DNA from: Podarcis melisellensis | Taxonomy: Eukaryota | DNA length: 64,000 bases | Direction: 5' to 3' (one strand) | Assembly (NCBI GenBank): GCA_964234715.1 | Contig: OZ174287.1 | Part shown: piece by piece, positions 1 through 64,000 of the stretch | Position numbering within the stretch: the stretch's first letter is position 1 | How the letters are laid out: the number at the start of each line of letters is the position of its first letter | Translations under genes and position numbers: made by a program | Notes under the pieces: model-generated | The model's database searches: none | What the model saw: the letters and a program-made list of their open reading frames with translations, nothing else | What the model was told of the DNA's origin: nothing

Positions 1-1241
1 CCCACAAGGCAAAGCATCGCCCTGAGAAGCTCTGAGTGAGCTTTTTCTTGGCAACGGCTGATGGTGGAATGAAGCCTTAGCAGCCCCACCCTCCCAATTT
101 GAACTTGCTCCCATAAGCCCCTTGCCTGAGAAGGGTGGCTCCTCAAAGAGCCAACCCTTTGGCCTGAAGGCGGCAGGCATTCCTGCTTTGTTTTGCGGCC
201 TCTCGCCTGGCATTCTCCCTGTGGCAGACTCTTCAGGTGAACTGGGCTTGGAGGAAGGCACCTGTAAGGGGTTCTGCAGGCCCCTGGCTAGCAACCTCTG
301 GTTCTGTATCAGGAAACCTTGGCCAGTGACACAGCAGCCCTAGTTTCTGCTAGTTCCACCTGCTCTGTCTCTGCCCTTGTTCCAAGAGCCTTGGCACCAA
401 AAGCAGATAGTGTGACCAAGGTTTCTTCTAGGCGAGCTCTCTTGTTCGTTTTTCATTCATTCACCCGCATCCTTTTGTGTTCATATCCTGCTTTTCCCTC
501 AAGGAACTCGAGATAGCATCCATGGCTCTTGCACATGTGCATACACACATTTTTATTTTATTTTATTTTAGCCGCAACCCTGCAATGTAGGTTAGTTTGA
601 GAGCTCGTTCCTAGCTTATTGTTTCCCAGTGAGCTTTTGACAGCATGGTTGCCTTACAGCGGGTTTATTCTGCCCAGGATGGGCAGGCAGACCTGTATTG
701 TGAGGCCCACAGGCTTCTGTGAGGCCCACAGGCTCCTTAGAGAGTTTCTCTAGAAGACTAGAAATAATGAAAGGAAGCCACTAATGAAAGGACCTCCTAA
801 CATGGGATCAGGTGTTTTCAAAACTGGGGGCGATTCATCACTCATCCTACTCTTAATAGGAAGCCGCAAAACGAGTGGAAACATTTTATGAACCTTGTGG
901 GAGACCTTTTCTGAACAGGACTTCCTTGTGAGTAAGCATTTTGAAAGGACTGAGGTCATAAAGATGGGCATCGCTGGTCAGTTCTGCACTGCTCTAAATG
1001 CTTTGTGAAGTCCCGCTTTTAACTCCAGTTCTGTTGTGGAAAATCAATGTCTCAGCAGGACTAAATGGCAGTTTAGGATAGATGGCAGTTCTGTCCTGGT
1101 TGAGCAGTATCTTGGGAACACCTCCGATGTAGGCGGGCAGTGAAGGTCTGTGCTGGTGGAGATGCCGTGTTCCTTTCAAGAGTTCATTTCTAAGTCGGTT
1201 GGAAATGAAGTTTAATGCCCCCTCCTTTTATTCTCCCTCAG

Positions 1242-4200
1242 GGTGGTCTTTGGGCCAGAACTTGTGCTTCTGGGTCCAGATGAACAGTTCACGGTGCTCA
1301 GCCTGTCGGGGGGCCGACCCAAGCGCCCCCATGCCCGCCGCGCCCTCTGCCTCCTCCTGGGGCCGGATTTCTGCACTGATGTTGTCACCATTGAAACGGC
1401 TGACCATGCTCGCCTGCAGCTGCAACTGGCTTACAACTGGTGAGTTGGAGACTACTGCTGAAGGGAGGCCGAAGGGAGACCCTCAGGTGGGCCAGGAGGG
1501 GGTTGTGCTGAGGGATGGGGACATGTTGATAACAGTATGGAGGGCTGAAAGTACAGTGGTACCTCAGGTTAGAGACACTTCAGGTTACAGACTCTGCTAA
1601 CCCAGAAATAGTACCTCGGGTTAAGAACTTTACCTCAGGATGAGAACAGAAATCGTGTGGCGGGAGTAGGAGGCCCCATTAGCTAAAGTGGTACCTCAGG
1701 TTAAGAACAGTTTCAGGTTAAGGACGGACCTCCACAACGAATTAAGTTCTTAACCCGAAGTACCACTGTATGCACAGAACTGAGTATTTTTGTTTCTTTT
1801 TTATGTTAACTATAACTCTTCCAGCGCATGCAGGCATACACTGTGTACCTTATTCTCCTCCCAGAATTCATGTGTTTTTTTTAAGCCTCTGGGTTAGCTC
1901 AGTTGGTAAAACATGAGATTCTTAATCTCAGGGTTCTGGGTTCAAGCCCCACATTGGGTGAAAGAATCCTGCATTGCAGGGGGTTGGGCCAGGTGACCCC
2001 TGAGGCCCCTTCCAACTCCATAATTATATGAAATAAAACAGGATGGGGAAAGACGCATGTGTCACCCAGGTGTCTTTACAGTTCACATGTAAAGCAAACG
2101 TGGGATGTATTTCTTTTTTAAACGAGAAAGAACACATGATGGAGTGGAGGGCAACCCGCCCCTCGCTCCCCAGATTTATTCTCCACCTTCCCTCATTGTG
2201 CCCTGTAGTATTTAAGCCATTTCTCCCAGTCCTCTGGCTCAGTTCCAGCATGGCAGACAGGCTGGGAGGAAACTGGCCAAAAGAAAACTACGGTGGTACT
2301 TCACGCAGCAAGGCTGCAGCAAAGTGTGTTGTGTGTGCCAGGGAGAAGCTGTCATTTCCACCCCTCACTCATTCCTGGTCTGGGTGGGTGGGTGTGTTTT
2401 GAAATAAACCCTGACCCACTTATGTAAGTAAAAGGGCAGAAACACAAACATGTCTCCACTGCATTTTATATGGCACAAAGTAATTTTTTCAGCAGGATCA
2501 CAATGGATAAAATGTGAGTTGGAGGGAAGGAATGAGGTGGGGCCATGGGAGGTCAGGTCAAGTTGGCTAAGAGTTGTGGGAGATGACAGATAACAGTATC
2601 TGTCAGGGAAGACAAGTGTGTTTTGCTGAAGTCCCGTTCCATAAGTACTGGAAGACGGTGCTGCCAAGGCAGGCAGGCTCGCTGAACCTTGACTGCACAC
2701 TGCTGCTGTCATGTATTTTTTTATTTGTTTATACAACTGAGGACTATCAAGTATATCCACCAATTTCCCCCCTCAGGCACTTTGAGATCCCCTCTGCTGC
2801 TGAAGCTTCCCGCCTGTTTAGCGTCCCAGATTTTGTGGGTGATGCCTGCAAGACCCTGGCCTCGCGTATCCGGGGGGCTGTGGCTGCCGTCACCTTTGAC
2901 GACTTCCATAAGGTAAGCTGTGTTTTCCCCCTTGACTTCCTGTCACTCGGAGGGCACAAATACTTATATGTCTCTATTTTTTCCCCTTTCTGTTTGGAAA
3001 AAAACAAATCCTTAGTCCTGTATTCATCAATATCCATGGCCAGACCAATATATTTTGCTGCCTAAGGCAAAGTGGCGGGTCTTGGTTTTGCATTGTCATT
3101 TCCCCAGTTCATTATACTAATGCGTTCGCTGGCGCGGAAGCTGTGAAATGCTATTTCTTACTGGAAGTAAATGTTGCCAGAACTCGAACCGCCTGATCTG
3201 TGCTGCCGTGTTTGGCTTCGATGGGGAAGGGACCATGCGCGGCTCCCTCCGCTTCGCCCCCAACGGCCTCGTCATCAGCAGCATTGACATCCAGAGCGTG
3301 GAGCCCGTGGACCAGAGGACGCGAGATGCCCTCCAGAAAAGCGTCCAGCTGGCTATCGAGATCACCACCAACTCTCAGGAGGCAGCTGCCAAGTAGGGAA
3401 CCTCTCCGGGGGGGGGGGCAGGGGGGGACCCTCAAGCCGACTCTTCCCCAGCTACGCTCCAATCCATGTGACACTTCCTTGGCCAAAGCATTGCCTGGTC
3501 CCTCCTCCTCTTTGGCCTGTTATTCCTGTTCCCCTGTTAGGACAAAATGTCCATGAAACAACCATCTGTCCAGAATTCTGACTCTGGAGCATCGTGATAC
3601 ATGCAGTATCATTTTGGAAAATCTTTAGAAATCATGCTAGTTGCTTTTTTAAAAAAAACACAAAAACCCAATGTAATTCATAGCGACTTAAGACAACATG
3701 AAAACCACCCTAAAAATAAAACAGAAAAATCTAAAACTCGTTCCTTTTATAAAAAGGCAGGACTGTTTTCTATATCCAGTCTCTGCGCACACATCCAATA
3801 TTCTGCATGTACATGGCATGTAGATTTCAAAATCCTGTACCAAATTAAAGCTGGTCTTTGTGGCCACCAGGAATTACACATTTATAGCTCTTTTTCCATC
3901 CAAGATTAGCTCCCAGAGTAGCTCTCAATAAAAACTCACGCAAGTGGTACAATAAAATTAGGGATTTGGGAGGGGAAGATCTCTTCGGTCCAGACCCCGG
4001 GCTCTGCTCTGCTCTCATTCAAAGACAAGCAGCCCTCTCTGCTGGGCAAATGAAAGAGCTGTACACACACCCCTCTTGTGTCCTGTTGCTTGTTCGGTTT
4101 TAGCTAGCTGCGTGAAGAGGCAAGGAGCTAAACCGGGCTCTGCAACCACCGGAAATCTGATTCGGGCATCTCTCTGGCTTCTGAAATTTCAGCAGGTCAT

Positions 4201-6145
4201 TGAGGTGCCACACTTTCAAGCATGTCTTGGCAGCTGCATGGGCAGTTTAAGGCTTCCCAAGCTCCTTTCTTGACTCCATCCAAGTATCCACATCTATTGC
4301 TTTCCAAACATCCAAGCCCCACAAGGAGTTTTTCCTCTTCACTCGCCCCTCTCCATCTTCCTGACCCTTCCACAGGTGGCAAGTGGTCTCTCCCACACCT
4401 TCCCTTTCAGACCACCAGAGCTTCAGACCAAGAGAGGACGATATGGCAACTTTTTTGCAGTCCTTCAAATGGATGAATCTCTGCCCTGCCCACTCTGCCC
4501 TTCTGTTTTCTCCTTCTCTGACACCATTTTCTTTCCCCCACATCTCAGGCACGAAGCAGAGAGGCTGGAGCAAGAGGCTCGTGGGCGTCTTGAGCGGCAG
4601 AAAATCCTTGACCAGGCCGAGGCCGAACGGGCCCGGAAGGAGCTGCTGGAGCTGGAAGCACTGAGGTGAGCGAGTCAGGATTGAGAAGGGGCCAACCCCG
4701 AAGTGGCCCAGAGCCTAGCATGGGCCCGGCGGCAGATAACGACCAGGGGGGCTTCACCTTCCCTCACTCCTCTCCCCACAGCACAGCGGTCGAGAGCACC
4801 GGGGCGGCAAAGGCCGAAGCCCAGTCACGGGCAGAAGCTGCCCGGATTGAAGGTGAAGGGGCAGTACTGCAGGCCAAGCTGAAGGCCGAAGCTACAGCCA
4901 TAGAGACGGTGAGCTCCTCTGCGTCCTCTTGTGGTTCTTTCCTAGTCTTGCCTCCCTCTTGGCGCCAAGACAGTGGCGGCTCTCCTGTTCCCCTCTCTAG
5001 CAAAGGGCAGTGGTACCTTGGTTCTCAAACTTAATCCATTCTGGGAGTCCATTTGACTCCCGAAACCGTTCAAAAACTAAAGCGTGGCTTCCAATTGGCT
5101 GCAGGAGCTTCCTACACTCAATTGGAAGCCACGATCGCAAACTGGAACACTTCCAGGGTTGGGGAGTTCAGGAGCCTATATGTTCGCCAGCTAAGCCGTT
5201 CAGGAACCAAGGTGTGCTGCGGGCTGCTGGGAAAACTCATCTGAAAACTATGTTGACTGCTATAATTTCTTCTTCTTTTTTGTATTCTTTTTTTAAAAAT
5301 CTCCATAGCATTTGTCACCAAACAGTTTTTTATACATACACAGTTTCTTCTTGACTTCCCACCCCTCCTTTCCTGATGTTTGTTTTTTAACTCCTTTTTA
5401 TTAACTGTTTCGATAATCCACGGCTTCTGTTTCAAATCTTGCCTGCCACTTCATGTATGGGTGATAATTTGATAGATAAATCCATCTGTGGTCTCATTTC
5501 CTCCTTAAACACTTCATCATTGTGCCCTTGTAATTTAGCAGTCAATTTCGCCATTTTTCCAACTGCTATAATTTCCCTCCCAACTGTCAGAAGCTTGCTT
5601 ACTCTCCTCCTTTCTGTGCTTAACTCATAACTGCGCCTTTAGCCTAATAATAGCGTTGTTTTGGTTCTCTGTTTTGTAAGCACAGTTCTCTAGCGCTTGC
5701 CAGGGTTGGGGCATTTTGCTACAGTAGTGGATTTTTTTGCACAGAGATAGAGTTGAGTTGGATGGCATGCTGAGATCCATTTCAGCTCTAGCATTCTACC
5801 CTTGTCTGAGTGGAATTAAAAATTCCTGATTAAGAAAATGTTTCTTAATCAATACATCAAGAACACTACACTCGGGAACGCCGGACCTGGAGACTTTTAA
5901 AATTCCATGGCTCAGCTAGTCCAGGAGCCTTTGGCTCGGTGGCTCCTTCGGCGGGCCCTAGGCCCTGGCAGCTGCCCAAATTTGTTTAAAAGAAATGATG
6001 GCTGTATCAGTGGCACGTTTGAATTTTTAAATACATTGACTGAATCCAGAAGTGCCTTTCTGTATACAAAAGCCATCTTCCTCTTGTCGAAGTGGGGCCT
6101 TTCTTTATACCCTTGTCTCCAGGACATTGGGAAAGAAAAGTGGAA

Positions 6146-6176
<31 letters not shown>

Positions 6177-8227
6177 GCTTTTCCTTTGGTGTAAAGCTCT
6201 TCCATAATTGGAAGTATGAGACCCAGTTATCAAGACTGCATGCCACACACTGCTTTGCTTCTAGGCTCTTGTGCAGATGTTTTAATGTAGAGCTGGCTTT
6301 AAAACTGTGGCCCTCCAGATGTTGGTGAATTCCCAACTCAAGCTACCTTGAGTCCTGCCAGGGGGAAAAGCGAGGTATAGATAAATCTGCAATAATATAT
6401 AATAATCGGCCACCATGGTCAATGGCAAGGAATGGTGGGAGTTGTAATCCAAGGCCATCTGCTCCTGGTCTAAGGAACCGTGCTAGTGGACTGCTTTGGC
6501 TTCCACTCAGATGTTTGGATCCAAACCAATGTGTCCTCCTATGTGCAATGTTTATTTCAGAAAAACAGCCCAAACCCTTTTATGCTGGTTGTCATTGTCC
6601 CATGTGCTGAGCATGTTGCGCACTTTCTTCCCCACCATCCCTTGCAGGAGTCGGAACTGAAGCGCCTGGACCGAGCGCGAGAGCAGGAGCTGCGCTTCTG
6701 CAAGACTCAGGCTGAGCTGGACGTGGCTCGGGCGGAGGCTCTGGCTGCTGTTGAAGTGAAGAAATTTGAGGCGGTGATAAATGCGCTGGGGGCCAGCACT
6801 ATCCGTGACATTGCTGTGGCCGGCCCAGAGATGCAGGTGAGAAGCGAGGAGAGGAGAGAGGGTTCTGGAGCAATAGGGAGGGGTTCTTTAGAAGTGTGTC
6901 ACTTTTATCGGGGAAGGAGCCATAGCTCAGTGGCAAAGCTTGTGCTTGGTCCCAGTTCTTTCCCTGCTGGCTGCTTCCGTTAGGAAGGATGAGCCTGCCA
7001 GGTGGAGTAGAAGATAACTGAGCTTTTTCTAAAGCAAGTAACTTGACCTAGCCTAAGGACTTGAGGGATGTGGGGGGACAAAACAGAACTTGAGTGTTAG
7101 CAACAGGGAATCCTAAGAGATTGCTATGTTTTGGCCAAGGGGATTGATGAATTATCTCACTAATCTTGTGCAAGGTCCTTGAGCGGGTGGTTGCGGACCA
7201 GATCCAGGCATTCTTGGAGGAAAATGATTTTCTAGATCCATTTCAGTCGGGGTTCAGGTCTGGTTTTGGCACAGAAACTGCTTTGGTTGCCCTGTATGAT
7301 GACCTCTGTTGGGAGAGAGACAGGGGAAATGTGTCCCTGTTAATTCCCCTCAACGTCTCAGTGGCTCTCAATACCACTGACCACTGTATCCTTCTGGAGT
7401 TAGGAGTGGGTTGCCCTGAGTGCCCAGCTGCACCCCTATCTGCAGAGCGGTAGCCTAAGTTTGGTTCTCTGTGCTCTGGTAACCTCTAGATTAGATTACT
7501 GCAAGACATTATATGTGGGGCTGCCTCTGAAGATGGCTTGGAAATTTCAGCTGGTGCAGAATTTGGCAGCCAGGCTGCTCACCTGGGCAAGATGATTTGA
7601 GCATATTACACTGATCATGGCCTGACTGCACTGGCTGCCAATGAGTTTCCAGGCCTAATTCAAAGTGCTGGTTTTGACCTTTAAAGCTTTAAATGGCTCA
7701 GGACTACCTCTCCCCATATGACCCAACCTGGACCCTGCAATCATCCTCTGAGGCCCTTCTTCATGTGACTCCTCCATGAGATGTCTGGAGGGTGGCAACA
7801 CAGGAATGGGCCATTTCTGCGGTGGCTCCCCATTTGTGGAATGCCCTCTCCAGGGAAGCTTGCCTGGTGCCTTCATTACATATTTTTAGGCACCAGGTGA
7901 AGATTTTTCTCTTTAACTAGGCCTTTGGCTGATTGATGTTCTATGCCTTTCAAAATGTGTTAGTGGGAGGGGGGGTTATTGGTTTTTGTTATTTTATTTT
8001 ATGTCATTTTATATTTTTAGGTTGTGCCCTGTGATCGTTGGATGAAGGGTGGTATACAGATTTAATTATATTATTATTAATAAAATAAATTATCTTCCAT
8101 GCAGGCAAAACTACTCCAGGGCCTGGGCATTCAATCCACACTCATCACAGATGGTTCTTCCCCTATCAACCTTTTCACAGCTGCAGGAGGATTGTTGGGG
8201 ATTTTGCCCAAGCCTTCTGAGACCTGA
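1242..8227 (+). CDS. MVP: Major vault protein, 3' part (5' exons lie upstream of the window). Exons 1242-1439, 2777-2912, 3181-3392, 4549-4665, 4782-4908, 6648-6836, 8105-8227
   Basis: All introns are GT-AG with compatible phases. Translation [29 protein letters not shown]...HFEIP...[12 protein letters not shown]...[32 protein letters not shown]...[30 protein letters not shown]...PSET* matches the MVP shoulder/cap region. AATAAA at 8366-8371. Confidence 0.97.
1554..1768 (+). mobile_element. Tc1/mariner-type (Tigger-like) non-autonomous MITE
   Basis: Terminal inverted repeats CAGTGGTAC...GTACCACTG with TA on both sides and internal CAGGTTAAG repeats; several copies occur in the window. Confidence 0.85.
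1890..2020 (+). mobile_element. SINE with a tRNA-Lys(CTT)-derived head and CR1-like tail
   Basis: TAGCTCAGTTGGTAAAACATGAGATTCTTAATCTCAGGGTTCTGGGTTCAAGCCCCACATTGGG followed by CCTGCATTGCAGGGGGTTGG...CCCTTCCAACTC. Confidence 0.8.
5008..5250 (+). mobile_element. Truncated related MITE subfamily (a similar start occurs near 58756)
   Basis: Begins CAGTGGTACCTTGGTTCTCAAACTTAA; no right TIR found. Confidence 0.55.
5250..5650 (-). mobile_element. Possible decayed L1-type LINE 3' fragment
   Basis: Minus-strand remnant peptide ...MAKLTAKL...FKEE... followed by an A-rich tail; weak. Confidence 0.35.
7160..8060 (+). mobile_element. Decayed L2-clade LINE fragment (reverse transcriptase and 3' end) in the last MVP intron
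   Basis: Peptide [45 protein letters not shown], with later HWLP...[12 protein letters not shown] remnants disrupted by stops and frameshifts. Confidence 0.85.
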
Positions 8228-8567
8228 TAGATCCTGGAGATGGATGCTTCCCTTCCGGATGAAAGCTTTCTTTAAGTACCTTTGCAAACAACATAGAATG
8301 TAATAATTTCCCCAGGCCATCGGAGCCTCCTTTGAATGTGCCTTTTTTTTTTTGTACAAGTATACAATAAACACTGAAGCAATCTATTCTCTGTAATTCC
8401 CTTACTCATTTTCATTTAAACTATGGAGTTGTCGTCTTGTGGGAACATTGATCCTGGGTTTGTTGGGAAGAATCTTGGCTTTTAAGTGAAGGAGGGAGTG
8501 TTGGTCAGAGATGGGAGGCACATCCATTGTGAGGTCATAGAAAGTGGGTGTGGCCAGGAGAGCAGCT

Positions 8568-10424
8568 ATGCTGAGCAGAGGGCAATTTCTGCTACTCCAG
8601 CTCCTGTACTCTTTTACAAATCTCCCTGGGCTGATCCTGAGTAGTCCTCTGCTTGTGACAGGTGAACACAGGTCTTCCTCCACTGGGCCTCCTTCCACCC
8701 CACTCATCCCCAGCAGCAGTGAATGCTGCAGAAGTGACCATGGCTCAGTGCTATTCCTTTCAGGCAGAGGATCCCAGGTTCAATATCTGCATCTCCCGTG
8801 AAAAGGGTCTGGATTAGGAAATGATGGGGAAGACCTTCCAGCTGAGATGCTGGAGAGCTGCTGCCAGTTGGGGTAGACAATACTGATCTAGGTTTAAGGC
8901 TGCTTCCTAGACCTTGCCTTATGAACCCTGGGATGTTTCATCTGGCTGTGTGAAGGGTCTCTCCACAGTATAATTTTGACCCCTGGCATTTCCACGCTAC
9001 TCGTTTTAAACTGCTTTAATTGAAAGCCATAACAGGGAGTCCTTGGATTCTGATCTAGAAATGTGTCAACAACCTTGCATTATTTTTATATTTTATATTT
9101 TTATACGGTTCCAGCCCTGAATCAACCAAGTTAAGGCCCTTTGAAACTACATGTTATACTTGTTGAAGTGATATGGTTACTGCCAAAATTCCCCATTACC
9201 GCAGTAGCTTCCAAGTAGGTTCTCAGCGGAGATTATCGTCCCAATAAGGTTCTGATGATGTTGGATTGCTGAGGCCTCTTTCCTTCTCCATGTTCGTCTT
9301 GCAGCACAGATTGTAGCAGGAAACATTTGCTCCTTTTTAACTTCCGCTCTTGCCCAAGCAAAGTAAAGGGCTGTGCGGGGCAACTGTTTGCGAGGCCAAA
9401 AGGAGTTTGCGGTGGGCTGTGTGGGGCCTAAATCAGGGCTACGCTAAAGCATTAGCATTGTGTGGCTGGCTGGTAGAGAAATATTCATTGCTGCTGCAAT
9501 GCAAAGGCGTGACTGTTCGTGGAACAGGAAATCAGTAGCAAATGTTTCTTTGAAAACAGATTTTTTTGTGTGCTTGCGTTTGTAATGAGGTAAATGGACT
9601 AAGCACAGGAATGCTAAAAGCGCCCACTGATGGGAGGTGCTTTTGGGGCCCACAGCTCGTGCAGGAAACCCGGGGAATGCCACCGAGCCGGATTTGTCCC
9701 GACATCAGCCGCTCTGGTTTGATTATCCCGACACAGATGAGAAGAAGATCCTTGCTGTTTACAAGCTCATTGGAGAGCAGCCTGAGTTTATTCCCCCAAG
9801 TGAGTCCCCCTGCCACTCCTGTCTCTTGACCCTCTCTCAAACGCTCCCTCCCCAATAGGACCTGCAGGGGAGGGGGCTGAGCACAGCCTTTGCAGGAACC
9901 AAGTCCCAGCATGTGCAATCCCTGGCATCTCCAGGTAAGAGCTGGGAAAGACCCAGAGTGCCACTGATGGCCTGAGTTGACCATATTAGGCTAGCTGGAC
10001 TAATGGCCTGATTCACCCTGCTCTATGCCTAACCTCTGCTGTCCTCCCTTTCCAGAATGATTCAGGACTGCTTTGGGCTTTCTCCTCCTTGCCCTAGCTC
10101 TGCTCTAGCCTTGCCCTATTTCCCCATGACAAACCAACCCTCCTCTTCTCTGCCCCCTGCAGGTTCATTCCCTCACCAGCTGCGTTATATCCTAGTGGGA
10201 TCCATTATACTCATCCTGCTGTTCTTCCTCTATCAGATCATATCGAAAGTGTATGTGTCATTTTGGTCGGTGTATATTATGCTGCAAGTATTCTCCCTGC
10301 CTCCTTATTGCCTTTGGATATCATTATTTACTCCCACCTCCACGGATGGAATGACACCCCTTCCCCTCTTTCTTCTTCTTCCGCAATTTCATTCAGGATC
10401 TTCAAGAAGTCAAATGCAGGATAA
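8568..10424 (+). CDS. FIMP1: Fertilization-influencing membrane protein (C16orf92 orthologue). Exons 8568-8661, 9656-9799, 10163-10250, 10397-10424
   Basis: Spliced product: signal-peptide-like MLSRGQFLLLQLLYSFTNLPGLILSSPLLVT, then ...WFDYPDTDEKKILAVYKLIGEQPEFIPP, then TM segment YILVGSIILILLFFLYQII, then SKVIFKKSNAG*. The FDYPD..D...LAV...IGE.P motif matches recalled human C16orf92. The gene is tail-to-tail with TLCD3B as in human. AATAAA at 10491-10496. Exon 1 is the least certain. Confidence 0.85.
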
Positions 10425-11510
10425 ACATCCAGGTGATCAGCAGATACGGCTCTGTAGCCAGCCAGCCACTCTTTGTCTTTTCCTCTGTTCAATAAAAGGC
10501 TATTGAATGAGGGGGTTTTTTTGCAATTGGTGTGATGTGCCAATGGAAAATCAAAGGGGGAAGGAGAGAGCTGGGATTGACAGGTTTGGTTTATGGGGCA
10601 CACGAGGGCTTAAACAGCAGACAGACCTAAGTTCAGTACTGCGAGTGGCCGGTGGAAGGCTTAGCAGGGAGAAGAAAGAAAGACACACATTGGCCCTCTG
10701 CTGGCATTAGATAAAGGCTCCTTTAATACTTTTGCAGACCTCAGGTTATAAATACAGCCCGCCCACCCCCTATTTACAGCTGGATCCCTGCCCCATGGAA
10801 TGGGCGTTCCTAGGAGGGAAGAGGGAAGGGGTTGGTGTGCCAAACAGAGGAGGCGGTGGAGGCAGGAGGCTTGGTTATTGCTAGGTGGAGGGAGGGGTGG
10901 GTGCATGTTAGGAAGCACACCTCTTGGAACCTTCCCAGTGCAAGGGGATACATTTTATACAGCATTTGGGGGTTTTCTGGGCAGGTGGCATCACAGTAAT
11001 ACTGAAGATCACTGGCAATTTAGCAGCATCCAAAAATTCCAGGGTGTTTCCCTATCAGCTACCCTACAACAATTCCTAATTCTGCTGATAGAACCCCTAA
11101 TAATACAGTGTGAGGAAATCCAGACTATTTCCCTGCCCCTTTTAATAATAGCTGTGATACTGTGACACTATGGATAATAGTATAGAAAAGCCCCCGTTGT
11201 CTCTCTTCCCTTCCTCCCCACCCCCATCACTAGCATCTCTCTCTGTTCCCAAGAAACAGCACCACCCCACCCAAATAACTGAGTTGTCTCCTTGCCTAGT
11301 ATGGGCTCAGGTAGTCCTGGGGTGCTCACAGCATTGTGTGGAAATAAATAGCACATATATTCTTTTTTTGGGGGGGGTGATTTGTGAGAGCCCCTAACAC
11401 ACTAGAGATGCCTTGTTCTTATCTTGCAGCCTCAAATAAACTTCGTCCATGTACCCTGTTCTCAGCCCTCCTATATAACCACTGGCCTGAAAGTCCCTCT
11501 GTAAAAGAAA

Positions 11511-11514
<4 letters not shown>

Positions 11515-11556
<42 letters not shown>
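11515..11556. repeat. (TA)n microsatellite
   Basis: Seen directly. Confidence 0.95.
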
Positions 11557-11561
<5 letters not shown>

Positions 11562-11864
11562 TGGTTTAGGTCTCTACCCCCATCCCCGCCCCCGAGGAAT
11601 TTCAAAATACTGAGTGTTGCAATATTAGAGGGCTGCCTTTAGCGAAGGAACCCCGCACTGCACCAAAGGACTATTGTCTTTGTCCCTTCCAAATACTTCA
11701 CTGGAACCCCCCACCCCCCGCAACGCCTTTCCAGGCCTCCCCAAATCCCCTTTGGCCTAGGAGCCCACTCCCCCAATCCATCCAGTCCCTCCCATACCCC
11801 AATAAATAAATAAGTTAGAGGAAATGTGGTCTGTCCGTCTGTGGCTGAGGAGGGAGAGGTATCA

Positions 11865-16535
<4,671 letters not shown>

Positions 16536-17931
16536 CTCGCTCAGGCTGCAGGGTTGAGGGGGGAGGAGGAGGAGGAGGAGGAGGAAGAGGAGGAGGGGGC
16601 CACACAGATGGGGAGGGTCAGCGGGGCTAGGATCCCTCCAGGCGCTCCCCTCGAGGAAGACTCATGGCATCCAAGGGGGCGAGGGGGGGATGGAGAGGGA
16701 AGGGGGGGATGGCGGTGGTGTGCGGGTTGGTCCCAAGCAGAGCTGCTGTGACAGACAGAGAGACAGAGCCAGGGGAGGGAGGGGGAGCAGGGAGCAGCTG
16801 TCAGCACAGTGCGGGAGGGAACTTAAAGAGACAGTGGCCTGTGGTGTGTGGAGGGACTGGCGGAGGAGAGGAGCGGGCGGAAGGAGGATGCTGCCAGGAT
16901 CAGCGCAGCCAGGAGCTCAGGGGGAAGCAGCGGCAGCAGAGCCCGGGAGGAGGAGGAAAGGGAAGAAGCGGGTGCTGATAGGAGGGAGGCAGGGAGAGGA
17001 TGCGGGTTGGGGCTGCTGGACTCTATAGGTGGATCCGAAGCGGGGAGAGGTTTGGGGTGGTGACTCAGAGCGGGAGGCTTGGGACAGGGAAGAGTGGCGG
17101 AAGGAGGGAGAGGAATCTGCCCATTCATCTCCTTAAAACCCTCACCGCAGCAGGGAGTCCCCTGGGTTTAGCCTCTGCCTCTTTTAAACTGGGAGAAGCT
17201 GGCTAAGAAGATTGGGGGTGGGGGAGGGGGAGGCATTCCCCCCCATTTGCGGCTAATCAGGCAGCAGAATTAACCCCCTGAGTGCCAGATCATCCTTTCC
17301 CCTATCTCTCCCTCCCTCCCTCGCTTAGCAGGAAGTCGTGCTCACAGGATGATTTAGGCTAATCCTATAATCCCAGCCTGGTTTGTGAGGAAGGATCAGG
17401 TCTCTGATGTGGGAAGTGGGAGGGTGTGGGGGGGGGGAAGAGCGAGGTAAAATGAAGGGGTGGGTGGGGGCAATTAACCCTTTCCGCTCCCAAAGCATTA
17501 GGGACTAATCCTCCAATAAAGCTCCACCTGCTGAGCAGGTGACCCTGATGTGACCTTTGATAGGTGGGTGGAAAGAGCCTGGCAAGTGCCTGTGGAACTA
17601 ATTAAAGCAATACTGACACCTTGTGCTGGACTATAGGAACTGCAGCAGGTGGGTTTCCCAAAGAACAGAGGTGACCTGGTTTTATGAATTGCTTTAACCC
17701 ATTTCTAAGGTGGGCCAAAGATATTATGTAGTCTTGAAGTGTGTGGGAGAAGATTACGTGCTCACCTACAGGAGCTGACTGGACTGGCAGCTGAATCTTG
17801 CTTTGAACTTCAGCATAGGACTGCCTCTCCACTATATCTGAAGGCAAGAGCACACAGGGCTCCGTCCTTCAACACCTCATCATTGCTCCATCCTTCCCAC
17901 CTTTCACTCCCATCTGATGAATGGTAGGGCC

Positions 17932-17932
<1 letters not shown>

Positions 17933-18010
<78 letters not shown>
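17933..18010. repeat. (CT)n(CA)n compound microsatellite
   Basis: Seen directly. Confidence 0.95.
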
Positions 18011-18012
<2 letters not shown>

Positions 18013-18045
18013 TAACAGAATCTGGGTGTCCAGGTAGTCTCTCAC

Positions 18046-19163
18046 TTGGCAGATACATAGACTGCATTGAGCTCCTCCATTTGCCCAAAGCGACGCAGAA
18101 ACCGATACACTGTGTAGAAGAAGCTAGGATAGGCGGCCAAACCCAGGAGAAAGAAATAGGGAAATTCTATCTGCAAAAACTGGGAGTGGGAGAGAATGTC
18201 AGAAATTAGATTAGTCTACTAACTAACAGAAGATTCTCCTCCAATAAAAAGTCAGCACATCACTCTGGTCAGCAAAGTACAACTATTCCGCTGATTATTT
18301 TGGTCATCCCCCCCCCCCTTACATATAAATTATTGGAGGAAAGTATTGTAGCAGCTGGTAGCCATCACAGCTAAGGCATGGTGCAACAAGGGAAGCTTAG
18401 GCTATGGAGTCCATGGTCTCCAAGGAACCACCTTCATTTGGAAATGTGCATTACTTCATTTGCCAACAATGCTGCGTTTAGGGGCCCTTCTACTTATTCT
18501 GCTGAGAGGGTCCCCCCAAAGTCCCACCCTGTTGGCATCAGTTGTAATGCGGACGTGGTTGCTCCACGGACAGAAGCAAGACACCTCTGCTAGCAGATGC
18601 CAAGAACAAAGGACAAGAGGGTCTCCCTGCTACACTCTGCTTGTGAACTTATTGGGCTGGATACAGGATGAAGGCTTGACAAGACCTTTGGCTCCATACA
18701 GGAAGGCAGTTCTTATTGTGCTCTCAGCCAGCCAGTTCATTGTGAGCAAAGTATACTTTCTGTTAAAATGAAGATTTTCACACTGCAACCCTAAAAACAT
18801 GACTGCCTAAGAAAGTAAGTCCCATGTACTTCGATGTGGCTTGCTCCCTGGTTACAGGATTGCAGCCTAAATTGACTTAATCAAAAGCAAGACTGGAGCA
18901 TAGTAAGAACTGCCTTGCTGGATTGGACCACAAAGTCCATCGATAACTCTTACATTCCAGAGCTTTTCAATTAATTGTGCCATTATTTCCTGGGTGGTCC
19001 TGTCCTTCCCCTTCTCCCCGCCCCACTCTCCACCATCTGCTGCTGGAGAAAACTGAATTTCCTTTGCTTCTGGAAGGGAGGAGCCTCTTCACTGGTACAG
19101 AAATCAATGAGGGACAAATGTGCACATATTTGACCTCAACCAACTCACCTGTTCCCATGCCAT
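18046..19163 (-). CDS. TLCD3B: Candidate alternative 5' coding exons of TLCD3B: 19163-19149 (MAWEQ) and 18170-18046
   Basis: 18170-18046 encodes IEFPYFFLLGLAAYPSFFYTVYRFLRRFGQMEELNAVYVSAK, alignable with canonical exon 1 (...WEEADAVIVSAR). It has the same 125-nt length and a phase-2 donor AA|GTGAGA, with a pyrimidine-rich acceptor. The upstream micro-exon has AGGATGG (strong Kozak) and a phase-0 donor CAG|GTGAGT. Confidence 0.7.
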
Positions 19164-19803
19164 CCTAGCAAAGACAGCAGTGGTCACAAATGACATCCCA
19201 ACCATCCACTGTCCTCCACATCTATGGAGGGTATTTCATGTTGGCAAGCGATCTTTCCCTAAGGGGCTAATGAAGATGTAATTGAAATCTCACAGCTGAA
19301 AAGGATTCTACTTCAACCACATATTATTTCTTGAATATATTATTGATTTAATTTGTATACCACCTTGCCTACCCAAGGTAAAGATAGGTTTTCACATTCC
19401 TCCTGAAAGTTACGGTAATAAAAATGGAAAATGGCACAGCTCACTAGGGATGGCATTCTACAACCCAAGTGATCAAATCGTCCTGGAACAAAGAACTGAG
19501 GTAACCAAGAGATGCATTTCCTAATAACTCATCCATGGCCTAGTGGCTAGAGCAGTGGTCCTCAAAAGGGTGTCACACGGGTTGGGCAGGAGAGGATGGC
19601 AAGTGTGGCAGGAAGATTCAAGGACAATCAATATTGTATCTGGGAGATGATTTGTGTTCTTATGTATTGTTTTATACATTCTGGATGTCCTATGATCATA
19701 TTATAAAGGAGGTGTGTTCTATGATGTAAATCAAGCACTGCTATTTTTTGTTTTGTTTTCCAATGTATTTCTTATCAATAAAAATCCAGTGTGATGCAAG
19801 CAA

Positions 19804-19838
<35 letters not shown>

Positions 19839-21198
19839 CAACTGAATTTATATACCTCCCTATACCTAGAGGTCTCAGAGCGGTTCATACTTTATTCTGA
19901 AAGTGTGTCCCAGAGAAAAAAGTTTGAGAACCACTGGGCTGGAGTGTTAGACTCAGACCATTCCCATTCCCTGATGAGGATCACTTAGGCTGGTCACAAT
20001 CTCTCAGCCTAATCCTACCTCACAGGGTTGTTGTAATGATGAAATGAAGGGAGGTTATGCCTGCCACTTTGAGCTCCTTAAATAAAGGTTTGGATGGAAA
20101 TGTAATAAAATAAAACATATATTTACTCCTGTGGGATAAACGCCACAACACAAACATACGAAAAAAAGAAAGCAGCATGTTTTATGCAAACACAGACACA
20201 ACCCAAAGCTGTGCACTTTCCAATGCCATTGATCTCAACAGTGCAACCCTGTGTGAAATAGCCACACTTTAGGTTTTCAAAAAGGCCTGGAAAACCCACT
20301 TGATCTCGGTGGCTCTTTCATATTACTCCATCCAGTTATTGTACTCCTTTTGGCTGATAGGTTTGTTAAGGTTGTGGCTATATTCAATAAAGCCACAATA
20401 TGGTATTTTATCTTTGTGCTATAATGAAGTGCACCTCTAGCGTATCTGAGGTATTCATCAGTATATTTTAGTGGCACACCTGGTGTTGCATCAGTGCAGC
20501 AAGGCTTCTGCCCTCTAACCCAGTGGTTCCCAAAATCGCCCTCCCACCACCACCACCACTTAGCCCTATGGGCCACATGAAAATTGGCAGACCGCTCTGC
20601 CTTTTGTAGCAATTTCAGTGTATTGCACTAGATGCTGTATGATTTTTAATTGTAATTTCAGACAAGCTGTAGACCACCAGAATGAAGTTTGTCTGGAGAC
20701 CACCATTTGGGAACTTCTTTAGGCCCCCAGCCAGCATAACTGAAGCACATAATTCTTTGGGGGGAGTCTGATATTTGAAGATTTGGGCTGCAGTCCAACT
20801 CTTGAGTGGGTTAATAATGGGCTAAGGAGGCTTTGCCACTGCTGAAATTCCTGCTGTCCTCGGTAACTAGGAAAAAGACACCCCAAATGGAGCATTAAGG
20901 GCACAGGGACAGGCAGAGCAAGGACAGCCAATGAACTGCTGGATATGGGATGGATTTGGTTCCCGTTGCTGTGCCAGCCGCTCCAGGGTCCCTGGGGCCA
21001 CATGGCCAGAGGTTAGGATTGCTCAGCTAGTACTTCTGAGTGAAATTTCAAATAGTAAATTTCAAAACATTGGGTATTTAAATGTTTTTTTTTTCTGATT
21101 AGCAACCACTTAGTAACAATGAGTAAGTAGTTCAGCGTGAAAACCTTTGGATAGGAACCCAAAAGGGAAGCTGTTAATATGCTGAAGTTTCAGCATTA

Positions 21199-21440
21199 CA
21201 GTGGTACCTCGGGTTACACACGCTGCAGGTTACATATGCTTCAGGTTACAGACTCCGCTAACCCAGAAATAGTACCTCGGGTTAAGAACTTTGTTTCAGG
21301 ATGAGAACAGAAATTGTGCTCCAGCGGCCCGGCGGCAGCGGGAGGCCCCATTAGCTAAAGTGGTGCTTCAGGTTAAAAACAGTTTCAGGTTAAGAATGGA
21401 CCTCCGGAGCAAATTAAGTACTTAACCCGAGGTACCACTG
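21199..21440 (+). mobile_element. Tc1/mariner-type MITE, same family as 1554-1768
   Basis: TA|CAGTGGTACCTCGGGTTA...TAACCCGAGGTACCACTG|TA. Confidence 0.88.
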
Positions 21441-21498
21441 TATATCTGGGGGGAAATGTCATATTTCCTACTACATAAATGAACCATAGGTGTCAATT

Positions 21499-21615
21499 TC
21501 ATAGAATGGCAAGAGACCAACGAAGGTCATCTAATCGAACCGCCTGCAATGCAGAAACCTTTTGCCCAATAGCCCTGAGATGAAGAGTCTGCTGCTCTAC
21601 CAAATGAGCCATCCA
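21499..21615 (-). mobile_element. Degenerate tRNA-Lys-derived SINE
   Basis: TCATAGAAT...GGTCATCTAAT...CCTGCAATGCAG...CCTGAGATGAAGAGTC..GCTCTACC. Confidence 0.6.
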
Positions 21616-21769
21616 GTGCGAAGAGTGAAAATCCATTTTTTTTACGAGAACGAGGCACCTAAATGACTAGCTTACCCACCTTCAGGAATATTAATGCAGC
21701 GACCTAAATATTTTCTTATGAAGGCAGATCTGCGTATATATTTAAATGACTCTTTCAGTTATTACATAT

Positions 21770-22450
21770 GCACCGCCATTCACCTGGGCGCATCTGAGTA
21801 ACTCTGCAGGTCCGCTCTCCTTCCCGCCCAGTCCTGGGGCTAATTAACGAGGGGTGATTAATACATTTAAATTATTGCAGCAAATGTCTGCGCAAACTCA
21901 AATCGCGGCCTGCCCTCGTCTCTCCTGCTCTCGCCGCGCATCTAACGTATTGCACGCAGCCCGCCCCACCCCGGGCCTAACTGCCCCTTCATATAGTTTG
22001 TGGTTTCCGTGGCAACAACGAACCGCCAACAGTAGCGGGGGCACGGGGAGGTGGAGGGGTGGGGTGGGGTGGAGCAGGAAAGGCGCTTTGCGCATGTGCA
22101 CAGAGCTGCAACCCGTCTTCGAGACAGATGCAGGAAAAGTGAAGAGGGGGCAACGCGGTTTTTTCCGAAGACGGGACTTCTTGGGTTCCCTTCTCTCTTT
22201 TTCTCTCCCTCCCACACCCCACCAGCACGTGGGGAGGGGGGAGCGTTGTCCATAGCAAACAAAGAAGATCGCAGCTCCGTAGCCGAGGCTCTACGTGGGA
22301 TCGGAGCCCCTTCCCCATTTCTCACCTCTGATTGTCATTTAGTGCGGGAAATGCGTTTAAAAATAAAAACCCTGGCAACGCCAATGTAGCCCATTAATCA
22401 TCCTCTTTCTTGCAGGCTGCGGTACTGCAGGAGGGAAAGAAAGAGCGCTT
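21770..22450. promoter_or_regulatory. Second CpG-rich promoter/enhancer-like segment with an RFX X-box
   Basis: High CpG density, GC boxes, X-box GTTTCCGTGGCAAC at 22003-22016, NRF1-like TGCGCATGTGCA near 22089, and minus-strand donor-like sites near 21676 and 22326. Confidence 0.5.
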
Positions 22451-22608
22451 TGCAACAGCCCTGCAGTGCAACCGCCCCGTGAAATGTTGTGTTGAGAGAA
22501 CAATAATCTGTATTGATTTGGGGCTTTGCTATTGTATATTGGGTTTCTATTTCTTTCGTAAGCTGCTATGGGTATTCACTTGGAAGAGCGGAGCAGAAGT
22601 ATCCTAAT

Positions 22609-22609
22609 A

Positions 22610-22661
<52 letters not shown>
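22609..22661. repeat. (ATT)n microsatellite (others at 6147-6173 and 19805-19838)
   Basis: Seen directly. Confidence 0.95.
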
Positions 22662-22664
<3 letters not shown>

Positions 22665-23099
22665 ATAACAGGAAGCTGTTCTGCAGCATCTGCTCTGGTT
22701 TCTAGTTCCAAACCCTCACGCAAAACACCCTTCAGACTGCAGGAAAGCCGAATCTGCTTAAATTGTACCCCGAGGCGAGGCCAAATCCTGTGCTCAGTTG
22801 CACGCAAAATCCTGGAGCTCCGTCGAATCGCATGCATGCAGATGGGTGGGTGTGCTGCACTTTGAAATGCTTAATTAAAACAATGAAAATAAATACGGAG
22901 CAGCTCCCGAATAATAGTACGATCTCCTATTTTTGCTGCTGTTTATGGGGCGTGGACACTCCACTTCTCTGTCACACCTAACACTAAAATCCTGCATCAA
23001 TTTCCCCCGTCATTTTCTATCAGCAGCGGCCTCTTTCTGTCCCGGAGGAGACCGAATATGACGCCCGAAGTAAACCCGCTGGCAGCCTCCGCGTTCAAG

Positions 23100-23760
23100 T
23101 CTTTTGTTTATAAATCTATAATCTTCCTATTGAGCGCATGCGCTGCGCCGCGGTAAACGGCGAAGAAAACCGAGCGAATCATCCGCGCATGCGCAGCTCG
23201 TGGAGTAACGACTGTCATGAACTTTAGAATATGATGCGCTTTCCGTTTTACCCCCACCCGGCCCCGCCCCGCCTCCTTCCCTCCAGCTTTCGGGGCCTGA
23301 TTGGTCGCTACAACGGGCCAATGCCGCGCTGCAGAACACTCCCGTTACTGGGTAGATTTCCTTCAATAGGTAGGACGAGTCTGTCTGGCGACGTTTCTGT
23401 GAGGACCGAGAGAAGAGTGGAGGAAAAGGCTGATGGTTTGGCGGGTTGCTTGTTAGGAATGAACTGGGACGACGTTTACTCGAATGCAGGAAATAAGGGA
23501 AATTCCCGGCCACGAGATTAGATGAAGGGCTTTGACTATTGCACCTCGAGCTGTTCTCATCCCCCCCCCCGCACCAAAATGGAAGAGGCCCACTCGCTTC
23601 CCCTCTCGCTGACGTCACTTCTGGCGCAGGCGCCGCATTTCCGTTGACGCCACTTTTTTCTTTCCTGTCTTATCTCTCGCCTCACTTCCGCGGAGGAAAA
23701 CAGCGGCCTTAAAAGAGTTTGGTCGCAGTGGGAGCCCGTAGCGGGCCGCGCGCGCAGGTG
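23100..23760. promoter_or_regulatory. CpG-island promoter, probably bidirectional (Cys-rich membrane protein gene on +; possibly the distal TLCD3B isoform on -)
   Basis: CpG-rich. NRF1 palindromes GCGCATGCGC at 23134-23143 and 23185-23194, GC box 23261-23270, inverted and direct CCAAT boxes at about 23300 and 23318, full CRE TGACGTCA 23610-23617, ETS CACTTCCG, and a splice donor at 23757|23758. Confidence 0.75.
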
Positions 23761-24590
23761 CGGTTTCCAGGGCGACCGAGGGACGCCTTGGTATATTTAC
23801 ATACTGCATGGCTTCCAAGTTGCTCAGAGCAGCGTCTCCCCCTCTCCCGTTTTATCCTCACAACAGCCCCGTGAGGTAGGCCAGGCTGAGAGACAACGGC
23901 TTGAGCTTCAGAGCCCAGTTTAGTCTCGGCCGCTCGCTCCACAATGCAGGAAGCCTGGGAAACGTATGAACGTGATACGAATAAAGCTGCACCGTGAATG
24001 ATAAACTATATTCATAAGGGAGTGGACATCAATGAGAAGAGCCTGGAGGTTCATCAACATTGGGAGGAGGAGGAAGGCCTGTTTCGTTTCCATTTGGTTA
24101 TGGAAAGAGGGAATTTTGAGGAAGGGATGCTCTGTACAGGGAGAGGGGAAGTAGGCTTGTGGGAGGGGGTTGTGGGGTCAGCTGTCAAAAGAGAAGACTG
24201 TCAAAACTGTCAAAATATTCGAGCTTCATTTCCAAAATAAAAATTTATTTATCCCAGTGACACTGAAACTTTAATACCATTCTACACATGTGTGTGTTAT
24301 AACAGCAACATAAGAGCTTTGGAGCCTGTTTGATCAGTCTCAATATGGTTGAGACCTCTTTGAAATCAGTAGTGTTCAGAGTTGATGTATATGCATGAAA
24401 GCTTCATGAAAAAGTGAGTTTTAACTCTGTTGTTCAGTAAATTCTGATCCTCTCTTTTGATCTAGCAGACTATAAGGAACAAGTGGAAGCATGGACTGTA
24501 ATAGCTTCAAGTTATTTTTCTCTTCCTCGGGGCTCTGAGCTATCCATGGAGCCTCCAGAGGTTGATGCCTAGTCCTTCCCCAACTGAGGA

Positions 24591-26468
24591 ATGGCAGTAA
24601 GTAGAGCATTCTTACTCTGTATTCACACTGCCCTTCACTTCACTTCTCAAAGTGCCCCATCTCTCCTCTCCCAGTTTGACATGTGATTGAACTAAATTTA
24701 ATAAATCTACTTAGGAATCAGTGAAGACTGATTTGAAAACCATGTGTTAAAATTCAAACATTTTGAGTTTGGCATATTGATTATTGTGGGATACTCTCCA
24801 TATAAGTTTTAGTATGTGATCCTCTGTGCCTCACAGATATTTGAAGGTTAGTACTGTTTAGTGAGTTTCTATCTCTGCAGCTGCTGCTGCCACCACCAAA
24901 TTAAGAGGAATCACCTAACTTCCAAACATGTACTAACCTATGTCAGAGAAGCCATACACTTGGTGTATATGCTTCTGGTCAGAGGTTAAACATTTCCTCT
25001 GCCAATTTTCTGACATTAAGAACTTTCCAATTTCCCAGAAGGTATTTCACGCTAAGTCAAAAGCTGTATTTCAGTGCTCAGCCATGTAATTCCTTTAATT
25101 GCTCTTCTTCCTCCTCACCACTCCATACTGTAAACGTCCCTTCTCCTTTGGCTTTCCTCCCCTTACAGACTCCATCGCTGAACCCTCCACCAGACCTCCC
25201 TTTTGCCACAACCTTATTCCTGCCTCTCCCTGCCATCGTTTTCTTGGTCGTTGGATCCTACTTAATACTCCTGGCCCTGGTCCTTGTCCTCCGACAGTGC
25301 CTGATGGTAACTTGGGGAAGGGATGGCAATAGTTGAAAGGGCAAACACATTTGGGGATTTTTATAGGTGTAGTAATGAGAATAGATCTATCTTTTCCATA
25401 GTGCATTACAGCATACCATATGACAGTGCATTATGGGAGCAGTAGTCCTTTGGAGAGCAAGTAGAAAGGGGAACAAATTCACATTGTTAATATTGTGCGG
25501 TTGGTGTTCTGACAATTTTGGATTACTTGCAATCAATTCTGTAACAAATCTTAGGAGCTCTAGCCTATAAGAGATAAAAGGAATTGCTTCTTAACTCAAG
25601 TTGTTTGGTGAACCAACCTGGTTTTCCTTCTCTTACCTCTTTGCAGGCCCGGGGTCTTTGTGCCAACTGCTGTTCCTGTGAAAAGCGGCCTTGGCCAAAC
25701 ATGTGCGAATGCTGTTTGACCTGTGCAGAATCATGTGACTGTGCCCTTCCTTCCCCAGCCCGCTGTATGGATCGCTACTGCACCTGTACTAATGTGAGTT
25801 TTCCCTCCGGATAATTGATCGGCTTTTTGGAAATATCTGAGACTAGTTCCCCCTGGGGCATTTGAATGCAGTGGTACCTCTGGTTACAAACTTAATTCGT
25901 TCGTTTTTTTACTAAAGCCCATACTTAAAATCATATGCTAACCAAAACAGTATATATAATTTGAAAGGAGAGGGACAGGCAAGAGGGATCCGTGTGGGAG
26001 GAGGAAAGATGAACAGGGTAGACAGACACTTACACTTTCTTTAGAGCTTGTCAGAGCTTCTCCAGGGAGGCTGTGGCCTACATGTTGAGAAACTTCAAAC
26101 TGTTCAGAGTGGGAAAATGTCAAAGGAACTTACCATGATATTCAGACCTATCCTTTGCTGGTATCTTATCTTCAGACAATGCCTATTTATTAATTTAAAA
26201 TATTTATACCCTGCCTTGCAACAGTCTTGTGGTAATCATTATTCAGTATTTCCCTGAGTCTCAAGTTTAGTGAAGGATGCTGTAACATCTTGATGCAGGT
26301 ATTTCCATAGGCTAACAGTGTACAATTTCTGTCTCTTGCCAGCAGGGCTGGGAACCAGGGGCTTGTTCCTTTCCTCGCTTGTGTCCACTCTGCGATTGTG
26401 CCTGCACATACCAGCCCCCAGACTGCCAGAACATCAATTGCATTTGCTTTGAGATCAAACTGCGATAA
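24591..26468 (+). CDS. Uncharacterised 138-aa single-pass transmembrane cysteine-rich protein (resembles human LOC112694756, upstream of ALDOA). Exons 24591-24596, 25169-25306, 25647-25793, 26343-26468
   Basis: Translation MATPSLNPPPDLPFATTLFLPLPAIVFLVVGSYLILLALVLVLRQCLMARGLCANCCSCEKRPWPNMCECCLTCAESCDCALPSPARCMDRYCTCTNQGWEPGACSFPRLCPLCDCACTYQPPDCQNINCICFEIKLR*. All introns are phase-0 GT-AG. AATAAA at 26730-26735; likely non-coding exon 1 ends at 23757. The motifs LP.PAIVF, CPLCDCACT and CFEIKLR match the recalled human protein. Confidence 0.88.
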
Positions 26469-26980
26469 AGAACTCAAAATAACAAAAAGATTATGTCTGT
26501 GATTTGGGAGTGTGGGAGGCTCTGGAAGTATTCATACAAGTGGTGGATCCTACAAGCGGTGGACAAGTAAAATGGGGAGTTAGTTGCTCAGCCTGACATA
26601 ATTAACTTGTCCTGATGCAAGAAGTTTTGAAACTGAGCTTTTTCTTTTTCATGTTGATTTTTCAAGTGCTTTTGTACTTTGTACTGCATGTTTGATATTA
26701 ATGTTTTTATATGAATTGCTGCATTTTATAATAAAGCAGGTTGAATATCACTTGTGTCTCTCTTTAATGAGAATGCAAATGGAGTCCATTTAATAGACAT
26801 TTGCTGCATGGAGAAGTTTATGAAAAAGTTTAGGTATTTTTTCTTGTTCACCAAAGTATGCAGTTGAATGTTGGAAGCTGGAAGATATGCAATGAGGATA
26901 TCATTGTCAGAAGATCTGTGTGAAATAAAAAATAATAATATAGTATCTTCCAGTAGGGGGAAAAAGGCTTTCCTCCCCGA

Positions 26981-27282
26981 TTACATTTAAAGCAGTATCA
27001 TGCCACTTTAGATAGTCATGACATTCCCCAAATAATCCTGGGAAATGCAGCTTGTTAAGGGTGCCGAGAGTTACTAGGAGGCTCCCTATTCCCTTCCCAG
27101 AGCTACAGAGTTTCTTGGGAAGAGGATTGACTGTTAAATCACTTTGTGTGGAGGGGAATAGATGTCTCCTAATAACTCACAGCTCCCTTAACATACTGCA
27201 GTTCCCAGGATTTTTTTTTTTGGGGGGGAGCCATGTTTAAAATGGTAGCATAGTGCTTTAAATGGATAGTGCAGATGGGGCC
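26981..27282. mobile_element. Fold-back (long inverted repeat) non-autonomous DNA element
   Basis: The left arm CATTTAAAGCA...ATCCTGGGAAATGCAG..TGTTAAGGG..GAGTTACTAGGAG is mirrored by CTCCTAATAACTC..CCCTTAACA..CTGCAGTTCCCAGGAT...TGCTTTAAATG. Confidence 0.7.
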
Positions 27283-28540
27283 TCAGTGATAGCCTCAAAT
27301 GACCAGTAGTCCCTCCAAGCCACAGAAAAGCATCTACAACGTGACAAACACCCTTGCCCCCTCTTAAGTGCACAAACACATGGTGAGGGACAGGCGTTTA
27401 ATTACCATTACAATTATCTGCATTCTGCCTTTCAGGATACAGATCAAGCTAGCTCACAAGAACTTTAATCACATTTAAAAATGCAATAACATTTCAATAA
27501 ACATAATAAATAACAAGATGAAAAAATCTTTTTAAATAATTCCAGTGGCACCTTTAAGATCAACTAAATATAAACTTTCAAGGTATGAGCTTTCGTGTGT
27601 AATATTTAGTTGAGTATGACAGATCAACATGGCTATCCACCTCAATGTAATTTCAATGAACAATATGAATATTTTTTAAAGTAATGAGCACAGCTGGAGA
27701 AGGCTCACATGCCTGTTTCTTATCTCCAGGATCCATTCCCACAGGACCAGTAATGGTAGATGTCCTGGAGAGGAAAACGCACCCAAATAGCTCTAGGCAG
27801 CTAGATGTAAAAACACAAACATTGGGATATGGCATATATTCTGGATGTGTCCTAAACTCAGAAAGTGCTGGGAAGAGATAAGAACAGAAATTGAAGAAAT
27901 AATGGGCTATACTTTACCCAAGGGTCCTCTAATTTTCCCATTTGGGTATGCTCAAGAAGCTCTTTTAATAGACAGGGAATGAAGACAACATCTCTTGATG
28001 GCTGCCATAATTATTATTTGTCAAAATTGGGGGAAACAGAGCATCTATGAGGGGAAAAATAATTAAAATATGGGACACAGTATGCATGGTTAAGCTCACA
28101 TGTGGTTAGAACCAGAGAGGGTAGATAGCAAGATAACAGATTTATGGAGAAATGGAGTCTTTGTAATGTACTGTAGCCATAAGGTACAGAATCATGTAGT
28201 TATTTAGAACTTTGATCTGTTATACTTATTTTCATATGGAAATTGGTTTTGCTATGTTCAGTTCTAGATACCCCTTATAGTTTTGTTTTCAGCATTTGTT
28301 ATATTTTGTTGTGTTCCACAAACATACACTAACAGCTCTACACAAACATGAAGGAGAATGAGCAAAGGAAAGTGTAAAAGGATCATGAAGAGATTGGGGA
28401 ATAGGGTTGTACCGGAAAGTCTGTGCCTAGCCCTGAAGATGTTCCTGGGAAGCTGACGTGCCCTGGCTGTCTGAAGAAACTAGTGTGTGCTACCTTTTGG
28501 TTCTGCAGACCTAGGGCCATCAAGGATAATGTATGGTTTC

Positions 28541-28683
28541 TTATAGAATCATAGAGTTGGAGGGGCCACAACGGCCATCTAGTCCAACCCCCTGCAATGC
28601 AGGAATCTTTTGCTCAATGTGGCACTTGAACCCACAATCCTGAGATTAAGAGACTCATGCTCTACTGACTGACCTATCCCAGC
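28541..28683 (-). mobile_element. tRNA-Lys-derived SINE
   Basis: Reverse complement of the 1890 family, with a (TTCTATGA)-type tail. Confidence 0.8.
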
Positions 28684-29149
28684 TAACAGGGAAACTGTCC
28701 CTCAAAAATAAAAGCCAACTTCCTATTGGGGGTGCATGCACCTTAGTTCACCAAGTCTCTTTACAAGGCTAACAATGGGATCCTATGCATGCCTTACTCA
28801 AAATCCCATCAGACTTACCGTACTCCCAAGTAAGCATGCATAAGATTGTTGTTTGATATATTTGCATGTGCAGATGAGGGATGTAAAATTTGAATGGAGC
28901 GGAAGAGCACTAGTAACTGATACCCTGGATATCCCAGCAAAATACTTTAAATCACTATATTCAACAATTGCTAAACAGCCGGTCCTCTCGTCCTTCTTTA
29001 CTGAAGCATTATCACAACAGGGGGCAAAAAAAGTGGGAAGCCCACAGTTTAACCTCCCATCACAAAAGCAGCAGCTTGTCGCTAGATGGAGAGGCGACTT
29101 CATCTTGGAATTGGGGCTCGTTCCCATAGCCAAGATGACTCTCTCCCCT

Positions 29150-29440
29150 TCCCGGCAGCTTCACGGCCAGCTTGCCCGGCCTCAAGATGGCCGCCCCTCC
29201 CCGGTTTAAAGGGGGAGCGGGGGTGCGTCACTTTCCCATCAACCCTTCTGTAGCTGCAATCAGGGTCGCTTGCAGCGATTTGAGGGAGGGGAGGCTGCTG
29301 GCTGGAGCGCTGGGGCTCTGAATGGGTTAGAGCCGGGGAGCCGGGAGCCAGGATGCCTGGGTCCTCTGGGGAGGAGGGAGCGGGGCTGCAATAGGTCGTG
29401 GCCGGGAGCTGTGGGGTTCCCCGGGAGGAGGCGAGGTGTG
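29150..29440 (+). promoter_or_regulatory. Promoter and non-coding first exon of the CRK-like gene
   Basis: GC/CpG-rich patch 1.6 kb upstream of the ATG, with YY1-type AAGATGGCCGCC at 29184-29195, TATA-like TTTAAA near 29205 and a donor-like GAG|GTGTGC near 29435. Confidence 0.55.
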
Positions 29441-30800
29441 CGAAGGAAGCCATGTGCAGACAAGGGAGAGAGGGCTTCATTGTGGCGCTGCTGCAGAGGG
29501 GCACGCCGAAGAGCGCTTGGAGGGTGCCCAGCTGATCTTTTTTTCCTTTTTGGAGGGGGAGGCTTTTCAAGATTGCTTTTGATCCGTTAAAGGGCTGCAA
29601 TGCAGCATCGGGGTGTTGCTTCCAGGGAATACTGGAGAGTAGTAGAGTGGATGCATGGACATCGGAGGGGAGAGAGGAGTTGCATTATTGCTTGTCCAGA
29701 GCTGGTGGGGTGGTAGGCAGATAGGTTTCGGGAGGCTGCGTGCAATATTTTTGGATGCTGGGAATTTTGGGAGGCAGGCTACTTCTGGGGGTGTGTTTTA
29801 TTATTGTTCTGCTGCACTGGGGCTAGTTGGGGGGTGGGGTGGAGAACGGTGGCCAATTTGTGATCTATCGAGGTGGTTGGGGAATGGTCTCCATTAGGGG
29901 ACGCTGTTTGGGGTGCTGTACCTTTCTCCAGAGGATAACCAGTGAATTGGGGACAGGAGTGGATCTGTGAAAAGTCCCCATTAACCTTTTGGTGGGTTAA
30001 ATCCTATGCTGGGGTAAGAATGCTTTCATATGGGAGTGTTTCAATTCTGTGGAAGTTATTCTATTCACTTGGTGGGTATGTATCTTCATTTGAGAAAGAT
30101 TAGGTTTTGAAAAGGTTGATTTCCTCCAAACCTTGACTTTTTTAAAAAAACAACCAGCAGTATCCTGCTACGTTGATGAGGTGCTGGAGGAATTTTTAGA
30201 GGTTGCAGTCATATCACACTTTTTGGGGGGGAGGGTTGTGTGTACTACTTAATTCACCAAGTGTGACCTCTTAATTTTGTAGGGATGTTCTAATACAAGG
30301 ACGTAAATATACTGTACGTGTTCCCTGCAGATATACCACTGGTTTCGTTGTATTATATGAAGATGGTTATTCAGTAGAACCTGTATTTGAGTAGGTATTT
30401 AACTGTTAATAGGGTAGGTTGGTCAGGGAAGTGCCCCTTCCCCATTATATTAGAACTTGGGAGGGATGTCTAGAAGTGACCTAACTTTTCATGACATCCC
30501 ATTAATTTCCAGGATTTGATTGCAGGTTGTAGAAGTGTGGTTTGCATTTCTGAGTCATTTCTTTCCTTTTTGGAAATCTACTATTGTCCGAGAAGAGGGG
30601 TGTGGATGCTGTCAAGGGATATCAAAGTTAGATTATCTCAGTATAACAGAACTTGGGGTGGAGCAACATAACGAAGAACCATATTCCTTTGGGGGGGGAG
30701 GGTGTTATGTGTATTTGGATTATTTGGAGGTCACACTGAGCTGGAAGGAAACCGGAACAGCTACATGAGGTCACTGTTCAACAGGTTAATTTCCTCTTGA

Positions 30801-32698
<1,898 letters not shown>

Positions 32699-33744
32699 AC
32701 ATTTGATGGCGTAACCCATGGAACGCTGACTTTCCCTGCAGTGGGGCACGACCCTTGAACTCTGACCCACACTTGTGAGCTTCTGACCGTCTCGAACATT
32801 GTACTTCCTTGAATTTTGACCTACCCGGTGGATGTTATTGATCATCCGTTTCATTGATACTCAAGCTCCTTGGATATGGACCTCTTCTACCACTTTGGAC
32901 TCCTTAACCCATGAACCTTGTTCCTTGACTCGCTGTTCTTAAAATGCTGTGGTAGTTGAACCCTAGAAACTTTTGACTCTTTATGGGGACCCGTTCATAT
33001 TTCCTCTCTAGAAACATTGATCCATTTTGGCCTTGTGATTTTTTTCAACTCTGATTATGTGCCCTTGAATCTTGGACCTCCCCATCCTGTGCCCTGTGAA
33101 CCCAGAAACTCTTGAGCTTTGATTATTGATCCCCTTATTCTTGTGATTCCCCCCCCCCATTTGATCCTGTCCACTTGGGGTGGGGAAACAGGGCACGGGG
33201 GGGGGGGGGAGTGCTTGGCTTTGGCCAGATGGCTGACAGGAAATCCTCCCCACTCCTTATAGAGCCCCTGCTTCACTTGTTGTCTGTTCCAAACTGCCTT
33301 GTTAATTAAAGTTTCCTGCTGATTATCCCTCGCTGGAAATTTACTCCTTCTGGGGTGGGGCTAGAGGGTTAATATGGGGAAAGAGTAGCACAGTTGTTAT
33401 GGTAACGAGCATCACAACCCAGGCCTCAAATGTTGCCATGGTGAAGTGGAGCACAGCCTATTGCTGTAGGCAGGAGGAGGCAGCAGCAACAACAGGCCAC
33501 AAATGCTGCGTAGAGCATCTTGGTTGCGTGAGGATCACTATTAAGTCTCTCTCCATGCCTGCCAATGGTTCCTGCTTAATAGGTACAGTATCCGCCCCCC
33601 CCCCCTGCTTGTACCTCTTCTTGATACAGTCCCAGCTTCTCCCTTCTCTTAACAACATCATTGGCATATTCAGAATTTCAAAATTCAGTATGTTATAGAA
33701 TTTAGAGCAGGCTTCCCTAACCTGGTGTCTTCCAGACGCCTTAA

Positions 33745-34139
33745 AACACCAAATAATAATAATTATTATTATTTATTATTTATACCCTGCCCATCTGGCT
33801 GGGCTTCCAAAATAATATTAAAATACTGTGATACATCAAACATTAAAAGCTTCCCTAAACAGGGCTGCCTTCAGATATCTTCAAAAAGTCTGGTAGTTGT
33901 TCTCTTTGACATCTGGTGGGAGGGCGTTCCACAGGGAGGGCGCCACTACCAAGAAGGCCCTCTGCCTGGTTCCCTGTAACTTGGCTTCTCGCAGTGAGGG
34001 AACCGCCAGAAGGCCCTCGGGACTGGACCTCAGTGTCCGGGCTGAAGGATGGGGGTGGAGACGCTCCTTCAGGTATACTGGACCGAGGCCGTTTAGGGCT
34101 TTAAAGGTCAGCACCAACACTTTGAATTGTGCTCGGAAA
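33745..34139 (-). mobile_element. L2-clade LINE 3' fragment
   Basis: Peptide [21 protein letters not shown]...RTLRSS...RAFLVVAPSLWNALP with an (AAT)n tail. Confidence 0.85.
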
Positions 34140-34194
34140 TAGTGTCTGATCTTGGAAGCTAAGCAGTGTCTGTCCTAGGGAGTACTTGGAGAGA

Positions 34195-34328
34195 GCCAGT
34201 GTGGTAAAGTGGTTACAGTGTCAGGCTAGGATTTAGGAGGCCAGGGTTCAAATGCCCATTTGGCTCAGGAAACTCGCTGGGTGAGCTTGGCCCAGTCACT
34301 GCCTCTCTGCCTAACCTACCTCACAAGA
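34195..34328 (+). mobile_element. MIR/Squam3-like tRNA-derived SINE (related fragments near 455-640 -, 19936-20110 +, 23790-23900 -)
   Basis: A/B-box head GTGGTAAAGTGGTTA...GGGTTCAAATGCC and core GCCTAACCTACCTCACA shared among copies. Confidence 0.6.
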
Positions 34329-35619
34329 TAAGAACTCCCATCAGTCCCAGGCAGCTTGATGGAGCTGTAGTCCAAACCATCTAGGTGGCACCAACACAGG
34401 GAAAGACTGGTTTAGAAGCACGATTTGTGTGGCACACCATACACAAATTACATCTGTACATACACAACCCCTTGATATAAGGTAAAAAGTCATCTTGCTG
34501 ATTTTTAGTCGTGCTTTTGTCATTACTTCCCCCAAAATCCCTCTGTGATCCACGGACATCTTAACCCATGTTTATCTCTAGATAGAAATTATTCTCTCTA
34601 GGTGGCAGGGAAATGTTAGAATCATAATACCATCATCACTGTTGGTCCTTTAGTTCAAGAGCAGGATCTTGCTCTGGACGCGGTCTGCAAATGCAGGATA
34701 CCACCTCGGCATCCCTGACATTTGGATGTCCAGCCTCAGCTTCCAAAACTCCCCAGTCCATTCCACTATCAAACAGCTCCTACCATTAAGAAAACTTCCC
34801 CTGATATTTCAGCTGCAATCTGCTACTTGTACCCATTGGTTTGAGCCCTGCCCTAGGCACCTATTGTGTCTCCCTGGGTCTGGCCTGGGTGTTCTCTCTG
34901 CTAAACAGGCCAGGGCAATGTCAACTCTTCCTTGCAGAACTTGGCTGAAGTTCCAAAAGCCCTGTAGCGGCCAAATTCACCCGCCCATGAGGAAGCATCT
35001 AGTTGTGTTGACACTTGCTCTGCACTGCTTATATAATGTAAAATGAGACAGCCTTCCCCCGCCCCCTTCATCATCTGATGAATTTTGGAAGATGTAACTT
35101 CTGGCCACTTCATAGCAGAGAGACATCTGCTAGAAAAACAGAGGGGCTCTTGGTCTGCCAGCCAGCTGCTTTACAGCTGGTGTAGCCCCTGCCTCCTCTT
35201 CCAGTAATAATTTGAGGTGGGGTTTGTGTCATAATTCCCAGTTCTAATTGGTTGTGTAGCTCTAACTGTAGACTTGAAGAGCCTGACATGCCCCTTAAAT
35301 AATCTTAAGGCCTGTTTCCTCCCCAGGCCCTAAATATCAGGAATCCACTTCCTTTAGCTGAGTTGGTCCACCACACCCATTGCTTTTAAAAAGATTTCAT
35401 AATCCTAGAATCATACTGTGGAAAGGGACCCTAGAGGTCAACGATAGCACCCTACATAACTCAATGCAGGGTGTGTTAATGCAGGATGCACCCCTGACTG
35501 ATGTCTGCCAGCCCCGCTCTTAAAATATTTCCAGTAAACGGGAGTCTGCCATCTCCTCAGGTCCTGCTCTGAAATGGATCGTGCCATCTTTCTGTAATCT
35601 AAACAGCAAGTTGCATATA

Positions 35620-35845
35620 CAGTGGTACCTCGGTTTAAGTACTTAATTCGTTCTGGAGGTACGTACTTAACCTGAAACTATTCTTAAGCTGAAGCACCAC
35701 TTTAGCTAATGGGGCCTCCTGCTGCTGCCGTGCTGCCAGAGCCCGATTTCTGTTCTTATCCTGAAGCAAAGTTCTTAACCTGAAGCACTATTTCTGGCTT
35801 AGCGGAGTCTGTAACCTGAAGCGTACGTAACCCGAGGTACCACTG
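35620..35845 (-). mobile_element. Tc1/mariner-type MITE, same family, reverse orientation
   Basis: TA|CAGTGGTACCTCGG...CCGAGGTACCACTG|TA; interior is the reverse complement of the 21199 copy. Confidence 0.88.
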
Positions 35846-36329
35846 TACCTCTCGTTTTTTCAAAAAAGAAAAACAAACCCCTTTTGGTATTGAGTTGTTG
35901 TTCCTGCAGGGGGGCAGCAGATGGCGCTGGGAGACTTAAGGTCCTGGGGTAGGGGCAGAAATGGGAAACCCAGCAGAAGCTTTAAAATGCAAGCCAGTAG
36001 CAAGAGAAAATTGGGGGGGGGGGGAATCACCCAAGATGGAGGGTGGAAGTTGCCTCCTTTAGCCTTCTCCTTGGGAAAGGGAGGAGGGGGCTGGATACAG
36101 CTCACAGATTGAGGCAGATGGCCAAAATATATTCTGAATCCTAGGGGTTGCTTGCAGTCTGCACCACCTGCAGGGAAGTGGGTCAAAACCGGGCTTTCTG
36201 GCAGCGAGAAGGATAGCATGCATGTGTGGGGATGGTTCCTTGGTTGGGACTGAGCCACACTGGGGGAGGGGGTATCGCACAGGTCTCTCAGCCCCGGGCC
36301 CCGTGACACCCTTGCTGTTCCTTGCTCTG

Positions 36330-36548
36330 CAGGGAATGTCAGAGGCCTCGTGTTTCACATTCCCAGACCCCAAGGCCTATATTTAGGCTGCCCTGCAAAA
36401 GGCCAGGGGTCGGGGAGAAGGTTAGCGCGGCCCCTCCCTCTCGCTCCGGCTCCCTTCTTATACAGCCCGGCCCCCGGTTTTGCCTCTGCCAGTCACCCAG
36501 CACCCAACGGAGCCGTCGTGTCTTGCCAGAACCCCCGCTACACCCACG
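36330..36548 (+). promoter_or_regulatory. ALDOA: Candidate muscle-specific ALDOA promoter and non-coding exon
   Basis: MEF2 consensus CTATATTTAG at 36377-36386, MCAT/TEAD sites GGAATG 36333-36338 and CATTCC 36358-36363, TATA-like TTATACA 36458-36464, and donor ACG|GTATCT at 36548. Mammalian ALDOA has a MEF2-dependent muscle promoter upstream of its housekeeping promoter. Confidence 0.6.
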
Positions 36549-36761
36549 GTATCTGGGAGATGGGAGGGAAAGGAGGGGGCTATGGAGGGGTGGGCGGGAG
36601 TCGGGAGAAGGGGCTGTCGAGAAGAGGCAAATCTGGATGGTCGCGCTGCTAGGAAAGAGCCTAAGATGCTGCCTGCATGAGATTGTGGGAGGATTTCAAG
36701 GGAGAAAGGATGTGGGGCTCAGTAGGGGTGCAGTGAGCGGCCTTAGCGGGAAACGAAATCT

Positions 36762-36900
36762 ATAGCTCAGCTAGTTGCAGTGTGGTGCTGATAACGCCAA
36801 GGTTGCCTGTTCGATCCCCAAATGGGACATGTGCATATTCCTGCATTGCAGAGGGTTGGACTAGATGATCCTCGGGGTCCCTTCCAACTATGCAATGCTA
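36762..36900 (+). mobile_element. SINE with a tRNA-Ile-like head and the same CR1-like body and tail
   Basis: TAGCTCAG...GTGGTGCTGATAACGCCAAGGTTGC..GTTCGATCCCC followed by ATTCCTGCATTGCAGAGGGTTGGACTAGATGATCCTCGGGGTCCCTTCCAAC. Confidence 0.75.
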
Positions 36901-38010
36901 TTATTCCATCTCTGTGAATGACAAGGCATGCGATTGGTGGATGCTGTCTCAAGGGCATATCCTTTTGTTTAAAACAGACAAAACCCTCTGCCTGTTCTGA
37001 GTTTACGAACAGTATATTTCTCCTTTAAAAGGAAAAAAAAAGCAACAACACTGAGCCTGTCTGTGTCTGATTCCCCCGTTTATCATTTATTTATTACGTA
37101 ATTGATGGGGCCTCCCTAAACCTTGAATCTTGTTTTCATACATCCAGTAGTTACTCCATGTAAGACCAAAGGGACTCCAGCTATATTATCTAACACGGCT
37201 GTTTCCTTTGAATGCTGCAATGACTTGCAAAAGTCTTGCACAGTTGCTGATTGTTTGAGGAAGTAACGCTCACATAATCCCATGGTATCTGGGACACAGG
37301 AACAGAAAGTATGTGTGTGTGTGTCTGTCTCAATCCTTCTGTCCCTGGTGCTTGCCCAATCCACCGCTCCAGGGTTTGGGTGTGTGTGTGTGTTGCACCT
37401 TCCGGTATTTGTCTTGTAAGCAAGCCTGTGGCCTCACTTTGCCTGGACCTCCATTGCTCCTTGGCTCATTCTTTGCTGCTCCTTAACCTGCTTCCATCTC
37501 TTGTCTTATCTAAGGCAGCTTTCTTCCAAATGATGCTTTCAACCAGGTCGTGCAATCCCTGCATCTGCAACTCAGATGTAAAGCCTACATTGAATGGAAT
37601 GTAGACTTTGATTTTAAAAGCCCCGCCTGCTGCTTTCTATCCCGCATGAAAAGGATACCCTTGTCCACACTGCAGCTATTCTGAACATTACTTGTGAAAA
37701 CCCTCTTCCAGAGAAGGTGGTCTGGACAGGGTGTGTATGGTAGATCATTGTGGGCACTAAATGGGTTGCAGTTTGCCGACTTGCAGGTTGCCGACTAGTG
37801 ATCTGGCATTTTTTTAAAAAGGGCTGCAGTCATTTCTTGGAAGGATCTGCCTTGCGTTTGCTTATTTGTTGTGAAGTGCCTGGGGACACGCAGTCAAGCT
37901 CCTTCCTTTGTTGCTCTCCTCCCCCCCCCCCACTGCCACTTCTTTGGGGAGCAAGAGCTTCCAGAGGTGGGTAGCTGGGTTAATGTGTTGCAGGAAAAAA
38001 ATCAATTAAT

Positions 38011-38132
38011 AGTCTTATGGCACTTTGAAGACTTAACAGATTTATTGTAACATAAGCTTTTGTGGACAAGAGTCCACACCATCCTTCAGAGGAAATGGAT
38101 TTAAGTCCACGAAAGCTGCCACAACAAATCTG
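38011..38132. mobile_element. Penelope-like element remnant with inverted terminal segments
   Basis: CAGATTTATTGTAACATAAGCTTTTGTGGAC and GTCCACGAAAGCTGCCACAACAAATCTG are imperfect inverted repeats; a related remnant lies near 27540-27640. Confidence 0.55.
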
Positions 38133-39173
38133 CAGCGAGGCTCTTTGATATTTGAGATGGGGAAGGCAGAGCTATAATGCCCTTAACAGTTACCGGTGGA
38201 GAAGAAATTTTAGTAGGCTAAACTTTCCTTAGCATGAAGACGAAGAGGGGGAAAGCTTCACCCCCTACACTTCTGCACTGGAAGCCCGGTGGCAGTGTTA
38301 TTATTCAAAAGGCTTCTGTACTGAGTCCCCTCAAAGCGGCTTGCCATCCATACCGTTCATTAAAACAACCAACAATGAACATCTATTGCCATTCAGCAAT
38401 CGTTGCAAAGAGACAGGGACCCTCCGCCACCTTCTTCCTGGAGCCTAGACACCTCCTCCTATACCCCCCTTGTTAACATTTCGGGGCTTGGTCATTTTGG
38501 CGTTGTGCATGAGCAGCTGTTCGACTGCATTGTCGTTTAAAGGCTGGCTGATCTAAGACTCTGCAGAAACTTTATAGGGGGCGAGTGGCTGTGATAGTTG
38601 TGGTGAGAAGGGGTTGGTCTTACTGGCCCTGCAGAGGTGGAGCAAACAGTATTAACTGCTGCGGGTAGGCCTGGCCTCCTCCCCCCCCCCCGCCGCCACC
38701 TCCTCTCTCTGTTGTACCCTTTAAGGCAGTGCATGAGGTGGAGAAATCCGGGAAACGCTTCACCTGTTGAATGGGTGCCTGACCTGCTATTTAATTTAAA
38801 AGGCCGGGCAGCTTCCGGTGTAAATCACTTTGTTGATTAACTGCTCGGTATGACTGTGCGTTTTGGAAACGTAAAAAAAGAGTTAATGGAGATATATATT
38901 TTTTAAAAAGAGACAGGGGCGTTCTCCTCAGGGAGGGGGAAGAGGTCAGGAGGCAACCTTACTGGAAAAGCGTTGGGATCGGGTGGGGAGAAAGAAATCG
39001 GCGCATGAGGAAGAGGGATCTGAACGGATGGTGACCTTTCTGCCGTTCAAGCCGCGCGTACGTTCAGTCCTGGCAGGGAAGCTCCCAATCAGCCAACCCT
39101 GTTTATAGTCGCCAGTCAGGTCCGAATGGGGGGGAGGGGGAGGGGCGCCTCTCTCGTACCCCCTGCCGCCTGC

Positions 39174-39192
39174 TACGTGCTTTCCTGCACAG
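39174..39192 (+). promoter_or_regulatory. Hypoxia response element with ancillary sequence, upstream of ALDOA
   Basis: TACGTG-N8-CACAG, the EPO-type HIF site plus ancillary motif, in a CpG-rich patch. Confidence 0.55.
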
Positions 39193-41169
39193 AGACCAGT
39201 GACTCAGCTATTACCGTAATCACCCCAAGAGAAGCCCAGTTTGGATTCTGACCAGGGCTAAGAAGAAGGTTCTGGACTTCGGATTGGGGAGCCAGGGCAA
39301 AGGGGCGGCGGAGGGGGGGGGTGTTGCAGCATTCCCATGTTACACTGACCCCACAGGTGCCTGGCCTTTTCTTTCCTCTCATCAATCAAACAGCAGCTGC
39401 CTCTCACTTCCCAGCCGCTGGGGTGTTATATAACCCACGGTGCTCCCCTGGCAGTTCCTTGCTCAGTGCAAAAAAACCGACAACAGGCCAGTTTTCCACC
39501 CCAGCCCACATCTTAGATGTGCATAAACGCCCAGCTTTTTCTCTGGGTTATTGAATCTCTCCTGGTTCATTACAAGTGCAATAATTGCACGGGGAAATTC
39601 TCCCTGCAACTGATACAAACAAGCCGAAATGCACTGTTTCCCTTAAAACATGGATCAGTGGCACTTTAAATTGCAATTAGCATATTTTATTAAATTTATT
39701 CCTCCCCTTTTTACAAGAAAAGAGGTCTCAAAGCAACTGATAGCAAGTTTAAAATGCAAAGATGACATAAAATAGCCCAAAGTTACATGGTACTAAAAGT
39801 TTACATCCACCAGCAATCAGTTACAGAAAAATAACATCTGCCCATCCCAAAATGTGGACACCATGAACAGGCCAAAAATCAAGCCACAGCAAGATCCAAA
39901 TGCTTGGGAAAACTGGAATGTATCTGCCTGGTGCCTAAAATCTTACGAGACAGATGCCAAGGGAACCTCCTTATCTGGCTCTCTAAATTGCAAGTGTGTT
40001 GGCGCCAGAGAATGTCAGATGGGACGAATGTTTGGCTCCTAACACCAGAAAGGTTGAGACTCATCCCAGTGTAGTCTTGAGCAAAAGGCATTCTGCGCTT
40101 GCTCTGATGCACCCCTATTTATGAGTTTACAGGACTAAGAAGAGTGAAACCAGGTTCTGGGAAGGTGCCCTGAATTGGGTTAAGTTCTGTGCAGAATTCA
40201 AAGTGGTTCAGATAATTTTGGGTTTATATGTTTTGCTTTTTTAAAAAAACTATTGGACAGCTGGACTGTTTCGGTGGGCAGGTTTTGAGTCATTATTACA
40301 ATTCTTCCTCCCCACCCCTAATCTCAGTTAGCCACCCATGACATCCTTACCCCTATGCACAGCTTGTAGGCCAATAAAGCACTGACAGGATCACAACTCC
40401 AGAACCCAGATGCTTGGTCTTATCAAAGAAATCATTGTTGCCCCTATTCTGATAAAGCCACCAGTTTTGACCCTGGAGCTTTTATGGGGAGTTCAGAATC
40501 TTCGCCATCAGCTGTTGTTGCTTCTGATCTTTTAGTACTGTAATCCCTTATCCTGGATTTAAAGGCAACGTTTTGCAGTTGCCTGTGGCTACGGCCAGCA
40601 AATATTTGTCCTTTCAAACGTATCCTACTCCCTTGCAAATGTGCTTAGGTTTGCAGCCTTTCCCCGTTATAGAAGCTGCCCTTTCGCTTGTGAAAATTCC
40701 TTTCTGCGGGGCCACCGGTTCCATCTTATCGCTCCCACTCCGATTCTCTCTCTTGCACAATCAGTCCCATGCGCAGGCCTCTCTCTCTTTTCCGCAGCTC
40801 AAGCCCAACACTCATGGGGGCGAGGGGATCCAGAAATAGCAGCATGTCCTTCAGAAAAGGACAGAGGAGCTGGAGGAGCGGGGATCGGGTGTCCCCTTGA
40901 AAGGTCATCGCTGAAACTAGAGTCTGGCAGAGGATGCAAAGGGGGGAAAGACCTATGGAGCCCGATTTGGCTTCCCTTTCCATCTCCCAGGAAGATGGGG
41001 CAACGCCCTTGGTCCTCAACAACATTTTATCCCTCCGTGCTCTTTAAACGAGCAGGTTAAAAAGTGCATGTGCCCTTTTAGGGTATGCAGTGAATGCGCC
41101 TAGTTTATGGAGGTTTCTAATCTAATCGCAAATATGAAAACGTGATTTTGCTCCTAAGCACATGCTGGG

Positions 41170-41800
41170 GTTCTGCAGCACGGTCGGCCACGGGAATGAA
41201 ACCTCTTATTTCCACGCGTAGGACTCAGTCGAGTGGAGCAGAGTTCGTCCACGCTTATCTCCGTTTCCTTATATTTAAATAAATACCTTCGCCGCTATTA
41301 GGGGGTGGGAGAGCTTGGGCCCTTTAAGTCTCCTCCCTCCCCCCTCCTCAATGAGTCAATTTCACACCCTTTTCCGCCTTGCCCTGTTACATGACGTTCG
41401 ATCCTGGAACGCGGAGCTTCTTTTGAGCATTCGATTCGAACGCTTCACTTTGCTCGCGCCCATCCCGGCTCCTGTTTGCTGCTGCTAAGGAAGAAGGCAG
41501 GTTTGACTCCCCCCCCCCCAATTTTCTTACGCACGCATTCCTCCAAGGAGAACCCTTCCTCTTTACAGATTAGGATTTCGGGGGGTGGGGGGGAGTAAAG
41601 AAAAAAAATAAGGAATGGTCGCAGGAGCACTTGCGGATATTCTCTCCCTGCCGCCGCCGCCGCCGCGGTTTATATAATATGGGGATCGGACTTGGAGATA
41701 GATAAGATGGAGACGGTAAAACGTGGGGTGGAGTGGGGGAAGGGAGGAGGAAGTCCCGGTGGGGGAAGAAACGCAGCATTTGAAATCACGTGGTGAAGCT
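41170..41800 (+). promoter_or_regulatory. ALDOA: Candidate housekeeping ALDOA promoter and non-coding exon(s)
   Basis: CpG-rich, with AP-1 TGAGTCA at 41352-41358, donor CAG|GTTTGA near 41500, ACGTG at 41721-41725 and CACGTG at 41787-41792. Confidence 0.55.
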
Positions 41801-42369
41801 TAATGTACAACTTTGCAGAGGGGAAAAGAAAACAGGACCCCCCCAAAACCCCCTAAAGTAAGCGTAAATATTCCTAACTCCTTCGCTTACACTTTCCAGT
41901 TTTTCCCCCCTGCAATGGAACTCGCATTGCAAAGGTGCTGCAGCTGATTGCGGTAGCTAATATCAGGGGGAAAGCTCAGAGCATGGCGAGGAGTTGGAAA
42001 AACTGGGGGGGAGAACTGGGGTTCTCTTGAGGAACAGGGTAAAGGGCTATTTCCTCTGTCCTTGAAACGTCCTTGGTATCCAAGAGCCATCACCTGCTGG
42101 AGCCTTTCCTTCTTCTTTCAAATATGGTTTTAATCTGGGCATCCCCTTTGACCTTAGTGGGAATCCTCCGGTTTCCATAGCAACAGGGAGGAGCAGAATT
42201 CTCTCCCGCCCTCCTTGCCAGTCTCTGTACAGACACGAAGGTCCTTGTTGTGGGTGTCTCCTTCAGATACAGGACTGAGCAGGCAGAAAAGAGGAAGGCA
42301 AGTCTACAGGGCGTCCAGAGACTGCGTTGCCAGGCTTGTATTAACACTTCTTTGCCTTCTCCAGTTTAG

Positions 42370-47030
<4,661 letters not shown>

Positions 47031-49688
47031 AATCAGAGGCCTGGCTGCGCTCTTTTGTTGTTACATTGTGCCTGTGGTGTCTCTTGTTCTGTTTCTTGCC
47101 CTGCCCTGCTCCCTCTCTGCCAGCTTCTATAGCAGGGAAAGGTGGACATCTTTGCCTTGCCTTGAAAGAACCCAGAAGCCTTGGCTTCTTCCTTCCCCTT
47201 GATCCGCCTCCCCCCACCACCTCTGTATGCCTTGTGTGTGTGTGTGTGATGTCCCGCTTTTCCTTCTGGTGACCGACGACACTCCTGGTCCGTGGCCATA
47301 ACACCGAAATGTCTCCGGAGCTGGGACGACGCCTGACTCGCGGACTTCTAGAAATAAAAGAGAATCTATTTAAACATTGCCAGGGTCTCTGTTGTTCTTT
47401 CTTTCTCCCCGCAGAGTTCTAGATGGAGAGTTTCACGCACACCGTACCAAAAGATGTACAGGGAGCTGCATTGGGCTTATGTCCTATTTTGCCAATTGTT
47501 GTTGACTCCAGGGATAGCCAGTGAATGCAGTGCCTTCAATAAGTTGTGGACTGCAGCTCCCATCGTAAGGACATAAGAAGCGTCTGCTGGTTCAGACCAG
47601 TGGCCCCCCTGATCCAACATCCTGTTCCCAGTGGCCACCCAGATGCCTGTAGGAATCCAGCAAGCAGAACCCCAGAGCACTCTTCCCTCCTGTCGTTTCC
47701 AGCAAGTGGTATTTTTAAGCATTTTCTGCCTCCAACCATTGAGGCAGATTATAGCAGTTAGTAGCCATTGATAGCCCTACCCTCCCTGACCAGTGACCAT
47801 GCTGGCCAGGGGTGATGGTGGTCTCCAGATGTTTTGGACAAATACTTTCTTTCCATGTTGAGTGGCAGATTGTGTTCCCCTCACCTTGCCCTTCTTTTTG
47901 AGAGTCTTTGAAGCCAGGGGCTTGAATCTCTTCTATATAGCTGTTCAGCTATGCTTCTTAATGACCTAGCTATCAAAGTGTGTGTCTCCATTTCCCCCAG
48001 AAAAGTGTTGAGCGAAATAGTGGTGAAGACTGTAGATCATGCAGCATCAAGGTCTTTGCTGGTTAGCTTTTCTTAGAAGAAGCCACATTAGTTTTTATTC
48101 ACTACTGCACAGAAAATTGTTTCTGATCATGGATAGTTTGAGGAATTAATATGGGACGTAGAGCTGGAATCATCTGAATGCTATTTAGATTACTGCTAAT
48201 AATTCCTGTAATATTTGGGAAGTGTGGATTACAGAAGATCTTTTGGTTTGAGAAAAATCTAGCATATTAACCTGGTAATTCCATTGCAGATTGGCTAGAG
48301 GCCTATAGAATAGGAATATCACATGCAAAAGTAAATATGGGTATACAGTAAAAAGAAAATATGGGTATACAGTACTGCAATGCTTTTAGTTAACCATTGT
48401 ACTACATAGAACACAGCCCAATTTGCAATCAAATGGAAGGGAAAATGGATATGATAGTCTTTAAGTGAGCAGGATTGATAAGATGTCTATCTTTTTTAGT
48501 GGCTTGACCATAAACTCAATTGGGTGTGCTAACGACCCCCAACCCTGTATCTCTAGGTTTTGAAAAATGTTGGATATAGAACAAAGGGACAGTCATCAGC
48601 TTGGGCTATCCTCAGTAAATGCACAAATCAGGCTTTCGTGTGGTCTTGTAGTATTTCACAGTTCAAACTTAGCATAATGAGGGAAGCCATCATTTCCCAA
48701 GTGTGGGCTATTTTGGAGTCATGGACTATGTACTTGGAAAGAGTGGTGGTTTCCTAATTCCCATTCAGCTAGGAAAATGCTCAATTGTTTGAAAGCACAA
48801 GTGCTAAGGGATGGAAGGTGCTGACAAATCTCTGGATTCAGCCAGAATAACAATTAACTTCTGCACAAGTGGATTTGATTTTCTCCGAATATATATGCTG
48901 GTCCAGTGTTTGGCTGGATGAGGACAGTACACGAGGGACACAGAAAATATACAGCAGAAAAATAATTATGCACATTTAGAAGGTTGTACATATATCTAAG
49001 CTCGATGACTAAGCAGCCCCCTTAAGGCCATAGTTCCGCCCCTTTGGCTGAAACCCTCTGGATCCACGGAACGCAGCGCTGCCTGGCCTGTCTAGACTCT
49101 GCTAACTGGCAGCCACTCACACCCCAGGGGCTTCAGACGGAGCTCTTTCCTACAACATAACAGCGTTGATGGGCGGTAGGGTTGCAAATCATTCCGCTTT
49201 GGGAGTGGGGGCACTTTAAAATCCCTTTCCCACCCGCCCCCGCATGGCTCATCACGCCCCTCAACTGAGCCCTCAGAAAGTCAGGAGGCGCATCCTCGCC
49301 TCCATTTCAGGAGGCTCCCTCCCTCCAGCAGCTTCCGCCCGTGATACTAGGCCACTTCCAGACCGACATCCTTCTGCCTCCCAAGAGACAGAGACAGACC
49401 TTTTGAACTCCAACTCCCATCAGCCCCAGCCGGCAAGGCCGACCGCGACGAATGACGGGGGCTGTAGTTCAGCAGAACCTGAAGTCCCATAAGGGGGCCT
49501 CCAGGCACGCTTTCGTTCTCGACCCCTAGCTACGTGCAAACACCTTGTGAAGTGCTGTCTAACTAATACCATGTTCATATTTAAAAGGGATGCGCGTCAG
49601 TTAAATAACAGTTGGGGGTGTTATTGTTCTTATTTTGATTTTATATATTGTGATTTTTTTATGTGAACGCCCTGAGACATTCGGGTAT

Positions 49689-49826
49689 NNNNNNNNNNNN
49701 NNNNNNNNNNNNNNNNNNNNNNNNNNNNNNNNNNNNNNNNNNNNNNNNNNNNNNNNNNNNNNNNNNNNNNNNNNNNNNNNNNNNNNNNNNNNNNNNNNNN
49801 NNNNNNNNNNNNNNNNNNNNNNNNNN
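49689..49826. other. Assembly gap (N run)
   Basis: Run of n. Confidence 0.99.
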
Positions 49827-50250
49827 TTTCCGTCACTTCCGCCGGAGTGTCAGCGGCACCTTTTAAACCCCAGCATGGCCGGCATACTTTTTCCGCCCCG
49901 CCCCGCCCTTTTCCGTCACATCCGATGAGTCAAGGTCCCGCCCCTTCAAAGGGATAGCGGAGAGAAGCCCCGCCTCACCAGCGCCCCTTCTTGGTCCTAG
50001 AAGGAAGCGGAAGTGACGTCCAGCGCCCAGTAGTTGGTGGGAGAGCCGGAAAGAGAGAGGGGGAGGGGCCGGGCCCGGGAGCCGGAGGGAGCCGCGGAGC
50101 AGCCGCCACCGTCGCCGCCGCCGCTACCGGGACCCCAGGTAGGCGCCCGGGAGGTGGGGCGTCCGCCGAGGGAGGGGGAGACGTCCTTTCCTTTGGCTCC
50201 TGGCCGCGGGCGGGGGCGCCGGGCAAAGTTGGTTGCCATAGAGACAGCAG
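49827..50250 (+). promoter_or_regulatory. PPP4C: PPP4C CpG-island promoter and exon 1
   Basis: Tandem ETS/ETS-CRE GGAAGCGGAAGTGACGTC at 50003-50020, GC boxes, AP-1, X-box GTTGCCATAGAGAC at 50232-50245, and donor at 50138. Confidence 0.8.
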
Positions 50251-51726
50251 CCTGTGGGGTCGGGAGGGGGAAGAGGGGAGAGTTGTCACCTGGAGGGAGG
50301 CTCTGGGCGCTTTTCACAAGCGAGACGGCCAGAGCTTCCTGGGGGAGCGGGGCAGGTGGGGCCCATGAGGAGGAGGCGGGAGAAAGAGGGGCTTCTCTCC
50401 CCTCAGGCTCATGGAGGAGGCAGGCGTCGCTCTGTCTTGGGGGTGTCCAGCCTCGTGGAGTGAAGTGTTTTATGTTTCCCCCCGAAAGGAAGGCTTTTTG
50501 GAAAGGGATGGGCGTGGGGTGGAAGGTGGCCCTTCTGAGGGTGCGAGGGAATACAGCAAGTAGCACCTGGCTGAGTAGGTTTTATTAACTTGCTTGATTT
50601 CTTTATATGCAAATATCCCTTTGCCCTTTTAATGGCTAGTTTAGGGGATATGGGCTCATTTAGAAGCGTGTGGGGGGCAGAGAAGCAAAGATGGGTGCCA
50701 TGATGGGAAGATCTTAGGGACCTATAGGGTGGCATTGTCATAGTAACAGGAGGTAGTTGGTCATGCTCTGCTCTCTCCTTTGATGTGACTCATCACTCCT
50801 TATCTTAAAAAGTTCTGGGTATCATTGGGCAAAGAGATCAGATAGCGAGGTGGAGACCTGGCCTTTTGAATGAGATGGTTGGGTGGAGGCACCTTCTCAT
50901 TACTGTTGGATAAGAAAGATGGAGAAGGTGGGAACTTTTTCCTAGGAGATAAGAAACACTCACTCTGTTGGTGTTGAAAATAAGTCCTGGGACACAACAT
51001 AAAGATTTCACCACCCTCTCCCCTCAGATAACTGAAGTGTGTAGAACAATGATCATTGTTTTTATAACAATGCATTTGATTTTACTGCCTTCCAAATCTA
51101 TGTATTGCCTTTTCAGTGTATGAGACAGTTTGCATAAATCTTTGGAGAAGCTTGAAAGAGAGTGCCTCTGATACCAACAACCTCATATTATCAGAGGGTC
51201 TGAAAGTATAGTCTTTTCCAGCACTTTTTAGTAATACACATATATAAATATAATCCAGCTTGGGTTTAATTCACTTTCTTATTTGTCTTTGTTTTGTTAC
51301 AGTTTGCGAAGTTTCTTTACAGGTGCTTCAGGGTAGTATACTATCCTGGGGTTTACTATATAGATCAGCCTTCCCTAACCTGGTGTCCTCCAGATGTTTT
51401 GGTCTCCTATCAGCCCCAGCCTGCTTGACCAATAGAAATTAATAGTCCAGCAAAATTTAGAGAGCACCAGCTTGGGAAAAGCTGATATAGATTATAAGTC
51501 TCCCCCTTACTGATATTCCGTGTGATTCTTCCTACAATAGTAGAAAACAACATAGAGCTCAGGGCCTATTATTTGACTTTTACTCTCATCCTTTTTGATG
51601 GAAATATTTTCTGGGTGTATGTGCTCGATTCCTTTTCCCCATTGCCATCAAAGCTGTATGCCTTGATGTTAAATGTTAATTTTTTTAAAAAAGTTGACTG
51701 CAATTTTATTCCTACAAGGGGGCAAG

Positions 51727-54700
51727 ATGGCCGAAATCAGTGACCTTGATCGTCAGATTGAGCAGTTGCGGCGCTGTGAGCTCATCAAGGAGAGCGAGGT
51801 CAAAGCCCTCTGTGCCAAGGCCAGGTGAGTGTTGCCTGACATCTATAAGAATACCTGTTCTAAGACTGTAAAATGCAATCAATTATGGTGTAGAGTGTCT
51901 GTGTGAGACACATTTCCTTTTCTTTCTCTGCAGAGAGATCTTGGTGGAAGAAAGCAACGTCCAGAGAGTAGATTCCCCAGTAACAGTGAGTCTTGTTTTT
52001 AAGCGAATGTTCATCTGTGTTTGGGGACTCAAATGCTGGCAGCAATAACACCTGAACTTTTTATTTAATCCTTTAAAAAAAATTTGCTGTCACAAGGCAT
52101 TTTACAAATAAGAAACTGAAGCATGCTGCTGATTTTTTTAAAAAAAACATCCTTTGAAGCAGGTTGAGGGAGGCCAAAGGTGACTTTCTAGGACAGTATC
52201 TGGCCTTCAGAACTATTCCATATGCCATGTTACCGTGTAATATCCTCATGTGTTTTTGCCTCAATTGGAACATGTGCTTGAAATGTAATCATGTCTCTTT
52301 CCTGGATGGAAATTTGGTGTGTGTCTGCGTAGGTGTACAAACCTCTTGAGTTTTGCCTGACTGGAATGTAGTCTTGTATAAGAGGTACAAGTCACAGCTG
52401 TTTCTCCATCCATTTCTGCCTTTGGCCTCATTCCCTACTAGCAGGCAGAAACTGGACACAGGCCAACAGTGGAATGTGAAAAAGGTTCTCCTCTCTTGCC
52501 TTAATGAATGAACAGTAACAGAAGAAAAAGAATATCAAAACACAGCACCTGGATTCTTCTGAAAGTTCCAAAGTTCTTTTGAATAAGAGGAATGACAGAG
52601 GGAACACATATTTCCCTGGGGGTGTAGTTTCAAGAATGTTGTGCTATCACAAAAAATGCCATCCCCGTGCCAATCTAGTGATTACTGGTGGGCAGAGAGA
52701 AAGGCCTTGGTCTTTCAGATATACTGGACTAGGTATGATAGTAGTAATAGCCACCTTGAGAACATTAAAGAGTTCAATATTCTTTCCAGGTTTGTGGGGA
52801 TATCCATGGCCAGTTCTATGACCTTAAAGAGCTCTTCAGGGTGAGTACTGCTCAGGCATCCAATTCCAGTGCCCACCTTCAGCTTTCAAGCTCTTCTGGG
52901 ACAATATATTTACCTGCCCTTTGTTTCTCTCCTGCAGGTGGGTGGTGATGTGCCTGAGACCAACTATCTCTTCATGGGTGACTTTGTCGACCGTGGCTTC
53001 TACAGTGTTGAAACATTCTTGCTACTGCTGGCGCTCAAGGTTAGGAACGACCTTTGCCCTTAATGAATCCAAGGATGCTTTCCTTGTTCTACCTGAGTAG
53101 AGATGTTGGGAATTCTGGGTTACATAACATTTCCATGTCTGTGGTCTATGCCGGTTTGGTTGTTTTCCCTTACAGGTCCGGTACCCTGACAGGATCACCC
53201 TGATCCGTGGCAACCATGAGAGCAGACAGATCACCCAAGTATATGGCTTTTACGATGAGTGCCTGAGGAAATATGGCTCTGTCACCGTTTGGCGCTACTG
53301 CACTGAGATCTTTGACTACCTCAGCCTCTCTGCTATCATTGATGGCAAGGTAAGCATGCTGTGTGTGTGTTTATGATGGTAGGAGTATTTGAGAAAGAGT
53401 GTGCGCCTAAAAGAACACTTAGGTTTTCTGGTGTGAGAATAGAGTGCAACAGTTAGACTAAAGTGGGAAGGCAACAGCATGAGTTTCAATGTGGTGGGTG
53501 GGGAGGTGCTGTTTGGCCCTAGGCTAGAACTTCTACATGTAGCTTTCCAAATGCACACATTCCTTTTCTGTTGCAGATTTTCTGTGTCCATGGTGGTCTG
53601 TCCCCATCCATCCAGACACTGGACCAGATTCGAACGATAGATCGCAAACAGGAGGTTCCTCATGATGGTCCCATGTGTGATCTTCTTTGGTCTGACCCTG
53701 AAGGTATATTTGTGTGTGGAGTGGGGTGGTTTTGTGTGTGTGTGTGTGTGCGCCATGCATGAAGGAGAAAGGAATCTTTGCGTGTTGGATATCGTTAAGA
53801 TGGTAATAGTATTTGTTCCAGGAAAAGTTTAATAGGTTAAACAGTATTAGGAGTAGAGCGTACTAGGAAGAGCCGTGTAGGCCAAGTGGAAGAGTGTTGA
53901 GCCTTTAATTCTGACTTAAAATTGCACTGAAACCGAAAGAGGCGGAGTCTGTTACCAAGAGGTCCCCAGCAACTTTGATCTGACCTTGTACTTCCGTGCA
54001 AGCTGCTAAAGAGAGATCACAATTGATATGATGGAGTTCTGAGCACTCCGTGGAACTTATTTAATGAATCTGTCCTGTGTTTTTAGTTCTTTATGTTGTA
54101 AGTGAATGAATAGGGTCTCACTTATTGGAAGGGAGAGGACGCTATATCTCTGTGGGTTTAATGCCCGATAAACTGCACAGTGAGCTAAAGGAATATTTGT
54201 TTATTTGTTTTTGTTTTTGTTTTAAAGCTTCTATTTCTTCTACTGCTTAGTGCAGTGTTCCAAAAATCTCTAAAACAAGAACCTTTGAGTCTTTGATCTA
54301 GAGAAGATCAGGTATTTTGTGCCCCCATCATTTCATCTCACTCTGGTTCTTTTTAAAGGGGTAAAAATGGACATGGAGCAGCCCAAGCAGTGTGGGGTGA
54401 GGGCTTTATACGAAATCCTGCCTCTTGGCCAACTGCTGATCAGCTTTGTTCTATAAGTTCATCAAGAGCAGCTGCCCTTTCCCCTAGTCGATCATGCCCG
54501 GTACTTGGTTTCCTTTGTGTCGTAAGCCCAGCTTTTCTGTCCTTTGCAGATACCACAGGCTGGGGGGTGAGCCCACGAGGTGCCGGCTACTTATTCGGCA
54601 GTGACGTGGTGGCGCAATTCAACGCGGCGAACGACATCGACATGATCTGTCGAGCGCATCAGCTGGTCATGGAGGGGTACAAGTGGCACTTCAACGAAAC

Positions 54701-55047
54701 AGTTCTTACTGTGTGGTCAGCTCCCAACTACTGCTACCGGTGAGGAGACAAAAGGGATGGGTGTGGAATAGGGGGCAGATATAGCAAGCCTAGCACTGTG
54801 TACCGTTTGAGCTGTGTGGCATATAGGAGGGATTGCAGGGTCAGTCTGGGTGGAAGGGTGGCATTGATGAAACTGGAGGCATCCCATTGTGACCCTTCTC
54901 CTCTGCTCTGCACACAGCTGTGGGAATGTGGCAGCCATCCTGGAACTGGATGAACACCTTCAGAAGGAATTTATTATCTTTGAAGCTGCCCCCCAAGAAA
55001 CTCGAGGCATCCCGTCTAAGAAGCCTGTTGCGGACTACTTCCTGTGA
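51727..55047 (+). CDS. PPP4C: Serine/threonine-protein phosphatase 4 catalytic subunit, 307 aa. Exons 51727-51824, 51934-51985, 52790-52840, 52938-53039, 53176-53349, 53577-53703, 54550-54739, 54918-55047
   Basis: Translation [33 protein letters not shown]...GDIHGQ...GDFVDRG...RGNHES...SAPNYC...PVADYFL*. CDS sums to 924 nt. Non-coding exon 1 ends at 50138 (CAG|GTAGGC). Confidence 0.98.
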
Positions 55048-57258
55048 ATGCTTCTTCCATCTCCCCCCACCCTCCCCTCGTGCGGCTTCTGTTTTTCTTG
55101 TCCTGGCTGGGGTGGGCAGCCTCTTTGAAGTTTGGCAGGGTTCAGGTCTCTTCTCCCCCCCCCCCCACCGCCCCACTCCATTCCCCTTGCCCAATAAACC
55201 CTCCGTTCTGGACCCCTTAGACTGAATTGGCCATCTTTTTCCACACTACTGAATTCCAGCCAGTCGCTTTATAGTCTCTTCAGGGCTGCCCTAGTTTTTA
55301 TTCTCCGCCCGAAACACATTTTTGGGACCTCTGGTCATTGAAAAACCTAGAACTCTGTCGATCTCAGATCACTCCAGGCGAAACGGGGGGGGAAAGGTCA
55401 ACCCAGAAATGGAGAGAAGCTGTAGATCTTCAGAGTTCTATGGTTTCCTAGGGGCGCAGCTGACAGCCTCCCAGCCTAATTCTCTAGCTCATCTGCAGTG
55501 CGACTGGAAATTATTTATAGAGGATGTATCAGATGGAGAGAACTGGACTTGGAAATAAAGAGGAAACCAGTGACCAAAGAATATCTGCAACTGTTAGGAG
55601 GATGAGGTCTCTGGACTAGTTCTCTGCTTCTACGTCACTTAGGTGCTTCCTGGTTTAACTCTTTTTTTAAAACAAAAATATTTTTACTTTTTGGTCGGCT
55701 GATCTTTGAACTCCGGTTTTGGTGCCATTCCATAGCATTTAAGCAGAGAATAGGAAGTGCTTCAAACCTTGCTGTGTCTGGTTGCTGGAAGACCTAGAAC
55801 GCTGGTTTCTTCGCACTTCGGTGATAGTTTGCTTGAGCTACATGGAGTAGATGAACATAGACTGGGAAGTGGTTCCTCTGTGTGCCGCCATATCTCATTC
55901 CCACTTTCCTCAAACATTTATTGGCCACTGGAAGGTTAAACTTTTCCCACCTTTTTGCCAGACTTTGCAAAATAAATAAATAAAATTAAAATAAAGTAGA
56001 CTTTCTGGTCACTGGAGGATGCAAATGCTTTATGAAATCCATTTAAACTTTTTTGTGGTGGATTTATTAAATGTATTATTGGCAAATCTATATCCTGTTT
56101 ACCCTGCCGCTCCTTCTCCTTGAGTGGGGAGACTGGGACCATATCACGCTAGTTAATTTGACCAATGGGGCGTGTTCTCTGTCTCTCTCCATCCCTCCAT
56201 ATCCTACCCCCTGTGGGGTTGGTGTATCCAAATCCCACCCACCACAGGGTCAAAATCTCCCACCCCCTCCCCTTTATTCCTGTGAAGGGATACTCACATT
56301 CAATCCAGATATCTACTTAGAGTTAGAAGGGGAAGGTGGAACTTCCTGCCACTTTTCTTACGTCTAGGAGTGCTTTCCCCTCCGATGATCTGTCTCTTGC
56401 TCTAATTTTATTTTGTTTTCATTTTGGGTTTTTTCCTATTTACAACTTTTAGATAAAAAAATTCTAATAAAACTAAAAAAAAATTGACATTTTGTACGTT
56501 GCGTATTTCTGTGGCCACATGATTTGTGAGCAGGGTGCATGTTGAATGCTGCCAGATCCTGGGCAGAAATATCTGTGTAGGTGTCCTCTTTGTCCTTCCT
56601 TACCTCCCAAACCTGCTTGGCTCCTGCAAAGAGTGGGGGATGAGATGAGCTCCATACTTTCACTGTTGGGGAGTGTTTCCACTTTCTTTACTGAGTTGAA
56701 GCTGACAGAATATAGGGTCAAGCAATCTTCACGGCCTTTAATCATACCACAGGGAGAATCTGTCTACCGCAGAGCTTGTTATCTAATACATGATACTACT
56801 ACTTCCTACATTTTTTACAAACGAGTTTCTCACTTGATGGTGCTGCTTCTCGAGGCAGGTTTGTGCTACACACACCCATTAATACTTCTTGCCCCAAAAC
56901 TGCGCTCTGCAACTGAGAACTGCCCCGATTTATTTAACCTGTTTTGGTGAAATGTCTTAAAAGGATCTGCTGAAGCCTTCTGACGTATAGCTTTAAACCA
57001 GTCAAGCTGGCTGTCTGGCAGAGCAGAAATCTAGGCTGGAATTTCAGAATTCTAGCTTGCTTAAATATGTCATGGAAGAAAACAGACGTACACTATGTTA
57101 TGACCTTAAAATTGTTTAATTATAAGACAGGCAGGATACAGACAAGTTGACCCTTCCCAACATGGACAGTAATAAAGAAACAGGGAAAGCCATGAGATCT
57201 AGCAGGGGAAACAATACCTAGAAGACAGGAATTCCAGGGTTTGTGGGAGGAGCAAGAG

Positions 57259-60200
57259 TTAGAGCATAGGTGGCTGAGAGCCAGGATAGCCAGAGGGGGG
57301 CCCATAGACGCGAGGTGGAGGTGGGTAGGGTGTGAAGCTGAATTTGAAAGGGGGAAAGGAGGAGGTATCGGGGGGTTCTGTTCCCCCAAGGAAAGGAGTA
57401 ATATCCAACCCATTCCAACTCGCCGGGAGCATAGGTTTGAAATCTGATTGCTCAGGAGGTGACTTGGTAGTTGGGGATGATGGAGGACCTGCCATTTCTT
57501 GACTTGGGCTGTGGGGAAAAGATGAGGGGTAAGTCAAACACTGATAAAAGTGCAGGTGCCCCCCATTTGAGTGGCTCAACATGACCAAACTTCCAACTGC
57601 GTGTATCTGCCCAACTACACCTCCCCACAGACAGCTGTAGTTTTTCTGTATGCTACTGGTTCTAGCTTCCCCATAGATAATGCCACAGCCCTGAATGTCT
57701 TTTCTGCATTCTCGCCTTGCATATTCTTCCTGTTAAATGTCATATTGTGCGGGACGTTGGCCACAGTAATCAGTACATGGTTAATTCTGGTTCTACCACA
57801 GAATGGCCTTGGTAAGGGCCAAACACCTTTCTCAGAGATTTCTGCACTGGGTTGGGTTCAAGAGTAAGATGGAGTGATGAAGGATGCTTAGCATTCAAAT
57901 CTTGTGAATAATCAGAGACTCTGCCATTGCATGCAGCTGGTGATTTGTGGCTGCTCTCTGTTACGGATCAAGCACTAGCATAAGTAAAGTGGTGTTTACT
58001 CACTAAAGGCTGCAGGTTATCTATTTGTGTAGGTTTTTAAGAGACTGCTCCAGTGGCTTTTTTCATCGTGGGCATGACACTTGCTTTGTAACTTGCTTTA
58101 CAACTGTATCTTCCAGTAAGTTAAATGTTGGTTAGCAGCTACTCTGGTATGTCAGGCAGACTTCTACTTACTTTTAAAAATAGTTTTTAACTGGCACAAG
58201 TACATTTATTTGTTCAACACACCAAAAAATAGGGGGGGGGGACATCACAGCTGGTAGCCAACTGCTAACAAGAGAGGGCAATACCTATTTTCAGACTAAA
58301 AAGCAAAGTGAACTTAATATGCTAAGGACACTTGTCATGCCCTGGAGCCAGGGTGGCCATGGTAGTGCCCTGCAGATGTTGCTGAACTCCCATCTCCCAT
58401 CAGCCCCAGTCAGCATGAAGAGGGAGGCCCCATTAGCTAAAGTGGTACCTCAGGTTAAGAACAGTTTCAGGTTAAGAATGGACCTCTGGAATGAATTAAG
58501 TTCTTAACCTGAGGTATCACTGGTCTTTGCCAGGTCAGCTGCAGCAATTCTCAAAGTAAATTTTGGACAATGGGCACATAAAATCATAGAAGTCTTGAGT
58601 TGGAAGGGACCACGAGGGCCATTTGGTCCAACCCTCTGCAATTCAGGAATCTTTTGTCCAACATGGGGCTCAAACCCTCAACCCTGAGAATAAGAGTCTC
58701 GTGCTCTACTGACTTGTTTACAATGCCACGATGTAGCTGTAGAGAATTCCAGTTACAGTGGTACCTTGGTTCTCGAACTTAAATCCGTTCCAGAAGTCCG
58801 TTCATGCCATCAAAAGGAAAAAGTGCCCATTGCCACGTGGGTTTTTTTGTTCTTCAATGTATTAGGCGTGGCAAGAAATCAGAGCACTTCAAATTATTGC
58901 CTGGGTATCTTAAATGCTGTGAGGGTGCTTTCAAATCAGCCCTACCCCTCTAAAAACATTTATACCTGTTTATACCCTAAGACAGGGTTTATTCAGCCAC
59001 CAAAGGAAACCTGAACACCAGGGGTGATTCAGATCACCCAGGGATGCTCCACACCTATTTTACAAAGGCAGAAGTTTGGCATCACAGCTCTAGAACTCGG
59101 GGAATGTGACATGGCTGGCTCACCTGCCGTAGGGTGAGGGTGCCCCCCGCAAGCCATGGAAGGCGGCTGGGTGCTGCACATAAGCCTCTGCTCCGCTGGG
59201 ATTGATCCCCGCAGGGGGGTAGAAGGAGCAGGAAGGGTGTGGAAGCACAGGTGGTGGCTGTTGCTCCAGAGGTGTCTCCTCTGTTAAGGTGGAGTCGCAG
59301 GGGCCTTTCTTGCTCTCTAGGTGGAGGCGAAGTGCAGGTAGGGAAGGAAAAGCAGGCAGAAGGTTATACAATGGGAAAGGGGAATAATAAAACCGTACTC
59401 GTATGGATTTAGAAAGCACATAAATGTGGCATAGGCGGGAGTGAACCTCTAGGGACATATACAACTTTAAAAATATATATCCAAAATAACAGGTTCTCTG
59501 GAATGTTGTCTGAAATAAAGAGGGAATTCATTATAGTACCTGGGGTTGTGACCTTTTCAGGTAAGGGCCCTCTAGCAAGTTTGTGCTATCAAGGCAGAGC
59601 AGGAAGTGATTGTAATTGTGGGGAAAGACAATTCAGAGGAGGAAAAAAATATGAAGCAGCAGGTATAATTTAATGAGTTATAGGACTTGGGGTGAGGGAA
59701 GTGATGGGATGTTGTGGCGGGGGTCGCAAAAGTCAAGCAGTGAAAGGAAGCAAAAGGTGGCCATTGTATGTGGCATTGTAAGAAATGGATATACACAGGG
59801 CAGTGAGTAGCTACGGAGTTAAGGATGGTGAGGAGGAACACAGAGTATCCACTTAAATGATCCTCACTTTGTTTAATGATGTCAAGAGAGAAATGTTGTG
59901 TTTTGCTTTTAAAGTGGTGGAAGGAGACAGAGACCAGACAATGTCTTATGAAGCTAAGCGACAGAATAAGGTATGTTTGTTTCTCTTACCATTTTCCCCC
60001 ATGTTGGCTTCACATTCATTTGCCTTCATTTTCCTCTTGATTCGGGCCTCGCGCTCCCTAAATTTTGTAAGGGGGAACATAATAAGATGTGGAAAAGCAA
60101 TGGTAAAAGCCAGGAGCAGACTGTAATAATATGGTGCCCTGAGCAAGGGCAAAAATCCCGCCCCCCAATATTTCTTATTTTCTCAAGAATTCCTTTTGGC

Positions 60201-60908
60201 ATGGTTGCTTTTTTAATGGATCATCTCAGCAGGTACCAGTATAAATTTAGTAGCAGCAGTTGTTATGAGCCCATTCATCTTGGCACCCTGTAATTCTCCA
60301 GCCCAGTGAACTACAGTATTTCTCCAGTGAGGACAAGCCCATTTCCATATGGTCTACGCCCCCCCTGCCCCCCTGTCAGTGGCAAACATTTTGGGAAGGG
60401 AATCACTGCTGCCAGCTAATGTGAGGGCTGAAATAGCTCCTCTCTATGGCATTGACATCTTTCCTGATTGGGTCAGTTCACCTTTTGCTGTTCATGCCGT
60501 TCTCCCGGAAGCCCTTTGCGAAAGGGTTGCTTTCTATCTTCATCTGAGTGATCTGGGAGGGGAGGAAACAGGAAAATGTAAGGTAGGCAATTGAAAGGGT
60601 ATGATCAGATGTATACGCACATATATTTTTATGTTTTATGAGATTTGGTTTAGCGTACGAGCACAGATATATGATCAATATTTCCACTTTTGTATTATGT
60701 TTTCAAAAATGATAGAATACTGGCATATGCTGACAGCATATTCAAGTTTCAGAACCTAGGGCAAAACTTTTGCTTTTGCGTGGGCTTCTGTAATAGAGGA
60801 GACAGTCAACAAAGGCAGCTCTCCTAAACACCTCTCTACTCTTGCTGGTACTAGTTCTTACCTAGATGTGAGCTGTTTGCTGTGTTACTGTTTTTTCCAG
60901 GTTTGGGG

Positions 60909-60977
<69 letters not shown>

Positions 60978-63900
60978 CAGTATACAGTGCTTTTTTCTGG
61001 AGGTACGCAGGGGTACGCATACTCATAACCCTTTTGTGAATCTAAGTTTGGCCTCATTGAGGGGCAGTATTTCAATATGAATAGGAAAATGAGAGNNNNN
61101 NNNNNNNNNNNNNNNNNNNNNNNNNNNNNNNNNNNNNNNNNNNNNNNNNNNNNNNNNNNNNNNNNNNNNNNNNNNNNNNNNNNNNNNNNNNNNNNNNNNN
61201 NNNNNNNNNNNNNNNNNNNNNNNNNNNTTCGAAGTGTAGCTTTTAACCAATCTGGTGCTCTCCATAAGTATTGGGCTACAACTCCCATCAGCCCAGGCCG
61301 GCACATAATGGGAGGAATGAGACAGAAGCACTGTTTTAAGACCAGAGGAGGGATATATAGTGCAATAGCTATTGTAGACCCTGTGTGAGAGTAGAGGAGT
61401 TGCACTGAATAATAGTTTTGTTAAGAGATATTAAGGTCCAAGGAAATGGTTAAATAACTGAGAAGCTGAATTTGTGAGGGTGGGGAGGGGGTATATTTTA
61501 GGGCAGGAACTTACAAAGGAATGTCGCAAAACATGGAAAGACTCCCAATGAAAGGTAAAGGCTCTGACTGAGTAGAGGAAAGGATATTTTGGTTGGGAGG
61601 TATGAAGAGCTATTCAAAAGTGGAAAGAAACACAGAAATGGAGTAATAAATAAGGACACATAGGGGAGATACAAAATGATGAGGGCTCCACAGGCCCAAG
61701 CGGAGGTGGAAGGGCACCATTCAGCATGAGGTGAAAGGTTGTGGAGTGAAGGGAGAAAGGAGCTGAGGTGATTTAGAGGTGGAAGAATCCTGAGGAGAAG
61801 CCATTGTGTTCTAGCTGTAATGGCATCAAGAGATGTGGGTGAGCAAGGGAAGAAGGGAGGCCTCAGGCCTGAGTTTGATGGAGGTGGACAAGTGGGGGAA
61901 GAGAGCTTCGTAGGAAGGCAGAGGGTGTCAACAATCCCGGATTTCATGGAGGTAAGTGAAATGTAAGGTTTGCCCCATGTCACAGAGATTTTAAAAAAAG
62001 TCGGGGTGGGGGTGGGGAGAATATACTTTTGCAGCACTATTTAAAAGGAAAAGTGTCAAAGCTGTCTTAGTCAAAGGATGCTGTTAAGCATGAGGGGGCG
62101 AAGGAATATGGGCAGAGAAAAGGAAAACAGGCCATTTTAGCGACATAGAAATGCTCAGGGAAGGGCAGTGGAGTTCCAAAATGTGCAGTGTTGGAACGGT
62201 TTTTAGTTTGCTGTGATTTTTCCTGCTGTATTGATAGTGAGTCGCATGGGATTAAATTGAAAACGAAGTAATTTAGGATCCCTTGCCCTCCCCTCTGGAC
62301 ATGGGGTTCGGTTGCTACTTAGAAGTGAGGGGGAAATGCTGTGTGTGTGTGTCTGTGTGTAAAACCCTTGTGAAAACAGAGGCATCTTCTTGCCACACTT
62401 CCGCAAAATAGCGGTGGTGGTTCAGGAATATGTTGATGGATTAATATTTGTGCCAGTTCCAGAGTGTCTCTAAGGAAATGAGCATTGGAAGGCTGCCGTT
62501 TCTGGAGCTTGGTGAAAAGAACAGGCACAAAAAATAATATGGAGTGGGGTGTTGGTCTCACAGAAAGCTAAATTAACTTTCTGGGGAGGGTCTCCTGTGC
62601 TATTTCTCTAAAATGAAGCTCTGTCTCACATTTGTGCTTCTATTCTAAACACATTTCCTCTGAAGTCCTTTAGAATTTGACGGAGTTGATGTTCGCCTGA
62701 GAATTCTCAGGACTACCGCCTTATTTTAATGGCCAGTTTTTGATTTGATTATCATTTGCTGATGAAAAAAAGTGCCTTTCCTTCAGGGATAAGCAATGGG
62801 GGTGGGCAGTGAGGGCGGGAAATGGATAAGTCATTTGTCCAAGGTGACACATCCCTGCTTCCTGCCACCAATGGGGAAGGGCCTTTTAGATGCAAATATT
62901 AAATTTATAACAGCGGCCTTGTTTCTCACCTGTGGGTTCTGGTAGGCTGTGACAGTCAGAAACTGGGTCTCGGGAAAGGTGAAGGAAGCGCAGCCACTGC
63001 CTGCCCCACGGCGTCCTCCGGCTCCAACCACATGTATCCTCGGCTGGTAACGGTGCATGGAGTGAACAATCAGCTGAGAAGGGGGTGCAAGAGCCAGAGG
63101 TGAGTCTTATTATTTATTTACTTGTCCAAACAGTTTTTCCTACTATATTTCATTTTTAATGCAAACAGATATTTTAGCTCCCGTTATAGTCAGGGCCAGT
63201 GTAAATTCTGTGAATCTGCCCGAAGCACAGGCTTTTTTATGTTAACTTGCAGGATTCACTCGCTTGAGAATCTCATGTTTTATTGTTCATTAAGAAGGAG
63301 AGCAAGATTCTAGTCCTCATGGCTACATAATGAGGTTTCAGTCCCTGGTGAAATCACATGGACTGAGTAGACTTCTAATGATCTAAATATGGGGCTTCAG
63401 GGAGCTGCATAGTTACTTGCCCTTTCTCATGAATGATGGGAGCAAATTATGCACAGAATCATAGAATTGTAGAGTTAGAAGGGACCCCAAGGGTCATCTA
63501 GTCCTACCCCTGCCATTCTGGAATCTCAACTACAGCATACTTGAGAGAGAAAGCAATATATCTACGTGTGTTTAGTTTATATAATTTGCAGATGATGTAG
63601 AATTACAGAATGCTGGAGGAGATTTTATTTTAAGCACAAATTGTACAAAACCCTGGGTATGCCTCTTTGCTATATAACCCATAGCCACAATCCGTTATTG
63701 TTATCAATCTGAACTGCCCAGTATCTTTTAGTGCCATTCTTTTAACCCATTTTCCCCTTGAGGCGCTCAGAGCATTCCCTACAGCTATATTCCTTTCCAC
63801 CAAATAGCCTATGGTTCCATATAGCCTCATGCCCAAAGTGCCCTTTCCCCCTGGCCATACATGTCCATGGGGATCCAGTGTGTTGTTGGTGAGCTTGAGC

Positions 63901-64000
63901 CGGTGGAAGGATACAGGTTGGCGCATCCAGTGGGCGCCTGATGCAGGCGAGTCGGGGTGGATGTAGACCCTGTCTGGCGGGGGCAGTTCAGCCTTGCCAC
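57259..64000 (-). CDS. TBX6: T-box transcription factor TBX6, 3' part (continues beyond the window). Exons 64000-63861, 63073-62930, 60552-60482, 60057-59990, 59316-59124, 57508-57259
   Basis: T-box: [46 protein letters not shown]|[14 protein letters not shown]...[16 protein letters not shown]|[19 protein letters not shown], then [10 protein letters not shown] and GPCDSTL. Convergent with PPP4C as in human. The last exon is assigned by acceptor and phase only. Candidate ATTAAA on the minus strand at 57115-57120. Confidence 0.92.
58423..58522 (+). mobile_element. 3' half of the same MITE family
   Basis: GGCCCCATTAGCTAAAGTGGTACCTCAGGTTAAGAACAGTTTCAGG..., near-identical to 1672-1768. Confidence 0.8.
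58580..58712 (-). mobile_element. tRNA-Lys-derived SINE
   Basis: Same family as 28541-28683. Confidence 0.75.
60913..60976. repeat. (CT)n(AT)n compound microsatellite
   Basis: Seen directly. Confidence 0.95.
61096..61227. other. Assembly gap (N run)
   Basis: Run of n. Confidence 0.99.

Follow-up and report, generated by a model that had tools for sequence, protein, structure and literature searches.

A small gene of four exons lies on the forward strand of the analysed stretch of Podarcis melisellensis DNA (64,000 nucleotides of contig OZ174287.1, assembly GCA_964234715.1; hereafter the window), its four coding pieces being distributed over positions 24591–26468 with GT..AG borders and one joint reading frame. 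Exon 1, as far as transcript contigs reach (24474–24596, contig pieces joined to 25169 in four runs), comprises the 5' leader, in which two short upstream ORFs are found, and ends with the start codon and one further codon (ATG GCA, 24591–24596) immediately before a donor GT at 24597 (GTAAGT). Since an in-frame TGA is located two codons 5' of the ATG (24585–24587), this reading frame cannot start further upstream in exon 1. Exon 2 (25169–25306; 46 codons, one Cys; preceded by TTACAG and followed by GTAACT) codes for an acidic, Pro-rich N-terminal segment, a predicted transmembrane helix and an RQC motif. The hydrophobic core of the helix, AIVFLVVGSYLILLALVLVL, is encoded at 25232–25291 (residues ~24–43), and the mean Kyte-Doolittle score of the helix is ~3.1. 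The first half of a Cys-rich domain is encoded by exon 3 (25647–25793; 49 codons, 13 Cys; preceded by TTGCAG and followed by GTGAGT), with the pattern CxxCCxC ... CxCCxxCAESCDC ... PSPxRC, and the borders of both exons were set by translation together with transcript joints. The coding part of exon 4 (26346–26468; 40 codons, 8 Cys, stop codon TAA at 26466–26468; joint seen in four runs) encodes the near-invariant C-terminal block CPLCDCACxYQPPDCQxINCICFEIKLR and is followed by a 3' UTR (26469–26750) with a poly(A) signal AATAAA at 26730–26735.

The exons were translated and searched one by one, with a snake protein (P0001) and a protein from the lizard genus Zootoca (P0002) serving as full-length proxies. 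The coding pieces sum to 137 residues (MA followed by 46, 49 and 40 residues), with 1, 13 and 8 Cys residues encoded by exons 2, 3 and 4, respectively. The translation thus agrees with an earlier note made from the sequence alone, which had counted 22 Cys residues, 21 of them within the last 90 residues, and a C-terminal end reading CICFEIKLR. The same note had stated that no single ORF holds the protein, and the ORF listing of the window indeed contains none that spans it.

Transcription of the gene was assessed using contigs from four RNA-like runs, originating from four studies and two close relatives of the species of the window. That the runs are RNA was guessed from contigs free of introns, which, with their canonical borders in all four data sets, are hard to explain otherwise. 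Each run gave one contig of 785–838 nt (two overlapping contigs in run X6) at a depth of 69–151, covering 24474/24530–24596, 25169–25305, 25646–25793 and 26346–26736/26750, and intron sequence was confined to separate contigs with a depth of 3–5. The three joints, 24596>25169, 25305>25646 (cut +1, i.e. 25305/6>25646/7) and 25793>26346, are all of the GT..AG type and were present in all four runs, and the contigs end 1–15 nt 3' of the AATAAA signal, at 26736–26750. When the coding exons were compared by hand, the contigs of the relatives differed from the window at five positions: three synonymous differences (25216, 25243 and 26414) and two conservative replacements (25235, Ile>Val in the helix, and 25758, Ala>Thr). 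A joint 23488>24530, seen in one run, might mark an upstream non-coding exon, but its ends are non-canonical (GG..CG) and one side comprises only 28 letters.

The acceptor of the last intron is a tandem NAGNAG site (cagCAG), and use of its first AG would include the alternative CAG at 26343–26345 and add a Gln, giving a protein of 138 residues. In all four runs the last intron ends at 26345, so that the acceptor at 26346 (second AG) is used, and no use of the acceptor at 26343 was found in these runs. Because exon 4 starts at 26346, the transcribed product is 137 residues long and lacks the extra Gln. The length of 138 residues given previously corresponds to a form that does exist as RefSeq isoform X1 in Zootoca (P0002), whereas the form transcribed in all four runs is one residue shorter.

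A search with the stop-free stretch around exon 3 returned one match (E 1.6e-15, 80% identity over the exon), the 137-residue "uncharacterized protein LOC134495708" from the boa Candoia aspera (P0001). When used as query in turn, the boa protein retrieved 22 proteins. RefSeq entries labelled "LOC112694756 homolog" were found among these for Zootoca, Sceloporus, the caecilian Geotrypetes, the tortoises Gopherus and Chelonoidis, and the echidna, while sturgeon and devil ray entries were labelled "si:ch211-198p11.6", and axolotl, bowfin, gecko and skink entries were also present. Others had names reflecting composition and were misnomers, i.e. keratin-associated protein (leopard and paddlefish) and sperm mitochondrial cysteine-rich protein (opossum). 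Three residues separate the Zootoca protein from the exons of the window, and exons 2, 3 and 4 share 91%, 80% and 95% identity, respectively, with the snake gene. The block CPLCDCACxxQxPDCxxxNCxCFEIKLR, present in the window, is invariant in the orthologue alignment. The exon-intron layout is common to snake and gecko, with the introns at the same codons (following codon 2, at the end of the helix-coding part and midway through the Cys domain), and it is likewise found for exons 2–3 in the ray.

The gene neighbourhood is also conserved. Among the ORFs of the window, TLC-like ORFs (TLCD3B) are located at ~11.9–12.2 kb on the reverse strand, CRK-like ORFs at 30.9–31.9 kb, and aldolase (ALDOA) ORFs at 42.6–46.3 kb on the forward strand. 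The snake and gecko loci hold, in order, a TLC-domain gene on the opposite strand, the orthologue of the lizard gene and an SH2-SH3 (CRK-like) gene, and in the opossum aldolase is found 4 kb downstream of the orthologue. Gene lists of the human 16p11.2 region give the order C16orf92, TLCD3B, LOC112694756, ALDOA. It is close to certain, judging from these comparisons, that the lizard gene is a real coding gene orthologous to human LOC112694756 and zebrafish si:ch211-198p11.6, where the basis for the human orthology is the RefSeq labels and the matching gene order. The resemblance to the LOC112694756 product, which the earlier note had pointed out, is thereby supported by the labels as well as by the shared order TLCD3B, lizard gene, ALDOA. 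The gene is already catalogued as automatic RefSeq models in a close lizard relative and in many other animals, and its existence is not new.

In DNA alignments of the window with snake and gecko, matches are confined to the exons, including the one with the start codon, and to part of the 3' UTR. The region around the start codon is 92% identical to the snake over 37 nt, and the last exon can be aligned as far as ray (78% over 88 nt) and opossum (76% over 89 nt). Nei-Gojobori counts summed over exons 2–4 gave a dN of 0.062 and a dS of 0.72 between window and snake (dN/dS 0.086), and a dN of 0.117 and a dS of 0.53 between window and gecko (dN/dS 0.22). All 22 Cys residues are kept in the snake and 21 of the 22 in the gecko, with eight TGT/TGC swaps in each comparison. 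As the codons of kept Cys residues have been exchanged in this way, constraint acts on the amino acid. The lizard gene is transcribed, correctly spliced, protein-coding and under strong purifying selection, and the correspondence between joints observed in transcripts and exons that form alignable islands is far beyond chance. The proposal that this is a real gene had been made dependent on conserved orthologues, spliced transcripts and codon evolution departing from neutrality; orthologues were found, three joints are seen in four runs, and the dN/dS values are far from neutral.

The range of the family was explored by searching 1.84 billion cluster representatives with a profile built from 18 vertebrate sequences, which gave 103 matches at E<=1e-3 and 49 at E<=1e-10; 30 of the 103 representatives were looked up by name. 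These include vertebrates (lamprey, smelt, frog), the hemichordate Ptychodera, chelicerates (horseshoe crabs and many spiders), crustaceans (a copepod and an amphipod), molluscs (bivalves, gastropods and an argonaut) and annelids (tube-worms), as well as Priapulus, the nematode Trichinella, the orthonectid Intoshia and Seison. Further members from coelacanth, Xenopus and other frogs emerged from a word search with a 39-sequence profile. On the evidence of these profile matches the family spans bilaterian animals, and the earlier description of the gene as ancient is borne out by relatives ranging from lamprey and ray to molluscs, chelicerates, a priapulid and a nematode. The names examined included none from a bird, a crocodilian, an insect or Caenorhabditis, and no family entry looked up carried a curated functional name. 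One Trichinella member was automatically labelled MEDEA, and the keratin-associated or sperm mitochondrial cysteine-rich labels on entries from Panthera, Monodelphis, Xenopus, Limulus and Priapulus are compositional mis-annotations.

Family members follow a common plan of a short N-terminus, an LPxPAI sequence leading into the helix, an R-x-C-L-x-x-R-G motif, the Cys domain and a terminal NCxCFE-x-K/R-L motif, and invertebrate members often have a C-terminal extension. Across 39 sequences from many phyla, approximately 15 Cys columns are conserved at 70–100%, and Tyr33 in the helix is conserved in 97% of the members. Fixed residues other than Cys are found in the motifs AExCDC, PS..CLD and NCxCFE.

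Searches for known domains gave no relative. The exons of the window had no Pfam match at E<=10, and the 39 family members had none at E<=1 beyond single weak ones; a match to the FeoB-associated Cys-rich membrane protein family (E 0.058) was dismissed as noise from the helix or from composition. A profile search of PDB sequences likewise found no relative, and a match to the sodium channel beta-2 subunit (E 0.11) was regarded as helix-to-helix noise. AF2 models of an orthologue, made with 18 and then with 39 sequences, contained a helix at residues 22–49 predicted with a pLDDT above 90; the pLDDT of the Cys domain was 40–63, a range in which neither a fold nor a metal site can be read. Foldseek found no match to the AF2 model in the PDB, and in a comparison of ESM Atlas features the best score, 0.75 for the influenza B NB glycoprotein, was below the useful range. 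In the full-text literature no functional study was found, and the human and clone names appeared only in gene lists and expression tables. Relative to the literature searched, what is new here is the description of the family, its bilaterian range without a known domain, and its likely topology.

The lizard protein has no signal peptide, and its helix resembles a signal anchor. In family members the segment before the helix is short (mostly under 35 residues), acidic and free of Cys, with a mean net charge of -0.72 before the helix and +1.51 after it. Among the 89 members with a clear helix, Lys and Arg within 15 residues are more numerous after the helix than before it in 86 and less numerous in none (means of 2.49 vs 0.30). 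According to the positive-inside rule and the basic residues after the helix, the protein is very probably a single-pass membrane protein of N-out/C-in (type III) topology with the Cys domain in the cytosol, and the cytosolic C-terminus suggested before from the one sequence thereby gains statistical support from 89 members of the family. Disulfides would not be expected in a Cys domain sited in the cytosol. N-x-S/T sequons occur at 0.46 per 100 residues in the C-terminal part and at 0.80 in the N-terminal part, a difference too small to be used for topology.

The explanation that we favour as a whole, at a rough probability of 0.6, is that of a coding orthologue of LOC112694756 with type III topology and a metal-thiolate domain, acting as an accessory subunit. 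In the 137-residue product, an acidic, Pro-rich N-terminus of ~20 residues would be outside the cell or in a lumen, and the long, well-conserved helix (~24–26 residues), with its LPxPAI lead-in and near-invariant Tyr, would span the membrane. The tail domain of ~90 residues with its 21 Cys residues would face the reducing cytosol and may be a folded, all-thiolate metal-cluster module, binding most likely Zn(II) and possibly Cu(I) or an Fe-S cluster. We consider such a putative metal-thiolate domain somewhat better than an even proposition, since approximately 15 Cys and several non-Cys residues are fixed across phyla in a domain that has few hydrophobic residues and is predicted to be cytosolic. 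All-Cys sites usually hold zinc, and low AF2 confidence is usual for metal-dependent folds, e.g. metallothionein.

The Cys residues nearest the membrane, in the RQC that closes the helix and in the CxxCC that follows, probably carry S-acyl groups in addition, as both motifs are positioned where acylation is common; metal binding and acylation could co-exist. The protein could further be a small accessory or scaffold subunit that holds the metal-thiolate domain at the membrane surface next to another membrane protein. This role is put forward tentatively, with the odds against it, on the grounds that the helix is itself conserved, which hints that it packs against another protein. Helix length is known to follow the membrane compartment, and a helix this long and this hydrophobic would be more typical of the plasma membrane or a post-Golgi compartment than of the ER.

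Three other readings were weighed against this one. The exons could be a chance mosaic of ORFs, or could belong to the non-coding leader of a neighbour, e.g. ALDOA, a reading that might draw on the shortness of the exon ORFs, their lack of a Pfam match and the two short ORFs in the leader. However, the spliced contigs terminate at a poly(A) signal belonging to the gene itself, a CRK-like gene separates genes of the lizard type from ALDOA in squamates, the dN/dS of 0.09–0.22 is accompanied by Cys residues kept through synonymous codon swaps, and full-length proteins built on the same plan are found across phyla, which together make a non-coding origin exceedingly improbable. An inverted topology (type II, N-in/C-out), in which the tail would lie outside the cell or in a lumen as a disulfide-knotted module serving as a ligand or a receptor ectodomain, would fit a signal-anchor-like helix in a protein lacking a signal peptide, and many small Cys-rich domains with fixed spacing are indeed extracellular. 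It is at odds with the charge distribution, which favours C-in in 86 of the 89 members and the opposite in none, and sequons are no commoner on the C-terminal side than on the N-terminal side. Tail Cys counts, moreover, vary between 19 and 29, and roughly every second vertebrate orthologue has an odd count, for which reason a disulfide framework fits poorly, and we regard this orientation as improbable.

The alternative with the most in its favour, although still unlikely, retains the cytosolic tail and dispenses with the metal: the Cys residues would mainly be multiply S-acylated (palmitoylated), pinning the tail to the inner leaflet in the manner of a cysteine string, so that the protein would be an anchor in lipid rafts or vesicle membranes and not a metal fold. 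Acylated Cys strings are known from cysteine-string protein and SNAP-25, and the CC and CxC runs of the lizard tail resemble such strings. Several of the Cys residues are no more than 15 residues away from the end of the helix, on the side predicted to be cytosolic, and the low AF2 confidence would fit a tail without a fold. Acylated strings nevertheless tolerate shuffling of their Cys residues, whereas in this family ~15 Cys columns and, between them, D, P, Q, N, F and E residues have stayed the same from ray to mammal, and the fixed positions extend to 90 residues from the membrane, which argues for a defined three-dimensional arrangement. The metal-thiolate domain, with acylation limited to the juxtamembrane Cys residues, is hence the reading that we prefer for the tail.

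The gene is present in annotation pipelines, and a small, highly conserved protein without a known domain is worth experimental study; its C-terminal 28 residues have hardly been altered since the split between cartilaginous and bony vertebrates. The 16p11.2 interval is subject to recurrent deletion and duplication linked to autism, obesity and schizophrenia, and the human copy lies within this interval, where it has appeared only as an item in gene lists. Should the cytosolic domain bind metal, the family would represent a new class of membrane-tethered metal-thiolate proteins. The widest form of the proposal, a bilaterian-wide family of membrane-tethered, all-cysteine metal-cluster accessory subunits whose human copy would be an overlooked dosage-sensitive candidate in 16p11.2 BP4-BP5, is put at a little short of even odds.

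When compared to known systems, the lizard Cys domain is reminiscent of metallothioneins, with 21 Cys in 90 residues arranged in CC, CxC and CxxC patterns, no His, few aromatic residues and low AF2 confidence in models lacking metal. Metallothioneins are in contrast soluble proteins of ~60 residues without a membrane helix, many non-Cys residues are also invariant in the lizard family, and no metallothionein profile in Pfam was matched by the exons (E<=10) or by the 39 members (E<=1). CYSTM proteins, reportedly proposed by Venancio and Aravind in 2010 to function in stress or metal tolerance, are likewise small eukaryotic proteins combining a Cys-rich stretch with one membrane helix. They are however tail-anchored and have their Cys residues in or near the C-terminal helix, whereas in the lizard family the helix lies near the N-terminus and is followed by a distinct Cys-rich tail of 90 residues; none of the 39 family members matched CYSTM in Pfam. 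The segment CxCCxxCxxxCxCx7Cx3CC loosely recalls the spacing in the CXC domains of Tesmin/TSO1 and E(z) (Zn3Cys9), a likeness to be taken as a lead only. None of the 39 members matched the CXC models of Pfam at E<=1, there was no relative among PDB sequences, and CXC domains, unlike the lizard protein, are nuclear and soluble. Keratin-associated proteins and the sperm mitochondrial cysteine-rich protein have only a Cys-rich composition in common with the lizard family, and have neither its N-terminal helix nor its conserved C-terminal block.

Signal-anchored metal-cluster proteins of the mitoNEET/CISD1 type have a short N-terminus and an anchor helix close to it, with a small metal-cluster domain in the cytosol. 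The lizard protein would match this architecture but has neither the CDGSH 3Cys-1His motif nor any sequence relation to these proteins, and its helix is longer and more hydrophobic. With S-acylated juxtamembrane proteins it shares Cys residues within 10–15 residues of the helix (that of RQC, then C53, C56, C57 and C59), on the side predicted to be cytosolic, and with type III signal-anchor proteins the absence of a signal peptide, a short acidic N-terminus and basic residues following the helix. The models of the LOC112694756 / si:ch211-198p11.6 group (e.g. Zootoca vivipara XP_034990619.1 and Candoia aspera LOC134495708) have the same length of 137–138 residues, the same four-exon layout and neighbourhood and a near-identical C-terminal block, and differ from the lizard gene in nothing of substance.

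The acceptor of exon 4 in the lizard orthologue of LOC112694756 lies on the plus strand in a NAGNAG tandem (cagCAG|G; 26340-26348), as read from the sequence. In transcript contigs from four studies of two closely related species, the distal AG was chosen in all four runs, placing the start of exon 4 at 26346. The proximal AG is the choice of the RefSeq isoform X1 of the lizard Zootoca and adds a single Gln, a residue that protein comparison showed to be absent from the snake, Sceloporus and gecko proteins.

Ahead of the start codon at 24591, the 5' leader contains two short upstream ORFs of 15 and 8 codons (24491-24538 and 24546-24572, respectively). These are probably not conserved, judging from the sequence comparisons, since transcripts of the relatives have 7 nt inserted at 24491, and the part of the leader holding the ORFs gave no alignment to snake. 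In the second relative species, one run additionally contained a joint from 23460-23488 to 24530 that passes over 1041 nt; its ends are non-canonical (GG..CG), and one side spans just 28 letters. The joint may represent a non-coding first exon lying upstream, close to the GC-richer region at 23.1-23.6 kb, or else an artefact. At the protein level, five database models carry 40-70 extra N-terminal residues ahead of the conserved start region, encompassing those from leopard (P0013), wallaby (P0015) and two tortoises (P0008 and P0011) as well as an unlabelled 203-aa match (P0023). The extensions may reflect alternative upstream starts or annotation artefacts and, if real, a long one would be an awkward fit with the proposed type III insertion.

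Within intron 3, the short segment 25865-25902 had a very high summed depth (900-3000), with many contigs extending past both of its ends. This segment seems to derive from an interspersed repeat that is abundant and transcribed, and not to be a part of the LOC112694756 orthologue. Upstream, one ORF reads a long (ATT/TAA)-type simple repeat (22604-22680) as a stretch of poly-Ile, and 22601-22674 was left out as repeat when reads were placed on the window.

Seven family entries (P0013, P0017, P0020, P0042, P0046, P0099 and P0159) bear misleading automatic names, namely keratin-associated protein 10-2, 5-4, 5-9-like, 4-1-like and 5-2, sperm mitochondrial-associated cysteine-rich protein, and histone-lysine N-methyltransferase MEDEA. 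The source of all these misnomers is Cys-rich composition alone.

The gene neighbourhood was compared across loci from snake (L001, 18582-20600), gecko (L002, 16222-17917) and opossum (L004, 18988-21824). Between the LOC112694756 orthologue and the next gene, both snake and gecko have a gene encoding a 251-aa SH2-SH3 (CRK-like) protein; in opossum, aldolase follows the orthologue directly, 4 kb downstream. The CRK-like gene is thus missing at the mammalian locus, and it is because of its absence from that place that the mammalian LOC112694756 orthologue adjoins ALDOA.
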